Of a DNA stretch of 64,000 bases, positions 1-64,000 are shown piece by piece; within the stretch, counting starts at the first letter, position 1, and every line of letters starts with the position of its first letter. The stretch is from the sequence record OR413575.1; one strand, written 5' to 3'. Position numbers and translations under genes: made by a program. The notes beneath the pieces are model-generated. The model ran no database searches and was not told where the DNA came from. It saw only the letters and a program-made list of their open reading frames with translations.

Positions 1-949
1 CGTACCATGCATCGTTGATCCATAGATACATGTTGGTGCCGACCATCCAGTAGTATTCGGAATCACCAGTAGGTGGTAAATCTTTGGCGTCAGTTACTGC
101 ACCGCCAGCACGCAGACCCGGAGATTTCAGAGAAGCAATGAATGCAGTCTCGTCACCTACGAAGCCATTGTCTACCGCTACTTGATAAGCTGACTTACCG
201 TCCGGTCCTACCAGAGATGCGAGCCATGCTGCTTCGTCGCCTTCGAAACCAGCCTTCTTAGCCAGTTCAAATGCGGATTCACCATCAGTACCATCAAGGC
301 CGTCTTTACCATGTAAAGAAGCTAACCACTCCTCGCGGCTACCTTTATAACCGGCTTCCTGAGCGACAGCAAAAGCATCCTTACCGTCAGGACCCTGTTC
401 ACCTTCTTTGCCTTGACCGCCACGAATTGCTTCGACGTAATCTTCGAAGGTCACTTCTTCGGGCTTAGGTTGGCGCTCTTTCCATACTTCAAAAGCATCT
501 TTACCTTCCGGACCACGTTGTCCGAAGATAGACCATTCTTCGCCAGTCCAAATGTAGATGATACCTTTGATCAGATATGCATCGCCATTCTTCTCAGCAG
601 ATTCAGGCAGGTCTTCTACTTCAGGCAGAGGACCGATAACGTTAATACCAGTACCATCCCGGCCAGCTGGTCCACGGAAGTCACCGATATCAACCCACGT
701 TTGTTCACCAGTAATAGTACTGTGAATGAACAGGAAGATATGAGTACCGATTACGTAGAACTCGCCGTAATTGGAATCAGCTGCTGCTGGGAGTTCAGAC
801 TCGTCGTTCAACTCGCCGCGATATTTGAATGCGAGGGAAGACATGAGATCTGCGATAGTAATCCCGTAGTTATCGCCAGCGGACGCTAACGGGATGATCT
901 CTTCGCCGGTGAATTTCTTCAGGCGTTGGAATTCAGAAATCTTTGACAT
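1..949 (-). CDS. Collagen-like-repeat tail fibre/virion protein, N-terminal part (runs off window start)
   Basis: Absent from the ORF track. Manual translation from ATG at 949 (SD AGGAG upstream) gives MSKISEFQRLKKFTGEEIIPLASAGDNYGITIADL. It contains G-x-x-G runs and repeated modules GKDAFAVAQEAGYKGSREEWLASL, GESAFELAKKAGFEGDEAAWLASL and GKSAYQVAVDNGFVGDE, typical of jumbo-phage fibre proteins. Confidence 0.75.
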   Translation of the reverse strand, partial: MSKISEFQRLKKFTGEEIIPLASAGDNYGITIADLMSSLAFKYRGELNDESELPAAADSNYGEFYVIGTHIFLFIHSTITGEQTWVDIGDFRGPAGRDGTGINVIGPLPEVEDLPESAEKNGDAYLIKGIIYIWTGEEWSIFGQRGPEGKDAFEVWKERQPKPEEVTFEDYVEAIRGGQGKEGEQGPDGKDAFAVAQEAGYKGSREEWLASLHGKDGLDGTDGESAFELAKKAGFEGDEAAWLASLVGPDGKSAYQVAVDNGFVGDETAFIASLKSPGLRAGGAVTDAKDLPPTGDSEYYWMVGTNMYLWINDAWY

Positions 950-1123
950 TTAGGTGAATCTCCTGTTCTTTATCAAACTCGATTTCGACGGGCATTATTT
1001 TGCAAAATAATGAATTGTAACATAGGAATGACGTGCTATAGATGTAACGTAGCAAATAATACGTTTGTTTCAATTTCTAGGCGCTTTATCCTTACTATAG
1101 TGAAGTATTCCAAGGGCATTAAA

Positions 1124-1399
1124 ATGACTCCTAACAACTCTTCGTTTAGTAACGCAGTTTTTCATGGGAATGATTTAATTATCCTGTTCTCGCATAGTCG
1201 ACAGATTACGGTAGTTAATCCAGACCAGAATACGATCGTCTCTATGAATGATAGCGTAATTATTTTAGAGAATACAGGGATGAGTTTCCGCTATGAAATT
1301 TATTACCCTGATGCTATAGGTGCGCAATCCGCACTCGTACGTTTTGTTAACTTTATTCATGGTATCGATATAAAAGAGGAACTTAATAAAAATGGCTAA
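1124..1399 (+). CDS. Hypothetical protein
   Basis: ORF 1010..1399; likely start ATG 1124, downstream of a degenerate early-promoter motif (TTACTATAGTGAAG, ~1092-1105). Confidence 0.55.
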   Translation: MTPNNSSFSNAVFHGNDLIILFSHSRQITVVNPDQNTIVSMNDSVIILENTGMSFRYEIYYPDAIGAQSALVRFVNFIHGIDIKEELNKNG

Positions 1400-1691
1400 A
1401 CTTCTTGTAACTAGTCCTGTACCTAATACTGGTGTTTACATGGTAGCTCGTCGTAACGGTGCTCCTGTTGAGTTACATGACCTGAAAGAAGGTTTCCGTA
1501 ATTTGGAAGCAGTCTATCCGGAAGAAGGATTTGATCAGTATCTGAGCGTTGATGGGTTTCAGTTACACACCATCGGTGAACGTATCCCTGGCGACGTCGT
1601 ACGCGGCCTTAAACAGCTCGCTAAGAAGTTTGACTGGAAGGTGACTAAAGTATCACCAGATAAGCTCCCCGTCATCATGCGTGGCATGTAA
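1392..1691 (+). CDS. Hypothetical protein
   Basis: 99-aa ORF with GAGG SD, overlapping the upstream stop. Confidence 0.65.
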   Translation: MAKLLVTSPVPNTGVYMVARRNGAPVELHDLKEGFRNLEAVYPEEGFDQYLSVDGFQLHTIGERIPGDVVRGLKQLAKKFDWKVTKVSPDKLPVIMRGM

Positions 1692-1740
1692 GAGCGTTAT
1701 ATTGGAATGGGTGTAAAAACCCATTCTAAGATTATTTCAG

Positions 1741-1760
1741 ATATATATACTAATAGTGAA
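1741..1760 (+). promoter_or_regulatory. Early (virion RNAP-type) promoter
   Basis: ATATATATACTAATAGTGAA matches the repeated motif and is followed by a 5' hairpin GAATAG/CTATTC. Confidence 0.65.
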
Positions 1761-1809
1761 TAGAATATCCTATTCAATTATATCATTTATTTAAATAAGG
1801 AATTATATC

Positions 1810-1959
1810 ATGATCTTCATTATCTGGTTCGTAGCTGCACTGATCGTTTCCCTGATGGCTAAAGGCACTGGCCGTAGTGCGGGCATCTGGTTTGTCATGT
1901 CCATCATCCTGACTCCAGTTCTGGCATTCGTAGTACTCGTCGCTACTAGCGGAAAATAA
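1810..1959 (+). CDS. Small membrane protein (49 aa, two hydrophobic segments)
   Basis: MIFIIWFVAALIVSLMAKGTGRSAGIWFVMSIILTPVLAFVVLVATSGK; SD AAGGA; below the ORF-track size cutoff. Confidence 0.7.
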   Translation: MIFIIWFVAALIVSLMAKGTGRSAGIWFVMSIILTPVLAFVVLVATSGK

Positions 1960-1998
1960 CTTACATTCAATTAAATTCGTTAACGAAAGGAATATTCC

Positions 1999-2139
1999 AT
2001 GAATGAACTCTTCTCTTTACTTCGCTGGATTGCACGTACTTTAATCCGCTTTGTATTCAAAACTGCTTTGCGTTCTGTTTTCTGGGCGTTGGTAATCTTC
2101 GGGCCGGTTATCTACGTAGCCACTCACTTTAACTTCTAA
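1999..2139 (+). CDS. Small membrane protein (46 aa)
   Basis: MNELFSLLRWIARTLIRFVFKTALRSVFWALVIFGPVIYVATHFNF; SD AAAGGA. Confidence 0.65.
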   Translation: MNELFSLLRWIARTLIRFVFKTALRSVFWALVIFGPVIYVATHFNF

Positions 2140-2166
2140 TATTCTTCTTCTACAGGGAACATTAAT

Positions 2167-2640
2167 ATGCGCAAGGTAATTTTGGGATTAGTTCTGGGCT
2201 TTATGGCTTTTGGCATTACCGGTTGTTCAGAAGTTTACGAGTACGAAGATGTGGTTGTTAATAAACCATCACGTACTCTGGATGAGTTCGAAGCTCGTGT
2301 TTCCGTTAATCAATGGAACGACGAGGTGGTCTGTCATAACTGCGGGCTGAACAACGATGACATCGATCTGGACGTCAAAGGTGGTAACGTACAGTCAATC
2401 GTACAGAACCGTCATTATGCAGTACTCCATATTACTGACCAGAATAACAACTGCGTCTACGGTAATCTGGCTGTGGTTTTTAAACGTAGTCCTGAGGCCG
2501 ACTGGTACGAATTTGAACTCGGTGAATGTGAAGCGACTAACGTTGAAGCAGTTCGGGAAGAGAACGGTAAGGTTGTCATCACTGCTAAGAATGCAGATGG
2601 TAAAGATCGTACCTATCTTGTAGGCGTTAAGTATAAGTAA
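2167..2640 (+). CDS. Putative lipoprotein with conserved Cys pattern
   Basis: Signal peptide with lipobox-like ITGC; CxxC...C...GxCE pattern shared with 2807..3253. Confidence 0.7.
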   Translation: MRKVILGLVLGFMAFGITGCSEVYEYEDVVVNKPSRTLDEFEARVSVNQWNDEVVCHNCGLNNDDIDLDVKGGNVQSIVQNRHYAVLHITDQNNNCVYGNLAVVFKRSPEADWYEFELGECEATNVEAVREENGKVVITAKNADGKDRTYLVGVKYK

Positions 2641-2745
2641 TCCATGAATGATCATTTCGACAATATCAAAACAACGTGATCAATGTAACGTGGTAGCTGT
2701 ATTCGACGTAATTGTGTAGTGGTAATATTCGTTCTATAACGGAAA

Positions 2746-2772
2746 GGGACCAGAAGGTCCCTTTTCTTTTTT
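2746..2772 (+). terminator. Rho-independent terminator
   Basis: GGGACC-AGAA-GGTCCC followed by a T-run. Confidence 0.8.
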
Positions 2773-2806
2773 TGTTTTACAATTACTTATATAAGAGGTA
2801 ACCTCC

Positions 2807-3253
2807 ATGATCAAATATATCATTAAAGTTCTGGTAATCGTAACCGCATTTTCCACCACTGCTTTCGCAGGTTCTCACCCCGGTCCTCTTCCGACTACTC
2901 CTAACAACATGATCAAAACTCAGGTCGACGTTGTAGGTAACAGTGTATTCTGCACCGACTGTTTCGGCGTACCTTCCAATCCCACTAAGGTCGAAGGTAT
3001 AGACGGGTTAAAAGTTATCGCTCTCAATGAGTCTGGTGCAATGGCTGTAGTAACAGTCGAAGACGAGAACTGCGATGCTGGTAAGTGGTTTGTTATCAAC
3101 AAGCGAGGGAAAGCTGTAGCGCATCAATTAAACATTGGTACCTGCGAAGCAATCGCAGATGTCCAGATCGAAGACATTAACAACTTCGATGTTCGTATCA
3201 CTCTCTATACCTATGGCGATGATGAATTGACTTTTGTAGTCAAAGGCCGTTAA
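2807..3253 (+). CDS. Exported protein, paralog of 2167..2640
   Basis: Sec signal peptide ending TAFA; CxxC...C...GxCE pattern. Confidence 0.7.
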   Translation: MIKYIIKVLVIVTAFSTTAFAGSHPGPLPTTPNNMIKTQVDVVGNSVFCTDCFGVPSNPTKVEGIDGLKVIALNESGAMAVVTVEDENCDAGKWFVINKRGKAVAHQLNIGTCEAIADVQIEDINNFDVRITLYTYGDDELTFVVKGR

Positions 3254-3296
3254 TAGTAGTGCAATCCATAAACTTTAATTAAGAAGGAATATTCCA

Positions 3297-3755
3297 ATGC
3301 GTAAGTCAATCTTTGCAGTAGCAATAGCAGCAGTTCTGACAGTAGCTTCATTCACCGCAAATGCAGGTATTGATAAGTGGACTGATGATTGGGCTCAGGG
3401 TACCACCGAGTACATGTATACCAACAAACAAAACATGACCGTGAACTTCTCTTGTTCTCCGGATCGTCCAATGTCTATTCACTTGGACAACGGTAATCGT
3501 TCTACGGGTAACCAAACTGAAGCCCGCGCTACTATCATCTTCAACAACGATAAACGTACCCTCGTGGAAGTTGATTACAACGACAACTCCATGGCTGGTC
3601 TACGTGCCCATGAATACGTTATGCAATCTTTGGCTTCTGAAAAGTCAGTAACAGTCATCATCGGTAAAATGTCCGGCACCTTCCCTCTTACGGGTAGCGC
3701 TAAGATATTCAAAGACAATGACTGTGCATCTGGCGACGAGTGGGTTAAAGGTTAA
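3297..3755 (+). CDS. Exported hypothetical protein
   Basis: Signal peptide ending ANA; strong SD. Confidence 0.7.
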   Translation: MRKSIFAVAIAAVLTVASFTANAGIDKWTDDWAQGTTEYMYTNKQNMTVNFSCSPDRPMSIHLDNGNRSTGNQTEARATIIFNNDKRTLVEVDYNDNSMAGLRAHEYVMQSLASEKSVTVIIGKMSGTFPLTGSAKIFKDNDCASGDEWVKG

Positions 3756-3780
3756 TAACCACTGTTAGGCAGCACAATAA

Positions 3781-3813
3781 GAAGAGTCCTTCCGGGGACT
3801 CTTCTTTTTTTTT
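3781..3813. terminator. Terminator between convergent genes
   Basis: GAAGAGTCC-TTCCGG-GGACTCTTC followed by a T-run. Confidence 0.8.
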
Positions 3814-4595
3814 TATTTGTTTAGTGTAGCCAAATGAGCTAGTAGTTTTTTACCGCGCGGTGATTCTGGATCAATAGGTAAGTTAGTCTCAGGGTCATGT
3901 AAGATCGCTCCCTTAAGATCCGTAGTTTTGATTTTATCAATGATATCTGCGAGATCGGTTTCAGCAGTACTAGAACTGAAGTCTTCGACGTACCCTACTT
4001 TCTCCACGCAGTAGTAGCTGATTGCCTCCGGTCCATTACCGAATTTGATAGGGAGTACATTAATACCTAACTTTTCCATCAGATATTGGTTGAAGATACC
4101 AAAGGCTTCTTCCAGACCGAAGTTGATATCCGATTTAATGTTGAACTGGTCGAATTCAAGAGCTGCCAAAATTACTTTGTTAGGTAACGCATTGAATACT
4201 GAGATGACCTCGCAACAGAAGATCGTACAGAGAGGAGACGCCTTTTCAAAGAACTCTGGCGGTAATGATAGAAGATCGTCTTTATACCCATCCTCTAACA
4301 CCATACTACCGTCAGATTCCATACCGTGAAGATACGGGCAATAAGGACGGTGAGTCCCGATGGTCTTGTTCAGTTCCTGTACATAAACCGTGTGTGGCGT
4401 ATGAATGACCTGAGTGACTTCGCGTTGACGATTACGGAAGATAATGATGTTACCTTCCTGGAATACAGAAGAACGAACCTCTACGGATTCATCTTCGGCC
4501 AGACGAATTAATTCTTCACCTGACATGAAAGGCATAAGGTCCTGGACGTGGTTTGCCATACCTTCGTTTACGATTTTTACATAAGTGTTGTTCAT
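3813..4595 (-). CDS. Hypothetical protein
   Basis: 260-aa ORF with phage-like composition; start may be 4559. Confidence 0.65.
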   Translation of the reverse strand: MNNTYVKIVNEGMANHVQDLMPFMSGEELIRLAEDESVEVRSSVFQEGNIIIFRNRQREVTQVIHTPHTVYVQELNKTIGTHRPYCPYLHGMESDGSMVLEDGYKDDLLSLPPEFFEKASPLCTIFCCEVISVFNALPNKVILAALEFDQFNIKSDINFGLEEAFGIFNQYLMEKLGINVLPIKFGNGPEAISYYCVEKVGYVEDFSSSTAETDLADIIDKIKTTDLKGAILHDPETNLPIDPESPRGKKLLAHLATLNK

Positions 4596-4700
4596 TTTGA
4601 TATTTCCATAGTTAAGTGTTTAGGTGTGCGAGTAGCTGGTGTTTGGTGTTTAGTTACTGAGCACGGTAGACAGAATGTCTACATATTAATAAACATTACG

Positions 4701-4721
4701 AATATACATTACTTAAGTGAA
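4701..4721 (+). promoter_or_regulatory. Early promoter
   Basis: AATATACATTACTTAAGTGAA. Confidence 0.7.
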
Positions 4722-4778
4722 ATCAGATTCTTTTTCTACATAGTCGATCTAGACTATGATCTATATAGGAGCCATCTT

Positions 4779-5297
4779 ATGCCAAGAACTACTCGTTTCC
4801 GCGTACACAACCATCAAGGCGTGTGTAAACTTTACGATAAGATTTCGGGCGTCCACGTATTAACAGCAACCCCCATTTTGAAAATTCAGGAAGGTGCTAA
4901 CTACGACGGATACATTCTTCTGCCGGTAACGTACATGGGTACTGAGGATGCTAAGTTCATCCCTGCCGCTCGTGAGACGTTTTTCTACGGCGTTAACATC
5001 CATCACGATGAGTTTATTTACACAGACCGTTTATACAGCCTCGATGTTACTCATGCTATACGAAATGTTGTAGAAGCTAAAGTAACTCGTTCGCAGGGTA
5101 GACGTTACGCGTTTGGATCGTGTACATTCCTCAGGGCGATTTACCACCGTGTATTACAAAACGGTAATAAACGTTTCTTCTGCATGAATGAGCAAATGAT
5201 CTCTAACCCGAAGTGGTTGAAATATCATAGTTCTGAATTCAGAACTGAGATCTGGCCATGGTATCTGGAAAATAGAACTCAATATCATCGGATTTAA
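4779..5297 (+). CDS. Hypothetical early protein
   Basis: Start moved to ATG 4779 (SD AGGAG) within ORF 4548..5297. Confidence 0.65.
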   Translation: MPRTTRFRVHNHQGVCKLYDKISGVHVLTATPILKIQEGANYDGYILLPVTYMGTEDAKFIPAARETFFYGVNIHHDEFIYTDRLYSLDVTHAIRNVVEAKVTRSQGRRYAFGSCTFLRAIYHRVLQNGNKRFFCMNEQMISNPKWLKYHSSEFRTEIWPWYLENRTQYHRI

Positions 5298-5304
5298 ATA
5301 AATT

Positions 5305-5898
5305 ATGTCAAGATTAAACTTGACCGACAAGCGCGTTAAGCTGATCGGTACTGAAACTTCTCTGTCTAAAGGTATTCAACTTAAGGCAGAAACAACTGAT
5401 GGCCCAGTGACTCTGCGTTTCACTAATATCCGCCTCAACAAACATCAACACGTTGGTATGTACGATGGATATGTAGCTATTGCATTCCATTACAAAGACC
5501 GTGATGTATCTAGCGATGAAGATTGTATCTTTATCGGCGTCAATGGTTCGCGCTGGCCTGATGTTTGTTTAATCCCTCATCTACGTAACAAGTTCTTGGA
5601 AGAGATCTTGGCGTTGTATGGTCGTGCTAATAACATGATCATTCTGTCGTACAAGACTAAACTCTTCCGTGACATGACTACTCAACAGATGGGGCGTAAG
5701 ACCAAGGTCTGGAATAAGTTACGTGGTAAGCAAATCTTTAATCACGAACCTATTACTCGGCAAGACCCTAAACTTCACTTTGTTGCCCACGGTGAACTGG
5801 ACTCCGACTGGTTCATTGCGCTGACTAAATTCAATATTGACTCCATGATGCATTGTATGTTAAACAATACAAACTTTGTGGAGAGCCCTCATGTCTGA
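5305..5898 (+). CDS. Hypothetical protein
   Basis: 197-aa ORF in the operon. Confidence 0.65.
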   Translation: MSRLNLTDKRVKLIGTETSLSKGIQLKAETTDGPVTLRFTNIRLNKHQHVGMYDGYVAIAFHYKDRDVSSDEDCIFIGVNGSRWPDVCLIPHLRNKFLEEILALYGRANNMIILSYKTKLFRDMTTQQMGRKTKVWNKLRGKQIFNHEPITRQDPKLHFVAHGELDSDWFIALTKFNIDSMMHCMLNNTNFVESPHV

Positions 5899-6298
5899 GT
5901 CATTATTACAGTTAGCGGAACAAATGGAAGTTGATGAAGTTATCAATAAAGAATACGCAGTCGGCCTGAAAACCCAGCTGGAGTTATTGGCGCTTGACCC
6001 TAAGTGGTTGAGTTGGAAAGAATGGGTTACGTTGTTCCCAGAATACCGTAATGCTACCCTCGGTGAGAAATATCAACCGATGCTTTCCTTCAGTCGCCCA
6101 CCAGCAGGTCCGGATGAGCATTTCAATAATGCCGTTGTTGTCGTAGTCCGTTTAGCTAACGGTTATCAAGCCTGCTACATGACGCAAGCAGAATCTGCGA
6201 AAACCTTCTCGGTTGTAGCGTCATTCAAAGCAGCGGTAGAGGGCGCAATGGTTAAAGTCGCTCAATACCACCTGACTAAACAGTACGTCCTATCCTGA
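5891..6298 (+). CDS. Hypothetical protein
   Basis: ORF 5876..6298, likely start MSESLL; followed by hairpin CCCTAC-TTCG-GTAGGG. Confidence 0.6.
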   Translation: MSESLLQLAEQMEVDEVINKEYAVGLKTQLELLALDPKWLSWKEWVTLFPEYRNATLGEKYQPMLSFSRPPAGPDEHFNNAVVVVVRLANGYQACYMTQAESAKTFSVVASFKAAVEGAMVKVAQYHLTKQYVLS

Positions 6299-6348
6299 TC
6301 TATTAAGCCCTACTTCGGTAGGGATTTGTGACTAATTGGAGATCTATC

Positions 6349-6705
6349 ATGCTTAATTATATTTATCCGGTCATTATTACGGCAGCACTCGTATGGTCAA
6401 GTGTTGTTATCGATTTAAAACAAGAGAAGGCGAAGAAAGTCGGCAAGTTAAAACACAGCCCACTGATCTTGGTTATCCAACTTATCTCGTTCATTGGTGT
6501 ACTGACGTTCTTTGGTAATGAGTTCTTCACCATCATGGGTGCACTAGTTGCTATTGTGTTCTCATTACCATTGTACGATGTTCCTTATAACGGTAAGTAC
6601 AATAGCCGATTCCAGACGGGTTGGAACTATTACCGTAATATACAAGCAGGGCTCGTAGTAGTAGGCATACTGTTCATTGTAGTAATGAAGTTGTTTGCTA
6701 TCTAA
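6349..6705 (+). CDS. Membrane protein (~4 TM)
   Basis: Several hydrophobic segments; SD GGAG. Confidence 0.65.
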   Translation: MLNYIYPVIITAALVWSSVVIDLKQEKAKKVGKLKHSPLILVIQLISFIGVLTFFGNEFFTIMGALVAIVFSLPLYDVPYNGKYNSRFQTGWNYYRNIQAGLVVVGILFIVVMKLFAI

Positions 6706-6716
6706 CAAATAGTCAA

Positions 6717-6737
6717 GTATATATTACTTAAGTGAAG
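6717..6737 (+). promoter_or_regulatory. Early promoter
   Basis: GTATATATTACTTAAGTGAAG, consensus copy. Confidence 0.8.
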
Positions 6738-6761
6738 AAGCTAATGAATTAGGAGTTTGTT

Positions 6762-7178
6762 ATGGTTAAGGTTGATCAACTGCGTTTGCACAAAGAGATG
6801 TTCAGTTACGATTTGGAAGTGCATGAGAAAAGAGGTTGCACTCCGGAACATCTTTACTCTATCAATTGCACTCTGTACGAAACAGGTCGACGAGATGATC
6901 CTGTTAAGGAACCTTTCCTGTCCAGGGCTAAAGAATCTGAAATGGTAGTGATCGGTAAATTAAATACCTACTACGAAGTAACGCCTGAGTATAGTTATCG
7001 GGCGATTGAATTAAAACGTATTGTGCATGTAGTTGTCGGTTCAAGTATCGACGATGTACATTTACAGATGGAAGAAATTATTGAGCAAGGCCCGCCTACT
7101 GGCACGACTTATATAGCAGGCACGGTTAAGCAACGTAAAGAGTTAGAGAAACGTAATAAAGAAAGAGGTGCATGGTAA
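6762..7178 (+). CDS. Hypothetical early protein
   Basis: SD AGGAG, directly after the promoter. Confidence 0.65.
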   Translation: MVKVDQLRLHKEMFSYDLEVHEKRGCTPEHLYSINCTLYETGRRDDPVKEPFLSRAKESEMVVIGKLNTYYEVTPEYSYRAIELKRIVHVVVGSSIDDVHLQMEEIIEQGPPTGTTYIAGTVKQRKELEKRNKERGAW

Positions 7179-7876
7179 TGAAAGTTTTCTGTAAAGATGT
7201 TGAAACATATCGTCGTTTGAAAGAAGCAGCTGTTAAATACCCGCAGATGGAAGAGTTCGTATCATTGGCTACAGTCATTACGCCAGAAGAACTTATCCAG
7301 ATCGTGACTGGTGAATACGTCGCTGTTGAAACTACAATGATGTTGGATGAGCCTTCGGTTATTTCCATGTTAGCAGATCCAGCATTTATTAAGTTGGTCA
7401 GCGATATGGCAGTTGTCAAAACACGACCGATGGACGATGGCGACAAACCGGCCATCGGTAGCTCGATGGGTTCTACAGTTACCCGCATGGATGGAATTCC
7501 TACTGAATCCGAAAATGATGAAGATACTCAGTCATTTGGCGATCTTTATCAGGATCTGTTCCCTGAAGGTGATAACAAAGGTGTAGAAGCTAAACGGGAC
7601 GCTCCTATAATCCCCGGTAAGGTAGCTATTGTGGGGGGACGTTCTATCGGCGCTGGGTTACTGGGTGCTGCTGCTAAGCAACTAGCCAAAGTCGCTATAT
7701 TGCAAGACGAACGTGCTTTCTTGCACAATCCGTTTGGATTTCAGAACACCGACTTCGGTCGTGAATCAGGTAAGAACAGTCGTCGCCCTATGGTAACGTC
7801 TGCTAAAGGTCATCCGTATCCACTCCCTAAATCTCCACGTGGTGTTCCACGTCTCGGTCGCACAAGAGGTCGCTAA
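7172..7876 (+). CDS. Hypothetical protein with basic low-complexity C-terminus
   Basis: 234-aa ORF coupled to its neighbours. Confidence 0.65.
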   Translation: MVMKVFCKDVETYRRLKEAAVKYPQMEEFVSLATVITPEELIQIVTGEYVAVETTMMLDEPSVISMLADPAFIKLVSDMAVVKTRPMDDGDKPAIGSSMGSTVTRMDGIPTESENDEDTQSFGDLYQDLFPEGDNKGVEAKRDAPIIPGKVAIVGGRSIGAGLLGAAAKQLAKVAILQDERAFLHNPFGFQNTDFGRESGKNSRRPMVTSAKGHPYPLPKSPRGVPRLGRTRGR

Positions 7877-8481
7877 TGAAAAAGGTTGCTTGCTATTTCC
7901 ATGAACAGAATATGTTGTTGGTAAACCCGGAATGGTTCCGTTACTGTACCAAGTTCAAACTGACCAAAATTGTACCGGGTCAGGATATCGTATTAACTGG
8001 TAGCGATATCAGCGAAATGCGCATGGTCATTACGGATGGTGGTAGTTCGTATATCCGTATGGTAGCAGACGGTGTTGAATACAATGTTCGTCGTCATCTT
8101 TCAATGCACCAGGATGACTGGAACAATCTGGTACGATGGGTAACCTGCGGATGGGATCGTAAGGATCCTGACTGGATGTATTACATCAATGACGGTGAGC
8201 GTTACAAGCGCCGTATCGTCTGCGCTGCTAACAAGATCGGTAATCACATCATCCCCGGTGCTCGTCATGGTAGTCCGTTAATGAATGAGTTGGTTAAACA
8301 ACTCTTCCCTAATGAAGCGGATGCAGTAGTTGCAATGAACGAATGTTACGAAGAAGGTTTCATCGATCAGTACGATCAATGGTGGAACCGTGAACAAGCA
8401 CTCGAAATCGCAATCAATTCAGATCAGATTATCCGTAAGGGTGGTAGTAAGAAAATGCTCTGGTCTGAAAACCTGTATTAA
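7876..8481 (+). CDS. Conserved phage hypothetical protein
   Basis: C-terminal RRIVCAAN...GARH...EGFIDQY..WWNREQALEIA domain, recalled from many lytic phages; TAATG coupling. Confidence 0.65.
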   Translation: MKKVACYFHEQNMLLVNPEWFRYCTKFKLTKIVPGQDIVLTGSDISEMRMVITDGGSSYIRMVADGVEYNVRRHLSMHQDDWNNLVRWVTCGWDRKDPDWMYYINDGERYKRRIVCAANKIGNHIIPGARHGSPLMNELVKQLFPNEADAVVAMNECYEEGFIDQYDQWWNREQALEIAINSDQIIRKGGSKKMLWSENLY

Positions 8482-8529
8482 TTGAAGTAATTCTCTCATC
8501 ATTTGTAAAACTTATATAAGGTAATCAAA

Positions 8530-8955
8530 ATGTTAGTATCAATGTTTTTCGCAATCGTATCAATCGTAATGGCCGTTGGCGCAATGTTTTATCAACGTTG
8601 GATTTTTACTCGCATCGATGCAATCAAACTCCCTCTGGAAACTCTCGGTGCTAAACCGCTGCCTATTCAGTGGAATATCGTTTGCGCGTTATCAGCGATG
8701 CCGTTACTGGCTACCGGATTGTGGGATCATTCCTTGCGTTATGGTATTACAGCTCTCGACATTGTAGCGTTTCCGGTGTCGTTTGCAGTTAACGTATTGA
8801 GTCTACTGGTTGTCTGGGCTTTGTGGATGCGTAAAGCACCGGTTACTGATATCGTCCGTCGTTATAACAAACTGGCGCGTATCTGGTTCTGGATCACTTG
8901 GGTCGCTGTTGTCCTCACCATCGTTATATGGTTGACGGAATTCAACGCGTACTAA
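8530..8955 (+). CDS. Membrane protein (~4 TM)
   Basis: Hydrophobic segments; terminator at 8967-8984. Confidence 0.7.
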   Translation: MLVSMFFAIVSIVMAVGAMFYQRWIFTRIDAIKLPLETLGAKPLPIQWNIVCALSAMPLLATGLWDHSLRYGITALDIVAFPVSFAVNVLSLLVVWALWMRKAPVTDIVRRYNKLARIWFWITWVAVVLTIVIWLTEFNAY

Positions 8956-9011
8956 GTTTTAATATTGGAGTCCTTTGGGACTCCTTTTATTTTTTGCTAT
9001 CAGGGGGCTTT

Positions 9012-9608
9012 ATGTGGTTTTGGACTGGTATAGGGAGTAGAGATATATCGATAGAAGAAGAGGATATGATTTTCGATCTAGCTTATCATTTAGCTGCTAT
9101 GGACGGTGTATTACGTACCGGATGTGCGGGTGGTTCAGATGAGCGTTTTGAAGATGGTTACGAAGAAGCCTACAATGATGGATTAACTTGGCGTAGCCCT
9201 GAATTGTACATTCCTTGGAATAACTTCATGCCAAATGTTCAACGGCCGTGGAAACGTAAAAGAGCTCACCCAGGGCTATTAGGAGACGCGTGGAACGATG
9301 CTATGCAATTAGTCGCTGAGATACATCCTGCTCACGACAGACTATCACAGGGAGCATATAAGCTACATGCACGTAACATGTTCCAACCACTTGGTTATTT
9401 CCTGGATAAACCGAGTAAGTTTCTATTAGCATGTTCAGATTCTGATAAATACGGTGATCCGAAAGGCGGTACACGTACAGCATGGATGTTAGCTAAACGC
9501 TATGACATTCCGTGTTTAAATATTCGCGGTCGGTCAATGGAAGAAGCGATTAGCTGGATCGAATCTATCTGTCATTGGCCGCATGATAAAATGCCGAAGT
9601 TATGGTAA
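9012..9608 (+). CDS. DprA/Smf-like (SLOG superfamily) protein
   Basis: Motifs WTGIGSR, LRTGCAGGSD, LHARN and GGTRTAWMLAKRYDIPCLNI, typical of phage SLOG/DprA-like proteins; start ATG 9012. Confidence 0.7.
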   Translation: MWFWTGIGSRDISIEEEDMIFDLAYHLAAMDGVLRTGCAGGSDERFEDGYEEAYNDGLTWRSPELYIPWNNFMPNVQRPWKRKRAHPGLLGDAWNDAMQLVAEIHPAHDRLSQGAYKLHARNMFQPLGYFLDKPSKFLLACSDSDKYGDPKGGTRTAWMLAKRYDIPCLNIRGRSMEEAISWIESICHWPHDKMPKLW

Positions 9609-9994
9609 AATATTTTATTGGAGAGTTAGCAATGCTACTATTAAGTATCTGTTACATAACTGTTGTGGTTATCTTATCCATGTTGATTCGTTCATGGCGT
9701 GACTATAAGGAATACAAATTCAGTTTGCTATCAATCCCTATCGTTTTGTTCTGGTCGTTGACAATGCCGGTCTTAATGACGCGACTAGCTGGGTTTGACA
9801 TTCTCGAATTCGGGACTGAATTTGTTGTATCGTTTATGCTATCCGGATTATTACTGTCATTTTCACTGATGGGGTTAAAGGCAGGTAGTAAGAGACGACT
9901 GACGTTTATTTTCTTATTCGTCATGTTATATTCGCAATTACAATTGGTGAATCATCCTATGTACATCGTTACTACGTTACTGGAGGGGTTATGA
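9602..9994 (+). CDS. Membrane protein (~4 TM)
   Basis: Hydrophobic; first of four coupled membrane genes. Confidence 0.7.
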   Translation: MVKYFIGELAMLLLSICYITVVVILSMLIRSWRDYKEYKFSLLSIPIVLFWSLTMPVLMTRLAGFDILEFGTEFVVSFMLSGLLLSFSLMGLKAGSKRRLTFIFLFVMLYSQLQLVNHPMYIVTTLLEGL

Positions 9995-10383
9995 AACCTT
10001 TCCTAATCCTGATGCTGTATATAGTCCTCGTTGGGATACTGTTCATGTGGTTGAGTGACATGCGGCGACACCGCGATAGTTATAACGCATGGAATTTTAA
10101 GAAGTTTGCTGCGGTTCGAGATTTAGAACACTACTTCCTTCTTATTCCTTATATCGGCGGTACATTATCGGCGTTGGTTATAGCGTCTGATTACAGACTT
10201 ACCATATTAGCTGGGTACCTCTGCTTATCTCTGGTATTGATTGGTTATACTTACCTTGTAAGATGGGCGGCTTTATTGGGTAAAATAAAAGCTAATAGTT
10301 TTATTGCCCTAATTACGTTATCTACGCTTAGCTATTACGGCTTTACGTTAATAACATCATTAGTTTACTCGGGGGTAATGTAA
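9991..10383 (+). CDS. Membrane protein (~4 TM)
   Basis: Hydrophobic; ATGA overlap with upstream gene. Confidence 0.7.
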   Translation: MKPFLILMLYIVLVGILFMWLSDMRRHRDSYNAWNFKKFAAVRDLEHYFLLIPYIGGTLSALVIASDYRLTILAGYLCLSLVLIGYTYLVRWAALLGKIKANSFIALITLSTLSYYGFTLITSLVYSGVM

Positions 10384-10739
10384 TGTACTATCCGATCCTT
10401 TTCATGCTACCTCTTCTTGTCATGTCAGTTGTACTAATCCGCAACGGTGATCGGAATCCTAAGACAGCGTTCAGTAACGTTTGTCTGATGATGTTCGTTG
10501 CTATGGCGTTAGTGGCTTTAGCCAACGGCAGAGTATTAGATCTTACAGGTATTAGCCTGACCATTTACTTAATATCGGTGGCGGTATTACTGATCTCGAT
10601 CTTCGCTGTTATTGAAAGCGGTGACATGTATAAACTACGCGTTACTGTAACTATCGCTTTGTCATTCGTTCTGGCCTTCTTGGTCATTTTCGCAAAAGAA
10701 TGGATTTACTTTATCCGCTGGGGGTATTTACCGTGGTAA
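10383..10739 (+). CDS. Membrane protein (~4 TM)
   Basis: Hydrophobic; TAATG overlap. Confidence 0.7.
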   Translation: MYYPILFMLPLLVMSVVLIRNGDRNPKTAFSNVCLMMFVAMALVALANGRVLDLTGISLTIYLISVAVLLISIFAVIESGDMYKLRVTVTIALSFVLAFLVIFAKEWIYFIRWGYLPW

Positions 10740-11125
10740 CTTACGTAATGTATTTCATTGCTCTTTGTAGTACTTACCTGTACGCTTTATTCACTTACTC
10801 GTATCGCGAAGCGCGAGAAGAAGTTGAACTTCGTATTGGTCAACATTACCATAATCGGTTTATCGATATTCCTAATCTCAGGAAATCTTTACCGATGGTG
10901 TCCGTTATCATTATTGCATTCTGTATTCTTCAATTCAAACAAGCACTCGTCTGGATTGCAGCGATGATGGTAGTAAACATGGTGTCGAACATTCTGGCTG
11001 ACCGTGTTATCGTGAACTATTACAAGCATCGTTACATGCTTGAGATGGCTCGTAACTCAATATCTTTCTGGCTAACGATAGGGCTGTACATTACAGTTGT
11101 ATTGGGCGTCGTGAAAGTTATTTAA
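10700..11125 (+). CDS. Membrane protein (~4 TM)
   Basis: Hydrophobic; start uncertain (may be GTG near 10732). Confidence 0.6.
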   Translation: MDLLYPLGVFTVVTYVMYFIALCSTYLYALFTYSYREAREEVELRIGQHYHNRFIDIPNLRKSLPMVSVIIIAFCILQFKQALVWIAAMMVVNMVSNILADRVIVNYYKHRYMLEMARNSISFWLTIGLYITVVLGVVKVI

Positions 11126-11147
11126 TTTAACTCCCGTTTGTTATTAA

Positions 11148-11537
11148 TTGACAAACATTAATCAGAGGTTTTACATCGTGCGTAAATTCCACCGTAACAG
11201 TAATGCAGGCGATTGGTTCGTAGAAGGTAAACGTGACCCGGACCAAGAACGTCCTGTTCCGTACAAGAACAACCATAAATTGTTCCGTCCAGGTAATCAG
11301 GCTGTTCAACGCGGGCTGAATGATACCTTCCATGAAATCAGTAATGAACGCGACCAGGATCTGAAGCATTACGAAATCGATCGTATTCTGGATATGGCCA
11401 GCCTGGGCTTCGATGATGATCACATCGCGGAAGTTATCCGTGTGCCGGTCGAAGAAGTTGCCGCTATCATTGCTGCTGACGAAGAGCGTGAAATTCGTTA
11501 TCGCGAAGCTGTTAAGAAGTACGCAGCTAATCTGTAA
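11148..11537 (+). CDS. Hypothetical protein with possible C-terminal helix-turn-helix
   Basis: ILDMASLGFDDDHIAEVIRVPVEEVAAII resembles an HTH; terminator at 11553-11568. Confidence 0.55.
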   Translation: MTNINQRFYIVRKFHRNSNAGDWFVEGKRDPDQERPVPYKNNHKLFRPGNQAVQRGLNDTFHEISNERDQDLKHYEIDRILDMASLGFDDDHIAEVIRVPVEEVAAIIAADEEREIRYREAVKKYAANL

Positions 11538-11594
11538 TACCAAATACCCTCTAGGGCCTACGGGCCCTTTTATTTTTTGTCTGGAGAAAACAAC

Positions 11595-12758
11595 ATGCGT
11601 CCTTATGAAGAATTAGTTAAACACATCCTCATGAATGGTAAAGAGCGTGGGGATCGTACAGGTACCGGTACCGTATCTGTCTTCGGTACTAAATCGGAAT
11701 ATCACATGTTCAACGGTTTCCCGTTATTTGGTAAGCGTTCGGTTAGTTTGAAATGGATTCAGGGTGAACTCGAATGGTTGTTGGCGGGTGAAGGGAACAT
11801 CCGTGAACTGAAGAAGAAAGGAATCACTATTTGGGATGAATGGGCGCTGAAACGTGAAGACGTAATGGTCGATAGCAACGTCTGCGGACTGCGTCTGATG
11901 TTAGCGGCAACAAGTAAAGGTCTGCAACGTCCGGTGGGTAACGTATTCGAAATCGAAAAGTGGTGTAAAGAGACTGGAACTGATTTCGAGAAAATCCTGG
12001 ATTACGTAGAAGGGGATCTTGGTCCTATCTATCCGGTGCAGTGGCGTAACTTTGATGGTGTTGACCAAATCAAAGAGACTCTACGGACTTGTAAGGAACA
12101 TCCTTTCAGTCGTCGGCATTATGTATCTGCATGGAACCCTCAATACTTGCCAGATGAGCGCTTCACTCCAGAGCAGAACGTACTGAATGGTAAGATGGCA
12201 CTTGCTCCTTGCCACCATGGGTTCCAGTTCTACGTCGAAGATCTTTCTCTGAACGAACGACTGATGCACGCATTGATCATGATTCGCAAATGGGATCTGG
12301 TGCAGGTTGTACACGGTACAGGTAACCAACGTAATAACGCATTGGGTGCGCTGGGTATCTTCCGTACTCAGGATGAACGTGAAATCCATGCTATCCTGGA
12401 TGAGCGTAATGTACCGACCAAAGGTATCAGTATCGAATTCGTGATGAGATCATCTGACGTCATCCTTGGGACGCCCTACAATGTAGCCTCCTACGCTATG
12501 TTGTTAATGATGTATGCACGTATTCTGGGGTATGCACCACTACGTGTTATTCATCAGTGTGGTGACGCCCATATCTATCTGAACCATCTGGAACAGATTG
12601 ATGAAATGATGCAACGCGATACCCCTGCATTACCTCAATTATACTGGGCTGAAGATACTCCTAACGATATCGATGATCCAGCTGATTATCGTTGGGAACA
12701 TTTCGAACTCGTCGGTTACAAACCTGGTCCACGTATGGACTTCCCTATTGCTAAGTAA
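11595..12758 (+). CDS. thyA: Thymidylate synthase (ThyA type) with two insertions
   Basis: DRTGTGT, IWDEWA, LGPIYPVQWR, catalytic LAPCH, RSSDVILGTPYN and GDAHIYLNH motifs. Confidence 0.95.
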   Translation: MRPYEELVKHILMNGKERGDRTGTGTVSVFGTKSEYHMFNGFPLFGKRSVSLKWIQGELEWLLAGEGNIRELKKKGITIWDEWALKREDVMVDSNVCGLRLMLAATSKGLQRPVGNVFEIEKWCKETGTDFEKILDYVEGDLGPIYPVQWRNFDGVDQIKETLRTCKEHPFSRRHYVSAWNPQYLPDERFTPEQNVLNGKMALAPCHHGFQFYVEDLSLNERLMHALIMIRKWDLVQVVHGTGNQRNNALGALGIFRTQDEREIHAILDERNVPTKGISIEFVMRSSDVILGTPYNVASYAMLLMMYARILGYAPLRVIHQCGDAHIYLNHLEQIDEMMQRDTPALPQLYWAEDTPNDIDDPADYRWEHFELVGYKPGPRMDFPIAK

Positions 12759-12767
12759 GGTGATTCA

Positions 12768-13127
12768 ATGTTTGATTTAAAGAAAATTGTTATCCATGTT
12801 CATCTACACGAGAAACCTATGATGGATATGGAAGTAGATTGCACTAAGCATTTACATTTGGCGATTAAATCTATCACCGGTAAAATTGTTGACGCATTAG
12901 CTAATCATGAACTATCTATTCAGGGCATAAACGAAGCTAAGTACACGATTCAACGAGAGATCAATAATGTTCTGGAGAGCGATGTTAAATACAAATCTCT
13001 CAGTTCCCCGGCAAGTCCTAAGCTCACTATTCATCCAGCAGGGACAAAGATGCTCCTTATCGGTGATACGGAATATCATGTATCGTTTACCCGGTATTAC
13101 GACAATAAGGAGTCGTGGGCCGAATAA
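12768..13127 (+). CDS. Hypothetical protein
   Basis: 119-aa ORF with SD AAGG. Confidence 0.6.
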   Translation: MFDLKKIVIHVHLHEKPMMDMEVDCTKHLHLAIKSITGKIVDALANHELSIQGINEAKYTIQREINNVLESDVKYKSLSSPASPKLTIHPAGTKMLLIGDTEYHVSFTRYYDNKESWAE

Positions 13128-13357
13128 TGGGAACTTGTACCGGTTGTAAGAAGATACCGGCTAGTCCTGTATACGGAATAGTTGGTCAATACAGGGTTCA
13201 GACCGGGGAACGCTGTTGGTTCTGTGGACATGTTGTTGAATACGATAAACCACTAGAGATTAAATGCCTCAAATGTGATTCTCCTTTAGTTGAATTCGAC
13301 AAGGATAAGGATTATGTTTGTCTGTGCGGTAAATATTATCCGGCTAATCTAACTTAG
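13127..13357 (+). CDS. Small zinc-ribbon protein
   Basis: CTGC, CWFC, CLKC and CLC motifs; TAATG coupling at 13127. Confidence 0.6.
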   Translation: MGTCTGCKKIPASPVYGIVGQYRVQTGERCWFCGHVVEYDKPLEIKCLKCDSPLVEFDKDKDYVCLCGKYYPANLT

Positions 13358-13362
13358 ATTCG

Positions 13363-13383
13363 GATATATATCACTTAGGTGAA
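13363..13383 (+). promoter_or_regulatory. Early promoter
   Basis: GATATATATCACTTAGGTGAA. Confidence 0.7.
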
Positions 13384-13472
13384 TAGACATTCCTATTTAA
13401 TTAACCTTATTGGAGAGTAACTCAAGTTCCTTAACTAATCCATAAGGCACCTTCGGGTGCCTTTTCTTTTTT
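13379..13472 (+). ncRNA. Candidate ~90-nt early small RNA, or an empty expression cassette
   Basis: Early promoter followed within ~65 nt by the terminator GGCACC-TTCG-GGTGCC plus T-run (13446-13472); no ATG-initiated ORF in between. Confidence 0.45.
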
Positions 13473-13525
13473 GATTTCATCGATCTATCGTTTGTATTAC
13501 TCTATTTAACCTGAGGACATTTATA

Positions 13526-15226
13526 ATGGAAAACGCGAAAACTCCTAAGTTCACTCCTGCAATGATCACGGCTATCAACACCCAGTACGACCCGATCGTA
13601 CGTGAAGTGTTTGACAACTTCGTTAAACGCGAAGGCCGTCCTGTATTCCACGCATGTTCTACTGAAGATCGTCGTGACTTAGCGGACATCTTCCAGACGA
13701 ACCTTCCTACCTATAATCTGGGTGAAGGAGAATGTCGTGTCTGCGCCAACTGGCTAAACGTATATGGTGACCTCGTGTGGCATGAAGCCGATGGCTCTGT
13801 CCATACCCTCTGGTCTAACTACAAAGGCCCGGAGATCTACAAATCTCTCTTCGGTACTATGGAAACCTTCGTGAAAGATGCCTACGAAGAAAGTCGTACT
13901 GAGAAAAATGACGTCGGCGTGGTAGTGTGGCACAACAACACTTCACCTGATAACCTTCCTGTATATCCTGACACCGTTAAAGTTGGTCAGGCCGTAGCAG
14001 GAGGTTTCCATCACTTCCATCTGGATTGGTCACCGGCGGTAAATTCTGGTAACTACTCAGCATCTCGTTGTCGTTCTATCATAAACGCAGCATTGAACTT
14101 TGGTTACTGGGTTACTCAGTCTCCAATGGTTCTCGATCGTATGCAAGCTGTTCTGAACTTCCTGGTACAGCAAACCGAAAATACTCACATCCGTAAATCC
14201 ATTGCGGCGTTAACTGAGTGTCTGACCGTATTCAAAGACCTCGACCGCAAGACTCTGGAATCTGATTACGTCGGCACTGTTGCATACGTACGCGGTAACG
14301 TACATCGTCTGCGTGAACATATGTACGCCATCCGTTCTGGTGCACTCAGTGTTCTTATCAAAGACACGACCACCGTTGGTGAAGTGTCTGAAGGTTCATT
14401 CCGTGAATACTGCCGTCTGACGGATCCAGATCTGTATAAGCGTGTTACGCGCGAGTTCTCTGAGAAACATCTGCGTGAAGCAGAACGTATCCTGGAGTCT
14501 ACTGATTTGGGTAAAGCATTCAAGCGTCGTTATATCCGTAAATCAGATCTCCCGTCGTTACCACACCTGTGGATTAACAACCACGTTTCTCAAGCACGTA
14601 AGCCGTTGAACATCCTCGGCGAACTGAATGTTAAATCTGAAACTAATACGGCAGATGCGTTAGGCCGTCCGAAGAAAGAAGTTAAATGCTCTCTCCAGAC
14701 GTTCATGGAGAAACACCTTCCTTCTATTAGCGATCTGTATTATAACACTCACGCTCGTCCTGATACCTACTGCGCTATTACTACGGCGGAAGATATCACG
14801 TCACCAGAAGTATTCCAATGGCCTGGTCACCTGAGTCACTGGACTTACACTCAGGGTAGCGATTGCCGTCAGTGGGGATTGCGTGCTGGTCAGGGTGTAC
14901 GTATCGCTACGATTATGCGTGGTCCTGAACATGGTAACATCGGTTGGGATGAGCGTCGTAACAAGCGTCTGGTGTTTGGTCTTGAAGAAGGTGCGCACGT
15001 AGGTGCTGGAATGACCGGTCTGTGGAAGGAATATATCAGCAAGTCTATTCCTGACTACAACAAGCTCATTAACGTCATCGCGGCGTATAATGAAAAGACG
15101 GCTCTCCCAATGGATCCGGAACAGATGGTCTTCGTATCTGCAACCGAAGGGAACATTCGCGAGCTCGTGCTTTGGGGGATGGTAGGTGACATCTGGACTC
15201 AGTTCACTATTACAAGCTGGGAATAA
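13526..15226 (+). CDS. Conserved large-phage protein of unknown function (566 aa)
   Basis: CRVC..WLNVYGDLV, FHHFH and HWTYTQGS..RQWGL motifs, recalled from a widespread uncharacterised phage family. Confidence 0.75.
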   Translation: MENAKTPKFTPAMITAINTQYDPIVREVFDNFVKREGRPVFHACSTEDRRDLADIFQTNLPTYNLGEGECRVCANWLNVYGDLVWHEADGSVHTLWSNYKGPEIYKSLFGTMETFVKDAYEESRTEKNDVGVVVWHNNTSPDNLPVYPDTVKVGQAVAGGFHHFHLDWSPAVNSGNYSASRCRSIINAALNFGYWVTQSPMVLDRMQAVLNFLVQQTENTHIRKSIAALTECLTVFKDLDRKTLESDYVGTVAYVRGNVHRLREHMYAIRSGALSVLIKDTTTVGEVSEGSFREYCRLTDPDLYKRVTREFSEKHLREAERILESTDLGKAFKRRYIRKSDLPSLPHLWINNHVSQARKPLNILGELNVKSETNTADALGRPKKEVKCSLQTFMEKHLPSISDLYYNTHARPDTYCAITTAEDITSPEVFQWPGHLSHWTYTQGSDCRQWGLRAGQGVRIATIMRGPEHGNIGWDERRNKRLVFGLEEGAHVGAGMTGLWKEYISKSIPDYNKLINVIAAYNEKTALPMDPEQMVFVSATEGNIRELVLWGMVGDIWTQFTITSWE

Positions 15227-15227
15227 C

Positions 15228-15569
15228 ATGACCGCATATCAGATCGCTAACGTAGCAGAGTTGTTGTTGAGTGCACAAGTTATCTGTATCGGACTTGCAA
15301 TTGTACTTTCGGCCTTTCGCCCTGACTGCCATACTGATAACCATTGGACTGGTTTGGTATTTGTGTTTTGGATGGTTATTGGCATAACCTTCCCATACTT
15401 CCATATACCTGGCATTGGCTGGTATCGAGTGGTCGGATTGGCGCTGTACATGTTTACCTCCTTATTCTATGCGAGATATTGCTACGGACCGAGGCGGAAG
15501 TGGATACTGCCACTGCAACTTGTTATAACCACTAACGCTGTTTTGGCACTTTGGTCGTTAATGACTTAA
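15228..15569 (+). CDS. Membrane protein (~4 TM)
   Basis: Hydrophobic; terminator at 15582-15602. Confidence 0.65.
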   Translation: MTAYQIANVAELLLSAQVICIGLAIVLSAFRPDCHTDNHWTGLVFVFWMVIGITFPYFHIPGIGWYRVVGLALYMFTSLFYARYCYGPRRKWILPLQLVITTNAVLALWSLMT

Positions 15570-15805
15570 AGCAGCACATGAGAGGGGTCTAGACGACCCC
15601 TCTTTTTTTTTGTCTGAATTGATGTGTATCAAATTTGGGTTAAGTCCTACACTAATTGTTAAATCATTGTTAACAATACGATGAAACGATATGAGGTTAA
15701 CCCTCAGACTGTATACGCTTTCAATCGGAATGTTCCTACACTTTAGAAAGGGTAACATCACAGGGCGTGTACTATTCTTCTCTCCTTAATGATAGGGATA
15801 GTAAC

Positions 15806-16180
15806 ATGGTTTTACAACAACCCATCGTGAATCATATTCTGGATGCACTTCAACTCAATCTTATTCTGCTGCCAATTGGCGGATTTGCTTTATTCTATTC
15901 TTTGTTTCAGAGGGATCGTTTAGGGTACTGGTTGAACGGTTATAGTGTAATCTGGGCGATTACTTCTATTATCGCTTATGTCTTCGTCCCCAATCACCTT
16001 AGCTGGTTGATCGACACATCTATATTACCGCTGATGATGGCTATCGTATTATACGCTACATCTTACAAGCGGGATAATTGCTGGATACCGGCATTATTAC
16101 ATTGCTACTTTACAGTGGCGATGACTTTACCTTTAGTTACCAGGTTAGAGGATATCCTCGGATTAAATGGGTTATTCTAA
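15806..16180 (+). CDS. Membrane protein (~4 TM)
   Basis: Hydrophobic; terminator GAGGGC-TTCG-GCCCTC at 16185-16200. Confidence 0.65.
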   Translation: MVLQQPIVNHILDALQLNLILLPIGGFALFYSLFQRDRLGYWLNGYSVIWAITSIIAYVFVPNHLSWLIDTSILPLMMAIVLYATSYKRDNCWIPALLHCYFTVAMTLPLVTRLEDILGLNGLF

Positions 16181-16252
16181 ATTTGAGGGCTTCGGCCCTC
16201 TTTTTTGCTGTCATAATGCACGATTTTATGTAATGCTCTTTAAGGAGGGGCT

Positions 16253-17026
16253 ATGGACAAGTATATAGACACAATTGAATCCGAGTTGCTCGGTACAATT
16301 AACAAAGATAATGACCTGACTTTAAGAGATACCGATGTTTCTTTTAGTGGCTGGGTACGTGGTGAAGATAAAGTAGCTGTGTTTGTAAAAGGTCAAATGC
16401 CTTTCTACGACCGTAAGATTGTTGACTACAAACGGCGTGACTTAGCTGCATTCTTTTTAGGTATTCCGGTAGCGATTGACAAAACTAAACTATCAGCTGA
16501 TTTCACCGGTCAAGATCTGGTAGCTATTCTTAATAGCTACTGGCCAGGGCTAATTGATGTTGATGACATTAATGGCACATGGTTAGGGACTCATTTTAAT
16601 CAGAGTACTGAAACAGTAGAGATGGTAGCGGACACCGCGTCATTACGTTGGACAGGTAAAGTAACCATTTACCTCGTCACTAGCATACAAGAACTCTCTG
16701 AGATCTGGCTTAATACCCCACGTATTTATTCAGGATCTGTGACTATGCACGATGTATTAGTTTACACACGTGACTATAGTTCATACGGGAGAATGATGCA
16801 GGATATAAATGAAGAAGGTCCGGCGTTAGAAGAATTCAAAGAATACACCAACGTATTGAAAGACTTCACGTTAGCCTCTTACTACAAATTCTTTTACAAC
16901 GGTCCTGTAGATGAGATACCTGCCCCACTTACCGGGATGGGAAAGGATACGTTTAAGAACGTGTTAATACTGGTAAAAGATCTGGAGACGGCTGAAGTGC
17001 TCTATCTGCATTATGGGAGGAAGTAA
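16253..17026 (+). CDS. Putative virion structural protein
   Basis: Late TATG motif upstream (~16227); YKRRDLAAFF resembles the Y-x-R-x-D-L motif of phiKZ-like tail/baseplate proteins; coupled to the next gene. Confidence 0.55.
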   Translation: MDKYIDTIESELLGTINKDNDLTLRDTDVSFSGWVRGEDKVAVFVKGQMPFYDRKIVDYKRRDLAAFFLGIPVAIDKTKLSADFTGQDLVAILNSYWPGLIDVDDINGTWLGTHFNQSTETVEMVADTASLRWTGKVTIYLVTSIQELSEIWLNTPRIYSGSVTMHDVLVYTRDYSSYGRMMQDINEEGPALEEFKEYTNVLKDFTLASYYKFFYNGPVDEIPAPLTGMGKDTFKNVLILVKDLETAEVLYLHYGRK

Positions 17027-20000
17027 TGAATAAGCCATGGTGGGAAGAAAACCCCGATGACTATATCGACAAAATGAACAAAGGGAACATTAAGAAAGTC
17101 GATAACGATGATGTTGATATCGAGTTCCGGCAAGATGGAATTTACGCTGTAGCTAATAGTGAGCGTGTTGAAGGCGAAATGAAGTTGAACGTCGGTCAGC
17201 GCTTGATTCAGAACTTTACCGGGCAAGAAGCTCTGATCTTCACTGAAGAAAACTATAAGAACGGGAGCAAGACTAGATCCCAACTCTTAACTGAGATTCG
17301 CCGCGATACTGGGCTAGAGCTACCTGACTCCATGTTTAAGGATCTGTTCAAGATTGTCAACCCTCCAACCGGTGGGCAGCAAGCTCCTTGTTTCCCTATA
17401 GCGTTGGAGCCAAATGGTACTTGGATGGGCGGAGTGACGACCCCTTTAATCGTTGAAAACTCTTACGATATTAACTTACTAGTGGTGAAAGCTCAAAGTT
17501 ACATCGCCGACGTTTACCCCCCGGTCGAAGATCGTAATGGTCAGGTTATTATCAACACTGGTCGTGGTTATGGCTGTACTATTAAACCTACCGTACCGGG
17601 AGTTTACGATATCGGATTGAACATTAGTACATCAGGTGTTCGTATTTACCTTATGCGCTTTGAGAACTGGGGTACTTATAAGCTGGACATGACACAAGCC
17701 GGTTACCCGGTAGAACCACTTGTCTATAACTTCGGTCAGAATACCTGCCATATACTTTTCTTCAAGCAGTTCACTACAATGCGCTGGATTCAATTACCTG
17801 CCGATCTTTCTAAGCCGGGTGTTTGGAAGAAAGCTATGTCTAAATTAGCTAGCGTTGCAATGGATGATGAAAACATCTATCGGTTAATGAATGGACATGT
17901 AAATTTCCTAAACAAGAATACTGGGAAGTATGTTGACCCTAAAGTTGATCGTTTTGTAATTAATGATACTGGTGTTGTAGTGAACAACAGGCATTATACT
18001 TACAACACTCGACAGGAAGGACAACCTGATGGTGATGCCACTACTGAAGGACAGTCTATTAACATTGCGGGGTTTATTGAGGCATATCGGGCAGCTGATG
18101 GGCGTGGTAGTGCTGCGGTAGCTGCTGATTGGTTGTCTAAAGCTGAAAGACTCTATGATGCTTACATCACTGCGTTCTACGCCGGAGAACAACCACCTGA
18201 TACTCCAGCACGTTGGGCAAGTAACTGGATTGTAAACGGCAAGGCTCCTGTATTGGCACACTACCCATTGGCCCCAGCCGACGAATTCCCTACACACGGT
18301 GGATTCAAAAACATTGACGTTGAATTTAATGCCGGAATAGGTAGGATTCCTCATGGTGCTCCTTATTGGGGCGAATACCTTGATGTTGTTGGAAAGGCAT
18401 ATCGTGGTCTTGTGGGCTGGAATGCGATTAACGCTACGATATATCAGGTCAACGAAGATGGATCCGTAAACTATAATGCAAAGGGTGTAGAGTACGAAGT
18501 ACAGGGTATCTACGCATGGTCGATGGAGATCATTGAAAGCGACGGTACCAAAGTAGCTGATTTCAGTGACCCCGCTGATATTGGGATGGTCGTACTTAAA
18601 GACAAGACTGTGACCGGTACTGTCAAAATGTCATTCGCTGTTCGGTTACCTGTTGAACATGGCGGGTACATGATTCAGACTAACGAATGTCAACACAACC
18701 GACCTATTCAAGTTCCTGTTGCCAGTAAATACAAAGGTAACGCCAGTGATGCTGAACAATGGTTCTGCGAAGTGGCATATGACCTTTGGAAAATAACAGG
18801 TAATGATAAGTATCGCAAAGCCTATCTAGCATCGTTGTACACTATAATGGAATATGTGTTCGTGGATGCTAATGATAAGTTCTTCCGTCAAGTTGTTGGT
18901 AATTCTAGTCCGGATACAGACGGCATCAGTTATAACTATACTTACCCAAGCGGTGTTGATATTAAATACGATAGGGATGAGAATGGTTATATTCGGATGA
19001 GGTCTGAGGAAGCAAACGGCGTTAAAATCACCATGGAGCAAAACGCTATATGGTTCTACGTCGATAACGATTCCGTTCTCCGGGTGACTTATAAAGGTGT
19101 TGATGATGCAGGACGCGCTATGGGTGCTACTGCCGTATTGATACTTAGTCCTGATAAGTCAGATGAGAAGCGTACTACATACACCTTCCACTTACCTGCT
19201 GGTAGCGAAGAGATGAGTGCTATTGACTTACCACTTAATTCTATCGTTAAGCCAGTTGAACCTAATCGTGGGTTGTTAATCAGTCAAAATGACGTAACTT
19301 GGCATGGCGGGTGTAATATAACAACTGTTCAGGACGGTGGTCCAGCACCAGGTCAAATTAGTACAGTGATGATGGCTAATGCTATCGAGGGAGAAGAACT
19401 GTCTTTCTCTTGCAGAATTAGTTATCCGCAGACCATCCGGAAGGTTCGTTACTTCAGTACTTTCGATGCCAACTTCCGTATGGAAGATACTAACGGGTGG
19501 CGTTGGTGGGTTATGTTACCTGCTGGTCCTGATTGGCAGACTAAGGATATCTTAGACAATGAATGGAAGTTATCAGCATATCAACCTAATCACCCCGAGG
19601 CAACGAGCACACCTTCAATGCCTGATTGGGCAAGCCCTGATGACGAGTTCACTATCCTAAGAGGTGACGGTGTTAACTTGGTAAGCGACAGGTTTAGTAT
19701 TTTCGGATTGAACGAACTCCCTTCGGAGTACGGTATTCAACCTGGGTATACAATGTTGTTTAACCTTACGTTTGCTATGGAAGGTACTGGCACTGCATAT
19801 ATGGGCGACTGCACTATCATAGGCGCTCGTAATGATGCGTTACCTTACACACCTGGCGTAATACCATTCAGTAACAACAACATCCCGGATGCACCTACGT
19901 TTGACTCTTGGCGTGGACAACCTTACCCCGGTTATCAGTATCCGTTCTTCTATTGCTATCAAACTCTTGAAGAGAACCCTGATCGTGATTTGATGATTAA

Positions 20001-20655
20001 AAACGTCATTGATTTCTGGTGGGATAGTCAACAATGGTATCACGATAAGTTTGGTGTACTGGGCCCTGGTGCATCGGCATTTGTTTGGGATCGTTGGGAT
20101 AAACCTGCTAATGAAGAACCTAACACATGGACAATGTGGCACTTCGGTGATTCGGAAGCGTGGTCTGGTTATCAGCCCCGTGCGTTCTACGGTGCGGTGA
20201 TGATGCACAGCGTAATGAAGGAAGAAGGTTTTGATATTCCTCCTAAATTAACTGAATACATTACTAACTGGCTAACCTACCTACAAGACTTTGTTTCCAC
20301 TAACAAAGTTGTCCCTACCGAATTCCCTATGGATAAAGCTCCCGTTCCTATCGAGAATGACTTTACCGGGCACATGTCAGGATTATACTTGGCAGGTATC
20401 AGTAGAGCTTATCTATCCGGTATTAGGGTACCTGGCCATATAACGTTAGCTAAACTTGTCTACGATGAGATCCTAGCTAACTATATCCAGAATCCTGAGA
20501 ACCCAGATACGATGAACGGCGGATGGAGTCCGTGGGGTGACCCAGGTAACAATGGCGCGAATGGTATGTTCTTCGGCTTTTGGGCTGGTGAACTACTGAG
20601 AGGACTGGGCTGGTACCAACGACTTATCCAGTATATGTTTATGGACGAGGCATAA
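17026..20655 (+). CDS. Large putative virion protein with split GH8-like glycoside hydrolase domain
   Basis: ATTEGQS matches the GH8 T-S-EGQ catalytic-Glu motif; GNASDAEQWF resembles the GH8 A[ST]D[AG]D signature; inserted beta-rich segments. Confidence 0.65.
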   Translation: MNKPWWEENPDDYIDKMNKGNIKKVDNDDVDIEFRQDGIYAVANSERVEGEMKLNVGQRLIQNFTGQEALIFTEENYKNGSKTRSQLLTEIRRDTGLELPDSMFKDLFKIVNPPTGGQQAPCFPIALEPNGTWMGGVTTPLIVENSYDINLLVVKAQSYIADVYPPVEDRNGQVIINTGRGYGCTIKPTVPGVYDIGLNISTSGVRIYLMRFENWGTYKLDMTQAGYPVEPLVYNFGQNTCHILFFKQFTTMRWIQLPADLSKPGVWKKAMSKLASVAMDDENIYRLMNGHVNFLNKNTGKYVDPKVDRFVINDTGVVVNNRHYTYNTRQEGQPDGDATTEGQSINIAGFIEAYRAADGRGSAAVAADWLSKAERLYDAYITAFYAGEQPPDTPARWASNWIVNGKAPVLAHYPLAPADEFPTHGGFKNIDVEFNAGIGRIPHGAPYWGEYLDVVGKAYRGLVGWNAINATIYQVNEDGSVNYNAKGVEYEVQGIYAWSMEIIESDGTKVADFSDPADIGMVVLKDKTVTGTVKMSFAVRLPVEHGGYMIQTNECQHNRPIQVPVASKYKGNASDAEQWFCEVAYDLWKITGNDKYRKAYLASLYTIMEYVFVDANDKFFRQVVGNSSPDTDGISYNYTYPSGVDIKYDRDENGYIRMRSEEANGVKITMEQNAIWFYVDNDSVLRVTYKGVDDAGRAMGATAVLILSPDKSDEKRTTYTFHLPAGSEEMSAIDLPLNSIVKPVEPNRGLLISQNDVTWHGGCNITTVQDGGPAPGQISTVMMANAIEGEELSFSCRISYPQTIRKVRYFSTFDANFRMEDTNGWRWWVMLPAGPDWQTKDILDNEWKLSAYQPNHPEATSTPSMPDWASPDDEFTILRGDGVNLVSDRFSIFGLNELPSEYGIQPGYTMLFNLTFAMEGTGTAYMGDCTIIGARNDALPYTPGVIPFSNNNIPDAPTFDSWRGQPYPGYQYPFFYCYQTLEENPDRDLMIKNVIDFWWDSQQWYHDKFGVLGPGASAFVWDRWDKPANEEPNTWTMWHFGDSEAWSGYQPRAFYGAVMMHSVMKEEGFDIPPKLTEYITNWLTYLQDFVSTNKVVPTEFPMDKAPVPIENDFTGHMSGLYLAGISRAYLSGIRVPGHITLAKLVYDEILANYIQNPENPDTMNGGWSPWGDPGNNGANGMFFGFWAGELLRGLGWYQRLIQYMFMDEA

Positions 20656-20704
20656 CAGAGAGGGGCACTGGCCCCTCTCTTATGCTCTTTCTAACTTTAC
20701 AATG

Positions 20705-20726
20705 AATATATATTACTTAAGTGAAG
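20705..20726 (+). promoter_or_regulatory. Early promoter
   Basis: AATATATATTACTTAAGTGAAG, consensus copy. Confidence 0.8.
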
Positions 20727-20753
20727 TAAATATTTAGTCCTGTAACATTAACT

Positions 20754-21224
20754 ATGCTACATGTATTAATCAATAGAGGGATTTGCTTATTCGGAGATAG
20801 TGAAATGTGTGTAGAGAAGAAAATTACTCTGAGTTCAGGTAATATATCAGTAACAATTACCAAGGATGAAGACGGCGAAGTTAGTCTGTCGATATACGGC
20901 GGGCGATTCACACTTCCTAAGTTCAAGGCTTATAACCTGAAGACTGCTCTGTACTTATTGCGGGGTTGGGTAGTGATAACAACCTCAGTAAACGAACGGG
21001 ATGACTTCAACATCCTGACTGAGTTGTTAGAAGATGAACTCGGCGGCGAAGTAATGATTGATGAACTGCCTTTTGTACGATTCGGGAATCTCTATAAGAT
21101 CGTTACCAATATAGAGGAACCGGATACGTGGTGGATCATTAACGAGACTACCAAAGAAGCAATGGCTTTCTCCGACTGCTGTGATGATTTCATGCGTTAC
21201 AGTTTCTTTAACCAACAGAGGTAA
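20754..21224 (+). CDS. Hypothetical early protein
   Basis: ORF directly after the promoter; start may be 20805. Confidence 0.6.
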   Translation: MLHVLINRGICLFGDSEMCVEKKITLSSGNISVTITKDEDGEVSLSIYGGRFTLPKFKAYNLKTALYLLRGWVVITTSVNERDDFNILTELLEDELGGEVMIDELPFVRFGNLYKIVTNIEEPDTWWIINETTKEAMAFSDCCDDFMRYSFFNQQR

Positions 21225-21228
21225 TATA

Positions 21229-21861
21229 ATGCAACCAATGCAAGGTATGGTATTTAAACATGGTGGTCAGATTTACGATGGTGGTGTCCTGATGGGCTAC
21301 TACCATGATCTGACAACGAACATCATGGTAAAAGAAAGATTCGATGCGCTGATCGTAATCAGTCATCCTGAATTTAAAGACTACGTATTCGCGGTCAGTT
21401 ATGCGCCTGCTGGTGCCAATGTTCTGTTACCTAACTCTAATCCATCAGGGTTCACTCGTAAGTTTGCGAATGCGATGGGTTTATCAGGTGACGGGTATAG
21501 CGCTCGTATGTGGCGTGGATTCCATGACTCTAACAAAGATGGGATCTACGATTCTATGGGCCGTTTGCTGTTCAACAAGGTTGTTGATCCAAGCCTCGGT
21601 AAGTTTGTTGATTACTCTGCGGAAACAGCTAACAAACTCGCATGGTTGATCACTAACTTCGGCGTTGTCTCTGGTCGTCGTTCATTAGAACGTCGTTTAG
21701 ATCGTAGTATCCCAGAAGACCGTATTTACGCCTACGATTGCAAAGGAGCGAAGTTGAGCGCTAAGGCTCCTCGTACTACCTTGACTAAGACTGAGCGCGG
21801 TCCTGGTGCTTCTAAGGCCATTAAACGCGGACGTTATCACAAAGTAGATAAGAAGGTGTAG
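21229..21861 (+). CDS. Hypothetical protein with basic C-terminus
   Basis: SD GAGG, start ATG 21229. Confidence 0.7.
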   Translation: MQPMQGMVFKHGGQIYDGGVLMGYYHDLTTNIMVKERFDALIVISHPEFKDYVFAVSYAPAGANVLLPNSNPSGFTRKFANAMGLSGDGYSARMWRGFHDSNKDGIYDSMGRLLFNKVVDPSLGKFVDYSAETANKLAWLITNFGVVSGRRSLERRLDRSIPEDRIYAYDCKGAKLSAKAPRTTLTKTERGPGASKAIKRGRYHKVDKKV

Positions 21862-21863
21862 TT

Positions 21864-22196
21864 ATGAACATTAACTGTACTGCTATCAAGGTAAGTTATC
21901 TGGAAGTTGGTGATACTGACCCGGATAACATCGCAGCGTCGTTCCTTAAAACTGGCGAAGCTAAACCTTCTCAGAAAGTTCATCATGAATTCTGGGAACC
22001 TTCCGAACCTATTTCTTTGATCGATTTTGTCGACCGGGAAGCAGGGACTATTAACATAGACCCAAATGCTCTCGCGCGGATGTGTCCTGAATTCCGTGAA
22101 TGGATTAAGGAACATCATTCTTTCCATCGCATCATTTACATGGACTGCAAATATGAAGCCTTCCTCGGCAGCAAAAGCCCTGACAAGAAAGGGTAG
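21864..22196 (+). CDS. Hypothetical protein (possible paralog of next gene)
   Basis: ISLIDFVDREAGTINI segment. Confidence 0.65.
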   Translation: MNINCTAIKVSYLEVGDTDPDNIAASFLKTGEAKPSQKVHHEFWEPSEPISLIDFVDREAGTINIDPNALARMCPEFREWIKEHHSFHRIIYMDCKYEAFLGSKSPDKKG

Positions 22197-22203
22197 TAAG
22201 TTA

Positions 22204-22581
22204 ATGGGTCGTGGAGATCGTGAAGACGTTCTTCTTGATACCATTGTATTGACTTACTCCGGTGTACGTCTTAATGAAGATGTGGCGTTAGGGCGTAATT
22301 GTTACGAACATGTCTATAAGGTTACTGGGCGTGTTGACGTAACAGATTTCATTTGTCCTGAAACTGGACGAGTGAAAGTAGAAATTGATTTTCTCACCAC
22401 ATCTGTGAAGGGATTCGCAGAATACGTCGAGCGTTATTTCCAAGACCGTCAAGTAGTAGCGATCAGTCTTGGACTTCGCGGCGACAAGTATAAAGTCGAA
22501 TGGCGTAAGAAACGCATCGGCGAAGTAAACGGGTTCGAGCGTAGTGCTCTGTCTAAAGCAATCAATCCTGAAAATAAATAA
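22204..22581 (+). CDS. Hypothetical protein (possible paralog of previous gene)
   Basis: VDVTDFICPETGRVKV segment; start ATG 22204. Confidence 0.6.
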   Translation: MGRGDREDVLLDTIVLTYSGVRLNEDVALGRNCYEHVYKVTGRVDVTDFICPETGRVKVEIDFLTTSVKGFAEYVERYFQDRQVVAISLGLRGDKYKVEWRKKRIGEVNGFERSALSKAINPENK

Positions 22582-22590
22582 GGTAATATC

Positions 22591-22836
22591 ATGAAACTGA
22601 CTCTGAAAAACGTAAAAGCAACTGTTACCAACATCGACGCTGTTGCAAAAACTGTGAACCTGGTTATTAACGGCGCTGCGCACCTGAACGTTAAGTTCGA
22701 AGGCGACCTGGCTAACATCAAACTGCTAGACACCATCCGCACCGATGCTGAAGGTGTTGTTCAGACTCAAGCTGAGTTCGACGCTGCTGCTAAAGCTGCT
22801 GCCGGTAAAGGTGCTGCCTTCTCCGCTAAATACTAA
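22591..22836 (+). CDS. Small Ala-rich, probably highly expressed protein
   Basis: Strongly biased codons (AAA, GCT, CTG, TTC, AAC); SD AAGG. Confidence 0.75.
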   Translation: MKLTLKNVKATVTNIDAVAKTVNLVINGAAHLNVKFEGDLANIKLLDTIRTDAEGVVQTQAEFDAAAKAAAGKGAAFSAKY

Positions 22837-22856
22837 TCAGCCAGGGACGTCGTGAA

Positions 22857-23147
22857 ATGGAACAGTTCCAACCTGGGATGATCGTTAAGATCGCCAAAGA
22901 CTATCCTGAATCCAATGTCGGGAAACGCGTCAAGTTAGTACGACGTGCCAATGACACCATTGCACTGCATGAAGAGTTTCCTCACAAGCGTGAACACTTT
23001 GCGCAGAATGGTTGGGTAGTCGACCCAGTAGATGACGTCGAAATGTACACCGATAAGGAACGTTCCAAAACTGCGGTAGTACGTCCTGGTGAGCTCTTCA
23101 ATAATCGTGAACTGATTATCCTACAAGAGCACATCGCTGCAATGTAA
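22857..23147 (+). CDS. SH3-like small protein
   Basis: FQPGMIVKIAKDYPESNVGKRVKLVRR. Confidence 0.6.
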   Translation: MEQFQPGMIVKIAKDYPESNVGKRVKLVRRANDTIALHEEFPHKREHFAQNGWVVDPVDDVEMYTDKERSKTAVVRPGELFNNRELIILQEHIAAM

Positions 23148-23203
23148 TTAAACGGGAGGGCTTCGGCTCTCCTATTGTGCTGTCTAATAGAGGATTATTA
23201 ATA

Positions 23204-23497
23204 ATGGAAAAATATCTACCCGGTCAAACCGTCGTAACTACCAAATCTATTCACCCCGAAAATATTGGTAAGCTGATGGTACTAGTCCGCCAAATTGAAC
23301 CTGAACTGGCTAAACTTATTAAAACTACATCTAACATGGAAGTTGGTGATTTAGGTGATTGCTGGGAGGTAACGCCTTTAGATAAGTTCACTTTATTCGA
23401 ACATCAGTCTAAAAGTGAGATCAGTGTTGACGCAGAGAGCCACTCAAATGGATGCACCACTGTCTACATTTTCTCCCATTACTTCAAGGCGGTATAA
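23204..23497 (+). CDS. SH3-like small protein, paralog of 22857..23147
   Basis: YLPGQTVVTTKSIHPENIGKLMVLVRQ. Confidence 0.6.
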   Translation: MEKYLPGQTVVTTKSIHPENIGKLMVLVRQIEPELAKLIKTTSNMEVGDLGDCWEVTPLDKFTLFEHQSKSEISVDAESHSNGCTTVYIFSHYFKAV

Positions 23498-23501
23498 CTA
23501 A

Positions 23502-24029
23502 ATGACTACGTTGATTTATAAAGACGGTTTCCTTTATGGCGACCGTCGTTACGGAGTACCTGCTAATAATGGTGTTAATATCTACATAGACCACCCTAAA
23601 ATCCACACACACGAGTCCAGACAGGTTGCCTTTGGGATTTGTGGTGATACTAAGTTCAAAGGCTCAGAAGGTGTTATAGGCGATGTAGTGCTAGCTAACG
23701 TTATTCAGATGGCTAAAGGGAACGAAGTGGATTGGCTCCCTTTGTTCAAGAAGTACCTCGGTATGGGCGGTACACTGATCGTCATTACCAAAACAACCGG
23801 GTACGCGATCTGTATGAATGATGATGAGAGTAGCTACACTCTTGTGGACCTTGATAACATTCCATTCTTTACGGTGGGCAGTGGGCAGAATGCGGCGGTT
23901 GCGTTATTGGCTACTGATACCGATATGGAGAAGGTTTATCCTATCATTGCACGCGTAGACGGAATGACCGGTTACAATCCGGATATTATCAAACGTAGCC
24001 GCTTATTAAAACTGAGGGTTCCTAAATGA
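23502..24029 (+). CDS. HslV/proteasome-beta-like Ntn-hydrolase
   Basis: N-terminal MTT (Thr nucleophile), G.LYGDRR, PKIH, CGD and VGSG..AAVALL motifs. Confidence 0.65.
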   Translation: MTTLIYKDGFLYGDRRYGVPANNGVNIYIDHPKIHTHESRQVAFGICGDTKFKGSEGVIGDVVLANVIQMAKGNEVDWLPLFKKYLGMGGTLIVITKTTGYAICMNDDESSYTLVDLDNIPFFTVGSGQNAAVALLATDTDMEKVYPIIARVDGMTGYNPDIIKRSRLLKLRVPK

Positions 24030-24628
24030 TTTTCATCTTACACGAAGGTAAGTTGTATTATCCTGATAAAGTAGTTAACGCATACGGTCAAGGTACTGGT
24101 GCTGATACGTGGCGTTGTTACAATAACTTCCACTTCTTCGCATTACAAGAAGCAGGTAATGCAGCAACTATTCATTACGCGATGAAAGCCTTCCGTTCAC
24201 CAACGATGACTACTTCTAGTGAGCAAGTGGGTATTTATATCGATGTGATGGGCATGATCACTTGTCTCAGTACAAAAGCAAAAATTCATACTCCGGAAAA
24301 CAACGGTCATACGGAGATCTTACATACTCCATTGTTGCGCAATATCGATAACCCTATGGATGGCTGGACTATTGTAGCGGCTAACCACCGTCTTTATGAC
24401 ATGGCTGCGGCGTTAATGTATAAGGATTCATCTAAACCATACGCGGTTATCTCTAAGGTAATGGAGCTTGATGGTGTTCCCGGTTATAGGAATATTGTAA
24501 GTGTTCCCGTCGACCGAGTTACTAAGATGCTTAAAGAATCTTATATAAGCACCGACGAGCACATCAATGATTCTCAGTGTATGGATCATCAATTCTATTT
24601 ACAGTCTCGTTTAAACGGTAAAAAATAA
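24026..24628 (+). CDS. Degenerate paralog of the HslV-like protein
   Basis: ILHEGKLYYPD and MAAALMYKD...MELDGVPGY align with the upstream gene; no N-terminal Thr. Confidence 0.5.
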   Translation: MIFILHEGKLYYPDKVVNAYGQGTGADTWRCYNNFHFFALQEAGNAATIHYAMKAFRSPTMTTSSEQVGIYIDVMGMITCLSTKAKIHTPENNGHTEILHTPLLRNIDNPMDGWTIVAANHRLYDMAAALMYKDSSKPYAVISKVMELDGVPGYRNIVSVPVDRVTKMLKESYISTDEHINDSQCMDHQFYLQSRLNGKK

Positions 24629-24726
24629 AGTCACTTGTATTATCTATGAAGAGTAACGACCTTCAATCGTTGGGGAGTAACGAACCTTAGCGAGCCATAA
24701 TAGATTCCTTATAAGACATTGTCTTG

Positions 24727-24756
24727 GGCACCTTCGGGTGCCTTCTTTTTTTTTGT
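24727..24756 (+). terminator. Rho-independent terminator
   Basis: GGCACC-TTCG-GGTGCC plus T-run; hairpin identical to those at 13446 and 53374. Confidence 0.85.
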
Positions 24757-24815
24757 CTGAATCGATATAACAACTATTGCGATGGCATCTTGTGTGAATG
24801 CATAGGAGTGCTAAA

Positions 24816-25355
24816 ATGATAGAGGCAATGCTGGTAAGTGAAGCTCAGAAATCAGGGGGTGGGGGTATACCTACTACTCCTGAGGAATATTTAGATTTTA
24901 TTAATCAAGCGATTTGGTTGATACCTAATGGTGGGAATATCGATAGTGCGGGGAATAGCCCTGGGGATGCTTATACTGTGGGTTACACTAACTATGCTAA
25001 TCCTACTGCTACGGCTTTAAACTATGGTAGTCCATGGGGCGATGTGGCGCAGTGGGGTTTTCATGATTATCGATTGCTACAGCACTGTGCTTACGATTTA
25101 GATACGTTCAGGGATATAGTAGCTAATATCCCGCGTGTTCTTTATTATATTGGGCCTAGACAACCTCGTAATAGTTGGAACAGTGTTACTCACAACGAAT
25201 TTAAATCAACCGCGTTTAATGGGTATTCAATGGGGTTTGCTATTCTGGACTTTATATACTGGGATAGTCGTACCGGTAAAATGATGCGTAACAACCCTAG
25301 TCAACGTACTCTACCGCTTGAGTTCGATGGGGTACTGATCAAACCTTTCCGGTAG
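24816..25355 (+). CDS. Hypothetical protein, possibly virion-associated
   Basis: SD AGGAG; N-terminus MIEAML resembles MLESML of 45961..46449. Confidence 0.6.
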   Translation: MIEAMLVSEAQKSGGGGIPTTPEEYLDFINQAIWLIPNGGNIDSAGNSPGDAYTVGYTNYANPTATALNYGSPWGDVAQWGFHDYRLLQHCAYDLDTFRDIVANIPRVLYYIGPRQPRNSWNSVTHNEFKSTAFNGYSMGFAILDFIYWDSRTGKMMRNNPSQRTLPLEFDGVLIKPFR

Positions 25356-25387
25356 ATTCCTGTGTAACTTAGCACAGGAGACTACGT

Positions 25388-26047
25388 ATGTTACCATTAA
25401 ATCCCGCTATTCAATTTAAACCCCTTACCGCTGGAACATTCCGTAAGGCTGTGGGTTGTACTGAAGCTATCGCAGAAGCATGGTTCGAAGCCACTAATGC
25501 TGCTATGGTAGAGTTCGGTATTACCAAACCGCTTGATCAGGCAATGTTCTTGGCACAGGTCGCTCATGAATCAACTGGGTTCACTGCCATGGTCGAATCT
25601 TTCAACTACAGTAAGCAAGGGTTGAAACTAACCTTTGGACATAGGCTAACTGATGCTGAAATTGATAAATGGGGTCGTCAACCTGGTGAGAAGTCTGTTC
25701 CTATTGAACGGCAACGTCTTATTGCCAACAAGGTTTACGGTAACCGCATGGGTAATGTTCGCCCGGACGATGGCTGGAATTATCGTGGACGCGGTCCTAT
25801 ACAGACTACTGGTACTAATAATTATATTGCTACTGGTGATGCTCTGGGTGTGGATCTTTATACTACCCCTGACCTCATCACCAGTCCCGATGTAGGTATT
25901 CGTTCTGCAGCTTATTTCTATGTGAGCGCAGGTTGTCTGAAGTATACTGACGATATCGTTCGTGTAACCAAACTCATCAATGGTGGGGATAATGGGTTAG
26001 ATGATCGTAAGAAACGTTACGCGCTGGCTAAATCTGTGTTAGCATGA
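25388..26047 (+). CDS. Endolysin, glycoside hydrolase family 19
   Basis: FLAQVAHES (catalytic Glu), YRGRGPIQTTG..NY and TKLINGG.NGL.DR motifs. Confidence 0.9.
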   Translation: MLPLNPAIQFKPLTAGTFRKAVGCTEAIAEAWFEATNAAMVEFGITKPLDQAMFLAQVAHESTGFTAMVESFNYSKQGLKLTFGHRLTDAEIDKWGRQPGEKSVPIERQRLIANKVYGNRMGNVRPDDGWNYRGRGPIQTTGTNNYIATGDALGVDLYTTPDLITSPDVGIRSAAYFYVSAGCLKYTDDIVRVTKLINGGDNGLDDRKKRYALAKSVLA

Positions 26048-26082
26048 TTAATAACGAGCTCACTGTTTCAAGATGACTCCGC

Positions 26083-26112
26083 TGGGACCTTCGGGTCCCA
26101 CTTTTTTTTTGA
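26083..26112 (+). terminator. Rho-independent terminator
   Basis: TGGGACC-TTCG-GGTCCCA plus T-run. Confidence 0.85.
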
Positions 26113-26165
26113 CTCTTGCTCCGATTAGTATGTAAACCATACATTACTTATTGACTGAGGTTATT

Positions 26166-26849
26166 ATGCAATACATTCTCTCTATGCGTCAAGGTAACGC
26201 TTCTACTGCTGAATTTCAAACTTTCGTAGCTTCTATATTTGCAGCTGCGGCATGTCAAAAGATTCAACCGCTACATGAAGCACTTATCGCGATTGATACT
26301 CTGAATAAAAACATTCGCTGGGGATTACAAGAGCGCAACTCAAGCGATCTTACTATCTCTAACCAAGCGCGGCCTGTTGGTGAAGAACTACAATTCATTA
26401 TCAATATCGACTATCAGCCGTACGAACTCATTTTCGCGATGCCCGAATTCGCGGCGGGTACTAACCGTCAAATCATCGGCCACGTATTGTGTATCGAAGA
26501 CGATTATCGTTTGTATAAACCGTTTGACCCGCGTATCATGCGCCGTGCCAAAGGTAGTCTTAACCGTATTTGGGGATTAGACCTCTATGCGGGTAAAGAT
26601 GACCGTGGCGTCAGTATTAAACCTTTCCTTGAACGAGATACTAATGCACATGTCGAATCTCATGATCTCCAACCTTCAGTCGAAGTGCACTCAATGCATG
26701 GGGCTGGGTACTCTATCCTCATTCACCAGCTGGTTGCTAAGGTTCGTAAGGCGCATCCTGATTATGCACTTAGTGATCTGGTCCGCGTTACTGTCGGTAA
26801 TAATCCGGTACTGGTAGAAGTAGATTCTACTCACACCGAAGAAGGGTAA
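26166..26849 (+). CDS. Hypothetical late protein
   Basis: Late TAGTATG motif at ~26126; SD GAGG. Confidence 0.65.
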   Translation: MQYILSMRQGNASTAEFQTFVASIFAAAACQKIQPLHEALIAIDTLNKNIRWGLQERNSSDLTISNQARPVGEELQFIINIDYQPYELIFAMPEFAAGTNRQIIGHVLCIEDDYRLYKPFDPRIMRRAKGSLNRIWGLDLYAGKDDRGVSIKPFLERDTNAHVESHDLQPSVEVHSMHGAGYSILIHQLVAKVRKAHPDYALSDLVRVTVGNNPVLVEVDSTHTEEG

Positions 26850-26860
26850 GACAACATAAA

Positions 26861-26884
26861 CCCCCTGGCCATTTGGCCAGGGGG
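26861..26884. terminator. Bidirectional terminator between convergent genes
   Basis: CCCCCTGGCC-ATTT-GGCCAGGGGG perfect 10-bp stem. Confidence 0.8.
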
Positions 26885-26894
26885 AATGTGCCGC

Positions 26895-27758
26895 TTATGC
26901 AGACTTTTTGGCGCTGTTCATGTTCGGAACGTAGCCAGTGTAGTCGACCGCGTTAACGTCAGCTTCTGCTTTCTGAATCCAAGCAGAGCGGAAGTTAGGA
27001 TCGATACCGGTTTGGTTCGCTGCGTCTAAGAAACGCTGAGCCAGTTTACGTACGCCAACACCAACCTGCTGAATACAGGTAAAGGTGATAGAGTGCGTTA
27101 CTGATTCCGGAGTAGCAGTGATGTCACGACTACCTTCTACACGAGGACCTTGCATCGGCATCATGTTGGTGCAGAGCCAGGCTTCTACAACCCAACGTTC
27201 AGTCGGATCGGGTTCTACGAACAGTACAGTGAACGCCGTGTAGTCAGGATACAAACCGTAAGGAGTGTTACGACCACGGCTAACAACTGCCGGTACGTTG
27301 GTTTCCGGGTTACCCAGGAGGTTAAGGATATAACCGTTCCAGAAGTATTTAACCGGGGTACCGATTTTCTCAACCCATTCGAATTGAGGTTGGCTACGGT
27401 TACGACGAACCTTAGCCAGAGTCTGCATCATCTCACCGCCGCCGCCGAACGGGTTCTCGGAGTATTCAACTTCCAGAGACTGGTCCAGGCCAGAGATCGA
27501 GCGCGGGTGTAGTTCGATAAGTGCTTTGAGGCACGCAAGCCATTTTTCAGGGTTCGGTAGATCTTTGAATCCGGCCGGACCTTCCATCAGGAATGCGATT
27601 ACCGGGCGACGGGTGTAGTCAGCTGCACCGTGGTAGTAACGGATGTCAGTAACGTAACCCATCTGTCCAGAGTTGGTAAGGTCCGTTACCGGACCGTCGA
27701 TACCCTCAGCGTACGCCTCATTCTGCTTGAGGATCGTGTTGGCGTCTTTCTTTGCCAT
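26895..27758 (-). CDS. Tail tube protein (phiKZ gp30-like)
   Basis: 287 aa, immediately downstream of the sheath; size and synteny match recalled phiKZ-like tail tubes. Confidence 0.8.
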   Translation of the reverse strand: MAKKDANTILKQNEAYAEGIDGPVTDLTNSGQMGYVTDIRYYHGAADYTRRPVIAFLMEGPAGFKDLPNPEKWLACLKALIELHPRSISGLDQSLEVEYSENPFGGGGEMMQTLAKVRRNRSQPQFEWVEKIGTPVKYFWNGYILNLLGNPETNVPAVVSRGRNTPYGLYPDYTAFTVLFVEPDPTERWVVEAWLCTNMMPMQGPRVEGSRDITATPESVTHSITFTCIQQVGVGVRKLAQRFLDAANQTGIDPNFRSAWIQKAEADVNAVDYTGYVPNMNSAKKSA

Positions 27759-27769
27759 GATAATTCCCC

Positions 27770-29854
27770 TTAGGCGTTAAGCTCGTCACGGCGATAAGCA
27801 ACCGTGTAAGCGGACATTACGGTACGCATACCGTTTGCACCGATATCGATCGGGCAAGTCCAGCTATAACCACGCTGGTCATCGGCACGAGTTGCCTGAC
27901 TGTGCGGAACAACGTCCATGCGGTCATCCATAGCACCAGCGCATTTGTTGGTGATGGATTCGTCAGAACGTTCAATCAGCTGTTCCAGTTTCAGCTTCTG
28001 GTTACCGGTCAGGTCACGCCAAGTTTCCCAAGCATAACGAGCCAGCTGCGCAACGCACAGACCAACCAGTGCAGAGTTCAGTACGGAAGTCTGATCCGTA
28101 TAGAAGGACTGCATACCAGGATAGAACAGACGGTTGTTGTGGTCGTAATCTTCTACGTACACAACAGACTGAGCCCACAGGCGGCGTTTACCGCGCCATG
28201 CTTTATCGATGATGTTCAGATCTTTGAGTTCGGAAACAATGTAGTTACCGTTGTCAGAAGTATCCGGAGCACGATCAGGGTTCAGAACGCCGTTGTCACT
28301 TGCGCCATACCACATCAGTTTATACGCGAAGTCCACAGCCAGAACCGCATCGACGTTACGATTGTTCTGAGCCAGGTGGCCGGTATGACCGATGAGGGCA
28401 CCACGGAACGGAGGCGTGCCGTATTCCACGCTATCCGGGAACATCTGCAGACGAGTCAACAGAGAGGCTGCGATAGACTCTTCAGTTTCTTCATCGTTCG
28501 GATCACGCGTGATATCCTGTGTAGACAGAACCAGGTATGAATCCTGGCGGACACGCAGGAGGTTCATCAGGCTATATTTGGTAGCCAGGTCGTACCCAGA
28601 GTCAACCATGAAGTTGAACGGGAAGCGGGCCATGTTTTCCAAACGAACGCCGGGTGCTGACAGATCGTCGAAGATTTCTTTAACGAGTTCGTTGAAAACT
28701 TCGTTATTCATCGTACCATCAGAGCCGCCTTTGAAGTAGAACGTAGAGTTTTCGGTGAACATGATGCTACCGTCAACAATACCTTCCAGCTGCACAGAGT
28801 GGTAAGGAACATCTTCAACAGTTACTGCGCCGAGCAGGTTAACCTGCTGCCAGTCGTCTTCACCATCACCGACAGTACCGAAAGGTGATTCAGTTGCCTG
28901 AATCATTTTCAGAACTTCTTCAATAGTGGCATCGTACTGATGTACGCGACCGACCGGGCTACGCTGATAATATTCAGCGCTGTTGTCTTCCCACATGCCA
29001 GGGATACGCGCGTTGAAGTCCAGCAGAATACCACCGTCTTGTTCAGAAATTACTTTCTGACCGAAGGAGAAGGTAGTGCTGACCTGATCGTATTTGTTCG
29101 GAATAACTTTCGCTGCTTCGAACTCAGACGGACGGCGAACCAACTGCATACGGTTGATGAAGGAGTTAACTTCTTCATTCAGACCGACGCTTGCGGCAAT
29201 CGCGGAAGTAATAGTAGGAGCCCACATCGTGAAGCCGAGGTTGTTACCTGCGCTACCGAAGTCTGCTACTACCATGTCAATCAGAGGGATACGACGAGAT
29301 TTCTCACCACTAATGGAAGAAGTCATCGTACCTTCAGATTCCTTACGACGACCAAAGGTACTTAACCCTTTATCGTCTACCGGGATGGCCGATTCGAAGA
29401 ACGCATAGCGATAACCTTCGACGGTGTCACCGGTAGGAATCAGTGCGCCTGTTTGAGCATCACGTTTGTAGTCGCCGTTCGGAGTACGTTCGTATTCCGG
29501 GATCATGTCTTTAACAATTTCAATGTCAAAGCACAGAGTGGCTTCAGGGGCAGCATCTTTAGCGCGTAAGCGCCAGAAGATACCACGAGTTTGCGCTTTA
29601 ATTGCACGACTAATATAAGTCGTAGCGTGAGTCGCATAGTCGGAATCGAAATTGATAACCTCTTCGCCGTAAGACGAAACGATTTCCGAAGTGTGCATCC
29701 AGGCTGGTCCTTCTTTACCCATAGGGGCGAAGCTGAACATGATCGGACGAACAAACGGAAGGGGGGATTGATCTGGGCGTACTAGTCCGCCAGATTTATC
29801 CTGAGTCCCTAACCAATAAAGACCCGGAGTGGAACTTGTAATCTGCTCCATCAT
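27770..29854 (-). CDS. Tail sheath protein (phiKZ gp29-like)
   Basis: ~695 aa; GGSDG, DSGY and FPDSVEYGTP-type sheath motifs; divergent from the gp28/27/26/terminase block as in phiKZ. Confidence 0.85.
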   Translation of the reverse strand: MMEQITSSTPGLYWLGTQDKSGGLVRPDQSPLPFVRPIMFSFAPMGKEGPAWMHTSEIVSSYGEEVINFDSDYATHATTYISRAIKAQTRGIFWRLRAKDAAPEATLCFDIEIVKDMIPEYERTPNGDYKRDAQTGALIPTGDTVEGYRYAFFESAIPVDDKGLSTFGRRKESEGTMTSSISGEKSRRIPLIDMVVADFGSAGNNLGFTMWAPTITSAIAASVGLNEEVNSFINRMQLVRRPSEFEAAKVIPNKYDQVSTTFSFGQKVISEQDGGILLDFNARIPGMWEDNSAEYYQRSPVGRVHQYDATIEEVLKMIQATESPFGTVGDGEDDWQQVNLLGAVTVEDVPYHSVQLEGIVDGSIMFTENSTFYFKGGSDGTMNNEVFNELVKEIFDDLSAPGVRLENMARFPFNFMVDSGYDLATKYSLMNLLRVRQDSYLVLSTQDITRDPNDEETEESIAASLLTRLQMFPDSVEYGTPPFRGALIGHTGHLAQNNRNVDAVLAVDFAYKLMWYGASDNGVLNPDRAPDTSDNGNYIVSELKDLNIIDKAWRGKRRLWAQSVVYVEDYDHNNRLFYPGMQSFYTDQTSVLNSALVGLCVAQLARYAWETWRDLTGNQKLKLEQLIERSDESITNKCAGAMDDRMDVVPHSQATRADDQRGYSWTCPIDIGANGMRTVMSAYTVAYRRDELNA

Positions 29855-29886
29855 TATCTCCAACTAATTAGTTTAGGTCAAGACCA

Positions 29887-29895
29887 CGTAGTATG
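29887..29895 (+). promoter_or_regulatory. Late promoter motif (TAGTATG)
   Basis: TATG core, as described for phiKZ late promoters, upstream of the structural operon. Confidence 0.55.
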
Positions 29896-29952
29896 TACAT
29901 ACCTAGTCATACTAATCGAACTCTCATTCATTGCAATAACGGAGTAACACCA

Positions 29953-30864
29953 ATGTTTCGTACCGCTTACAGCACAACAGCTGCCTCTTCCTTTTATAGT
30001 AAGGAACTGAACCAGAGTTTAATCCTTGCTGCGGCAGAAGGGATTCTGGTGAATCCTAATCCCGAAATTCCTTCTCTCAAAGCCCTGGTCGACCGTGGGC
30101 CTCGATCAAAAGGTATTCCCCCATTTGAACATCCTGTCTGTTTAGAACAGAGCACCGGAAACATCTGGGTAGTGGATATGCGACCGTATGCCAGCCGTAT
30201 CGTTGCACAAGATGGGAGCCTTAATCTACCAACCGAAGGTCCTGTAGCACTACTGCTACTGCGCGCTAAGCTCGAAATGTACTGGAATCAGTTCAGTCAC
30301 GGTGAGATGTTATTCTGGGGTGACCTCCCGGTTGTTGTCTTCAGTCGCTGGATTACTAACTTATTGAAGAACCGCATGAACCTCGCTCCTACCGATATTG
30401 AACAGACTCAGGTATTAGCCGGTTATTACTACTTCAACCTTTTCTACGCAGAAGCTGACTTTGGTCAGCGGCAGGTGGATTCTGTCATTATGCGTCTTAA
30501 CCGCGTATTGGGTATCAGTATTGATAAAGTGCGCGCAGTTGTAACTGGTCTTGGGTACATGTCTACTCTGGCCGATCTGACTAAAGCTCTTAAAGAGCGT
30601 GTAGATAATCCGGCAATGCGTCTGTTGGATGAGAAATACCTATACGTGGTCACAATGAACTCTTGGTTCGGCAGTGCTGATGCGAAAGCATTAATCGCGG
30701 TTGCTTTGGAATTCCCGCCTGCGTTTATCGCGATGGTATTGAGTGCTGGTACTAACCAGTATAAGAAAACCATTATCGGTGAGGCGGTTGAACGTGAAAA
30801 ATCTCGCCATCGTTTCGGCCAATTCCAATCAGTTGTTAACGGCGCGGTTCGTTCCCTTAAATAA
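29953..30864 (+). CDS. Virion structural protein (phiKZ gp28-like)
   Basis: Synteny between sheath and terminase; SD GGAG, start ATG 29953. Confidence 0.7.
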   Translation: MFRTAYSTTAASSFYSKELNQSLILAAAEGILVNPNPEIPSLKALVDRGPRSKGIPPFEHPVCLEQSTGNIWVVDMRPYASRIVAQDGSLNLPTEGPVALLLLRAKLEMYWNQFSHGEMLFWGDLPVVVFSRWITNLLKNRMNLAPTDIEQTQVLAGYYYFNLFYAEADFGQRQVDSVIMRLNRVLGISIDKVRAVVTGLGYMSTLADLTKALKERVDNPAMRLLDEKYLYVVTMNSWFGSADAKALIAVALEFPPAFIAMVLSAGTNQYKKTIIGEAVEREKSRHRFGQFQSVVNGAVRSLK

Positions 30865-30875
30865 AGGTATAAACC

Positions 30876-33407
30876 ATGATCTCTGATTTCCTACAGGATT
30901 ACGTACAACGCAATATCTGGTGCGCACCCTTTCAGGATAATCAGGTAATCGTCGAGTTAAGTCGACTGTCTTTCCCATCAGGTACTGATAAACATGCAGA
31001 TATCTGGTGGGATGACATTACATTACCTGATCAGACGAGTAAGTGGACGATTTACAACTTCGGTCAGAATACACCGTGGCGTACATCGTTCCCTGACCGT
31101 CCAATGAAGTGGGTTCCATTAGCAGCGTGGGGCGAAGAGGCTAAAACCTTATTCGACTTTTACTTTGCAACTGGTCAACGTATGCCAACCTACCAGGCTT
31201 ATGTATTACTAACGCCTGACCAGGGTTACGTCATTGCGGTGAAGATGGATCAGTCTAAATACGACTTGATCAATCAGAAGTTGTATTTGCGTATTTATCG
31301 TAATGGCTTCTGGCGTTCTGACCGTAGCGATCTTTATCCTTATACTATCGAATACGGTGGTGGTAAAGTTTTACAACGCTCGATTCTCGAAGAGTATATT
31401 CGTGACATCGCTTACCTGCGTCGATTCCCCGGCGTAGTGAACGTTTACCTGAACGGTAAGTGGGTTGATAATATCTCTACCGATATGGTGAAGACGGGCG
31501 ATTACGTTGAGTACGTACACGACGGTGCTGTCGGTCGCATCGTAGACTTTAAAGTCTCTAATCTACGTGACTTCTTTAGTGAACTGGATAAAGTTAAGAA
31601 GTACTTGCTACATCCACCAAAAGAAGATCATCAAACCATTCGCTATCGTGACGACATTGATCTTTATGTCTACCGTAAACGTGAACTTGGTTTAGAGGGG
31701 CGTTATTATAACCGTCACCGTGAAGACTCCGTTCGTATGGTTACCCATACAGATTACAGCATCCCGGTAGCTCAGATTGAATCTTTGACTCAAGATCCTA
31801 CTGATAAGTGGGCGAGTGTTGAAGATCTCTATGTTCGTATCCATATCCGTGAGTCTGGTTATGATCGTCCTCTAGTGAATGAATACACGCATCTGAACGA
31901 ATTGTACCGAATGACCGATGTTGAAATCAGTCGTGCTTTACTGGGTGTGGATGCTACACTGGATGAGTGGTACGCTCCGATTCTGGAGCAGTCCTACTAC
32001 ACGGCATGTATGCGTAAATGGTGGCCTCCGTTTGACTACGTTAAGTTGTTGGATATGTTGGGTTACGATGCACTGACTTCGTTGTTAAGTCCGAGTCCGA
32101 TTCTGTCTTCTAATGAATCTGGAATTCTGAGTATTCGACTTAACCCAGCGCAGCGTTCAGATGCCACTGTGTTTGAATATAACAGTGACGGTTTGTACCT
32201 GGGTCATTACTACCATTCTACAGGTGAACTTTACCATTGCCGTAACAATGATTGCGCATTTGGCGAGGTTTATTTGGGGAAAGGTGATAAGGTATTAGAC
32301 TGGATTGCTGGTAACGCAGATGTTGAGTTGCAAAGTGGTCGTATGTATCGTTTCTACTTCTGTCCGAAGTCGAAAGACAAACCGACATTAGCGTATCAGC
32401 GCGCGGTTGAGGGAGTAAACTATATCATTGATAATGGTACAGTGAAATGGATACACCGTAACACCGGATATGAAGGTCTGGTTTGGAGCGACAAACGTTT
32501 CCTTATTAACGATGTTAAATGGTTGAGTAACAGTGGTGTGTATAAGCTGAATATTAACCATTCGGAAACTAACGCGACTCCTCTTCCTATTCCGATGGAA
32601 GACTTGATGCTGTTGATCAATGGACAGTCTGCTGTTGAAGGTACTGACTACTACGTCCAATGGCCGGAGATCACTGTTGTATCGAAAGACCTTATTTATA
32701 CTGACAAAGAGAACACTTTTGTTATTGTAGGTAATGGGATGACGAAAGATGGTGTGCGTACTCCGCCTAAAGATGTTGGGTTTGTATTCCAAGGAATGGC
32801 GTCAGTGAATGATCGTTTCGATCTGCGCGATGGTCGAGTGATGCGTTTTGTTGTAGACGGGCGTGTCAAGCTACGCGATCAAATGTATTTCGCAGAAGAT
32901 TATCCGGATGATACGAAAGAACTGTTACCAAACGGCGCTATCTATCAGTCAAGTCCGGTATACGTTCCGATTCGTGATATCACTTACCAGCAGATGGATG
33001 ATCTTCGTGCTAAACAGCTAGATTTCAACCAACGTCTGGAAGACTTCCTGACAGTCCGTTATCCTCAGCCTAAGATTGATGGACCGAACCCAATCTCACG
33101 TCGCCATATTGTTTACAGTCCGATGTTAACGCAGATTGTTTACGATATTCAGAATGGGGCGTTAATTCCGCCAATGGTTCCTGAGAACGTTGACGAAACT
33201 CAGCGTAAGGTTAAAGGGTATCTCGACTGGTTAGAAGTAGAACCTAGCGTCGTGGGTGTAAACCCTAGCTACGTCATCATTGTCGCTCACCCGTTCGATG
33301 ATATGATTGAAGTCGATAGACTCACATACCGCTTCCTCCAACAAATTGTGAAGATGTACTTGAAAGATACAATCGATCTGAATACGCACTTCACTATTAA
33401 GGATTAA
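30876..33407 (+). CDS. Virion structural protein (phiKZ gp27-like)
   Basis: 843 aa; NIWCAPFQD N-terminus; synteny. Confidence 0.75.
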   Translation: MISDFLQDYVQRNIWCAPFQDNQVIVELSRLSFPSGTDKHADIWWDDITLPDQTSKWTIYNFGQNTPWRTSFPDRPMKWVPLAAWGEEAKTLFDFYFATGQRMPTYQAYVLLTPDQGYVIAVKMDQSKYDLINQKLYLRIYRNGFWRSDRSDLYPYTIEYGGGKVLQRSILEEYIRDIAYLRRFPGVVNVYLNGKWVDNISTDMVKTGDYVEYVHDGAVGRIVDFKVSNLRDFFSELDKVKKYLLHPPKEDHQTIRYRDDIDLYVYRKRELGLEGRYYNRHREDSVRMVTHTDYSIPVAQIESLTQDPTDKWASVEDLYVRIHIRESGYDRPLVNEYTHLNELYRMTDVEISRALLGVDATLDEWYAPILEQSYYTACMRKWWPPFDYVKLLDMLGYDALTSLLSPSPILSSNESGILSIRLNPAQRSDATVFEYNSDGLYLGHYYHSTGELYHCRNNDCAFGEVYLGKGDKVLDWIAGNADVELQSGRMYRFYFCPKSKDKPTLAYQRAVEGVNYIIDNGTVKWIHRNTGYEGLVWSDKRFLINDVKWLSNSGVYKLNINHSETNATPLPIPMEDLMLLINGQSAVEGTDYYVQWPEITVVSKDLIYTDKENTFVIVGNGMTKDGVRTPPKDVGFVFQGMASVNDRFDLRDGRVMRFVVDGRVKLRDQMYFAEDYPDDTKELLPNGAIYQSSPVYVPIRDITYQQMDDLRAKQLDFNQRLEDFLTVRYPQPKIDGPNPISRRHIVYSPMLTQIVYDIQNGALIPPMVPENVDETQRKVKGYLDWLEVEPSVVGVNPSYVIIVAHPFDDMIEVDRLTYRFLQQIVKMYLKDTIDLNTHFTIKD

Positions 33408-33409
33408 TA

Positions 33410-35140
33410 ATGTCGACTATTAAAACAAATATCCATGGCGTACGCTATGCTACTGTTTTAACTGCCGAAACCGCACAAAAGAACGTCCCTATCTGGGATC
33501 CGGAGGGCCTCCACAAAGAATGGGGCCTTTGGGAACTCTACATGGGGCCGGATCATATCGGTGAAGGTAAGAAAGGCAGATTCGTAGGTAACGTTCTTGA
33601 TAAAGTATGGGATCCCGTCAAAGGCACTCAGTATATCAAAGAGCTGAACCCGACTACACTTATCCCTGTATTAGCACGCGTAGAAGAGCCTTCTCAGGGC
33701 GGCGCAGATACTCAAGACTTCCTGTTAGGTGTGGGTGATCGTTGGCCGCAACAGGGATTTTTTGTCTACGTAGACAACGAGCAAGAGATCCCTCGTATCT
33801 CTCTGGACTCACAAGCAATTTTCCGTCACCCTAACGTGGAATACTTCCGCCTGTACGGGTACAGTGAAACTGCTGGTGAAGAAATCTTATCGGCTTGGTA
33901 TAACCAAACTGGTGAGTATGTGGATAACCAAATCCCGCGTTTAAACGTGGAGGCTGTTGATTCCCCATACGGGTATAAGTATTACGTTCCGGAATCATTC
34001 TGGGGTACGCGTCAACTTATCCCTGGTGAAGAAGTTAAACTGGTTGGGTTCAGTAAATCCAACAGTCAGGTGACGGAAGCACCTTTCGTTGTTCGTGATG
34101 GTAACTTCATCCGGCGTGGTAATACACCGACTCGTCGTATTGTAAGTGTTGAACTCCGCAGTCCTTATCTGAGCACTACGGAAGAAAACCGCTTACGTAT
34201 TCCGACCGGTACCAACGTTGCATCTATTGCAATGATGGCGCGTGTCACTATGGATAGTGGTCGTTATGTAGACTTACCAATTGATGGTCAGAAAGTTCGT
34301 GTACAGGGCTTGGAAGAAACGGTAACATCTTCTCCTGGCTATCTGCGTGACCTTATCCTTTACTATTACTTAGGTGAAGGTGAGGTTTACATCGGCTCTG
34401 ACAATAATGATGGTAAAGCGCTGAAGAAACGTTATACCGTGGAAGTGGATCCTACTCAGGAAACTTACGGCTTCAAACTGTACGTATACCCGAGCTGGAT
34501 TGATGCTAACACCGGTTACGGTCTGGTAGCGTTCCTGCATGATTACGATCACAGTCAGGTGTACGATGTATCGAACATGATCGAGCTGTCCTCTAACAGT
34601 GCTGAATGGGATCCGAAGAAATACGGCGTTAAGCAGTATCTTCGTTTCGCAATCGACGTTGATAAAGTGGATCCTCGTTATGGTCAGTATCGCCATACTC
34701 AGGTAATGCAGTTCACTCTGATTGAACCTGCGTTAGTAGATGCAGATACTCACTGGCGTGCGTACTTCGAAGATGGGCAAAACCCTGGTTATGGTGACAA
34801 TGTTGTCGCTAATCTGGAATTCGTGTCTTCTCAGGATTGGACTGGCGACGTAAGTTGCGGTGCTCAATCTCTGGATGAATGGCTGGATCGTCTGTACTAC
34901 AGAACGCTTCCGTTGTTTGATCCACAGACTGAATCCAAACCGATGGTTCCAACCCACTTCGTATTCACCGTACGTGGTCAACGTTATCGTCATCCTATTT
35001 CCGATTGGAATAGTGTGATTCGTGTCAAGACTGGCGGGGCTGAGGGTGAATCCTCTGTTATCCACTTTATTTCCAGTCAGGACGGCGTTGATCTGCAGTT
35101 GGGTAGTAGTGCTTTGTTTATCCATCAGATCATCGCTTAA
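33410..35140 (+). CDS. Virion structural protein (phiKZ gp26-like)
   Basis: 576 aa; synteny directly upstream of the terminase. Confidence 0.7.
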   Translation: MSTIKTNIHGVRYATVLTAETAQKNVPIWDPEGLHKEWGLWELYMGPDHIGEGKKGRFVGNVLDKVWDPVKGTQYIKELNPTTLIPVLARVEEPSQGGADTQDFLLGVGDRWPQQGFFVYVDNEQEIPRISLDSQAIFRHPNVEYFRLYGYSETAGEEILSAWYNQTGEYVDNQIPRLNVEAVDSPYGYKYYVPESFWGTRQLIPGEEVKLVGFSKSNSQVTEAPFVVRDGNFIRRGNTPTRRIVSVELRSPYLSTTEENRLRIPTGTNVASIAMMARVTMDSGRYVDLPIDGQKVRVQGLEETVTSSPGYLRDLILYYYLGEGEVYIGSDNNDGKALKKRYTVEVDPTQETYGFKLYVYPSWIDANTGYGLVAFLHDYDHSQVYDVSNMIELSSNSAEWDPKKYGVKQYLRFAIDVDKVDPRYGQYRHTQVMQFTLIEPALVDADTHWRAYFEDGQNPGYGDNVVANLEFVSSQDWTGDVSCGAQSLDEWLDRLYYRTLPLFDPQTESKPMVPTHFVFTVRGQRYRHPISDWNSVIRVKTGGAEGESSVIHFISSQDGVDLQLGSSALFIHQIIA

Positions 35141-35188
35141 TGTAGGGAGAGGGGCCTTCGGGCTCTTCTCCTTTTGAGGAGCTATGTG

Positions 35189-37309
35189 ATGATACTATTC
35201 GAGAAAGATTGGGCGAAATATCCTCACGCTACAGTTAACCATTTGACTAAGAATAAGAGCTTCTTAAACTACGCTGCTATTCTTAAAGCAATTGGGGTTA
35301 AAAACCATCTGTGGCCGTTGTCGGTTTTGAACCCAGCACTAGTGGGTGTTGACCCACATTCCCCTGAACTGTCTTTAGGACATATGGGGATGATCAAAGC
35401 AGAAACCGAGGATAACCCTTGGTACTATCTGCGTGAATGCTTAATCGTACCGGCACCATCCGGTATCGGCGGTGATCCGTTCCGTGCTAACCGCGCTAAC
35501 ATGTCAATGGTTTGGTCTTTCTTAAACCATGTCGACTATATGTTAATCCAACCTCGTCAGACAGGTAAAACAATTACCATCTCTGCGTTGATTAGCTGGC
35601 TGTTGTACATCAAGCTCTGGAACACCCGTATTGGACTAGTTACAAAATCAGACGACCTTCGTCGAGATACATCCGAGAAGGTTCGACAAATGCGAGGTGG
35701 GCTACCAGCGTATCTTACAATTGCTGATAGGCGAGATTCTATCACTGATGCGCTGGTAACGTATAAGACCCGTGGTAACCGTTTTGTATTATCAGTTAGT
35801 CGCGGTGATCCTGCTGGCGCTATTAAAGTAGGTCGTGGTAACACCGTACCTGTTAACCTTTGGGATGAATTTCCATTTATACCTCACGTTAAGATCGCAT
35901 ACGGGGCAGCAATGCCAGGTACCGATGCCGCGTACAAAAACGCCCGTGAAAAAGGTTTACCGTATGGTTCATTAATCACTACTACAGCTGGGTCGCAAGA
36001 TAGTCGTGACGGTGAGTTTGCATACAAGATCCTGTCAGAAGCTGCTAAGTGGACTGACAAGATGTTTGATACCGAAGATGAGCATGGTTACCGCGAGATG
36101 GTTAAAGCTCACTGTCGTGGTCGTAAGATCATCGTTAACGGTACTTGGTCACATGCTCAAATGGGTGTACCAGATGCAGTTCACTATGCGAACATTGCGA
36201 ACTCCACGCAGGAAGGCGATGACGCTGCTCGAGATTACTTTAACATCTGGACAGTTGGTGGCGATCAACACCCGCTGGATAAAGGAACGTTGAAGAAAAT
36301 CAAAGACAGTCAGATGGACAGTGCTTACGATGAAGTTATTAACGGATTCGTAATCAACTGGTTCTACCCTAAACATGTTGTCGATGAGTTCATTGACAAG
36401 CCAATGATGCTGGGGAACGATACATCTGAAGGCGGTGGGAATGATGGATTATCAATGTCGTTTGTTAACCCAGAGGATGGTGGGGTATTAGGGACGTCCA
36501 CTTTGAACGAAGCGTTATTGCCTCGTTACGGTGAATTCGTAGCAGATGTCTTGATAAAATACAAAAAGACTTTGTATATCCCTGAACGTAAGTCTACTGG
36601 ACAAACGTTTATTGATACGGTCTGTATTGCATTACACGCAGAGGGGATTGATCCGTTCCGTCGTATCTACAACTCTATCGTCGATAACTCTGATGTGGAT
36701 GTAAAAGCATTCACTGAAATCCGTGGCGATATGAACGCTCGTGATGATGCTTTCTACATGCGTCGTAAAACGAAGTTCGGTTTCAGCACCGGTGTTAAAA
36801 CCCGTAAGGAATTGTACGATTCAGTATTCCAGTTAATGGCGAAGAAAGCAGGTAGTCGTTGCCGTGATGTTACTTTGATCAACCAGATCATGGGGCTGGA
36901 ATCTAAGAACGGACGTGTTGACCATAGTTCAGGTAAACATGATGACTCCGTAATTAGCTGGTTATTGTGCGGTTGGGTAATGTTGTACGGTGTTCATCTC
37001 GAATATTACGGTATAAAGCACTCTATCGTCTTCTCTAAGGCTGCTGAGGACCGCGATGTTAGCGATGATGAGATAATGCGCAGGATCCAATTAGAAGAGC
37101 TCACAGAGCGTATGGAAGAGCTTATAGAGATGATGGCTGTAACCGACATCCCTATCTTGCTGACGAAATACGAACAAGAACTCAATCTGATTGAGAAGGA
37201 GTTAAGTGACCTTGGCCATCAAGGGTTCAACATCCGTGCGAAGATAGACGAAATTAATAAAAATAGATACAAGCGAGTCCAGCAGTACGACAAGTATTAT
37301 CGTCGCTAG
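35189..37309 (+). CDS. terL: Terminase large subunit
   Basis: Walker A QPRQTGKT, Walker B VNLWDE, coupling motif ITTTAG, and nuclease acidic residues GNDTSEG and HDDSVI. Confidence 0.93.
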   Translation: MILFEKDWAKYPHATVNHLTKNKSFLNYAAILKAIGVKNHLWPLSVLNPALVGVDPHSPELSLGHMGMIKAETEDNPWYYLRECLIVPAPSGIGGDPFRANRANMSMVWSFLNHVDYMLIQPRQTGKTITISALISWLLYIKLWNTRIGLVTKSDDLRRDTSEKVRQMRGGLPAYLTIADRRDSITDALVTYKTRGNRFVLSVSRGDPAGAIKVGRGNTVPVNLWDEFPFIPHVKIAYGAAMPGTDAAYKNAREKGLPYGSLITTTAGSQDSRDGEFAYKILSEAAKWTDKMFDTEDEHGYREMVKAHCRGRKIIVNGTWSHAQMGVPDAVHYANIANSTQEGDDAARDYFNIWTVGGDQHPLDKGTLKKIKDSQMDSAYDEVINGFVINWFYPKHVVDEFIDKPMMLGNDTSEGGGNDGLSMSFVNPEDGGVLGTSTLNEALLPRYGEFVADVLIKYKKTLYIPERKSTGQTFIDTVCIALHAEGIDPFRRIYNSIVDNSDVDVKAFTEIRGDMNARDDAFYMRRKTKFGFSTGVKTRKELYDSVFQLMAKKAGSRCRDVTLINQIMGLESKNGRVDHSSGKHDDSVISWLLCGWVMLYGVHLEYYGIKHSIVFSKAAEDRDVSDDEIMRRIQLEELTERMEELIEMMAVTDIPILLTKYEQELNLIEKELSDLGHQGFNIRAKIDEINKNRYKRVQQYDKYYRR

Positions 37310-37324
37310 TCTAACTTGTTCTTA

Positions 37325-37346
37325 AATATATATTACTAGAGTGAAG
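37325..37346 (+). promoter_or_regulatory. Early promoter
   Basis: AATATATATTACTAGAGTGAAG. Confidence 0.75.
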
Positions 37347-37393
37347 AGGCATTCGCTTCTTCATTCTTTTATTTTGCCATAAGGTTAATAGAC

Positions 37394-38152
37394 ATGAATA
37401 TTAAAGGTTTCCCTTTCGACTCATTTACTCCTGCTACTAATAAGTTAATGCTGGATTTAGGTATTGAACAAACGCTGATCGATTTTGCCTCTGCTAACAT
37501 TGAACGTAACGATGTAGCACATCGCCATGATCATGTTGAAGATGTAATACTGAAAGTCTTCGATTATTACGATGCTCTCTATGGTATAGCTAATACGCCG
37601 TTAGTAGTTAATGAGAAACGTCGGGCAGTTGCAGCGGCGTTATTACATGACATCGGTTGCTGGATGGATCGCGATGCTCACCACCTGATTGCATCTAATT
37701 GGGTATTGTCATTGCGTGAAGATCAATTCAGTCAAATGTTCTACGGTATTAATCCTGACGACATTTCTGTGGTCGCAGTAGCTATCTTAGAGCATCGGGC
37801 CAGTTGGAAGTTTGCACGTAAATCAGCAGTAAGTGATATTGTTGCAGCTGCGGATCGTGGTTCCTTCTGTCCGAAGGAATATCTTCGCCGTGCTTACTTA
37901 TACGGGCGTAGTAAGTTAAAGATGCGCGGTAGTGAAGCTCTGACAAGAGCTGTAGATCATTTCATGGAAAAGTATAAAGATGGGGGATATGTATACGAAG
38001 CGATGCCTGAAATCTGTAAGCAATTCAACCAAGCCAGTATTGCGCAGATTAAAGCTGCTGCTAACAATCGTGCGTGGTGTGAAGATACTATCGCAGATAA
38101 CATGTTAGAGTGGGAAGTGACTTATGAGGAGATGACTAATGCAAGTAGCTAA
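37394..38152 (+). CDS. HD-domain phosphohydrolase
   Basis: H..DH, ALLHDIG, HH, ILEH and AAADR metal-binding motifs. Confidence 0.85.
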   Translation: MNIKGFPFDSFTPATNKLMLDLGIEQTLIDFASANIERNDVAHRHDHVEDVILKVFDYYDALYGIANTPLVVNEKRRAVAAALLHDIGCWMDRDAHHLIASNWVLSLREDQFSQMFYGINPDDISVVAVAILEHRASWKFARKSAVSDIVAAADRGSFCPKEYLRRAYLYGRSKLKMRGSEALTRAVDHFMEKYKDGGYVYEAMPEICKQFNQASIAQIKAAANNRAWCEDTIADNMLEWEVTYEEMTNASS

Positions 38153-38651
38153 TTTAAAGAGTAGGACGCATTCTCCTACTCGTGCTATGCCGGTACGTAT
38201 CGCTAGTACGTTAGCATTTATTGAGAGCTATCGTAAATCGCGAGCGGCCGAATCTAATTTTGAACTAAAACGGGAGAACATACATGCTCATGAGTTTGCT
38301 TATTTGATCACAGATCTGCCATCTGGTAAATTCTTTGTATACGGTATCGTAAGTAAAAGGAATCCTGATAACACAGGTGTGTTAACGGAAGAAGATTTAA
38401 CTGAAATTAAAGCATTGATTCCTGATGATCAGGAGTATGTTGATATCGTTCGCGGGTTCGACTTTGAAGCGGATGAAGACAACAGTGAAATAACTGTTTA
38501 CCTGGGTGCTGAATGGGTATTTGCAATACTGGTGGACGAAGAGTTAGGATGTTACACGATTGAACGCAACGAATACCTGGATCGCTCTTCAGATATTTAT
38601 ACATTAATCAAGACTGCTGGCAAAGCATTCAGAATAGCAAGAGGCTACTGA
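38139..38651 (+). CDS. Hypothetical protein
   Basis: 170-aa ORF, SD GAGG, overlapping upstream stop. Confidence 0.65.
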   Translation: MQVANLKSRTHSPTRAMPVRIASTLAFIESYRKSRAAESNFELKRENIHAHEFAYLITDLPSGKFFVYGIVSKRNPDNTGVLTEEDLTEIKALIPDDQEYVDIVRGFDFEADEDNSEITVYLGAEWVFAILVDEELGCYTIERNEYLDRSSDIYTLIKTAGKAFRIARGY

Positions 38652-38657
38652 CAGCAT

Positions 38658-38687
38658 AGCCCCCGGACCCGTTAAGGTCCGGGGGCT
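38658..38687. terminator. Bidirectional terminator
   Basis: AGCCCCCGGACC-CGTTAA-GGTCCGGGGGCT; TATGCTGTC tail on the minus strand. Confidence 0.8.
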
Positions 38688-38708
38688 TAGCCAGGGGTAT
38701 CTTATCCC

Positions 38709-38774
38709 TTATTTTTTTTTTGACTGAAGGCCGATGGTATCTAGAAGGTGATCAAGATATGAGGTATCCGCCAA
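38709..38774 (-). CDS. Candidate 21-aa peptide (TTG start) behind a structured leader
   Basis: AAGGAG 7 nt upstream of TTG; MADTSYLDHLLDTIGLQSKKK. Confidence 0.35.
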   Translation of the reverse strand: MADTSYLDHLLDTIGLQSKKK

Positions 38775-38934
38775 GTCAAAACTCCTTTTCGCGTACCGTG
38801 TGACAAACGGTGTATGCTAGGAGCTGTCGAGCAGCGCCGCGCTCTTTGAATCCCGGATCAAGTTAATCGGAATACGCAGCGCTGTTCGTACATAAGTATA
38901 GTAATGTTACCTAATTTTTTACGCGTTTTCATTC

Positions 38935-39094
38935 TGACAAAAAAAAAAGGAGTGGGCGCGACCCCACTCCTGCGTCTGAGGAAACAATGTCCATGGTAGA
39001 CAGTTAACCGGACTGTGTCCATATTGGTGAATGTTACACCGGTGATAGATTTGCGCTCTTTAACACTTAAGGTGCGACACGCTCAGTTAACATA
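38935..39094 (-). ncRNA. Candidate ~155-nt late small RNA
   Basis: TAGTATG late motif ending at 39091, internal hairpins, terminator GGAGTGGG/CCCACTCC plus T-run; no SD-led ORF. Confidence 0.4.
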
Positions 39095-39120
39095 CTAAGT
39101 GTATAAAAACGTTACGCAAC

Positions 39121-40341
39121 TTACCCTGTTGGACCCATCGCGGTGTAATAACTCATCGTCATTGCTCGAAGTACTAGATACAGGATGACAGACGTCCTTT
39201 CACCTGATACCGGGTACGGGCTTGGTTTGCCGATAGCGCGTCGGACTAACTTATCGCCTTCGTTACGTAAGAACATAACTTCGCTACTAGACCCACGACT
39301 TGAGTTAATCGCACCTTTAATCACCAACATGCACTCAGACAAGTTGTTAGCATTGATCCCTTTATCAACAATCAGTTGGAACGAAAAGTCGAGAGTACGT
39401 TTAACGAGCTCGTGGACTTTACGCTCGGTGGGTTTGTTGTAGATCGAGGAGAGATATAATAGGGTGTCCTGGAAGTAGCCAGCGTTCCCTGAAGGGTTTG
39501 ACTCAGCGACAATGTCAACAAGGTTTTGACGAACAAATGATGCACCTTCACCTATAATTCCTTCTAAGTAGCGACGATACTGCGACTCATTACGTTTTAA
39601 GTCACGTACGCCTACCTCACCTTCCATCTCCATTAACGAGGATGTTACAGAGATACCTGCGCCTTCTGAACGAACGATGTAATAAAGTTCGGTAGCGTTC
39701 TTAATAGTAGAACGGGCACGAGTCTGTGAATCGCTTAGGATATAAGCAATGTCATCGTCATCGTTATAGCGAATAAAGGTTTGGATATGAATTGATTGTT
39801 TAGCGATCATATTCTGGGATTTCACTTCGCAAAGTGTATACCAGTTACGATGTACTCGGAGATCGTATTTATAATTCATTGATTCGTACGTACGTTGGGC
39901 TAACTGAACATTTACGCCGAATCTGAAAAAATGGTTTAAGATAGAGGACAAGAACTTATACTGCAACAGACTGAGAAGTTTGACTGCAACGTCCTCTTTC
40001 TGTTTCTGCGGTAAAGAACTTACCAATGTCTTATGTACCAGGAAAGTAATAGCTAAGTTAAATGCGTTACTTGCCACCTTATGCTCAGGGTTAACTGATC
40101 CATCTTGGTAGAGCGCCTGTTGAAGTTCAGATTCATCTGCTGACATAATGTCAGTGAAGAACCGCGCGGTGTCGGACGGGAGCCATTTTATCTCTGTACT
40201 TAGTAACCCGTTACCAAAGAACTTGATGTGTTCCGGGCTACGGCTTACATAGTTGTTTGCGAAACTGAGTACTGCCTTGGCAAAACGTCCGTCAATCTTC
40301 AATCCGGCACATTGGGATTCAAATACTGATTTGATTGACAT
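39121..40341 (-). CDS. Conserved phiKZ-like protein (recalled as gp32-like virion protein)
   Basis: ~406 aa; HIKFFGNGLLS and QYKFLSS motifs; position downstream of the terminase. Confidence 0.6.
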   Translation of the reverse strand: MSIKSVFESQCAGLKIDGRFAKAVLSFANNYVSRSPEHIKFFGNGLLSTEIKWLPSDTARFFTDIMSADESELQQALYQDGSVNPEHKVASNAFNLAITFLVHKTLVSSLPQKQKEDVAVKLLSLLQYKFLSSILNHFFRFGVNVQLAQRTYESMNYKYDLRVHRNWYTLCEVKSQNMIAKQSIHIQTFIRYNDDDDIAYILSDSQTRARSTIKNATELYYIVRSEGAGISVTSSLMEMEGEVGVRDLKRNESQYRRYLEGIIGEGASFVRQNLVDIVAESNPSGNAGYFQDTLLYLSSIYNKPTERKVHELVKRTLDFSFQLIVDKGINANNLSECMLVIKGAINSSRGSSSEVMFLRNEGDKLVRRAIGKPSPYPVSGERTSVILYLVLRAMTMSYYTAMGPTG

Positions 40342-40395
40342 GATAGACTCCAAATAGGGGTTACACAGGATTCCAGTATTTCTAAGGTATCCTTG

Positions 40396-40417
40396 AATAT
40401 ATATTACTTAAGTGAAG
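40396..40417 (+). promoter_or_regulatory. Early promoter
   Basis: AATATATATTACTTAAGTGAAG, consensus copy. Confidence 0.8.
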
Positions 40418-40438
40418 AAGTTAATTAAGGAGTTTGAG

Positions 40439-41074
40439 ATGAGTTTAATTACTAAAGGCTCTATAATTGGAGTTGCGCCGCGACTTCGTTTGGAAGCCAA
40501 GTTACAATCACTGAAGTGGAATAAAGAGCCAGAAGAACTGGTAGCGTTCTTCCGTAACTTGAAATCGTTCCTTTATAAGAATGAAGTAGGGCACGGGGGT
40601 TATGAAACTTACGTCACAACGTTTACTATCGGTGATGTTGAATTTTGTCGTTTTGCGCTGAAACAAAAAAGTAACCCTAAGTTTGTCCCTACAATGGAAG
40701 CCTTCATTGCACCGGATGGTCGTATTTATTTCCATGGTGTATTCACTGCTATCGGTCCGCGTGACGATGAGGTTGACAAACACATCGGCGAATACGTGGT
40801 GAACTACATCTGTAAACAATTCGATGATCCTAGCGAACATATCGCTATTGTCCTACATCGTCGTTGGAAGTTAACTGAAGACGATAAAACAGCGAAGTAT
40901 GATTTTATCGAATGGGGCGATGAAGAGTTAACTAAGTTGGCTCATGTATTGATCGTAGAGCAGCAGAAGATTGCTAAGGCGGCATTTGCGCATTGGCGTG
41001 AACGTGTTAAACACCTTGAGCAAGTAAAAGAAGCTGTTAAAGATAAACCTGAAAAGGGTATCCACATTGATTGA
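40439..41074 (+). CDS. Hypothetical early protein
   Basis: SD AAGGAG, start ATG 40439; terminator at 41078-41097. Confidence 0.7.
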   Translation: MSLITKGSIIGVAPRLRLEAKLQSLKWNKEPEELVAFFRNLKSFLYKNEVGHGGYETYVTTFTIGDVEFCRFALKQKSNPKFVPTMEAFIAPDGRIYFHGVFTAIGPRDDEVDKHIGEYVVNYICKQFDDPSEHIAIVLHRRWKLTEDDKTAKYDFIEWGDEELTKLAHVLIVEQQKIAKAAFAHWRERVKHLEQVKEAVKDKPEKGIHID

Positions 41075-41195
41075 CGGCTAGGGACTTCGGTCCCTAGTCT
41101 TTTTTGATGTTTAACTCTTCTACTTGTGTTGGGCACCGGAACGTAGTTCCGTTGTGCTGTAATTGTGACTATGCATTAACTGAGGATATTGAAAT

Positions 41196-42689
41196 ATGAT
41201 TAATTTAGTATTAGAGATTACACGTAGACCCGAAAATATCAACAAAGAAATTCGCGTAATGGGAGTAAACATTCCGTTACAAGAACTTTACGTAATTGGG
41301 AATAATAACAACAGGGCGATGATTAGTTGTAAATTTCATCGTAGTCATTTAGGCCGTGTCCTGGAATTGATTAAACAGAATGAGGCTATCATTTCACTGG
41401 ACAAGGAAGACATCGGTATGCGTGATGTATACGATGGCCATATTCTTCCGCAAGATGGCGAGGGGATGCGATTAAGTGAAATCACTAGCGCATTGGATGG
41501 ATACGAAGATCTGATGAAATGGGTAAATCGTTATCAGAGACGCGAGATTCAGGATATTGTTGAGTATACTTGGATCAACGACCAGTGTTCCTCTTTATCT
41601 GAACACCTGAAGAAAGTAGATTTAGATCTCCCTAACTCCGGTGTAGCTGTAACTATTCAACGGCCAGCAGCTGAAGAAATAGAAAAGGTTTATGCTGATA
41701 TGGAGCCCGCACCTAAGAAGCCGGTGATGGATACATCACGATTCAGGATTGAAACTCCAGCTTTTATTAAGCGTATGTTAAGACAGGATGCTAAAGAATC
41801 AAGGATCAAAAAGAACCTTGTGTCCGCTGCATTACGAGGGACTATAAGTACTTTCCGTGGAACATCTTTGTACGAGAAGTACAAAATGATGTTAGAGAAC
41901 GGAATCCAGGCTGGGATTGTATCCTCTATGGACGCGTTTGAACTTGACTATCATATCGATATACTAATCGCTAATCCGAAATACTCGGTGCCGTGTGCGG
42001 TTAAAGGTAGAAAAGTCAAGCGTATTGAGGATGTATTTGTCCTTGACTCTTTAGAGATGGAGAAAACCGATCTTGGTTCGTGTCCTGGTGTTGTGTTACC
42101 TGAGCATTGCGGTATTTATAATCCTACCATGGATCATTCCAATACTAAGAAGTTACCGGTTGGATTAGGGAATGGGCTCTTGTACAAGTGCGACGTGCAG
42201 TTAGGTGATGTTTCTCAGTTAGCCGTAGAAGAGCCTGTAAAGAACACAGAGCCGTTTACAGTTGTCGTGTACGACACTTGGTTTAGTGGATCTACGGAGC
42301 GTCTACAGATGATCGCTGACGGTATACGGACACGATTGGTTAAAGGTGACGGTTTTCTCTATACTAGCTCGGAAGATCCAAAAAATGCTAAGTCTCTTGA
42401 CCCATCACTCATCGCCGGAAAGATGACTAATTTTCGTGTAATGAAAGATATTACAGGAAATGGTATTATTACTGCGACGCTGACTCTTCTCGATACACCG
42501 TATGGTATTAATCTACGGACTATGATGGAGAACGGTACAAGAGTTGACTTTACGCCTGTTTGGTATTGGAAACTAAAAGACGGTGTTCAAACTGTTGAAG
42601 ATGTTTATTACATCAAATACGGTCTTGAGCTACGTAACCGCATGGCGATTGATGAGTTCTGTAAGAAAGAAGGATTAATCATATCGTAA
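41196..42689 (+). CDS. Hypothetical protein with C-terminal prohead-protease-like segment
   Basis: ITATLTLLDTPYGINLRTMMENG resembles T4 gp21-type LDTP.G..L..L..G; no recognisable catalytic SSR. Confidence 0.5.
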   Translation: MINLVLEITRRPENINKEIRVMGVNIPLQELYVIGNNNNRAMISCKFHRSHLGRVLELIKQNEAIISLDKEDIGMRDVYDGHILPQDGEGMRLSEITSALDGYEDLMKWVNRYQRREIQDIVEYTWINDQCSSLSEHLKKVDLDLPNSGVAVTIQRPAAEEIEKVYADMEPAPKKPVMDTSRFRIETPAFIKRMLRQDAKESRIKKNLVSAALRGTISTFRGTSLYEKYKMMLENGIQAGIVSSMDAFELDYHIDILIANPKYSVPCAVKGRKVKRIEDVFVLDSLEMEKTDLGSCPGVVLPEHCGIYNPTMDHSNTKKLPVGLGNGLLYKCDVQLGDVSQLAVEEPVKNTEPFTVVVYDTWFSGSTERLQMIADGIRTRLVKGDGFLYTSSEDPKNAKSLDPSLIAGKMTNFRVMKDITGNGIITATLTLLDTPYGINLRTMMENGTRVDFTPVWYWKLKDGVQTVEDVYYIKYGLELRNRMAIDEFCKKEGLIIS

Positions 42690-42768
42690 CGACACAATTG
42701 GAGAACCCTTCGGGGTTCTCTCTTTTTTTTTTGCCTGATTTCCATAATCGTTTCTAACCATATTTCAG

Positions 42769-42788
42769 TTATATATTACTTTAGTGAT
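42769..42788 (+). promoter_or_regulatory. Early promoter
   Basis: TTATATATTACTTTAGTGAT followed by hairpin GATAGAAC/GTTCTATC. Confidence 0.7.
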
Positions 42789-42824
42789 AGAACGTTCTAT
42801 CTTTTATAATAAGGAATATTCCAA

Positions 42825-43205
42825 ATGTATAATGCAATCGCACGCCGCCGTTCTGTTTCTTTCGGTCAAGGTTCTTCCAAAGTTGTTCCAATGCTGATGG
42901 AAGGTAACGGTAACGTCAAACACCTGCACAACGCAACAACTCCTACTACTTGGGCAGTAGCTGGAGAAGGTATCCAGATTCGTTACGGGAAAGATCTCGT
43001 AGGGAATATCTGGGTCACTGTGAATGTCCGTGGTAATGAACTGTTCCAGTGGGTTGGGGAATCAACTACAACTTGGTTCAATGCAATGGTAGATTGCCTC
43101 GTACACGATCCGTTGGTTCTGGCACTGCAGCGTCGTTCCGCTACAGACCATTATTCGCTGATGGATAAAATCGAAGCGATCGGTTCACAGGTAACTGTCC
43201 ATTAA
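42825..43205 (+). CDS. Hypothetical early protein
   Basis: SD AAGGA; terminator at 43211-43228. Confidence 0.7.
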   Translation: MYNAIARRRSVSFGQGSSKVVPMLMEGNGNVKHLHNATTPTTWAVAGEGIQIRYGKDLVGNIWVTVNVRGNELFQWVGESTTTWFNAMVDCLVHDPLVLALQRRSATDHYSLMDKIEAIGSQVTVH

Positions 43206-43260
43206 TGCCCAGGGGACTTCGGTCCCCTATTCTTTACCAGTAAGCTAGAGGATCTAGAGC

Positions 43261-43599
43261 ATGTTAAACGTAACTACTACCCGAATTGATAATAACCAAT
43301 CTAATGTCATTACGACGGATTATCTCCGTCACATTTGGAGTTATGAAGAAGACGTTACATTCGAAGCCCATAATCGTTGGATTGAATTAGAATACGGCGT
43401 TTTCAATAACCGTATTTATGCCGAAATCAAACAAGGTAATCAAGACTTCACTTGGGCAGGGGTAAGAGATGCGGATTGGGTTAAGAAGTTTTTAATTGAT
43501 TACGAGGAGGAGTTAGAGTTAGCTGGCGAACATAAGTTAGTTATACAGGCGCACTTGCGTCAACTGAAAGGTTTCATGAAACAAATTACAAACATTTAA
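43261..43599 (+). CDS. Hypothetical protein
   Basis: SD GAGG. Confidence 0.65.
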   Translation: MLNVTTTRIDNNQSNVITTDYLRHIWSYEEDVTFEAHNRWIELEYGVFNNRIYAEIKQGNQDFTWAGVRDADWVKKFLIDYEEELELAGEHKLVIQAHLRQLKGFMKQITNI

Positions 43600-43622
43600 C
43601 TAGTTTACTAGAGGATTACAAT

Positions 43623-44027
43623 ATGTTTTTTAAGACTAAAGCTGGGATGAATGGTGCTGCAAGAATCGTTCTGAATACTTTCGAAGAAGTGGTAGAAGAT
43701 TATAAAACTTTTTTACTTACTGGCTCTATGATTGACTTTCAAGAGTATGTTGAATCAGAAGCAACTTATTTGTACAATATGATTCAACGTACGGTATTCG
43801 TTGATACTCTTAACTTACATTTTGGTGTATTAGGCGAAATGGAGAAGTTAGGTAGGGGCGAAGAAGGTTACATACGTCTTAATTATGGTACTACAGATAC
43901 CGGCATCGAATTTCAAGCTGATATTTCAGTTGATGGCAACAGTAAAGAGATAATTTTAGAAGTATATCACATGCACGCTGCTTTACAGGGCGTAGTTTTA
44001 AACACACCAATGTCTGATCGTAAATAA
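43623..44027 (+). CDS. Hypothetical protein
   Basis: SD GAGG. Confidence 0.65.
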   Translation: MFFKTKAGMNGAARIVLNTFEEVVEDYKTFLLTGSMIDFQEYVESEATYLYNMIQRTVFVDTLNLHFGVLGEMEKLGRGEEGYIRLNYGTTDTGIEFQADISVDGNSKEIILEVYHMHAALQGVVLNTPMSDRK

Positions 44028-44039
44028 GAGGAACTAAAC

Positions 44040-44648
44040 ATGAACGTATCTAACGTAATCGCAATCAACGAAGAAATGACCACTGCATACGGTATCCTGG
44101 GTAAAGATCTGGTATCTGAGTTAGTTCGTTACGCCGCTGCCGTAGGATTCACTGAAGACCATGAGATCCTCCTGCCAGCACCTTACCACTACCAGCTGCG
44201 TGGCATGGTAATCTCTCCACGCACCACAGCAGCTGATGAAGATCACATCGTCTCTGCAATCTGGGGCGAAGATGATCGCGTTGTATTCGTTGTAGAGAAA
44301 ATCAAACGCTGCACCTGCGGCGGTCATCGTGTTGATGGCTCTGCACTGGTGGAAGAGGTTAAGCAATCTCTCGATGCACTGACCACCGCTTTACCTAACC
44401 TGAAGGTAGAGCTGCTGTATGTAGTTAACGGTGTTGACTTCGCATACTCCGCAGATGGTAACAATACTCTGCTGGACGCAATCGAAGCTAACTACCGCGT
44501 AGCTCAGATGGATGATCTGCCACAACTGCTGAACGACGCAGACCGCGGCGAAGGTCTTATCGATCCTGAGTGGATTCACGATGTCGTATCCGCGTACAAA
44601 GAAGATCCAGAAGAAGCAGTTAAGATCTTCGGCGAAATCTTTAAATAA
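44040..44648 (+). CDS. Hypothetical acidic protein, probably highly expressed
   Basis: Biased codon usage; SD GAGG; terminator at 44689-44710. Confidence 0.75.
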   Translation: MNVSNVIAINEEMTTAYGILGKDLVSELVRYAAAVGFTEDHEILLPAPYHYQLRGMVISPRTTAADEDHIVSAIWGEDDRVVFVVEKIKRCTCGGHRVDGSALVEEVKQSLDALTTALPNLKVELLYVVNGVDFAYSADGNNTLLDAIEANYRVAQMDDLPQLLNDADRGEGLIDPEWIHDVVSAYKEDPEEAVKIFGEIFK

Positions 44649-44757
44649 GTCTCCATTGTGGAGCCCTCCCTAACAGGAGGTTATCAAACCTGGGGACTTC
44701 GGTTCCCAGGTACATTTCTTTTTTGGTTTTAAATACAATTGATCTTGGAGAGTTATA

Positions 44758-44967
44758 ATGGATTTCACTGATGCTCAGCTTGAATTAATTAAGCAACTAG
44801 GTAAGGCTACTATACAGGAACTTGTACGTGACTATAATAAGATTCTGAATAACCAAATGACAGGTAGTCAGTTCTGGGAAATATTGAATACTAAAGTCTC
44901 AAGGGATAAGGTACGTGACTTGTTAATCTTAGTACGTACTATCCATAATGATTTAACTAAGTTATAA
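44758..44967 (+). CDS. Hypothetical protein
   Basis: SD GGAG. Confidence 0.6.
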   Translation: MDFTDAQLELIKQLGKATIQELVRDYNKILNNQMTGSQFWEILNTKVSRDKVRDLLILVRTIHNDLTKL

Positions 44968-44997
44968 TTAAGTAAAAAATAAAGTAGTATCTATTAT

Positions 44998-45140
44998 TAT
45001 GCGGTATTGAAGTCTGACACGGTCAATACCCCGTGGTCCTTTCCAGTCCCTGGAAAGCTGAGTGAAATTGAATGAAGTGAACGTAGTGAACGGAATGAGA
45101 TCCTAGTAGTTGACCTTGACCTTAGGGGGTGGGGGTCTGT
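44998..45140. other. Structured intergenic element (candidate origin or ncRNA)
   Basis: Two perfect 8-bp hairpins, GTGAA repeats with an AC-GTA-GT mini-hairpin, TTGACC x2 and G-runs. Confidence 0.35.
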
Positions 45141-45183
45141 GACTGACAAAATCAAATTAACTAATTAATTAGGAGAGTATGTC

Positions 45184-45387
45184 ATGTTAGCGTGGCTGAA
45201 GAAATTATTACGTAACCCAGTTGTGACAGATCGTTGTACCATGACACATCTGAGCACTGAATTAATTATTCTGGAACAAGAACTAGAAGAACATGGTATA
45301 TCAATAGACTGTGATCTATTGGAAGAGATGGAGATACTCCGTCGTCGTATTGAAGAGTTCCGTAATACGAATTTATTAAACTGCTAA
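45184..45387 (+). CDS. Hypothetical protein
   Basis: SD AGGAG. Confidence 0.6.
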   Translation: MLAWLKKLLRNPVVTDRCTMTHLSTELIILEQELEEHGISIDCDLLEEMEILRRRIEEFRNTNLLNC

Positions 45388-45419
45388 TTTTTGCGGATTA
45401 CACTGAGGAGAAGTAAAAT

Positions 45420-45920
45420 ATGTTGACTTTAATTGCAGCTGGCGTAATGGTTGGGTCTGGGTTGTTCATTGCAGGATATGCATTGGGCAGGCATCACGTC
45501 AAACCGATTGTAGGAGTTGAACAACTGGAAGTTATGCATTCGGTAAACGAAGGAAGGATCGGGAATATAGTACTTGGGGACAAACGTGGTGACTTCGAAG
45601 CTACGGGCAGGACGTACTTAACCAAAGAAGAATTTAATCAGCTGAAGAAGGTTGATTTAACAGCCGAAGATTGGGAATTATCTTCAGCAGTGGACGGGTT
45701 AGACATCACGCTCTATCATGTTACGGGTAACCCAGACTATGCAGGTAAGATTGTACTTACGTTATATGTTCGCGGGGACAACGCCCGTAAATACAAATGG
45801 GAAAACGTAACTAGCAGTAAGAACTCTAATGTTTTACCACCGGTGACTGTTAATAGCAAGTATTCAGCAATTCGCCGTGTGTTAGAAGCTACGTTAGAAG
45901 CAGAACTGCGGAAATACTAA
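45420..45920 (+). CDS. N-terminally membrane-anchored protein
   Basis: Hydrophobic N-terminus; SD GAGG. Confidence 0.65.
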   Translation: MLTLIAAGVMVGSGLFIAGYALGRHHVKPIVGVEQLEVMHSVNEGRIGNIVLGDKRGDFEATGRTYLTKEEFNQLKKVDLTAEDWELSSAVDGLDITLYHVTGNPDYAGKIVLTLYVRGDNARKYKWENVTSSKNSNVLPPVTVNSKYSAIRRVLEATLEAELRKY

Positions 45921-45927
45921 CATAATC

Positions 45928-45955
45928 GCCTAGGTACCCGTTAAGGTACCTAGGC
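45928..45955. terminator. Bidirectional terminator
   Basis: GCCTAGGTACC-CGTTAA-GGTACCTAGGC; same CGTTAA loop as the 38658 hairpin. Confidence 0.8.
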
Positions 45956-45960
45956 TTAGG

Positions 45961-46449
45961 TCAATCGAATTTACCATCCCATACTGTTGGAGATGATCGG
46001 TAGTAAGGTCGTACTTTCAACATTCTGTTATTAGCATCGTCGTGATAGATCAGGGAATCTATATAAGACGATCGGTTAGCCCAAGACAATCCTTGGGACT
46101 GGAAGTTGTTTCGGTTAGTAGCAACGTATTTACTTGCGCCACTTGCAGTATACCAGATTCTAAAAGCAACACGGAATCCTTTATCACGCTGGTTCTTAAA
46201 AGAGGCGTAATCTGGAAACGCGTGTTGTAACATACGAGATAAGTGAGAGGAATCACAACTGGCGTAATCCCCCCAAGTAGTACCGTACATCGAGCCAGTA
46301 TCAGCACCGATATAAACTTGGAACCATCCTTCTTGCGGACCGGGGTAAGCGGCGTATGATATTCCTTTAAAATTCTTGGTCGCCTGCAAGAACAGTTCAT
46401 AAGGAGTCGGTTGCTTAACCAAGCCCGGTGTTAACATCGATTCTAACAT
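45961..46449 (-). CDS. Hypothetical protein, possibly virion-associated
   Basis: MLESML N-terminus; SD GGAG. Confidence 0.6.
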   Translation of the reverse strand: MLESMLTPGLVKQPTPYELFLQATKNFKGISYAAYPGPQEGWFQVYIGADTGSMYGTTWGDYASCDSSHLSRMLQHAFPDYASFKNQRDKGFRVAFRIWYTASGASKYVATNRNNFQSQGLSWANRSSYIDSLIYHDDANNRMLKVRPYYRSSPTVWDGKFD

Positions 46450-46501
46450 AATTGTAAACTCCGAGTCGTATTCAACTAATATGTATTAAAGGGTCAGTAA
46501 C

Positions 46502-46756
46502 ATGGATAAAGTAAGAGATATTCAGATCGAACAGTACGCACGTAGTAGCGACGCGGTACGTGAATTAGAACAGCGTCGCAACAATGAATTGTTATTGATT
46601 GATATTAAAGAGGCCATCAATAACAAACCTAAAACTGTTAGCGATCGTACGTTAGCAGTCGAGTTAGTACAGAAGTATCATGGCAAGTCATTCAGTGAAT
46701 TGCTTGTTCGCGCAATCCGTCAAGGCGAGGAGCAATCAAATGCGCCAACTGGATAA
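46502..46756 (+). CDS. Hypothetical protein
   Basis: 84-aa ORF; late TATG motif upstream (~46480). Confidence 0.6.
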   Translation: MDKVRDIQIEQYARSSDAVRELEQRRNNELLLIDIKEAINNKPKTVSDRTLAVELVQKYHGKSFSELLVRAIRQGEEQSNAPTG

Positions 46757-46817
46757 TATCAAGTCCATCCGTGACTTATTTGGAATGGGTGACGTAGTGA
46801 CCGAAGAAGTAAGTTAA
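46740..46817 (+). CDS. Candidate 25-aa peptide
   Basis: GAGGAG SD then MRQLDNIKSIRDLFGMGDVVTEEVS. Confidence 0.4.
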   Translation: MRQLDNIKSIRDLFGMGDVVTEEVS

Positions 46818-46822
46818 TCTTA

Positions 46823-46844
46823 AATATATATCACTATAGTGAAG
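46823..46844 (+). promoter_or_regulatory. Early promoter
   Basis: AATATATATCACTATAGTGAAG, containing the perfect palindrome TCACTATAGTGA. Confidence 0.75.
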
Positions 46845-46901
46845 ATCCCCTCCTTTCTTGGAGGGGTTTGTGTCCGCAACTATTTAAATAGAGGATTTAA
46901 A

Positions 46902-47357
46902 ATGACAACTAAAGCTAAACCTTTCGGAAGAGATCAGATCATTAAGAAAGGTGAATGTAATGATGAAGTATTTATTCTGGAACATGCCCAAATAGCTTCC
47001 TACCCAGAAAAAGGTAAGATCATCGTTACGCTTAAGATAGGAGATAAAGTAGCAGCTACCACTAAGTTAGCAATAATTGGTAGAGTCAGTTCACCAATAG
47101 ATCGTTGGCATACAGTGAACTCAGGGAAACGTATTATCGGCAACTACTTCGTAGAGAATGTCGACGGATGGAATATCCCTGTTCGTGATAAAGCATTAAT
47201 GGCAGTCTTGCTGTTAAACGTACTTATCTGGACTAAGTTCAGTAGCATACGCGGAAAGTTCAATAGAGCAGATAATAATGACTTAATTCTGCGTGAGAAA
47301 CTTCGCGAAAAAGTCAAGTTGTACCGTGATACCTTATTACCACTCGAAACTAATTAA
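46902..47357 (+). CDS. Hypothetical early protein
   Basis: SD GAGG, start ATG 46902. Confidence 0.65.
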   Translation: MTTKAKPFGRDQIIKKGECNDEVFILEHAQIASYPEKGKIIVTLKIGDKVAATTKLAIIGRVSSPIDRWHTVNSGKRIIGNYFVENVDGWNIPVRDKALMAVLLLNVLIWTKFSSIRGKFNRADNNDLILREKLREKVKLYRDTLLPLETN

Positions 47358-47373
47358 TTAGGAGATTCAAAAA

Positions 47374-47811
47374 ATGCGTATTAATTCTTACAAGAAAAAC
47401 AACACCTGGAATGTAATCGGTTTAGGTCGTGATAACAATAATGAAATCGGATTGATCCTCGAAGATCAGACCGATGGTATCCCATTGTCGCGTGATCGTA
47501 AGTTAATTACTTGTAACGAAGAAACTACTATGGTTTCTCTCGACCTGACATTAGGTAATATAACACCTCCGGAAGATATTAACTTCTACACTCAACGTAC
47601 TCATTTACCAGGGGAAGAAGTAGCAGTATTCTGCGACGGAGGTAATTTAATTTCCTTGATTGCGTTGGAATGGGAAGATGATATCCCAGTAACAGGATGT
47701 ATTGCCGTACGTACAACCGGTATGTGTGGACATTTATTAACTCGCCCTACCGAATGGTGTGTGGTGTTTGAAGAGTACGTGAATATTATTGGGTGGAAGA
47801 CTCGTAAATAA
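47374..47811 (+). CDS. Hypothetical protein
   Basis: SD AGGAG. Confidence 0.65.
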   Translation: MRINSYKKNNTWNVIGLGRDNNNEIGLILEDQTDGIPLSRDRKLITCNEETTMVSLDLTLGNITPPEDINFYTQRTHLPGEEVAVFCDGGNLISLIALEWEDDIPVTGCIAVRTTGMCGHLLTRPTEWCVVFEEYVNIIGWKTRK

Positions 47812-47871
47812 CTACACCTAAATGTTTTAGTATAACTATTGATAATCGTAACTTTATAAAAGGTAAAATAA

Positions 47872-48372
47872 ATGGAAACTCAGATCAAGGTTGAAATCGG
47901 TTCACCGGTACAAGGCCAATACGTAGCAACAATTTTCGATCAGAATGATTCGCCACGTATGACTATTCGCTTAGGCGAAGCAGTTCATCTTTGGCATATC
48001 GATTTGGTATTGGGTGCGTATCGTCTGTACTGGGAAGCTGTAGGTATTCGTTCCGAGCACCTCAACACAGCTGACGGAATTACGTATAATCCAAACGTCC
48101 GCGCTGAACGCCAGGATGTGGCTAAAGCAGAAATCGCTAAAGCTCTGATCGACCTGGTTTGCCGTACTAATGATCCAAACCAACCAAACATTCTGCGTAA
48201 ACTGAATGAAAACCGTTATGTCTACATCTGCTCAACTAACGATCGTAATGCAGATGTTTATATTGCTGGTGGTATTGGTAACCCGTACTTCTTTGTCCGT
48301 AAACGCGGTACCGGTGAAGTCATCGGTCGTTTTGACAACGTCAAAGCTGCCCGTAACGCCACCTCTAAGTAA
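47872..48372 (+). CDS. Hypothetical protein
   Basis: SD AAGG; biased codons. Confidence 0.7.
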   Translation: METQIKVEIGSPVQGQYVATIFDQNDSPRMTIRLGEAVHLWHIDLVLGAYRLYWEAVGIRSEHLNTADGITYNPNVRAERQDVAKAEIAKALIDLVCRTNDPNQPNILRKLNENRYVYICSTNDRNADVYIAGGIGNPYFFVRKRGTGEVIGRFDNVKAARNATSK

Positions 48373-48406
48373 TAAACTCAACGACTAGTTAACTAGGAGC
48401 AATATC

Positions 48407-48802
48407 ATGCCAATCGTAAACGTATTCACTCAACCACGTAATCTCGAAGATAACGAAGTAATGATCCACATTCGTGTATCTGAAATTCAAACTGTGTTTG
48501 ACTTCCTGTCTGAGAAGTTAGAAGGTCGTGTTCGTCAAACTGTTACCCTCGATACTAATAACTATCGTGGGTTCTGGTCTTCCATGATCAACAAATACGA
48601 ATACCGTTACGTATTAACTTGGAATGAAGCATTACGTCTCCATTCCTACTTACGTTACTGGTTAGAGAAAGGAAGAGATCGCGACATCTCCGTATCCTTG
48701 AACTCTATCCGTAACTTTGCTTTATACGGAGTGAATGTTAAATGCCCAAAACCGATCAAAGAGAGCTCGCTCTTAAAAAGGCTAGACAAATTCTTACTTT
48801 AG
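48407..48802 (+). CDS. Hypothetical protein
   Basis: SD AGGAG. Confidence 0.65.
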   Translation: MPIVNVFTQPRNLEDNEVMIHIRVSEIQTVFDFLSEKLEGRVRQTVTLDTNNYRGFWSSMINKYEYRYVLTWNEALRLHSYLRYWLEKGRDRDISVSLNSIRNFALYGVNVKCPKPIKESSLLKRLDKFLL

Positions 48803-48990
48803 TACGGTTATATCGGATGCCCGGTCAATCCGGGCAAAAAATACCCGAAGCCGATCTCGCTAAGATCAATGAGTTGTGTACCCCTGAGATAACTGTTCTA
48901 TTAGCTCAGGAACTAATCCTACTAAGCGGCATGGTAAAAGACCATGTTAAACAAACTAACAAACAAGTTAAACAATTAATTGGAGAATAA
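48742..48990 (+). CDS. Hypothetical protein
   Basis: Fills the gap between neighbours; start uncertain. Confidence 0.5.
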   Translation: MPKTDQRELALKKARQILTLVRLYRMPGQSGQKIPEADLAKINELCTPEITVLLAQELILLSGMVKDHVKQTNKQVKQLIGE

Positions 48991-48991
48991 C

Positions 48992-50005
48992 ATGAACAAA
49001 TCTAAACGTATCGTCCAGATCGAAGAAGGGAAGTTCATCGAAGGGATGACTAAAGCACTACAAACTCGTTATCCTTCCCTGGATAAGGGAAATGTTGAAG
49101 CTATTGTAGCCCAACAAATTGGCAATCATCGTGTTTTGAATAACGTCATCTTGACAGAGAAAGAACATGAGAAGTTGCTACATGACGCTGGTATGGATAC
49201 GTCCACTGAAACCGTAGCAATGGCCGCGCAAGCTGTCGTGGATCTAACTCGTAAGACACGAGCTCCTACTAGTCAAGAAGTCCTCGGGGTTCTGTTAGAT
49301 AGTCTGCGTATAAAGGATAAGGTTAAGACTGATGGCGTAGAAATCAATCGCGCTACCCGTTTGACAATCATCAACGAGTTTCTTGTTTATTTCCTTAATA
49401 CTCACTTCACTATCAGTGATAAAACTACCGAAATTCTGATGACTTCAACATCGGTAGAGAAAACGATGATCGTGTTTAAGGAAGCGATCGAAAGACAATT
49501 CCCTGATAAACCTGCTTCTTACACTCAGTACTATTTGCCAAGTATCGAGTTACTCGCAAAGATTGCGGATCATTTAGATCCGGAAACTGATAATAAAAAG
49601 AATTTAAACGAAATGTTTAATGGTTTCTCGCCGGATGAAGTACCTAATGCAATAATTGGATATTTTGAAAGTATCGCAAGTTCGTACGCAGCAATCGCAG
49701 GATCTAAATCCCTGGTAGCTGTAATGTCAGCATTCGTAGGTAAGATGTCAGAGCAATCCGACACCATGTTCGTACAGAAATTCCTGACAGGTAAACAGTA
49801 CGAAGCAGTTAATGAAGTAGTTAATATTCTTCGCCATGAACTTGAGAACGCAGGTGTGTTCTCGTTCACCCTGGAGGAGTTTAACAAAATCAATAACTGT
49901 ATGCCTCACATCGGGCAGAAAGACTTAGGTATCTCCCTCAGCCGCTCGGAAGAAGGAGATTTGATGTTACAATTCAATGGCGTTCAAAACGTGAGCAAAT
50001 TATGA
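48992..50005 (+). CDS. Hypothetical alpha-helical protein
   Basis: SD GGAG, start ATG 48992. Confidence 0.7.
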   Translation: MNKSKRIVQIEEGKFIEGMTKALQTRYPSLDKGNVEAIVAQQIGNHRVLNNVILTEKEHEKLLHDAGMDTSTETVAMAAQAVVDLTRKTRAPTSQEVLGVLLDSLRIKDKVKTDGVEINRATRLTIINEFLVYFLNTHFTISDKTTEILMTSTSVEKTMIVFKEAIERQFPDKPASYTQYYLPSIELLAKIADHLDPETDNKKNLNEMFNGFSPDEVPNAIIGYFESIASSYAAIAGSKSLVAVMSAFVGKMSEQSDTMFVQKFLTGKQYEAVNEVVNILRHELENAGVFSFTLEEFNKINNCMPHIGQKDLGISLSRSEEGDLMLQFNGVQNVSKL

Positions 50006-50646
50006 CCAGACCATATTTCCGTTGTTTAGAAGTAGAAGTAAAGGATTACGATACCGGTGATGTACGGGTTTATCAAACCAAACAAACTTGCGCTCGTGTG
50101 TTTGGGATAACCCACAAAACCGTATACAACTACATTCGTTCGGGGAAGTTACATTCTGAACGTTATTTATTCCGCCACTATATTCCTAATGCCTGTATCC
50201 CATGGCCGAAACTCAGTGAGCTGGAAGAAACACGTCACTATGGAAAAGGAGTGGAAGTACGTGACGTTAAGACGATGGAAATATGGAAATTTAAAACCTA
50301 CGACGAAGCAGGTGAATTCCTCGGTGTCCATCATGACACGATCCGTCGTTGGGTAAGAGATTTGGATTATTCCGTTAAGCGGGGGCGTTGGCAGATGAAA
50401 TCAGCTAACGATGTAAGGAAGTGGGAAACGATTAAAATCTTCGAAGTCAAACGTAAGACTGATAAGATTATTCGTAAACGAATTTTCTGCATCCCTGGTG
50501 ATGGGCAACCTATCTTGTCATATCGCTCTAAGTCAGGCGCTGCGGAAGCGCAGTGTACCACCCGCAATAACATCGACAAGTATTTGGATACTCACAAACC
50601 AGATGCTAAAGGGAGATTATGGTTATCTAACCATAACTCTAAATAA
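50002..50646 (+). CDS. NUMOD1/IENR-type repeat DNA-binding protein lacking a nuclease domain
   Basis: Three repeats of the form V...D..T....Y.S...AA..LG......; no GIY-YIG or HNH motif seen. Confidence 0.6.
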   Translation: MTRPYFRCLEVEVKDYDTGDVRVYQTKQTCARVFGITHKTVYNYIRSGKLHSERYLFRHYIPNACIPWPKLSELEETRHYGKGVEVRDVKTMEIWKFKTYDEAGEFLGVHHDTIRRWVRDLDYSVKRGRWQMKSANDVRKWETIKIFEVKRKTDKIIRKRIFCIPGDGQPILSYRSKSGAAEAQCTTRNNIDKYLDTHKPDAKGRLWLSNHNSK

Positions 50647-50696
50647 CTAATAGAAAGGGCGAGTGCCCTTTCTTTTTTGATTTAAAGGATAATTAA

Positions 50697-51437
50697 ATGT
50701 ACATTAACAACGAGTTCCCCGAATATCTCCGTAGTACTCCTGTAGTAGTAGCTCCTAACCATCCGTACGCTATTGTTGAACCTAACAGCGGCGAACAGAT
50801 CCTACCGACTGATTTCAATAAAGTCCTGTCGGCCCGCCATAAAGGACTGATCAGTAATTTCCCGAAAGCCCTGTACAAAGTTACAAGCTATGGAGATCTC
50901 ATCGATCGTCTCATGGCTATGATTGCAGACTTCCCTGAAGACTACGGTGAAATCCAACATCATCTGATGGAGCAGGAAGGCGGTACGTTCGTTGTAGGTA
51001 TTCAGGTCCCTATCCATGCCGATGCATCAAAAGGTGATTTCGAACTGAACATCGTCACTACGGTTGAAGTACCGTTTGATTTTGAGAAGTTCAATAACCT
51101 GTATGATGATGAAGAGGTAATGGCCGTAGACGACTATGCGATTATGTCCAGTAGCGTAACATACGCACTGACGTTAATTGCGCAGAATACCAATCCTGAA
51201 CGTCCGGGTTATACCGAAGTACTGAGTCACATCGCTAAAGGTCATGACACTATCGATCTTGTGCGTTGGGAATATATTGAGCGTGAACTCCGTCACGGTA
51301 TTTCGGCAATTCATGTAATGCGTCGTTGGGGTCTGGTTGATAAGTCCGGTATCATCCCAGGGGCTCCGAAAGAGTACGATCGTTTCGTAGAAATTTTCAA
51401 TAAAGTAAAGGAAGAGAAGAATGAGCAAGTTAGCTGA
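50697..51437 (+). CDS. Hypothetical protein
   Basis: SD AAGGA. Confidence 0.7.
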   Translation: MYINNEFPEYLRSTPVVVAPNHPYAIVEPNSGEQILPTDFNKVLSARHKGLISNFPKALYKVTSYGDLIDRLMAMIADFPEDYGEIQHHLMEQEGGTFVVGIQVPIHADASKGDFELNIVTTVEVPFDFEKFNNLYDDEEVMAVDDYAIMSSSVTYALTLIAQNTNPERPGYTEVLSHIAKGHDTIDLVRWEYIERELRHGISAIHVMRRWGLVDKSGIIPGAPKEYDRFVEIFNKVKEEKNEQVS

Positions 51438-51891
51438 AGAAGTTCTGGCTATCGCCGATGAAGGTATGGCGAGTATTGATGCAAGTCACATCGTTCTTCA
51501 AGAACAACAGCGTTTATCACTGACCGAAGATATGAGTAGCCTTACCCTTTCACCGATGACGGTTATGTTCTGGGCGCTGGCTGATTACCTGGCTACCGAC
51601 TCAATAGATGCTATCGTCGTAGACGGTACAGAAGCCACCTGGCAGATGCACTTGCGCCGTGATGGTAAGATCGAAACCCGTACTACCCAGCAGCTGATTG
51701 ACCATCCTCAGCCGCCGGAAGAGCATTTAAAAGGCAAACTGGGTGTTATCATCCCTGCCTATTATTTGCTACGCTTTTACCAATTAGCTGGCGTATCTAA
51801 GTACGCCATAACCAAACAACATGGGGGTCTTGTAATAGCTGTAAATGATCCAGCTAATCCCCGTGTGTGGGCAGCTCACAAAGTAGAGTAA
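51421..51891 (+). CDS. Hypothetical protein
   Basis: Overlaps upstream stop; terminator at 51916-51936. Confidence 0.65.
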   Translation: MSKLAEEVLAIADEGMASIDASHIVLQEQQRLSLTEDMSSLTLSPMTVMFWALADYLATDSIDAIVVDGTEATWQMHLRRDGKIETRTTQQLIDHPQPPEEHLKGKLGVIIPAYYLLRFYQLAGVSKYAITKQHGGLVIAVNDPANPRVWAAHKVE

Positions 51892-51961
51892 GCTCTCAAC
51901 CCCAGCCAATGCTATGGGAGGCCGGTAAAGCCTCCCTTAACAGTAACAGAGGAAGAAGCAT

Positions 51962-52639
51962 ATGAACGTCCGAAGTTTTATATTAGCAGTACTTGTTCTG
52001 CTATTCAGTTCCATGGCCCTGGCTAGTACTTCTACGCCAAAAGTAGAGTTTAACCAGAAAGGATGGGACAAGCACAAGTCCGCTATTATAAATGCAGCCA
52101 GGGAGACTAATACAAATCCTGTCTCACTTGCAGCATACGCATCCATTGAAACTACAATGGGCGCTAACATGACCAATAAGCGTAACAAGTCTGTTGCCGG
52201 GTTATTTCAATTTACCGACCGTACGTGGCGAGACCAGCTAAAAAGAAATGGTCCGAAGTACGGATTAAGTATGCAAACATCTAAATACAACAGTCGCGCC
52301 AATGCATTAATGGCCGCCGAACTCGCTCGAGAAAATCGCGAGTACCTGGAAAAGAAGTTGCGCCGCAAAGTAACCATGTCTGAAGTCTATATGGCTCATA
52401 TGCTCGGCGTATATGGTGCTGAACGAATCTTAAAAGCTGAAGATCATCAGATCGCTGCAAGAGTCACAACGCCATCGGGTAACAGGTCATTCTTCTACAA
52501 AAACAAGAAGGCTGTTACAGTAGGTCAATTTAAAGCGAATATCCGCAACTACGTAGAAGGTCACGCCTCCGTTTATCGCGGTAGTACTATTCGTTACATG
52601 GCCACCACAATTGTAAAATCATCGTCGGTTCCGGTTTAA
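51962..52639 (+). CDS. Secreted lytic transglycosylase (SLT-like; resembles catalytic domain of phiKZ gp144)
   Basis: Signal peptide ending AMA/ALA; LAAYASIET (catalytic Glu), AGLFQFT..TW, N..MAAEL and YMAH..G..GA motifs. Confidence 0.85.
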   Translation: MNVRSFILAVLVLLFSSMALASTSTPKVEFNQKGWDKHKSAIINAARETNTNPVSLAAYASIETTMGANMTNKRNKSVAGLFQFTDRTWRDQLKRNGPKYGLSMQTSKYNSRANALMAAELARENREYLEKKLRRKVTMSEVYMAHMLGVYGAERILKAEDHQIAARVTTPSGNRSFFYKNKKAVTVGQFKANIRNYVEGHASVYRGSTIRYMATTIVKSSSVPV

Positions 52640-52729
52640 GATAGTTAACTATAAAGGAATCTTAGTTAATTCCCCAACTTCGGTTGGGGGCATCCGACAC
52701 TTACTATCCCAAACACGATAGAGGTAGTT

Positions 52730-53362
52730 ATGACATCGTTTATTTTACCTCCCCGCTATTTGGGAGTTAACCAGATCGAAATCCGCCCAGTGGAGTTAAG
52801 TGCTTTAATAGAGAAGCCATTAAACTTTATCAGACCGCCGGTCGATGGGTTCCGAGTTACAGACCTGACTAAGTTCGGTCGCTGGACTCCGTTTCGACTG
52901 ACCATCAACGGACAATCCCATATCGTATTACTGGACAAGTCGTTCAGTGATAATCGTAAGGCCCTGGACTACTACATCACCGTTTTGCAACGTTGCGTTA
53001 GCTTGGTGTGTAATAGTACAGATAACAATCCGGCTAAATATCGGTTAGAGATTGAAGATGGACTGTTAATTGACGGCGCACCTCGCCGACCTCAGTTAAT
53101 GGAATTCTCTACGTTCTGCGATCTATTGAACGCAACTCTGACTTACAACCGGGACAAGTTCCGTATCGTAATTGGTTTGTTACATTCCTTCGGTACGAAA
53201 CTACAGGCCTCTATCGAATATCAAGTTATGAAGGAGTTCCCTCGTCTTTCAAAAAATAGTCCGGAGACTCATTCTTTGAAGAACAAACCGTTTGATGGCA
53301 AAGCTCCCCCGCGTACAGCCATGGCGGACGCGTTTAGTAAAGCGCGTACGGATGAATCGTAA
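52730..53362 (+). CDS. Hypothetical protein
   Basis: SD GAGG; terminator GGCACC-TTCG-GGTGCC at 53374-53389. Confidence 0.7.
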   Translation: MTSFILPPRYLGVNQIEIRPVELSALIEKPLNFIRPPVDGFRVTDLTKFGRWTPFRLTINGQSHIVLLDKSFSDNRKALDYYITVLQRCVSLVCNSTDNNPAKYRLEIEDGLLIDGAPRRPQLMEFSTFCDLLNATLTYNRDKFRIVIGLLHSFGTKLQASIEYQVMKEFPRLSKNSPETHSLKNKPFDGKAPPRTAMADAFSKARTDES

Positions 53363-53416
53363 TGGTATTCATAGGCACCTTCGGGTGCCTTCTTTTTTTG
53401 TTTAAAAGGAGGCGTT

Positions 53417-53989
53417 ATGAACGTCGAAAAGGAACTGTGTATTTTTGCACATATCCCCGTATTCACGGTCGGCCGTTTGAACAGCTACCCGTATCAGGTA
53501 ATGGTCCAAGGTGACCTAAACACAACAACGCCAGAAGGTCTGCGTGTAACTAACCGCGTACGCCGGACGGAGGATAACGGTAAAGTAGTTTATACTACAG
53601 CCACTAAGTTTCGTTTACCTCGCGTCGAAGGTTCTGTTAATACCAACGCACCTCAAGTCGAGTTCACTATCGACGAAGAAGATTTCAAAACAGTAATGGG
53701 AGCATGTACTCAGCGTTATGTAAAACGCCGTTATACTGTTCCGTTACCGTCAGGTGTAAAGGTAGAGTTTGACCGATACCTTGAATCCGAAATGCCTTAC
53801 GAGTTCAGTCGCATTGTTAAGATTGATATCGAAGGCGGAGATGAAGCTCAGATTGATGTTTATTTGGCAGAGCTTCGTCAGTTAGGTTTCCACGTTGGCG
53901 AAATTATAAATCCGCCGGGCGTAGAATCACCAGCTATAAAAGAAGCCATCGATGAACTGATGGGGTCGCGCTGGAACCTTGTTAATTAA
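53417..53989 (+). CDS. CYTH-like (triphosphate tunnel metalloenzyme) protein
   Basis: N-terminal VEKE (ExE-like), RVR, T.K, E..I....F, KRRY, EFD and I.IE motifs in CYTH order. Confidence 0.65.
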   Translation: MNVEKELCIFAHIPVFTVGRLNSYPYQVMVQGDLNTTTPEGLRVTNRVRRTEDNGKVVYTTATKFRLPRVEGSVNTNAPQVEFTIDEEDFKTVMGACTQRYVKRRYTVPLPSGVKVEFDRYLESEMPYEFSRIVKIDIEGGDEAQIDVYLAELRQLGFHVGEIINPPGVESPAIKEAIDELMGSRWNLVN

Positions 53990-54030
53990 CAGACTCAAGT
54001 TTATAGAGTCGCTCATTTGGAGTTAGTATC

Positions 54031-54549
54031 ATGGACTCGCTGGTTTGCCCGTGCTGTAAACAGGATCGTCCTGAGAATGAAGTCATTCTTATTGATGATG
54101 AACGTAATTTGTGGCAATGTAAAATCTGCATTATGCTGAATAAACAGCCATCTAAAGGAACACCTTGTTCGCGTGCAGAATATGAAGCACGTCGTAAGTT
54201 AGGAGCTGGAATGGTAATGCGCACTACAGCTACCGTTAAGACTACGGGTAAGGTTGTTACCGATTTCAAAGATTGTCCTGGGTGTTTGAAGAAACTACCG
54301 AAAGGTGCTTTCTTGGGCAAAGGCCTCCGTGAGTTCAGATACTGCCTTACATGCAGAGACGAACAAATAGCTGTTGATTCTGAACGCGCTAAAAAACTAT
54401 TAGGCGGCGGGATCTTCAGTAGTATGAAGAAAATCGTAGCTCGCTGCCATTTGTGCGGCTGGATAGGCGATGTAGGATCGTTCAGCGTTGATACCGAATC
54501 CCCCACCGGTATTAAACACCGCTGTCCTGAGGGGTGTAAAGGGAAGTGA
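54031..54549 (+). CDS. Multi-CxxC zinc-binding protein
   Basis: CPCC, CKIC, CPGC, CLTC, CHLC and CPEGC motifs. Confidence 0.65.
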   Translation: MDSLVCPCCKQDRPENEVILIDDERNLWQCKICIMLNKQPSKGTPCSRAEYEARRKLGAGMVMRTTATVKTTGKVVTDFKDCPGCLKKLPKGAFLGKGLREFRYCLTCRDEQIAVDSERAKKLLGGGIFSSMKKIVARCHLCGWIGDVGSFSVDTESPTGIKHRCPEGCKGK

Positions 54550-54555
54550 CGTACT

Positions 54556-54990
54556 ATGGAACTTCATCTGGTAATTATCGACGGTCGCTTCGATCGCATC
54601 GATTTATCCAGGGATGGAGTCCTTCTGTTTACGATTACAAGATACCAATCCAGAGGATTAGGTTTAGTTGCTTGTGTCAACGGTAGATTAGAATATCTTT
54701 ATATCTACCGCCATAAAGCCGCTGTGCGTCAGGAAGTAAGATTCCGTTATGGCTTGGACGTCATATCCTCTCAGTTACGTAAACAAGGAAAGGAATTCAA
54801 AGGACTGTTCTGGGGCTCCCCAGTAGCGACAGATTATTTAAATGATCGCTGGTTCGGAGTAGGTAATACATTGTTAATGAGTCGTAATGGTAGATTATCA
54901 GATCCATTGGAAAATGTACTGGTACGCAACCGATATTACGATATCGACACTGAACCATTGTTACAACATATTCGTACTTGGTTACAGTGA
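54556..54990 (+). CDS. Hypothetical protein
   Basis: 144-aa ORF ending at the bidirectional terminator 55000-55020. Confidence 0.6.
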   Translation: MELHLVIIDGRFDRIDLSRDGVLLFTITRYQSRGLGLVACVNGRLEYLYIYRHKAAVRQEVRFRYGLDVISSQLRKQGKEFKGLFWGSPVATDYLNDRWFGVGNTLLMSRNGRLSDPLENVLVRNRYYDIDTEPLLQHIRTWLQ

Positions 54991-55035
54991 CAGCACAAAA
55001 GCCTCCCCCGAAGGGAGGCTTCTTTTTTTTTTGTC

Positions 55036-55872
55036 TTATCTCGATTGACCTGCAATCAGGCCCCTGAGGAAAGTAGAATGGGCTGCTTTGTCATTCATCC
55101 TGTTAACTGCCTGAATCTCATCCCTTAAGAAATCCGTGTAATTATCGTAAGCATCGGAATATCCTTCGATAATACCTTCAATCTTCGACAACTCAGCGCC
55201 GCCGTATAAATACCCAGAATCCAGATCAATAACGGTATTGTTATAGATCCACGCTTTGGCAGCGAACACCGCCAGTTGCGCTAATTGGAATACAGCGGGA
55301 CCATTAAACGAACTCAGTTCATCATCCTGACCTAAACGACAGGTTAGGGAACCCTGTTGGATTTTACCCATGTAGTCGTTGATTACAACCGTGTTCTCAG
55401 CAATAAGTTCTACGGAAGCTGATCCGTTAATCGGAGCGGGACTTGCTGCACGCAATACTTGCTGTGCCTGCTGCATTAAAGGACTGTTACCACAGTTTTG
55501 AATATTACCAGCCGACATCTGCCAACCGTTGTTCAAATCTGCTGCAACTGTATTGTACCAGTAGTTAAAAGCAATTACTTGTGAGATACGTCTGCCCTTA
55601 GTCTTGGACTTAGGGATCCGCATAACGGTACGATAATCTTGGTTTTCCAAGAATTGTATCTCAGCGCCAGATAAAGGAATATTGACTGTCTCAGCACCGA
55701 GGATGTCTAAGTCCTCAACAATCTGATCGGTGATTACGTGTTTACGAATCTCCCAATCAAGCCCTCCCGCGTATTTGTGGTTTCGGCCCATTCGCTTCAA
55801 GAAGGCCACTTCTAATACTGGCTTAGGTATAGCTCTCTTGATTTCATGGACGAGTTTATCTACAACAGACAT
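55036..55872 (-). CDS. Conserved phiKZ-like protein (probable virion component)
   Basis: EIKRAIPKPVLEVAF N-terminus; divergent from tubulin, as recalled for phiKZ-like phages. Confidence 0.65.
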   Translation of the reverse strand: MSVVDKLVHEIKRAIPKPVLEVAFLKRMGRNHKYAGGLDWEIRKHVITDQIVEDLDILGAETVNIPLSGAEIQFLENQDYRTVMRIPKSKTKGRRISQVIAFNYWYNTVAADLNNGWQMSAGNIQNCGNSPLMQQAQQVLRAASPAPINGSASVELIAENTVVINDYMGKIQQGSLTCRLGQDDELSSFNGPAVFQLAQLAVFAAKAWIYNNTVIDLDSGYLYGGAELSKIEGIIEGYSDAYDNYTDFLRDEIQAVNRMNDKAAHSTFLRGLIAGQSR

Positions 55873-55977
55873 ATACCCTCCAGCATGATGTAGTGTGTAA
55901 GAATATTTTTTGAGGCACTACCTGCTTGTTATGTACGAGTAGTGTTACATACGTTTACACCATATAAGAGGTTTATA

Positions 55978-56913
55978 ATGGAAACTAAGAATAAGGTTCG
56001 TATTTATGGCTGCGGCGGTTCCGGTACTAATATCCTGAACCTTCTGATGAAGCAGGATACCAGCAACCTTGCTGCGTTTGATCCTGTATTCGTCGACAGC
56101 TCCGATTCCAACATTGCCGCTGGTTCCAATGTGTACCGTATTAACGGCATGAACGGTGCAGGTAAAGATCGTGAAGTCATGATGGGCCCTGCACGCCGTG
56201 AAGCAACTAACATCCTGGTTCAGCACGAACCATCGGAAGTTAACATTCTCATCTCTTCTGGCGGCGGTGCTACCGGCGCTGTAGTCGCGACTACTCTGGC
56301 CGAAGAAATCTGGGCTCAGGGCAAACGCGTCATCTTCTTCGTTGTGGGTTCTAATGAATCCCTGAAGACTGCGGAGAACACCTCTAAACATCTGCGTACG
56401 CTGAACGGCGTCGCTCGCCAGCATGGTCACGTCTCTGTTGTCTTCTACGACAACAACGGCGACAATACCCGTCGTACTGAGGTTGATCGTTCTATGGTTC
56501 AAGGTCTGCTCGCATTCCTGGATCTGTACAGCGGCAACCACGATGAGCTGGACACCAAAGATGTTGAGAACTGGTTGTTCCTGGAAAAATCAGCTCAGCT
56601 GGAACCACAACTGGTGCTGATGGATATCGACACTTCTCGCGAAAATGCACTGGAGCGTCAGTATCCGATCTCTGTGGCAATCATCCACAGTAAAGCCGAT
56701 GCCGGTAAAGGGACTATCCCTGCCGACTATACTACCGAAGGTTATCGCCGCGACAATAACGACACCTCGCTCTTCTTCTCCATCCATACGGAAGGTCTGA
56801 ACAACATCATGACGGAACTTACCGACGTGATCGGCGGGTTCAAGAAAAGAGCAGTAGCGCGTCAAGCGACAGCTAACCAGGTATTCGGCGGTGGAACTGG
56901 CTGGGATTTATAA
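55978..56913 (+). CDS. phuZ: Phage tubulin PhuZ/TubZ
   Basis: GCGGSGTNI, GAGKDR and SSGGGATGA tubulin/FtsZ GTPase motifs; short C-terminal tail; start ATG 55978. Confidence 0.93.
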   Translation: METKNKVRIYGCGGSGTNILNLLMKQDTSNLAAFDPVFVDSSDSNIAAGSNVYRINGMNGAGKDREVMMGPARREATNILVQHEPSEVNILISSGGGATGAVVATTLAEEIWAQGKRVIFFVVGSNESLKTAENTSKHLRTLNGVARQHGHVSVVFYDNNGDNTRRTEVDRSMVQGLLAFLDLYSGNHDELDTKDVENWLFLEKSAQLEPQLVLMDIDTSRENALERQYPISVAIIHSKADAGKGTIPADYTTEGYRRDNNDTSLFFSIHTEGLNNIMTELTDVIGGFKKRAVARQATANQVFGGGTGWDL

Positions 56914-57011
56914 TGCCTAGCTTTCCATTTGCTCTGGGCAAGAAAGCAATTGCGCGGTTAAACCCTAAGACACTGGCGATCTTACGCCGCCGTTTTAAGG
57001 CGAAACGATAA
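56913..57011 (+). CDS. Candidate 32-aa basic peptide coupled to phuZ
   Basis: TAATG stop/start overlap; MPSFPFALGKKAIARLNPKTLAILRRRFKAKR. Confidence 0.4.
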   Translation: MPSFPFALGKKAIARLNPKTLAILRRRFKAKR

Positions 57012-57273
57012 AAGCTCTTTATATATGAGCGAATATCACCGCCATTGTTGCTAGCTCACTACAATCTGAAACCTAAATCACTCTCTTAAGTGAGAGTTAA
57101 TGGAACACTGGTTTAAATGTACCAGAGGACGAAAAGCCTCTGTGGGAAAGGCAGCGATGATCGCAGCAGAAGAACCACAAGCGAATGGTAGTCTAGCTTA
57201 GCAAGAAAGGGTTGCTCCCTGATCAGCAAGCGTACCCCGGCCCCGGACTCCGTGGGCTGGGCATTATGCTGTC
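56914..57273 (+). ncRNA. Candidate large structured RNA downstream of phuZ
   Basis: Many nested stems, long-range pairs AACCCT/AGGGTT and GCTAG..ACTAC/GTAGTCTAGC, and a terminal hairpin with TTATGCTGTC tail. Confidence 0.5.
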
Positions 57274-57300
57274 ACATCCTCAGAAGTAAAAATATTACGA

Positions 57301-57320
57301 GTATATATTATCCTAGTGAA
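57301..57320 (+). promoter_or_regulatory. Early promoter
   Basis: GTATATATTATCCTAGTGAA preceded by AATATTACGA. Confidence 0.65.
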
Positions 57321-57336
57321 TCGATTAGGAGTGTAT

Positions 57337-57759
57337 ATGAAAGATGATTATGATTATATCATTAATCGACCAAGTTGGTTGAAGTTAGTTATACAGAAGT
57401 CGGAACGTGCAGGCTGTAAGATAGCTGATGTAGAAGACTTCTTAATAGATTTCCTCACGAACTTAGACATTACGTTAATGTCAGATGCGGAGTTTGGTGC
57501 TTACGACGATTATGAGAAGGATTCGTTCCTGGATTCGTTCTTTGATCAGATGTTAGAGAACTATGCTCAAGGATCGGGAAAGACCGTAGACGAAATAGAG
57601 AACTACGAAGCGTTCCTGTTAGATGTATTATGGTCAGGATGTCTGAGACGAATTATAAAGGACTTTGATAATCGTCTGAGTAATGATGAAGGATATGCGA
57701 TTGAGCGTCTTAGGATCCATTCTAAGAAGGTTATAGTGCAATATATCAAGATGTCCTGA
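57337..57759 (+). CDS. Acidic small protein, array member 1
   Basis: N-terminal YII strand, acidic helices, C-terminal IERLRIHSKKVIVQY. Confidence 0.7.
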   Translation: MKDDYDYIINRPSWLKLVIQKSERAGCKIADVEDFLIDFLTNLDITLMSDAEFGAYDDYEKDSFLDSFFDQMLENYAQGSGKTVDEIENYEAFLLDVLWSGCLRRIIKDFDNRLSNDEGYAIERLRIHSKKVIVQYIKMS

Positions 57760-57829
57760 TACTAAAGGGATTAATTTTTACATAAGTACCTCTTCTATGA
57801 CGAGCATGTAAAGGGGGTTTGGGGGTTAT

Positions 57830-58255
57830 ATGGAAGACGATCAATTATTTATAGTAGTACCAAGTAGTAAGCTAGTTCTAGCTCACGAACTAAGTGATAT
57901 GCCTTATCCATTAATGGGTTATTTAGGCGTAGCAATGAAGTTGTGGTATGTAGGAAATGATGACGGGGATAAAATCTTAGACCCGTATATGTTTTCTCAG
58001 ACTGCGGAAATATACGGTTGCTATTACCAAGGAACTTTATTAGAAGACGTTACTAAACGTTGTGATAAAGATGATTTATTCCTATCCGCAATACAAGACT
58101 TTATTTCATACTGGGATGCTAATAACGATCCTTATAAATACCTTTGCGATATCCGTATCTGTCGCAACAAGGTAGTGTTACTGTTCACGGATAAAGAAGA
58201 AGTTGATTACGAGCCGAAGATCGGTTTTGAATCAGGGAGTCAGGAGGTCGTGTAA
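57830..58255 (+). CDS. Acidic small protein, array member 2
   Basis: LFIVVP...LCDIRICRNKVVLLF. Confidence 0.7.
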   Translation: MEDDQLFIVVPSSKLVLAHELSDMPYPLMGYLGVAMKLWYVGNDDGDKILDPYMFSQTAEIYGCYYQGTLLEDVTKRCDKDDLFLSAIQDFISYWDANNDPYKYLCDIRICRNKVVLLFTDKEEVDYEPKIGFESGSQEVV

Positions 58256-58666
58256 ATGTTACCTGACCATAAACTGCTTGTAGTGATAATCGACATAACT
58301 CGCTTACGCAGATATGCTGGGTATTACTGCAAGTTAGAAGAAGAGGACATAGAGGACCTCATCAAGTATAAATTAGTAAAGGACAATTGTGTTATAGTAG
58401 AAGGGTTTGATCACCGGATGGTCACCGAAAACGTAATTGAAGCATTACAGCAAGTACGTTACGAGGGCGGGATAAACATAAGGCTACCAGCAGGAGTAAT
58501 AAGTGTTGAAGCGTTCACGCTCCGACGTAATTCCATCGTGCTCGAATGCTCGGGATGTGGAGGAGAGTTTAACGCTCTTGGTACCGTACGCGATCAAGAT
58601 ACTTACCTACGATCTCGTGTTTACGGAAAAGCTGAGGGCAGACGAAGTCCAAGACGTCGTTATTAG
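58256..58666 (+). CDS. Acidic small protein, array member 3
   Basis: LLVVIID...VEAFTLRRNSIVLEC. Confidence 0.65.
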   Translation: MLPDHKLLVVIIDITRLRRYAGYYCKLEEEDIEDLIKYKLVKDNCVIVEGFDHRMVTENVIEALQQVRYEGGINIRLPAGVISVEAFTLRRNSIVLECSGCGGEFNALGTVRDQDTYLRSRVYGKAEGRRSPRRRY

Positions 58667-59033
58667 CCTTAGCCGAGCTAGAGATACTTTGGAGTCTGAG
58701 GAAGAATATACTTATCGCGAATTAAGTCTATCTGATCGGGCTGAGTATCTCGAACGAGTAGAAGAAATAATGAGTGATTATTATTTCGATAAACTCACAC
58801 GTGGAATGAACGATGATGAAATAACCCCTGAGTTCTTAGATTCGATACAGGGTAAACTCACTAACTGGATGGACATAGCAGAACTGGTCTGTCGAGCTGA
58901 CTTTTTCGATTCCCTTTACAAATTCGTCAATCGTATTGCGCATGAGGATCAACGTTTGGTCGTCATTGGGATTGAAATTCAGAAAAGAAGAGTGATCATT
59001 GATTATGGGTATGGCACTAGTTGTAGATCTTAA
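58503..59033 (+). CDS. Acidic small protein, array member 4
   Basis: LLVPY...VIGIEIQKRRVIIDY; start probably GTG 58557. Confidence 0.65.
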   Translation: MLKRSRSDVIPSCSNARDVEESLTLLVPYAIKILTYDLVFTEKLRADEVQDVVISLSRARDTLESEEEYTYRELSLSDRAEYLERVEEIMSDYYFDKLTRGMNDDEITPEFLDSIQGKLTNWMDIAELVCRADFFDSLYKFVNRIAHEDQRLVVIGIEIQKRRVIIDYGYGTSCRS

Positions 59034-59499
59034 GCGGTTAGTAATGTATGGCGAGTTGTTTATGGAGCGCTTTGCTCGTGACTATCCAGACTACGCAGAC
59101 CGCGTTTCTTTTGATCGCAGTCGCAGGGATGCTTTGCGTGATTACATCTACAATCGTTTCTGGAATCTACTTGGTGAAACAGCTAAATATGACATGGACG
59201 AATTAGAGGAAGATCTTTATCTCGACAAGTTATTTGAAGGCTGGAAACCTGATTGCTGGTATCATGACAGCAATAAAGAATTAGTAGTAGATGATATGGG
59301 GTCGTTTAAGTTTAACGCTGACGTAGTGGAAGAACTGGACGATAAGCTACAAGTTATCATTTCCAAAGAGAGGCTTTACTTAGGGTTTAGCATATTGGAA
59401 ATGGATATAAGTCGTATTGCCTTAACCATAGACATCTATGGTGATTGGCGAGCGCAACAATGGTGCATTGAAAATGACGAGGAATATATCCCAACGTGA
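59005..59499 (+). CDS. Acidic small protein, array member 5
   Basis: LVVDL...ILEMDISRIALTIDIY. Confidence 0.7.
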   Translation: MGMALVVDLKRLVMYGELFMERFARDYPDYADRVSFDRSRRDALRDYIYNRFWNLLGETAKYDMDELEEDLYLDKLFEGWKPDCWYHDSNKELVVDDMGSFKFNADVVEELDDKLQVIISKERLYLGFSILEMDISRIALTIDIYGDWRAQQWCIENDEEYIPT

Positions 59500-59845
59500 A
59501 CCCGTTCACATTGTCCCGCTAGATTGGATAGTTACCTGGTTTATTACCGCGATACAACGGCTGGATGAGGATGCAGCCTACGCGGTTAATGAAAAAGATG
59601 CCATTAGAATAATGATAGCCGATGCAATGCGTATTGATGAACCATGGGTGGAACGTAAGTATATGGAAATCATTAATCAATACGAAGGGTTTGGGATTGA
59701 CAGTGCTGTAATAATGAAGATCCTAAACCGGGGGGTAGAAAAATTAGAGCGTCGGCTTGATAATGCTGGGGTCCGTTGTGGGCCCCGGTATTCTTTTGAC
59801 TGGTATCATGGATCCAGAAACTTATACATTTACGAGGGGATGTGA
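59438..59845 (+). CDS. Small protein, array member 6
   Basis: VHIVPL...YSFDWYHGSRNLYIY; start uncertain. Confidence 0.6.
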   Translation: MVIGERNNGALKMTRNISQREPVHIVPLDWIVTWFITAIQRLDEDAAYAVNEKDAIRIMIADAMRIDEPWVERKYMEIINQYEGFGIDSAVIMKILNRGVEKLERRLDNAGVRCGPRYSFDWYHGSRNLYIYEGM

Positions 59846-60228
59846 TGATGTACATGATAGATATAAGGAGGAAGTCTAAACGGTTATTAGAGATGTCTAA
59901 TACAGCTAAGCAAGTATACGGTATGGAATTCAACGAGTTTTGTCGATTAGCCTGTATATCTTCTTTAGCTGTTGAAGTTACGCATTTAGACAGTAAACGT
60001 AATCATTATGCAACTGATATGAGTACGTTGAACTACATACGCGATGAAATTTTAAATCATTTAGGAGATGATTATGAAGATAAAGAATACCGTGATCTAA
60101 CGATAATGGTAAGTGTAGCAGGAAACGAAATCCGTAGAGCGACATCCATTATCGATCTACCTAACGAGGAGCTAAGAAACCTAGACGTCAAAGCAGATTT
60201 CTTACGCGGACTAATTTATGCGAGATGA
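59842..60228 (+). CDS. Small protein, array member 7
   Basis: YMIDI...LRNLDVKADFLRGLIY. Confidence 0.7.
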   Translation: MMMYMIDIRRKSKRLLEMSNTAKQVYGMEFNEFCRLACISSLAVEVTHLDSKRNHYATDMSTLNYIRDEILNHLGDDYEDKEYRDLTIMVSVAGNEIRRATSIIDLPNEELRNLDVKADFLRGLIYAR

Positions 60229-60574
60229 AACATATTTGTTATTACCGATTAATCGTCGTTTGCACAGGTATCTCGCCGAAGTTAGGGGAGGTATGTTCGG
60301 AGAACAGTTATTGTCGATGGTACTTACCGGTTTTCTACAGAACATGCTTGTACACGAGTTTGACCTGAAAAAGCATTTGAACGACATTGATTATATCGAC
60401 GGTGTATATGGAAGTGAAGCGCTTGAATTTCGACGTGAGGCATCTATAGCCATTACACGTATGACTATTCGTTACCGTAACCATTTCGATACGAAAAAGG
60501 TTAAAGGTATTAATATTTATAGAGCAACGTTTTCGAAAACAGCGTTGCGGTTTGTATACGAGGTTATATCATGA
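60218..60574 (+). CDS. Small protein, array member 8
   Basis: YLLLPI...IYRATFSKTALRFVY. Confidence 0.7.
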   Translation: MRDETYLLLPINRRLHRYLAEVRGGMFGEQLLSMVLTGFLQNMLVHEFDLKKHLNDIDYIDGVYGSEALEFRREASIAITRMTIRYRNHFDTKKVKGINIYRATFSKTALRFVYEVIS

Positions 60575-61053
60575 ATGGTATAGAAGCAACTTATATCATC
60601 CCAGCCTCAGGATTAAGAGGATTGAAACCTGAGGAGTTCTTTAAAGGGAATTTTGATTTTCTGGACTCTGGTTTTGTAATTGAAACCGCTGTTCAAATGT
60701 ACTTGGATTATTTGATTGATGGTGAGGACGATAACTGGCAATCTGCAGCAGAAGATGCAGTGTTCCGTGAATATATTGGAACTATTAAGTCTATTGCTAA
60801 AGAGATTGTATTCAGAGATAAATCTCCAAGGACAGCGATGGAGAGAGGTAACGGATTATTGGCCGCATCTGACTTGGTCGATAAGTTCATTAACGATATA
60901 ACCAATCATATATCATCCGTGAGTACGTATATCTCTAATTTACCCACTGCGTCTGATTTACAGGAACTCGTTTACCTTACGGAAGGCGAGCTCATTGTAC
61001 AGAACGCATATTTACGCGGGAAGAACATACGGTTTCGTATTGTGGAGGTTTGA
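60571..61053 (+). CDS. Acidic small protein, array member 9
   Basis: YIIPA...VQNAYLRGKNIRFRI. Confidence 0.7.
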   Translation: MNGIEATYIIPASGLRGLKPEEFFKGNFDFLDSGFVIETAVQMYLDYLIDGEDDNWQSAAEDAVFREYIGTIKSIAKEIVFRDKSPRTAMERGNGLLAASDLVDKFINDITNHISSVSTYISNLPTASDLQELVYLTEGELIVQNAYLRGKNIRFRIVEV

Positions 61054-61421
61054 TGGAACCTGACTATGTCGTTCTACCCACGCGGGATTTTATAGACAAA
61101 GTCGGAGATATCTTTAACTATGTACCTGAAACGTTTAACTTCAATGAGGAAATGTTTATAGGCTTTGCAATCGATTCAGTATTTAATGATACGTGGTCAG
61201 ACACACGAGAATTTATAATGAATTGTTTTTCTCATGCCCGTACCACTACCGATGAAGAACGTGAAATGATCCTGGACATTGTCGAGAATAAGTTTATCGA
61301 CGTGTCTGATTCACTCAGGTATAGTTACGATCAATATCGAAGATTATTCAGACCCAGGTGGCGTGTAGATCTGGTTAAGATTAATTGGGCGAGTAAATCA
61401 CTGGTGCTGAAACTATTATGA
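61050..61421 (+). CDS. Acidic small protein, array member 10
   Basis: YVVLPT...LVKINWASKSLVLKL. Confidence 0.7.
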   Translation: MMEPDYVVLPTRDFIDKVGDIFNYVPETFNFNEEMFIGFAIDSVFNDTWSDTREFIMNCFSHARTTTDEEREMILDIVENKFIDVSDSLRYSYDQYRRLFRPRWRVDLVKINWASKSLVLKLL

Positions 61422-61735
61422 ACTCAGTAATATGTATCCAAAGTCAAAGTGTCGGTGTATTGGCGAGTCGTATGCAAGGATTCCTTGTCCGCAATGATCT
61501 ACCCACTACACCTGACTTTTTACAAAAGACCTTCACTGAATTGTTAGAGATCGACTTCATGACATTGAACCCTGTTCAGTACATGCAGTTTTTCCGCGAC
61601 TACCCGCAATCGGATAAGTTATATTTCCGTATTGCGCAACATATCCTCGATGCGTTAGGTGAAGATGTTTCTGTCCGTGCTGTTCAGGTATTGTCTTTAT
61701 CTGGCCCGAATATCACGGTTAGTATCGATCATTAA
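61418..61735 (+). CDS. Small protein, array member 11
   Basis: VICIQ...VQVLSLSGPNITVSI. Confidence 0.65.
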   Translation: MNSVICIQSQSVGVLASRMQGFLVRNDLPTTPDFLQKTFTELLEIDFMTLNPVQYMQFFRDYPQSDKLYFRIAQHILDALGEDVSVRAVQVLSLSGPNITVSIDH

Positions 61736-61745
61736 GGGGAGCCTT

Positions 61746-62162
61746 ATGGAAATCCTGGGCAAGTTCGATTTAGGCGACACTGTCACGTTTCAATTACAAT
61801 CTGGAGCGATGGCGATTATTCCTGATTCGTTCACTCGTTGTGTAGTTAAGTCACGAGTGCTGGCTGAAGATGTAGGTCGTTTCGATATCGATCCTTATAG
61901 CCTTCACCAGTTAGTTTATCCGACACTGACGCCTAACAGCTGTCCGTCTGATCCGGATAAGTATAAGTGGCTAATTATTAAAACACTGAGCGGTAGTACA
62001 TTAGCTATCGGCGAACCATGGGTCAACGTGGATACTATTGAAGCTGTTACGAACACAGGCTTAACTATCTATTGCAGTTCATCTCCGAAGAACGGATTGA
62101 ACTTAGCAAGACAGGTACTTACAGCCAATGGGTTCGTGGTAGCATCTATTGTCCCCGATTGA
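61746..62162 (+). CDS. Conserved phiKZ-like hypothetical protein
   Basis: FDLGDTVTFQL...IGEPWVN pattern recalled just upstream of the DNA polymerase in phiKZ-like phages; terminator at 62173-62196. Confidence 0.65.
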   Translation: MEILGKFDLGDTVTFQLQSGAMAIIPDSFTRCVVKSRVLAEDVGRFDIDPYSLHQLVYPTLTPNSCPSDPDKYKWLIIKTLSGSTLAIGEPWVNVDTIEAVTNTGLTIYCSSSPKNGLNLARQVLTANGFVVASIVPD

Positions 62163-62273
62163 TTCATGTCATAAAGGAGGGCTCGAGCCCTCCTTTATTT
62201 TTTTGTCTCGTTTATTTTTGAGTAATTAACCCATTAGTATAGAGAGAATAAATTTAACCAAAAAGGTTTCAAC

Positions 62274-64000
62274 ATGGCCGCGTTAGTTAATAACCCGTTT
62301 AACCGAAAGGCCTCCGATTATGTCCGTGATATTAACGTAATCGATGGGGCGATAAATCAGTTCGCGATTATGATATCGCGGAGTTACAAGATCAGTTATA
62401 AGGAAGCACGCGACTACGTTGTAGATGAACTGAAGAACGGTTCTAAACGTTTCCGTGATCCTATCATGCGTTACCTCCAACAAGACGAGTTTGAAGACCG
62501 TCATCCGGAGGAAATGAAGTTCAGCCAATATATCCGTAGTGCTGAACGCGATAAGTTGTTAATGGCACCTACGTTTACTCAGATCATTCCACCTGATCGT
62601 AAAGAGTCCATGCTGTCCAGCTATATCAAGGTCAACTTGGCAAAACGTAATGCCGAAAAGAAAGCACAGCTTCAAGCTGCGAACCATGGCGAGAAGTTCA
62701 AAGAGTCTCTCCATAAGAACAACCAGAACAACAAGAAAATCCTGAACAATGCTATATCAGGAAACCATCGTTCTATCCACAGTATTCTGTACGATCGTCC
62801 GGTACACCCGATATTGACATCTTGTTGTCGTATAGCGAACGGATCTGCTAACTCAAACAATGATAGACTGTTGATGGGTAGTCGACATTACTACACGCCG
62901 GATACAGTATTGGCTAACATTGCCTCTATTATAGAGATAACTGATTGGCCGTTGGTAAGACAGGCGGTGGATAAACATAATCTACACAAGCCTACAGTAG
63001 AAGAAACATTAGCCGTTATTAAGCGGTCGACTGACTTATACTGGGTATCGGAACATGCGGGTGGTAACAAACACATCGTCAGGTTTGTAGAATCATTGGA
63101 TGAGTACGAACGAGCTGCTGTTTGTTACATGGGCGACTTGTACCACCTAGCTCAGTTCAACGACAGTGTGATTCGTGAGATTATAGATGCTCTGGTTAAG
63201 GAACCAACTGTTCGTGTCGACAATGACTTTGAATGGTTGAACCATGTTGATGAAGATACTCAGGCGCAGATCAAGGTACGATTCCCTGAGATCGTTGGTA
63301 AAGAACACTTCTGGCATGATGACGTAAAAGCAAGAGATGACTATTGGAAGGTCGGCTCAATGGCTTGTCAGATTTATCAGACGTTAGATAAATATGCCGA
63401 CGTGATTAATGCGTTCCTGATGTCTAAGAACGTCCCGTTCTTAATCAGCGATTTCCCATCAGCAATTCGTCGTGCAGGCGTAGGTTCAGATACTGACTCC
63501 GCAATCTTTACAGTACAGGATTGGGCAATCTGGTATAACGGTAACGATGATGTTACCTACGAAAACATTTTGTTATCGGAAGCCATGGCGTTTATCGTAT
63601 CTGAAACAACCACTCACAACCTGGCGACAATGACAGTTAACATAGGCGTAACTGATGAGAAGGAAATCTTCCGCCTGTCAATGAAGAACGAGTATTTATT
63701 CCCTGTCTTTATGTTAACGTCGCGTGCTAAGCACTATGCCGCATTACAGAAGGTACAAGAAGGAGTAATCTTCGACAAGGCTAAGTTGGAGAAGAAAGGA
63801 GTTGAGTTGATTGCATCTAACTCACCGGAAGGTGTGCGTAATGACTTGGATAGATTGATTCTGGATGCCTTACATAAGCAGGAACGAGGTGAACGGATAT
63901 CGCTACACGAGTACTTAGTGACTGTAGCCGAGTGGGAGCACCGTATATTCGACTCAATTTCAGCAGGTGAAACGATTTACCTGAAAGCAGCCCGTGTAAA
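62274..64000 (+). CDS. DNA polymerase family B, polymerase-domain subunit (phiKZ gp50-like); runs off window end
   Basis: Absent from the ORF track. Manual translation gives MAALVNNPFNRKASDYVRDIN, with motif B-like NQNNKKILNNAISG and motif C RRAGVGSDTDSAIF. Confidence 0.88.
   Translation, partial: MAALVNNPFNRKASDYVRDINVIDGAINQFAIMISRSYKISYKEARDYVVDELKNGSKRFRDPIMRYLQQDEFEDRHPEEMKFSQYIRSAERDKLLMAPTFTQIIPPDRKESMLSSYIKVNLAKRNAEKKAQLQAANHGEKFKESLHKNNQNNKKILNNAISGNHRSIHSILYDRPVHPILTSCCRIANGSANSNNDRLLMGSRHYYTPDTVLANIASIIEITDWPLVRQAVDKHNLHKPTVEETLAVIKRSTDLYWVSEHAGGNKHIVRFVESLDEYERAAVCYMGDLYHLAQFNDSVIREIIDALVKEPTVRVDNDFEWLNHVDEDTQAQIKVRFPEIVGKEHFWHDDVKARDDYWKVGSMACQIYQTLDKYADVINAFLMSKNVPFLISDFPSAIRRAGVGSDTDSAIFTVQDWAIWYNGNDDVTYENILLSEAMAFIVSETTTHNLATMTVNIGVTDEKEIFRLSMKNEYLFPVFMLTSRAKHYAALQKVQEGVIFDKAKLEKKGVELIASNSPEGVRNDLDRLILDALHKQERGERISLHEYLVTVAEWEHRIFDSISAGETIYLKAARV

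Follow-up and report, generated by a model that had tools for sequence, protein, structure and literature searches.

A PHROG 2871 tail protein of Salmonella jumbo phage SPLA10 with a predicted (alpha/alpha)6 glycosidase-type barrel and GH8-like residues

Salmonella jumbo phage SPLA10 encodes a large tail protein whose core is predicted to fold into a glycoside hydrolase-type (alpha/alpha)6 barrel. We consider it moderately probable that this protein is a virion glycan enzyme with GH8-like residues and with cellulose, plain or modified by phosphoethanolamine (pEtN), as best candidate substrate. The 1209-amino acid protein is the product of an uninterrupted open reading frame on the plus strand (17026..20655) of a 64,000-nucleotide stretch of OR413575.1 (henceforth the window), where the gene is labelled ‘tail protein’. 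An earlier note, made from the sequence alone, had described the product as a split GH8 barrel mounted on the virion, and the frame reads open over the full length given there. Our analysis establishes the reading frame, family membership, predicted fold, residue conservation and operon structure; catalysis, residue roles, substrate and placement on the SPLA10 virion are what we infer.

Residues 274–1198 match positions 113–1036 of the profile of PHROG 2871 (tail protein) with an E-value of 9.4e-290. Homologs of this family are present in 528 phage records and span 297 database clusters. The family is very common among phages but uncharacterised, and neither a solved structure nor a measured activity of any member was found in the literature and databases searched. 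Relatives are homologous over the full 940-residue core (26–40% identity, E-values down to 0) and share its motifs; they include rV5 gp42, the phi92-like bas62_0025 (phi92 gp141 by colinearity), Kolesnikvirus M7 gp042, a Rosemountvirus ‘tail protein’ and a Seoulvirus ‘glycosyl hydrolase’. Glycosidase domains had already been noted in the records of some of them, such as the ‘lateral tail fiber protein with glycosidase domains’ of BASEL phages. Sequence searches of Pfam, NCBIfam and PDB with the SPLA10 protein returned nothing that names a glycosidase family, and the sub-threshold Pfam and PDB matches point to six-hairpin families (GH76, GH127, GH47 and C5-epimerase), never to GH8.

As in SPLA10, the genes of these relatives directly follow a small gene of the same orientation. 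The SPLA10 partner (16253..17026, plus strand) encodes a 257-amino acid DUF7941 or ‘virion structural protein’ (Pfam PF25613, E-value 3e-17; PHROG 1037) with homologs in the jumbo phages PCH45, Goslar and LucasX. Coupling of the two genes, as the earlier note proposed, is borne out by a TAATG junction in which the TAA stop overlaps the ATG, preceded by a Shine-Dalgarno-like GGGAGG (17015..17020) at a distance of 5 nt from this start codon (17026). Strong terminator-like hairpins bracket both genes, one ending the preceding unit (16185..16200; 6-bp GC-rich stem followed by a T run) and one right after the stop codon (20657..20680; 10-bp stem with 7 GC pairs), so that 16253–20655 constitutes a two-gene unit. 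The same pairing of a DUF7941 gene with the large gene is seen in a related jumbo-phage contig, and two relatives (P0013 and P0010) have DUF7941 and the core in one fused protein. SPLA10 and its jumbo-phage kin differ from the other relatives in this DUF7941 partner, since the small partners elsewhere share a phrog_9017/7760 C-terminal domain, and in an additional, private N-terminal domain of 273 residues. This domain (residues 1–273; 17026..17844), presumably a virion anchor, has no match in Pfam, PHROG or PDB; a word search finds only its own 99% cluster, and the N-terminus of P0003, encoded on a syntenic jumbo-phage contig, shares 34% identity with it.

An AlphaFold model of residues 270–1209 (pLDDT 85.6, pTM 0.83) predicts the (alpha/alpha)6 barrel that had been proposed, whose 11 barrel helices fall into three blocks separated by two beta-rich inserts. 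Barrel helices 1–3 (residues 274–385; 17845..18180; model helices 2–28, 71–90 and 94–115) hold an NNRH loop and the TTEGQ motif. They are followed by insert 1 (residues 386–569; 18181..18732; model strands 133–288, pLDDT mostly above 85), a beta-rich block of about 185 residues between helices 3 and 4 that accounts for the large insertion anticipated from the motif spacing. Invariant positions make up 29 of its 184 residues, a conservation equal to that of the barrel, and insert 1 is probably part of the catalytic domain as a lid or cleft wall. Helices 4–5 (residues 570–613; 18733..18864; model helices 305–322 and 325–342) carry the N-A-S-D-A-E motif. Insert 2, about 350 residues between helices 5 and 6, comprises several beta-sandwich domains (residues 614–965; 18865..19920; model strands 365–663), with lower pLDDT at model residues 480–530 and 600–620. 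Within the family, no part varies more than its middle (residues 673–898), which has 5 of 226 positions invariant and is a candidate for glycan binding or specificity; Foldseek matches of insert 2 are CBM-like and toxin beta-sandwiches with poor TM scores, and one relative shows a weak CBM_11 match. Helices 6–11 (residues 966–1209; 19921..20652; model helices 718–939) contain the invariant motifs PYPGYQYP, W-x-R-W-D, W-S-G-Y-Q-P-R, T-G-H-M and F-W-A-G-E. These helices agree with the helical C-terminal part expected from the sequence. The expected Trp-rich beta region did not hold up, as Trp amounts to 2.6–2.7% in the beta regions versus 5.3% in the C-terminal helical part.

Alignment of the model against 48,161 chains with VIA-align gave Z-scores of 21–29 to more than 30 solved six-hairpin enzymes, with nearly the whole target chain covered in each and superpositions running over model residues ~6–940. 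Z-scores are 29.1 for 3ren (GH126), 29.0 for YteR (GH105) and 27.0 for GH76; GH8 enzymes score 24.7 (CelA), 24.4 and 23.9. We regard the predicted (alpha/alpha)6 fold of the core as well supported. The model contains no right-handed beta-helix but a helical barrel with beta-sandwiches, consistent with a class distinct from beta-helix tailspikes.

Both motifs on which the GH8 assignment had been based lie at the positions described, with Glu341 (GAA, 18046–18048) inside DATTEGQS, Asp575 (GAT, 18748–18750) inside GNASDAEQWF and 234 residues between them. Across an alignment of 59 family sequences, Asp575 and Glu577 (codon 18754–18756) never vary, and conservation of T-T-E-G-Q is 90% or higher. 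Glu341, Gln343, Asp575 and Glu577 are kept down to 26% identity in rV5-like, Vibrio, Kolesnikvirus, Seoulvirus and Rosemountvirus homologs. Judged from these alignments, TTEGQ and ASDAE are conserved motifs and not chance strings. The acidic positions within them are the best conserved ones in the family, and the two motifs sit where barrel helices 2 and 4 begin; Asp1025, which is lost in rV5-like members, and Glu1189 are likewise invariant or nearly so. Alignment and model together place the conserved acidic residues at the N-terminal ends of helices preceded by long loops. All invariant polar clusters would then fall on one face of the barrel, and barrel topology suggests that Glu341 and Asp575 may be co-located.

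Whether the barrel belongs to GH8 is a separate question. The Pfam GH8 model (PF01270), which finds E. coli BcsZ at 6e-162 in a control, gave no match at E-values up to 10 to the whole protein, six fragments or 52 relatives. With hhalign, the best local alignment of the N-terminal segment pairs G-V-V-V-N...TTEGQS with G-R-V-I-D...TTSEGQS of BcsZ and places the Glu341 motif over the catalytic Glu55 (P 0.009–0.014). BcsZ ranks first of 16 E. coli proteins for this segment, at hhalign probabilities versus GH8 of only 1–5%. TTEGQS also opens the second barrel helix (model helix 71–90), which matches the context of the GH8 catalytic acid. The segment with the Asp motif aligned to SASDGD of BcsZ (Asp116) no better than decoys did, and the C-terminal segment aligned to GH8 out of register and not above decoys; Tyr967/Tyr970, Asp1025 and Glu1189 are candidates for the GH8 base and the N-P-S-Y tyrosine in this part. 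The PROSITE-type signature of GH8 reads A-[ST]-D-[AG]-D-x(2)-[IM]-A-x-[SA]-[LIVM]-[LIVMG]-x-A-x(3)-[FW]. Set against the pattern in this form, the SPLA10 protein fits in A-S-D-A alone, has Glu at position 5 and differs at positions 8, 9, 11 and 12. Of the split GH8 barrel, the barrel divided by inserts stands as a prediction, and membership in GH8 is left unestablished by Pfam and hhalign; the sequence is suggestive of GH8-like chemistry rather than proof of the family.

The strongest competing explanation, which we hold to be possible at clearly lower confidence, retains the fold and the virion location and assumes a non-GH8 enzyme acting on another conserved glycan, e.g., LPS core or O-antigen, the ECA/NGR glycan, PNAG or an acidic exopolysaccharide. 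Its mode of action might resemble that of GH105/GH88 unsaturated uronyl hydrolases, GH76 mannanases or GH126. GH126, GH105, GH76 and GH88 structures superpose with Z-scores of 25–29, at or above the 21–25 of GH8, and the sub-threshold sequence matches listed above favor the same alternative. Many invariant Arg and His residues would suit an anionic sugar and could indicate an anionic substrate. Against it, the conserved acids comprise one Glu, located in [ST]-E-[GST]-Q, plus a D-x-E pair, with no adjacent Asp-Asp, the arrangement that characterizes GH76, and the first rank of BcsZ for the Glu-motif segment also speaks for GH8-like residues.

Receptor data bear on both explanations. The earlier note had named bacterial cellulose or another biofilm polymer as target. 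Salmonella phage SPLA2, which encodes a homolog with 37% identity to the SPLA10 protein, loses infectivity on cellulose-synthesis mutants (PMC10949491), and Erwinia phage M7, whose homolog is gp042, is stated to require cellulose (PMC13101476). These two independently cellulose-dependent lineages count for cellulose and against the non-GH8 explanation. However, LPS or a wecB-linked glycan is needed by most homolog-bearing phages with genetic receptor data. SPLA11, which carries the module with 94.8% nucleotide identity to SPLA2, and the Seoulviruses SPLA1a and SPLA5c are assigned to LPS, not cellulose (PMC10949491), and the M7 relative phiEa21-4 is assigned to LPS and OmpA. E. coli K-12, in which bcsQ is a pseudogene, served as isolation host for the rV5- and phi92-like phages, which depend on the wecB-linked ECA/NGR glycan. 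Cellulose is thus no general requirement of phages that carry a homolog. Phages of Salmonella, Erwinia, Vibrio, Aeromonas, Pseudomonas and Gluconobacter retain the protein at ~40% identity, which argues for a target common to all those hosts; cellulose would fit this, ECA or any O-antigen would not. Taken together, the most likely role of the protein is to bind or cut a conserved glycan of the host surface, for which bacterial cellulose is the best candidate on circumstantial grounds.

It is improbable, in our assessment, that the barrel is catalytically silent and serves as a structural baseplate or fibre part, or as a lectin-like adhesin that binds a glycan and leaves it uncut. Such a role would agree with the lack of demonstrated activity for any member in the literature and databases searched, with the departure from the GH8 signature beyond A-S-D-A, with a catalytic base candidate that cannot be aligned, and with retention of the gene in phages of cellulose-free K-12, as expected of a structural part. 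Scaffolds, however, usually conserve hydrophobic cores rather than a constellation of Glu, Asp, Glu, His and Arg, and the invariance of acidic and polar residues at helix N-termini across lineages to 26% identity, together with the equally conserved insert 1 that overlies the barrel, is typical of a maintained active site.

The virion-mounted placement in the earlier note draws support from PHROG and record labels and from relatives; for the SPLA10 particle itself we consider it probable by extension. Mass spectrometry of virions detected the homolog rV5 gp42 (PMC3606486), which has 27% identity to the SPLA10 protein (E-value 6e-80). Other family members are fused to Tail_P2_I, DUF7941 or GP4 gp77 fibre-tail-adaptor domains, which are baseplate or collar anchors. 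An intracellular or lysis-associated polysaccharide enzyme, with a ‘tail protein’ label inherited from distant relatives, would suit the location of the gene among nucleotide-metabolism and small unknown genes away from baseplate genes, but is very unlikely given co-transcription with the DUF7941 gene, the virion-borne homolog and anchor fusions, an N-terminus without signal peptide-like features by eye, and the structural genes of jumbo phages, which are commonly scattered over the genome.

For the favored virion glycan enzyme, we propose that the SPLA10 protein would act as a tail or baseplate-periphery component of PHROG 2871, anchored to the particle by its 273-residue N-terminal domain, probably together with the co-transcribed DUF7941 protein. 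The 940-residue core would assemble a glycoside hydrolase-type barrel from three separated sequence blocks, with insert 1 as a conserved lid and insert 2 as a variable arm of several sandwiches, both seated in long loops of the active-site face. Glu341 in T-T-E-G-Q would serve as general acid, as Glu55 does in the GH8 cellulase BcsZ, and Asp575 and Glu577 in A-S-D-A-E may hold the sugar in place at the cleavage site or distort it, comparable to BcsZ Asp116. Binding and cutting of a conserved host surface beta-glycan, with bacterial (phosphoethanolamine-)cellulose as best candidate, would then aid phage adsorption and passage through the matrix.

With GH8 enzymes (BcsZ; CelA of Clostridium thermocellum, PDB 1cem), the SPLA10 protein shares the predicted (alpha/alpha)6 barrel (CelA superposes over 326 residues), a Glu in [ST]-E-G-Q at the start of barrel helix 2 and an Asp in A-[ST]-D-[AG]-x at the start of barrel helix 4. 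It differs in the fifth signature residue (Glu instead of Asp), in a motif separation of 234 versus 61 residues, which results from the conserved beta-rich insert, and in the second 350-residue insert that follows; BcsZ is moreover a periplasmic enzyme, whereas the SPLA10 protein is probably virion-mounted. The best structural match, GH126 CPF_2247 from Clostridium perfringens (rmsd 2.9 over 331/332 residues), reportedly has a GH8- and GH48-like active site, yet its sequence is not detectably similar (7% of superposed residues are identical), and it is a compact single domain without inserts that does not come from a phage. GH48 enzymes share the (alpha/alpha)6 fold and the clan of GH8. Phage-encoded glycosidases linked to cellulose-dependent infection are known from Erwinia phage S6, in which gp095 (GH5) is active on carboxymethylcellulose and gp094 is predicted to be GH48-like (PMC9544554). 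These belong to other families and another phage type (a Schitoviridae podovirus), no homology was seen between gp094 or gp095 and PHROG 2871, and the activity of gp095 is biochemically proven whereas that of the PHROG 2871 family is predicted. Beta-helix tailspikes such as those of P22 and CBA120 are likewise virion-borne, combine a modular N-terminal anchor with an enzymatic body and cross surface glycans. In contrast to these beta-helix trimers, the SPLA10 protein is predicted to be a helical barrel with beta inserts, and its type of core is conserved over many host genera rather than swapped with host serotype.

The 1209-residue protein is encoded by an open reading frame at 17026-20655 (+) of the Salmonella phage SPLA10 record (OR413575.1), a genome of 210,197 bp to part of which the window is 100% identical and which has been grouped with phiKZ-like jumbo phages (PMC10949491). 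An earlier note made from the sequence had placed its two motifs exactly: Glu341 is encoded by GAA at 18046 within DATTEGQS, and Asp575 by GAT at 18748 within GNASDAEQWF. The record annotates the gene as 'tail protein' and the gene 5' of it as 'virion structural protein'. This upstream gene (16253-17026, 257 aa) encodes a DUF7941 protein (PF25613, E 3e-17; PHROG 1037) whose phage homologs were found in the jumbo phages PCH45, Goslar and LucasX only. The TAA stop of this gene and the ATG of the tail-protein gene overlap, GGGAGG lies five bases before the ATG, and strong terminator-like hairpins at 16185-16200 and 20657-20680 bracket the pair, so that the two genes look, at the sequence level, like a single transcription unit with a predicted transcript at 16201-20680. 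A related metagenomic contig of 83 kb has the same arrangement of a DUF7941 gene and a gene for a 1203-aa protein in the same neighbourhood, where thymidylate synthase precedes the pair and genes for a GH19 endolysin, a tail tube and a phiKZ-type sheath follow it. The word ATGCTCTTT follows each of the two hairpins on the plus strand (16232-16241 and 20681-20690); with one mismatch allowed, the window contains three matches where 4.7 are expected, so as a promoter word it shows no enrichment, and its position may be due to chance or it may belong to a promoter or transcription start of the phage. The thymidylate synthase reading frame (11577-12758 (+), 393 aa) matches positions 30-307 of its PHROG profile stretched over residues 4-392, so it seems to contain an insertion of about 100 residues. 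A 566-aa reading frame two genes upstream of the tail-protein unit (13526-15226 (+)) matches solely PHROG 1735 (unknown function, E 1e-32), and no family was found for it in Pfam.

Residues 274-1198 match PHROG 2871, annotated as 'tail protein', with E 9e-290. Searches of Pfam, NCBIfam and PDB sequences with the whole protein and six fragments returned nothing usable, and the sole match of the family profile in the PDB was to GH76 (E 0.16). A tblastn search of 50,697 phage records detected homologs in 528, roughly 1% of them. The carriers include Phapecoctavirus and phi92-like phages at about 40% identity, PBECO4-like jumbo phages, Rosemountvirus, Aeromonas Atoyac phages, Seoulvirus, Kolesnikvirus and other Ounavirinae, Vibrio phages and rV5-like phages (26%), and the hosts of family-bearing phages include Enterobacterales, Pseudomonas, Vibrio, Aeromonas, Shewanella and Gluconobacter. 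Since the 297 clusters of relatives in the protein database are typically 920-950 aa long, the family has the 940-residue core as its unit; residues 1-273 are private to the SPLA10 lineage. Other members carry different additions to the core: an N-terminal Tail_P2_I domain, the P2 gpI baseplate domain (P0035, 1097 aa), a DUF7941 fragment at the N-terminus, a C-terminal GP4 gp77 fibre-tail adaptor (P0062, 1161 aa), or a C-terminal non-contractile-tail-sheath TIM barrel that would be a second putative glycosidase (P0009, 1795 aa).

Some records that bear the family call for caution. In the Rosemountvirus records MN158218, MT768059 and OM313460 a gene of the module is labelled 'diguanylate cyclase/phosphodiesterase'; Pfam found no such domain in the small gene of SPLA2, so the label is probably an annotation artefact, notable only because c-di-GMP controls cellulose synthesis. 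Three host labels look doubtful: PP583539 ('Listeria phage 220426122051') is about 97% identical to Salmonella and E. coli Rosemountviruses over the compared module, and MG065661 ('Campylobacter phage C9') and OR584014 ('Pseudomonas phage PsgM04F') have the size and tail-protein identity of rV5-like and Phapecoctavirus coliphages.

The core was modelled with AlphaFold2 (residues 270-1209, 59-sequence alignment; protein number = model number + 269), giving a mean pLDDT of 85.6 and a pTM of 0.83. The model contains eleven long helices in three blocks (model residues 2-115, 305-342 and 718-939), with a beta-rich stretch (117-300) between the first two and a series of beta-sandwiches (345-700) between the second and the third. 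A whole-model Foldseek search returned Vip3/Cry toxins and CBM-like sandwiches at TM <= 0.13; these matches were rejected because they are confined to the inserted beta domains. An ESM Atlas search, whose top score of 0.82 lies in the noise range, served merely as a hint of GH9 or C5-epimerase type barrels. In a gap-tolerant structure search of 48,161 chains (VIA-align), six-hairpin enzymes aligned across model residues ~6-940 with nearly their full length covered, led by 3ren (GH126; Z 29.1, rmsd 2.9, 331/332 residues) and followed by YteR (GH105, Z 29.0), GH76 (Z 27.0), GH88 (Z 25.8), CelA (GH8, Z 24.7) and other GH8 enzymes including the BcsZ type (Z 20.9-24.4), all far above the quoted background of ~14 for helical models. 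The span and strength of these alignments argue that the predicted fold is indeed the split barrel that the earlier note had proposed. Its first insert (residues 386-569) is as conserved as the barrel, with 29 of 184 positions invariant; the middle (673-898) of the second (residues 614-965) is the variable part, with 5 of 226.

Within this predicted barrel, helix 2 starts at Glu341 and helix 4 at Asp575. None of the 59 aligned sequences departs from Asp575 or Glu577, and the T-T-E-G-Q motif is conserved to at least 90%; rV5-like members have M-H-E-S-Q and L-D-G-E-E, and the Glu motif reads T-T-E-T-Q in Vibrio phages and P-S-E-S-Q in SPLA2. The most distant members keep Glu341, Gln343, Asp575 and Glu577 throughout. 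Further invariant polar clusters (NNRH, PYPGYQYP, W-x-R-W-D, W-S-G-Y-Q-P-R, T-G-H-M and F-W-A-G-E) are located at the N-termini of helices that come after long loops, a topology that would put them on the active-site face of six-hairpin enzymes.

How close this candidate active site stands to GH8 was assessed against an alignment of 17 sequences (E. coli BcsZ, ten diverse GH8 genes from plasmids and six relatives from databases). In BcsZ the corresponding motifs are T-T-S-E-G-Q with Glu55 and S-A-S-D-G-D with Asp116. The best local hhalign match of the N-terminal barrel block placed G-V-V-V-N...TTEGQS on G-R-V-I-D...TTSEGQS (P 0.009), and the helix 4-5 block placed ASDAE on SASDGD (P 0.078). 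With a barrel-only profile, the ASDAE/SASDGD region was the best local match (P 0.03, probability 1.6%), and global alignment failed. Against 16 unrelated E. coli decoy proteins BcsZ ranked top for the segment carrying Glu341, and the segment carrying Asp575 scored no better than decoys. The C-terminal blocks aligned with the wrong GH8 hairpins, so similarity at the level of hairpins is generic. The GH8 identity proposed in the earlier note thus stands in part: the catalytic-acid region is GH8-like and the architecture compatible, but formal membership fails, as hhalign probabilities against GH8 were all below 5% and the Pfam GH8 model matched at no point. GH126, GH105 and GH76 are as close to the model in shape, and PHROG 2871 is best treated as a six-hairpin family of its own.

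Evidence on where the protein resides comes from relatives. Mass spectrometry of rV5 particles detected, among other proteins, gp42, which is a full-length homolog (27% identity, E 6e-80; PMC3606486 for the virion proteins). The family gene comes after baseplate genes in rV5-like, phi92-like, Kolesnikvirus and Vibrio phages, and lies between neck and sheath genes in Rosemountvirus. Six phage lineages have a small gene immediately 5' of the homolog (L015:2346-3014, L019:3504-3977, L017:3501-4235, L016:2480-3007, L014:11792-12415 and L018:2470-2943); the products share a C-terminal domain of ~100 aa (phrog_9017/7760/22179/27998) behind variable N-termini, and the rV5-like one has an extra tailspike N-terminal anchor domain (Tail_spike_N). 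The pair forms a conserved two-gene module, and SPLA10 has DUF7941 in place of the small partner. In the phi92-like Escherichia phage JohannJBalmer (L019:3504-6853) a 157-aa partner (phrog_9017) and a 958-aa homolog directly follow the sheath-initiator gene and by colinearity correspond to phi92 gp140 and gp141. A 2026 cryo-EM paper on phi92 left 'fiber II' without an assigned protein and does not mention gp141; its screen was aimed at folds that resemble fibres, and an enzyme with a globular barrel would escape it.

Cellulose is suggested as a substrate by two phages. Salmonella mutants with transposon-inactivated cellulose-synthesis genes were less susceptible to SPLA2, and cellulose was named as its receptor (PMC10949491); Erwinia phage M7 has been described as cellulose-dependent, partly citing an unpublished observation (PMC13101476). 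SPLA2 encodes a 985-aa homolog at 37% identity and M7 encodes the homolog gp042; neither paper ties the dependence to the PHROG 2871 protein. A widely shared glycan such as cellulose also fits the host range of the family better than ECA or O-antigens. Against this, SPLA11 and the Seoulviruses SPLA1a and SPLA5c were assigned to LPS (PMC10949491), phiEa21-4 to LPS and OmpA, and BASEL phages with a homolog, which need a wecB-linked glycan, propagate on K-12, a strain with bcsQ as a pseudogene. SPLA11 and SPLA2 share 94.8% identity in the module and 95.5% in the distal tail fibre; with similarity equal in both, this pair of phages does not decide whether a difference in the module explains cellulose as against LPS dependence. 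Taken with growth on K-12, the other receptor assignments imply that cellulose would be at most a facultative first receptor or matrix barrier.

We consider it possible, though rather doubtful in its full extent, that PHROG 2871 is an undescribed GH family, a distant and much elaborated branch of the GH8/GH48/GH126-type inverting beta-glucanases, and a virion-borne cellulose recogniser and cutter that explains the need of Kolesnikvirus M7 and Rosemountvirus SPLA2 for host cellulose. On this reading over 500 phages with sequenced genomes, ranging from myoviruses of 41 kb to jumbo phages that form a nucleus, would have the same module, and the module may in addition account for the unassigned baseplate density of phi92-like phages in the 'fiber II' region. 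Should the protein prove an active enzyme of the cellulase type, it would identify what binds the receptor or degrades the matrix in those phages whose dependence on cellulose has recently been recognised; virion depolymerases would gain a class without a beta-helix, and a biofilm-matrix enzyme would be available ready-made. Among the carriers of the module are phages that are in use, or have been proposed, for the biocontrol of Salmonella, E. coli O157 and Erwinia. The protein is also a concrete candidate for the baseplate density of rV5- and phi92-like phages awaiting assignment, and even as an ordinary glycosidase-like tail protein it would offer a well-defined target.

The protein's nearest relatives are the uncharacterised PHROG 2871 proteins themselves, for which the literature and databases searched yielded no Pfam family, structure or assay. 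BASEL annotations of orthologs already carry 'glycosidase domains', so the general glycosidase idea is not new; three points were met in none of those sources, namely that the six-hairpin barrel is split, that a Glu/Asp/Glu set including a GH8-like acid motif is conserved, and that the family coincides with cellulose-dependent phages. We rate the finding as belonging with virion-borne glycan enzymes. The known phage cellulases are members of other families: gp095 of Erwinia phage S6 is a GH5 enzyme and its gp094 is GH48-like.

Follow-up and report, generated by a model that had tools for sequence, protein, structure and literature searches.

A candidate noncoding RNA family and a microprotein gene downstream of phuZ in enterobacterial nucleus-forming jumbo phages

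The cell biology of nucleus-forming jumbo phages and their use in therapy are under intensive study, but their RNA biology is known almost entirely from phages of Pseudomonas. Noncoding RNA (ncRNA) candidates have been found by ONT-cappable-seq and Grad-seq in phiKZ and 201phi2-1; they are short to medium in length, lie between a start site of a phage polymerase and a terminator, and some are conserved by position among related phages (PMC10914365, PMC11512511). Most of them are pieces of 5'-UTRs, below 250 nt, that result from premature termination upstream of a gene (PMC10914365, PMC11512511). The late promoters that serve the non-virion RNA polymerase (nvRNAP) of phiKZ carry a TATG motif, the G of which is position +1, and this motif, although required, is not enough to make a late promoter (PMC4666361). 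In the literature that we searched, none of the phiKZ and 201phi2-1 candidates follows the tubulin gene phuZ, and the element considered here is itself undescribed. A phiKZ ncRNA at 'p40' (PMC10914365) was examined as a counterpart downstream of phuZ and set aside because p40 is another locus tag; in phiKZ, 54 nt separate phuZ from the next gene.

The locus analyzed here lies in a stretch of 64,000 nucleotides from sequence record OR413575.1 (the window), to which all coordinates refer; the features described are on the plus strand. Like the Pseudomonas phage candidates, the RNA downstream of phuZ is situated between a putative start site for a phage polymerase and a terminator and is conserved by position. 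It differs from them in that it follows a gene, measures 160–330 nt, contains at least three covarying helices and belongs to phages of enterobacteria. A second point of comparison is provided by bacterial sRNAs that derive from 3'-UTRs and have their own promoter, which share the terminator of the mRNA, are usually shorter than 120 nt, depend on a chaperone and contain a short seed. As in these, the RNA would start where the upstream ORF ends or beyond that point and share its 3' end with the message, yielding both a UTR and a separate species. A terminator scan detected no terminator-like site on the plus strand between phuZ and 57236, so that the phuZ message, too, should have this sequence as its 3' end. 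Unlike the bacterial sRNAs, the RNA is longer and multi-branched and is presumably the product of a phage polymerase.

The interval downstream of phuZ

Positions 55900–57400 are identical to the Salmonella jumbo phage SPLA10 (OR413575.1, 210 kb), and no other relative at the DNA level was found among 50,697 phage genomes. According to the annotation of that record, phuZ (55978–56913) encodes the tubulin PhuZ of 311 aa, and the PhuZ cluster carries Pfam TubZ_C_2. The annotation then lists a 32-aa hypothetical protein at 56913–57011 and no further feature until 57337, where the gene for a hypothetical protein of 140 aa begins (57337–57759; no significant PHROGs family). A first-pass annotation, made from the sequence alone, had read 56914–57273 as a single RNA of about 350 nt in a gap that is unusually long for this genome. 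Long it is, but the window has others like it. Several gaps of 400–770 nt appear on a crude ORF map; some of them hold small annotated genes, but 38652–39120 is a truly unannotated gap of 469 nt. Nor is the interval one large RNA. It consists of a tiny conserved protein gene, which takes up about 100 nt of the stretch that had been proposed, followed by a noncoding RNA of about 240 nt that most likely begins at the TATG motif with G57027.

A protein search retrieved 179 phage records with PhuZ relatives, the nearest to SPLA10 being Serratia phage PCH45 (55% identity), followed by the Moabite-like phages of Serratia (42%), the FBKp24 and KpLz-2_45 types of Klebsiella phages (40–41%) and Erwinia phage PhiEaH1 (40%). 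PhuZ clusters with identities of 99%, 70% and 50–58% came from a further protein search. The single PhuZ protein found no match in IMG/VR; with a PhuZ alignment as the query, four loci were recovered there and four in a metagenome collection. The loci compared were the contigs of the PhuZ clusters, PCH45, PhiEaH1, Moabite, Totoro and three metagenome loci. They are given L numbers where a name is needed: PhuZ of the L005 group is 99% identical to that of SPLA10, PhuZ of L015 is 70% identical, and PhuZ of L019 and L037 is 55–58% identical.

All of these relatives have a long stretch without a large gene 3' of phuZ. At PhuZ identities of 40–70% to SPLA10, phuZ is again followed by small ORF(s), the TATG, a noncoding stretch, a hairpin and a TATATTA-containing promoter, in this order. 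In the records of PCH45 and of ten Moabite-like phages, one terminator is the sole feature annotated across the RNA. On our reading, the interval comprises two conserved genes mostly missed by current annotation, a correction at a locus that adjoins a well-known gene.

The first of the two is an arginine-rich micro-ORF (56913–57011, 32 aa), the ATG of which overlaps the phuZ stop codon (TAATG). Its differences from the L005 group are distributed 7/2/8 over the three codon positions, and in the C-terminal half the residues are kept, with five silent changes and one conservative change. The equivalent place in L015 is occupied by a 41-aa ORF with the same C-terminal motif, and all PCH45-type loci have an arginine-rich ORF of 29–34 aa with a related motif that ends 15–35 nt 5' of the noncoding part. 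Homologous ORFs that share the motif are found at nine further loci, with sizes of 29–41 aa; the ORF of L015 likewise stops 15–35 nt short of the TATG. Frame and residues are kept in relatives and substitutions favor silent sites, as in a protein-coding gene. The constraint on the micro-ORF is moderate overall, and 56913–57011 is coding rather than RNA structure. Two pairings previously assigned to the RNA, GCTTTC/GAAAGC and TTGC/GCAA, both fall inside the micro-ORF, and the former is broken in the L005 group. The arginine-rich microprotein would be translated by coupling to phuZ. It has no PHROGs family, and it is absent from L018, L027, PhiEaH1 and Moabite, four lineages that keep the RNA.

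Conservation and covariation of the RNA

The noncoding RNA (57027–57270, about 240 nt, the 3' end being approximate) is bounded by motifs, the TATG on its 5' side and a terminal hairpin on its 3' side. Homologous RNAs of 160–330 nt follow phuZ in the SPLA10-like, PCH45-like, PhiEaH1 and Moabite-like phage lineages. Carriers of the long form are the SPLA10 type, which comes from Salmonella and E. coli assemblies and from metagenomes, and also the PCH45 type, L018, L027, PhiEaH1 and the Moabite-like phages; no such RNA follows phuZ in pEa_SNUABM_54 or Eowyn. Counted from the putative +1 through the terminator, the long form measures 164 nt in L018, 216–275 nt in the PCH45 type, L015, L027 and the SPLA10 type, 286 nt in PhiEaH1 and about 330 nt in the Moabite type. 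The stretch begins directly at the phuZ stop codon in the four lineages without the micro-ORF. Four elements are shared in the same order, an unpaired stretch designated J1 and three hairpins designated P2, P3 and P4.

J1 (57057–57079) immediately precedes P2 and contains 15 consecutive bases that are identical in SPLA10, L019 and L037. Similar stretches occur in L018, the PCH45 type and Moabite; an exact J1-derived pattern, which is too short for such a search, returned only chance matches in unrelated bacteria from 596 Gb of genome contigs. The P2 hairpin (57080–57097) has a 6-bp stem and the loop TTAAGT (57086–57091). This loop is TTAAGT in 7 of 14 lineages, one base off in six and three bases off in PCH45, whereas the stem (4–6 bp across lineages) has a different sequence in almost every lineage; its closing pair is C-G in SPLA10 and T-A in the L005 group. 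P3 (57123–57142, CAGAGG/CCTCTG) follows a short A/T-rich joint, and its stem sequences also differ among lineages. A G-C pair of P3 alternates with G-U within the SPLA10 group, and the equivalent hairpin of the relatives has both-side changes at four of five pairs. Between Moabite and Totoro, an A-U pair is replaced by G-C in P3, and there is one such change in the terminator.

P4 (57141–57179) is an irregular hairpin with the base helix TGTGG/CCACA and a tip at 57151–57167. The base helix covaries in the PCH45 type, with one pair being A-U in four sequences and G-C in three, and is fully compensated in SPLA10. The tip differs between SPLA10 and L005 at 15 of 38 positions and forms in both a seven-pair stem with one mismatch. 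This divergence is three times that at the 4-fold sites of phuZ (12.7%), which suggests that the tip has been exchanged or is under diversifying pressure. In L018 and L027, the P4 helix itself is the terminator stem.

The SPLA10 type has two peculiarities, a shorter P4 and a putative extra hairpin between P2 and P3, designated P2a (57108–57125, overlapping P3 by 3 nt). P2a is missing in other lineages and invariant within the SPLA10 group, and the consensus fold pairs this stretch with J1 instead (predicted pairing of J1 with 57110–57121, the pairs of which never vary). The 3' domain (57180–57235) is predicted to contain small hairpins and the proposed 3' strand (57185–57192) of a long helix that would close the 5' part on the 3' part. 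Pairs of this domain either never vary or have a best partner that differs between SPLA10 and L005; pairs of the closing helix never vary, and the MFE fold of L015 also closes 5' to 3'. Most helices predicted for SPLA10 itself never vary.

Covariation was scored in two alignments. Alignment A was fitted to a model, comprised 13 matches, two of which were spurious (noise), and was scored for P2 and P3: 84.8% of cells were paired compared with 61.7% in shuffles, and eight of nine pairs were changed on both sides. Alignment B was a plain MAFFT alignment of seven PCH45-type RNAs, not fitted to structure, scored with the P2/P3/P4 structure; 82.6% of cells were paired compared with 73.1%, and the covariation score of 0.378 (0.185 in shuffles) was reached by no shuffle. 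Related sequences can beat shuffles without any structure, but controls in which the partners of alignment A were slid by 1–3 columns keep the relatedness and were also far lower, at 15–52% paired. Across lineages, MAFFT alone misaligns the stems. These comparisons show that the three predicted helices P2, P3 and P4 covary.

The pairings that the first-pass annotation had picked out fared differently in this comparison, although every complementary segment that it quoted is present at its position. CTCTC/GAGAG (P2), CAGAGG/CCTCTG (P3) and TGTGG/CCACA with the GCGA/TCGC tip (P4) are supported by relatives, and the covariation that such a structure would entail was found above both shuffled and slid controls. 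The GCTAG/CTAGC stem keeps only three of its five pairs in the L005 group. The proposed CCATT/AATGG pseudoknot has pairs that never vary, and the consensus fold places both strands in the long closing helix instead. Relatives thus lend support neither to the GCTAG/CTAGC stem nor to the pseudoknot.

Folding energies gave a more restricted picture. Compared with dinucleotide shuffles, the full 360 nt (56914–57273) is the more stable (z = −3.27), and none of 100 shuffles matched it. The RNA body without the terminal hairpin (57027–57232), however, reaches only z = −1.2, no better than shuffled sequence, so that in thermodynamic terms the description as densely structured does not hold for it. The excess stability stems largely from the 3' hairpin. 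For 57027–57275, the plus and minus strands score alike (z = −2.82 and −2.86), and values between +0.8 and −2.6 were obtained for the bodies of 13 relatives, whichever strand was folded. Since the body is ordinary and both strands are alike, stability alone shows neither unusual structure nor the strand. The strand is instead assigned by ten G-U cells in the covarying helices and by the T-runs that follow the terminal hairpin on the plus strand. Divergence from the closest relatives amounts to 14% in the RNA compared with 12.7% at phuZ 4-fold sites, and to a near-neutral 7.6–10% outside the P4 tip (against the L005 group), and constraint on the RNA is visible only in deeper comparisons. Taken over those comparisons, conservation of an element at the RNA level is well supported.

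Covariance models R1 and R2 found the SPLA10 RNA weakly and missed the L005 group. For R2, which was trained without SPLA10-type or Moabite-type sequences and searched against 96–180 kb on both strands, the best match outside the training set was 57055–57136 in SPLA10, a weak match (15.6 bits, E ~1–2), and the second best fell where the RNA was expected in Moabite. Membership of the SPLA10 RNA in the family is nevertheless indicated by synteny, by its TATG, J1 and P2 loop and by the positions of P3 and P4.

No known family accounts for the RNA. Rfam 15 gave no match in the whole window at gathering thresholds; under permissive settings, 56700–57500 gave one chance-level match (E = 4.2) and no tmRNA at E up to 10, and the RNA regions of ten relatives gave no match. 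This agrees with the earlier reading of a structured noncoding RNA outside known RNA families. The antitoxin RNAs of type III toxin-antitoxin systems are tandem repeats of a short unit. A repeat-array antitoxin RNA of this kind was rejected, as 56900–57340 contains no tandem or meaningful direct repeats and no iterons.

The RNA also contains no conserved ORF. An internal frame (57100–57201) had been likened faintly to a tmRNA tag; this ORF exists, and the L005 group has it at unchanged length. It has no equivalent in L015, the PCH45 type, PhiEaH1, Moabite or any other lineage, however, and no PHROGs family. Compared with the L005 group, its first 13 codons are without any nucleotide change, a sign of nucleotide-level constraint, and its second half is free to change. 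The RNA resembles tmRNA in size and in having a short ORF that ends in alanine-rich residues; it differs in lacking a tRNA-like domain and any Rfam or ARAGORN match (0 tRNA or tmRNA genes in the window).

Transcription signals at the ends of the RNA

A promoter-like motif occupies 57015–57027, with TATG at 57024–57027 and G57027 as the proposed +1. TATG is found at the equivalent relative place in 14 of the 14 lineages with the long RNA, directly 3' of the micro-ORF or, where this is missing, of the phuZ stop codon. In these lineages, T/A-rich sequence precedes it, and TA or AG usually comes next. Over the 15 bases that lead up to the G (57012–57026), there are zero differences between SPLA10 and the L005 group. 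The motif thus agrees with the definition of a phiKZ-type late promoter (PMC4666361). It also resembles a promoter-like TATG located about 45 nt 5' of the phuZ start codon (55930–55933). The upstream motif reads TATG-TA in the SPLA10 type (including L005), L015, L018, L019 and L027, reads TGTG-TA in PCH45-type and Moabite-type loci, and was not seen as either form in PhiEaH1. From the motif and its position, we infer that the RNA starts at G57027 (the putative counterpart in PCH45 is record position 179005), where the phage non-virion RNA polymerase would initiate; the TATG start-site rule of phiKZ may then extend to these distant relatives. A position-weight scan for the promoter context was uninformative, the SPLA10 site itself scoring only 11.7. 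TATG is a short and common word.

The 3' end is marked by a GC-rich hairpin of 12 pairs (57236–57261), in which the SPLA10 group has two pairs changed on both sides and three with one-sided G-U changes. The terminator proposed here in the first-pass annotation (57236–57243/57254–57261) is therefore a genuine hairpin with compensatory changes, but it is terminator-like in part only: a U-tract does not follow directly, and the terminator scan does not call the site. A hairpin is present at this place in every relative, followed by a run of at least five T in all but the SPLA10 type and PhiEaH1; in the latter, the stretch after the hairpin is T-rich but interrupted. The RNA would end at this hairpin, which may also shield the next operon from read-through.

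That operon has a promoter of its own. A TATATTA-containing motif (57302–57320) lies 20–30 nt 3' of the terminator in all relatives and recurs in the window at 6720, 20709, 37329 and 42772. Since it precedes several other genes of the window, we regard it as an early-type promoter of the next operon. In SPLA10, there is a likeness between the P2 hairpin and the bases that follow TATATTA in two early promoters; it is missing in other lineages and was dismissed as coincidence.

Proposed function and alternative explanations

The sequences of the loops and junctions are conserved and the stems that carry them change freely, which suggests that the RNA is recognized by a protein or by another RNA. 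It probably functions as a protein-binding RNA, with the single-stranded six-base loop of P2, the loop of P3 and the internal loop of P4 displayed on stems that are free to change. In our proposal, the RNA would be made in two ways, as the 3' end of the phuZ/micro-ORF message and from its own start, and would act in trans by binding a protein in middle or late infection. Blocking an exonuclease or terminating transcription needs no conserved loops, an argument that favors action in trans. Overall, we consider it an evenly weighted proposition that the locus encodes a new family of phage ncRNAs, with its own start and a second role as the phuZ 3'-UTR, trans-acting and protein-binding, beside a coupled microprotein gene.

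The strongest competitor, to which we give roughly half that credence, is that the stretch is purely a cis-acting 3'-UTR of phuZ, its hairpins blocking 3' exonucleases, ending transcription and shielding the early operon, with no separate role as an RNA. The uninterrupted path from phuZ into the structured stretch fits this well, as do the lineages in which that stretch begins right at the phuZ stop codon, the use of P4 as the terminator stem in L018 and L027, and the early promoter that follows in every lineage. A transposon study of PCH45 describes phuZ as dispensable, which makes a fine-tuning role plausible; it does not mention the region after phuZ (bioRxiv 10.64898/2025.12.19.695335). 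However, a stabilizer or terminator would have no need of a near-invariant six-base loop, of conserved junctions or of a TATG at the 5' edge in 14 lineages, and ordinary terminators elsewhere in the SPLA10 genome are single hairpins of 30–40 nt.

It is rather unlikely that the element is instead a leader with a conditional terminator, in which polymerase arriving from the TATG or from phuZ would stop or read on as decided by a factor, possibly the microprotein, bound to the hairpins. Many phiKZ terminators do lie just 3' of a start site and give either a short RNA or read-through (PMC10914365), the arginine-rich micro-ORF is directly upstream in the SPLA10 and PCH45 types, and a hairpin without a T-run, as in the SPLA10 type, may be leaky. 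Against this, in all lineages an early promoter for the downstream operon is placed between terminator and gene, and four of the lineages with the RNA lack the micro-ORF. By inspection, only some lineages allow an antiterminator pairing between the 5' strand of P4 and the terminator arm, and no alternative pairing with that arm is consistent across lineages.

The idea that the interval is mere spacer in which a promoter-like word and a terminator happen to lie, with complementarity due to chance and conservation due to recent common ancestry, is already disfavored, and we regard it as improbable. The ordinary folding energies of the body, the equal scores of the two strands, the near-neutral divergence from the closest relatives and the lack of variation in most helices of the SPLA10 group speak for it. 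It does not explain why motifs and hairpins persist at PhuZ identities of 40–58%, where flanking noncoding DNA is unalignable, or why covariation exceeds both shuffled and slid controls. It is very improbable that the element works as DNA, whether in the initiation of replication, in packaging or as a centromere-like site for the tubulin. The element adjoins phuZ, and centromere sites adjoin the tubulin gene in related TubZ systems, but iterons and tandem repeats are lacking, and compensatory changes that use G-U on one strand fit RNA and not duplex DNA. Least probable of all is a tmRNA-like or protein-coding role for 57100–57201, whose constant length in the L005 group is outweighed by its nucleotide-level constraint, by its lack of an equivalent in other lineages and of a PHROGs family, and by the negative ARAGORN and Rfam searches.

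For a protein-binding RNA that acts in trans, both of which we infer, the arginine-rich microprotein is an obvious candidate partner, with the reservation that four RNA-bearing lineages do without it. Lambdoid phages achieve antitermination through an arginine-rich peptide and an RNA hairpin. The resemblance to the present locus is one of logic only, an arginine-rich gene upstream of a hairpin with a conserved loop and then a terminator; sequence and loop type are unlike, the polymerase would be the phage's own, and the micro-ORF is not found in every lineage that keeps the RNA. A more elaborate possibility, which we consider a long shot, is that RNA and microprotein together form a dedicated ribonucleoprotein of nucleus-forming phages at the boundary between a non-virion and a virion polymerase unit, controlling termination or transcript handling, with the P2 loop as the binding site of the peptide.

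The ncRNA, with covarying helices conserved in at least four lineages of enterobacterial nucleus-forming phages, and the microprotein that accompanies it in some of them offer a well-defined and inexpensive object for mapping transcripts and probing structure. A reduced version may exist outside those lineages. In FBKp24 and KpLz-2_45, a TATG lies right after the phuZ stop codon and is followed by about 45 nt and then a terminator; the FBKp24 piece contains TTAAGT, and the two pieces may represent a short form of the RNA of about 80 nt.

Sequence history of the phuZ neighborhood

Comparison of SPLA10 with its closest relatives (the L005 group, whose PhuZ is 99% identical) reveals unequal divergence across phuZ and the gene upstream of it. 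Differences at 4-fold sites amount to 39.8% in the upstream DUF7484 gene versus 12.7% in phuZ, and the 105-nt spacer that separates these two genes contains a single difference. This uneven divergence and the near identity of the spacer indicate, at the level of sequence comparison, a mosaic history for window positions 55036-55977, in which the differently derived segments meet close to the divergent promoters. The G+C content within phuZ (0.51-0.53 over 56000-56900) exceeds that of the genes on both flanks (0.36-0.45).

Variation downstream of phuZ

The most divergent stretch of the locus is the tip of P4 (57146-57183), a hairpin of the noncoding RNA downstream of phuZ (SPLA10 RNA, from a proposed start at 57027 to ~57270, plus strand); it differs by 39% from the closest relatives, and its hairpin form is retained despite this divergence.

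In Klebsiella phages FBKp24 and KpLz-2_45 (L029 and L030, each 2470-2560), the phuZ stop codon is followed at once by TATG, and after ~45 nt more comes a hairpin and its T-run. TTAAGT, the sequence of the P2 hairpin loop in SPLA10 RNA (57086-57091), also occurs in the stretch from FBKp24. The stretch in these two phages may represent an ~80-nt short form of the post-phuZ RNA unit.

PCH45-type phages carry two further small genes between phuZ and the arginine-rich micro-ORF (L002 3940-4455; same place in L016, L017, L019, L020, and L022). The frame of the first is open over most of the second in all five lineages; either the two form an overlapping gene pair, or the openness is kept for another reason.

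Recurrent motifs and an unannotated gap in the window

Two strong hairpins lacking a T-run (20656-20700 and 57254-57273) are each followed by a near-identical short word containing TATG, an arrangement that could constitute a phage-polymerase terminator variant or a restart site.

The early-promoter-like motif TATATTA, with similar bases 3′ of it, recurs at 6720, 20709, 37329, 42772, and 57304. At two sites the trailing bases look like the P2 hairpin, a likeness not found in other lineages.

Convergent genes flank an unannotated 469-nt gap (38652-39120) that begins with a hairpin and T10 and contains A10 with a hairpin near 38945-38985. Its TATG (38758-38761) lies in a context resembling that of the promoter-like TATG at the proposed start of SPLA10 RNA (57024-57027), and the gap folds much more strongly than shuffled sequence (z = -5.56). 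Judged from these sequence features, it may be the site of a second noncoding transcript.

Follow-up and report, generated by a model that had tools for sequence, protein, structure and literature searches.

This study concerns a tandem array of small genes in a 64,000-nucleotide stretch of record OR413575.1, referred to here as the window. Over positions 55900-62200, the window matches Salmonella phage SPLA10 (OR413575.1) at 100% identity. SPLA10 is a Salmonella jumbo phage that forms a nucleus, a chimallivirus with a 210-kb genome. The array is flanked upstream by the PhuZ gene (55978-56913) and downstream by the gene for a divergent family-B DNA polymerase (PF20286), which starts at 62274. 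The eleven consecutive ORFs announced in a preliminary description of this DNA are all present (11 of 11, o01 to o11), and they lie on the + strand, as do the promoter motif, o12 and the terminator described below. They encode proteins of 105-176 aa when the longest ORF is taken; if the likeliest starts are used, the range is about 105-162 aa.

The first two genes, o01 (57337..57759; 140 aa, net charge -10, dN/dS 0.04) and o02 (57830..58255; 141 aa, net charge -14, dN/dS 0.22), encode acidic proteins; for each, an ortholog was found in contig S85, the closest relative, and nowhere else. They are separated by a 70-nt gap, and o02 abuts o03 (58256..58666; 136 aa, net charge +2), for which orthologs were found in the PCH45 clade, in PhiEaH1 (gp033, hhalign probability 99.9) and, weakly, in Moabite. 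The final ~35 residues of o03 are encoded where the gene runs into the start of o04, and they lack conservation in PCH45. The start of o04 (58503..59033; 176 aa as longest ORF) is ambiguous between GTG 58503 and GTG 58557; the latter is the likely one and gives a product of 158 aa. Its N-terminal strand is kept in the same frame in PCH45 and S85, and the GenBank version of the gene is truncated to the last 87 aa. The most conserved array member is o05 (59011..59499; 162 aa). It is followed by o06 (59474..59845; 123 aa, dN/dS 0.06), whose ORF opens at 59438; this gene is absent from the OR413575.1 annotation and shows a weak link to a Moabite array ORF (hhalign probability 45). The next gene, o07 (59845..60228; 127 aa), is a probable ortholog of PhiEaH1 gp029, as judged from a profile alignment over 111 columns (hhalign probability 61.5, E 7.8e-5). 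The remaining members are o08 (60218..60574; 118 aa, net charge +4, dN/dS 0.16), the acidic o09 (60571..61053; 160 aa, dN/dS 0.15), o10 (61053..61421; 122 aa) and, last in the array, o11 (61418..61735; 105 aa, dN/dS 0.09), which occupies the position of Imp4 (gp48) in phiKZ. All junctions from o03/o04 to o10/o11 are overlaps, ranging from 1 to about 110-164 nt. The genes are indeed mostly stop/start-overlapping, as previously described, and the array is translationally coupled.

After a 10-nt gap, o11 is followed by o12 (61746..62162; 138 aa), a homologue of phiKZ gp49 that matches PF20287 (SH3DP), for which the Pfam wording is 'SH3 fold domain associated with phage DNA polymerases'. Given that this match (E 7.7e-28, 97 bits) exceeds the Pfam gathering cut-off of 25, o12 is outside the eleven-member paralog family; it belongs to the same operon as the array. 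Homologues of o12 were found in 71 phage records.

A promoter-like motif (TATATATTAT CCT AGTGA) lies at 57302..57319, 18 nt before the ATG of o01. The motif TATATATYANNNNRGTGA occurs nine times in the window, always on the + strand, where 0.21 copies are expected, and the aligned sites have a common upstream CTAAC-like box. One copy is located upstream of o01 and none within the array, which supports the single promoter claimed previously. The promoter block upstream of o01 is invariant in five phages (SPLA10, S85, PCH45, S19 and S51). AT-rich promoters of this type have been ascribed to early vRNAP promoters of jumbo phages, and by this general rule the array promoter would be an early one (PMC7598289). 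A strong intrinsic terminator-like hairpin, with a 12-bp stem followed by a T run, is found at 62171..62198, after o12 and before the polymerase gene. With one promoter motif, coupled genes and a terminator after o12, o01-o12 constitute a single operon.

In comparisons with a relative that is 70-88% identical, dN/dS was 0.04-0.25 in ten of the eleven array genes; for o05, dN was 0.20 and no ratio is given because dS is saturated. The eleven ORFs are thus real genes under purifying selection, and Pfam and PHROG searches with their products returned no match.

In all nucleus-forming phages examined, the array is located after the PhuZ gene or a DUF7484 gene and before the SH3DP and DNA polymerase genes. 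The order PhuZ, array, SH3DP and polymerase was observed in PCH45, PhiEaH1, Moabite, FBKp24, Eowyn, RAY, Proteus phage 10, Goslar, PhiPA3 and phiKZ. Array orthologs are collinear, slot by slot, between phages, and the array comprises about 6 to 11 genes among chimalliviruses. The nine members with PCH45 orthologs (o03-o11) share 28-53% identity with them, against 55-77% for core genes; the array slots diverge much faster than the adjacent core genes.

With regard to sequence features common to the eleven proteins, the preliminary description had proposed a hydrophobic N-terminal strand and a C-terminal hairpin-like pattern in all of them, as well as a mostly acidic character. The acidic character is confirmed: nine of the eleven are net negative, six of these between -7 and -17, the exceptions being o03 and o08. 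The N-terminal strand can be recognized in all eleven by reading, but a regular expression retrieved it in only eight; across 16 phages, this expression matched 53% of 146 array proteins and 20% of 46 controls. Hydrophobic alternation over the 16 C-terminal residues was likewise enriched (61% of array proteins versus 13% of controls), whereas a stricter two-strand C-terminal expression performed no better than on shuffled sequences. The very low pairwise identity reported before was borne out by sequence comparison. When Smith-Waterman scores were tested against shuffled sequences, p<=0.05 was reached by 5 of the 55 pairs, compared with 2.8 expected, the best pairs being o01/o06 (z 4.3) and o04/o05 (z 3.9). 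Mutual profile-profile similarity, whose absence had been named beforehand as one half of what would refute a common family, was not found: the hhalign median was 12.3 for the eleven and 12.2 for reversed controls. Neither sequence nor profile similarity among the eleven array proteins showed an overall excess over the null.

Two of the eleven members were modelled with AF2. In the model of o05 (pLDDT 94.1, pTM 0.85), a strand is followed by helices and a hairpin, with an additional helix at the C-terminus, and the model of o10 (pLDDT 85.5, pTM 0.78) comprises a strand (E5-9), four helices and a hairpin (E105-111/E116-121). The two models have one topology in common, in which an N-terminal strand precedes about four helices and a C-terminal hairpin closes the order. 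In Foldseek searches of BFVD, a structure library covering all viruses, the o10 model matched PhiEaH1 gp027 (TM 0.81, E 2e-4) and gp029 (W8CZK8, probability 0.96), as well as PhiEaH1 gp030 and gp031, Eowyn gp076 and gp083 and Desertfox gp213; it thus retrieved four different PhiEaH1 array genes. It also matched orthologs of o05 with probabilities of 0.7-0.84, at TM-scores of only 0.37-0.51 and for a simple fold. About 19 targets were common to the o10 and o05 searches. The matches of both models were almost all chimallivirus array proteins, and every match that could be mapped falls within the syntenic array. No counterpart was found in the PDB with either model. Among the other members, o07 is linked to the fold through its probable ortholog PhiEaH1 gp029 and o06 is linked weakly, while the case for the remaining seven rests on the terminal sequence patterns. 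The claim of an ancient paralog family with one fold and diversified surfaces is therefore supported by the shared topology and targets of o05 and o10, but not at the level of profile alignments, which stay at the null. For the nine members beyond o05 and o10 we infer the same fold, and we consider it quite probable that a single fold and a common origin unite most of the eleven.

The o05 model also matched a class of larger array proteins of 300-500 aa, comprising phiKZ gp43, PhiPA3 gp039, Goslar gp237 and RAY gp211. PhiPA3 gp039 was matched with E 1.1e-3, probability 1.0 and TMq 0.59, and proteins of Proteus phage 10 (502-aa), Goslar (325-aa) and Desertfox (429-aa) were matched as well. They are encoded by the first large genes in the array. 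In contrast to them, SPLA10 and its enterobacterial relatives have the domain alone, at about 160 aa, whereas elsewhere it lies within a protein two to three times larger, and sequence similarity between o05 and the PhiPA3 gp039 class was not detected.

The preliminary description had placed phiKZ import factors between the tubulin and polymerase genes. Published work confirms this: orf47 (Imp2) and orf48 (Imp4) of phiKZ are both cargo-specific import factors (10.1101/2024.03.27.586873), and they are located in the syntenic array just before gp49 and the polymerase. Imp2 is needed for the nuclear import of a specific cargo and is itself imported through Imp1, as is known for phiKZ and PhiPA3 only (10.1101/2024.03.27.586873); the functions of Imp2 and Imp4 are also covered in 10.64898/2026.09.21.753271. 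The SPLA10 array has the same location as Imp2, upstream of gp49/SH3DP and the DNA polymerase. The o10 model matched SL2 gp312 (A0A2D1GRC6) with a Foldseek probability of 0.99, a TMq of 0.61 and a modest E of 1.2e-2, and SL2 gp312 is a close, near-identical ortholog of Imp2 that shares a 90% cluster with PHIKZ047. The match of o10 with PhiPA3 gp044 was weaker (probability 0.57), and for o05 the probabilities were 0.63 with SL2 gp312 and 0.33 with PhiPA3 gp044. In the two modelled members, o05 and o10 of the eleven, the predicted structures thus point to the Imp2 fold.

Imp2 and Imp4 resemble the array members in being small proteins encoded in the same syntenic block upstream of gp49/SH3DP, and Imp4 has a run of hydrophobic residues at its N-terminus and hydrophobic alternation at its C-terminus, as array members do. 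They differ in that Imp2 is a protein of 178 aa with an N-terminal extension of about 28 residues, in that SPLA10 has eleven members compared with about six or seven in phiKZ, and in that sequence and profile similarity between the SPLA10 array and phiKZ Imp2/Imp4 is undetectable. In the literature, Imp2 and Imp4 are described as restricted to Pseudomonas phages. A tblastn search with PhiPA3 gp044 returned 63 records, all of them Pseudomonas phages. When the Imp2 pair was aligned with each of the eleven families, hhalign gave a probability of 0.9 at best, and the phiKZ and PhiPA3 array proteins showed no profile link to the SPLA10 array. Imp4 (PHIKZ048) had no profile similarity to the array and was absent from the best 50 Foldseek hits of o05 and o10.

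SPLA10 encodes homologs of the core importer as well. The product of its CDS 199972-201456 (record positions) shares 57% identity with PCH45 gp211, and that of CDS 193309-193929 shares 63% with PCH45 gp204; these PCH45 genes are named PicA/Imp1 and Imp3, respectively (10.64898/2025.12.19.695335). Both homologs are found downstream of the array, at most about 14 kb away.

Taken together, the explanation we favour is that the array is an old, rapidly diverging paralog family with the Imp2 fold that is conserved throughout the Chimalliviridae and whose members plausibly license specific cargo for import through PicA/Imp1; as a whole we give this explanation about an even chance. What the data show directly is how the operon is built, that the array genes are under purifying selection and keep their syntenic place, that o05 and o10 have a common fold and that there is a structural match to Imp2. 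The models suggest that the fold is chimallivirus-specific, with Imp2 as a relative, and the eleven proteins appear to share it; they are therefore candidate import adaptors. Given the functions of Imp2 and Imp4, their syntenic location and the match of o10 with Imp2, an import-adaptor role of the SPLA10 array genes is a reasonable inference, as is every statement on function in this phage, and that at least one array member acts in cargo-specific nuclear import is a serious possibility, though slightly short of even. In such a mechanism, the N-terminal beta-strand would pair with the C-terminal beta-hairpin and pack on about four helices, each paralog keeping this strand/hairpin core and differing in its helical surface. 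This surface may bind one cargo, a phage or host protein, which would then be brought to the chimallin shell and presented at its PicA/Imp1 import site, and the adaptor itself may enter the nucleus together with its cargo. The likeness to eukaryotic importin-alpha/karyopherin adaptors, in which a set of adaptors brings different cargoes to one gate, is a working analogy only, as these have neither a structural nor an evolutionary relation to the phage array. In phage import, folded surfaces are recognised through PicA/Imp1, and a protein lattice is crossed rather than a membrane pore (PMC12908238).

The proteins could instead share a fold and serve as accessory or regulatory replication partners of SH3DP and the divergent family-B polymerase. 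The linkage of array, SH3DP and polymerase, invariant in every chimallivirus examined, and the co-transcription of the array with SH3DP are consistent with such a role. Nevertheless, replisome partners are usually conserved, whereas the array diverges faster than all adjacent core genes and varies in size from about 6 to 11 genes, and import is the process in which Imp2 and Imp4, the two functionally characterised members, take part (10.1101/2024.03.27.586873); we regard a replication role as unlikely. It is rather improbable that the array is an early host-takeover or anti-defence battery, for instance of acidic DNA or protein mimics, each neutralising a host factor of its own without involvement of the nucleus. 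The promoter, of the type ascribed to early vRNAP promoters (PMC7598289), the strongly acidic character of most of the proteins, and the quick divergence and variable copy number expected in an arms race would all suit it. However, the slots are collinear across Salmonella, Serratia, Erwinia, Klebsiella and Pseudomonas phages, which better fits phage-internal partners, the fold has no match to a known anti-defence protein in the PDB, and Pfam and PHROG are equally silent; the nucleic-acid-mimic and anti-defence readings of the preliminary description found no specific support. Finally, that the eleven are unrelated ORFans, with terminal strands and hairpins that are convergent or generic in small alpha/beta proteins and models that are alike by chance, agrees with the sequence and profile tests, the strict hairpin expression and the modest TM-scores between members, but is very improbable because both models, searched against an all-virus library, retrieved almost exclusively chimallivirus array proteins and nothing from the PDB, all mapped matches lie in the syntenic array, and the terminal motifs are enriched over adjacent genes.

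For annotation, the analysis adds one unannotated gene (o06), one truncated gene (o04) and, for the phage group concerned, a strong promoter consensus. If the array is a family-wide set of Imp2-like proteins, it would also define a new fold for structural study. Of the factors that choose proteins for entry into the phage nucleus, only PicA/Imp1, Imp3 and a small number of phiKZ-specific adaptors are known. It is conceivable, albeit doubtful, that throughout the Chimalliviridae cargo is recognized by one tandem, fast-evolving family with an Imp2-like fold at a fixed locus beside the polymerase, each paralog licensing a different cargo through PicA/Imp1, in which case Imp2 and Imp4 would be two members of a set of 6-11 adaptors per phage rather than novelties of Pseudomonas phages. 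Sequence searches would have missed such adaptors because their divergence is beyond profile detection, and the array would provide a defined list of candidate adaptors for enterobacterial chimalliviruses, SPLA10, PCH45, Goslar and RAY among them.

The eleven small plus-strand ORFs described previously (o01-o11, 57337-61735) were confirmed to form a tandem array. The window is 100% identical to Salmonella phage SPLA10 (OR413575.1, 210 kb), a chimallivirus whose chimallin gene lies just past the window edge. Twelve plus-strand ORFs separate PhuZ (55978-56913) from a divergent family-B DNA polymerase (PF20286, starting at 62274), and the first eleven constitute the array. The twelfth, o12 (61746-62162, plus strand), encodes an SH3DP protein (PF20287, E 7.7e-28) homologous to phiKZ gp49, with homologs in 71 phage records, and is outside the paralog family. 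Pfam and PHROGs scans returned no match for any of the eleven array proteins. Neighbouring array genes abut or overlap, the single exception being a 70-nt gap 3' of o01. The eleven ORFs are genes and belong to one operon. In comparison with a relative sharing 69-88% protein identity (a Logan contig, locus L017), dN/dS was 0.04-0.25 for 10 of the 11; for o05, which had a dN of 0.20, saturation of dS precluded a ratio.

Several of these genes are incompletely annotated. In OR413575.1, o06 (59438-59845) has no CDS and the annotation of o04 (58503-59033) is limited to its C-terminal 87 aa; in the record of Serratia phage PCH45 (L002:12326-12790), the o03 ortholog is unannotated and the o06 ortholog truncated. 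Conserved N-terminal strands lie 5' of the starts given. The 3' end of o03 and the 5' end of o04 share 110-164 nt, read in different frames (58503-58666). Because PCH45 conserves the o04 frame here but not the tail of o03, the final ~35 residues of o03 look incidental. Upstream of the DUF7484 gene, a 144-aa ORF (54556-54990) likewise opens with a hydrophobic stretch and then D, lacks the C-terminal pattern of the array and matches phrog_38442 (unknown function); this ORF could be an additional relative lying outside the array.

The 325-nt leader of the operon ends in the block TATATATTAT-CCT-AGTGA (57302-57319), 18 nt 5' of the o01 ATG, which does not vary across five phages whose array proteins are just 28-53% identical. 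The motif TATATATYANNNNRGTGA occurs nine times on the plus strand of the window (4703, 6718, 13365, 20707, 37327, 40398, 42770, 46825 and 57302) and never on the minus strand, against an expectation of 0.21. Every copy has a CTAAC-like box upstream and an RBS and ATG 20-30 nt downstream. This strong promoter-like consensus reads as a CTAAC-like box, ~10 nt, TATATATTAC, 3-4 nt and AGTGAA. The array itself contains no copy, and o12 is followed by a hairpin with a 12-bp stem and a T run. A sigma-70 promoter scan scored below chance, and an Rfam scan of operon and leader gave no match. As, according to a review, RNAP-encoding jumbo phages each have a conserved AT-rich motif of ~10 nt 5' of their early operons (PMC7598289), the putative promoter at 57302 may reasonably be regarded as early.

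The long non-coding leader after PhuZ (57012-57300), without an Rfam match, carries a GC-rich hairpin immediately 5' of the promoter block. At the equivalent position, PCH45-like phages have a hairpin with a T9 run, which probably terminates the PhuZ unit. Another GC-rich hairpin (59762-59792), of 14 bp and with a weak T tract, lies within o06 over sequence encoding a conserved part of the protein, and is probably a coincidence.

The preliminary description regarded the eleven proteins as a paralog family with one fold, and named unrelated folds together with a lack of mutual profile-profile similarity as what would speak against it. The second of these was observed, as no such similarity was detected: in an all-against-all hhalign comparison of the eleven family alignments, the median score was 12.3, compared with 12.2 for reversed controls, and the probability never exceeded 4. 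The same families did not match the array proteins of phiKZ and PhiPA3 by hhalign. BLASTP and phmmer among o01-o11 gave marginal pairs only (o01/o06, o04/o05 and o07/o08). Iterated searches, including jackhmmer, with the members and 16 related arrays recovered orthologs alone and never joined two slots, a slot being one gene position in the array. In window-shuffled Smith-Waterman comparisons, 5 of 55 pairs reached p<=0.05 against 2.8 expected, with no overall excess.

Structures were predicted for two of the eleven members, o10 (9 sequences) and o05 (15 sequences, full HMMER scan). The o10 model (pLDDT 85.5, pTM 0.78) comprises E5-9, H11-23, H32-44, H51-56, H67-94, E105-111 and E116-121, and the o05 model (pLDDT 94.1, pTM 0.85) has the same order of elements, to which a small hairpin insertion and a helix at the C-terminus are added. 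The architecture guessed earlier, an N-terminal strand followed by helices and a C-terminal hairpin, is seen in both models.

Foldseek searches of BFVD with o10 returned mostly small uncharacterised jumbo-phage proteins, 16 of the named matches being from phages that carry the block in this analysis. The top match was PhiEaH1 W8D040 (TM 0.81, E 2e-4); W8CZK8, W8D0F2 and W8CZD1 of the same phage were matched too. By exact-sequence look-up these are gp027, gp029, gp031 and gp030, respectively, four separate genes of the PhiEaH1 array. Array genes Eowyn gp076, Eowyn gp083 and Desertfox gp213 were matched as well, and the o10 model matched o05 orthologs with probabilities of 0.7-0.84 (TMq 0.37-0.51). 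The o05 model first found its own orthologs and then large first array genes of other clades, namely PhiPA3 gp039, which is homologous to phiKZ gp43 (probability 1.0, E 1.1e-3), and proteins of Proteus phage 10 (502 aa), Goslar (325 aa) and Desertfox (429 aa); many of its lower matches were small proteins shared with the o10 list. Against the PDB, the best probability was 0.14 with TM <0.27, and profile searches of PDB sequences were empty. The o05-like domain is free-standing in the group of SPLA10, PCH45, Moabite, FBKp24 and PhiEaH1; in phiKZ-like phages, Goslar, RAY and Proteus phage 10 it sits within a 325-502-aa protein heading the array (L010:4454-5467, L011:5004-5981, L014:3645-4934 and L016:3731-5239).

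Terminal sequence patterns were compared in 146 array proteins from 16 phages and 46 neighbouring proteins used as controls. Of the array proteins, 53% have a run of hydrophobic residues and then D or P among residues 1-35, compared with 20% of neighbours, and 61% versus 13% show hydrophobic alternation over the final 16 positions. Both features are combined in 47/146 versus 1/46, with p-values that are generous because orthologs in the sample are not independent. A strict regular expression for a two-strand hairpin was not enriched over shuffles. Chou-Fasman profiles, crude and too noisy for use, called N-terminal strands in most families. In the o10 family, conservation is highest in the N-terminal strand and C-terminal hairpin. 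The paralog reading is supported by predicted structure in the tested members, o05 and o10, and by terminal patterns in the others; no sequence statistic speaks for it.

The closest named relative is PCH45 (PhuZ identity 55-58%), which has collinear orthologs of o03-o12. Three Logan contigs provided further orthologs, one of them carrying all eleven members. The block, consisting of a minus-strand DUF7484 gene, PhuZ, 6-11 small genes, SH3DP and polymerase, was found in PhiEaH1, Moabite, FBKp24, KpLz-2_45, Eowyn, RAY, Proteus phage 10 and Goslar. In PhiPA3 and phiKZ, a DUF7484-like gene (gp037 and gp42, respectively) is followed by the array, SH3DP and polymerase, with PhuZ further upstream; in pEa_SNUABM_54, PhuZ is elsewhere in the genome. 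The o03 slot corresponds to PhiEaH1 gp033, the o05 slot to PhiEaH1 gp031, Moabite gp030 and FBKp24 gp322, the o07 slot to PhiEaH1 gp029 (hhalign probability 61.5, 111 columns) and, weakly, the o06 slot to a Moabite ORF. As slots can be traced between clades, the array is old and has been passed on slot by slot. The nine members with orthologs in PCH45 (o03-o11) are 28-53% identical to them, compared with 55-77% for PhuZ, SH3DP, chimallin, nvRNAP, Imp3, ChmC and PicA.

With the SH3DP alignment as query, scans of viral and metagenome contigs together yielded only three loci with two distinct sequences, phage 2050HW and one short contig that came up in both. Proteins of the array with 94% or 100% identity to those of PCH45 and SPLA10 (P0001, P0007 and P0065) have been deposited under Salmonella enterica isolates of serovars Oslo and Muenchen; their contigs are 205-214 kb long, which indicates that bacterial assemblies contain whole phage genomes of this group.

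With regard to function, import adaptors or anti-defence proteins had been suggested. JADA, the Avs5 activator, was considered but rejected, as it is phiKZ gp124, at another locus. In phiKZ, import of one nuclear protein depends on orf47 (Imp2), which itself enters via Imp1, and import of host TopA depends on orf48 (Imp4); both were reported as conserved in Pseudomonas phages only (10.1101/2024.03.27.586873). Later work terms them cargo-specific adaptors (10.64898/2026.09.21.753271), and a transposon study placed them among conserved genes without disruptive insertions (PMC12676376). gp47 and gp48 are the final two array genes of phiKZ, immediately 5' of gp49/SH3DP and the polymerase. The ninth BFVD match of o10 (probability 0.99, E 1.2e-2, TMq 0.61) was A0A2D1GRC6, the entry for SL2 gp312, which shares a 90% cluster with PHIKZ047; PhiPA3 gp044, named in the paper as an Imp2 homolog, matched with a probability of 0.57. 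Imp4 has a hydrophobic run near its N-terminus, and hydrophobic residues alternate at its C-terminal end.

A PCH45 transposon study (10.64898/2025.12.19.695335) names gp211 as PicA/Imp1 and gp204 as Imp3, and reports that neither PhuZ (gp187) nor the SH3 protein (gp198) is essential; from these numbers and the annotated gene order, the array corresponds to PCH45 gp189/190-gp197. The SPLA10 homologs of gp211 and gp204 (57% and 63% identity) lie within ~14 kb downstream of the array. A literature search confined to sources outside subscription journals found no paper treating the array as one fold family or extending Imp2 beyond Pseudomonas phages. Since import factors are the only proteins of this fold and locus with a characterised function, the leading hypothesis for SPLA10 is that its array members may serve as import adaptors of the phage nucleus.
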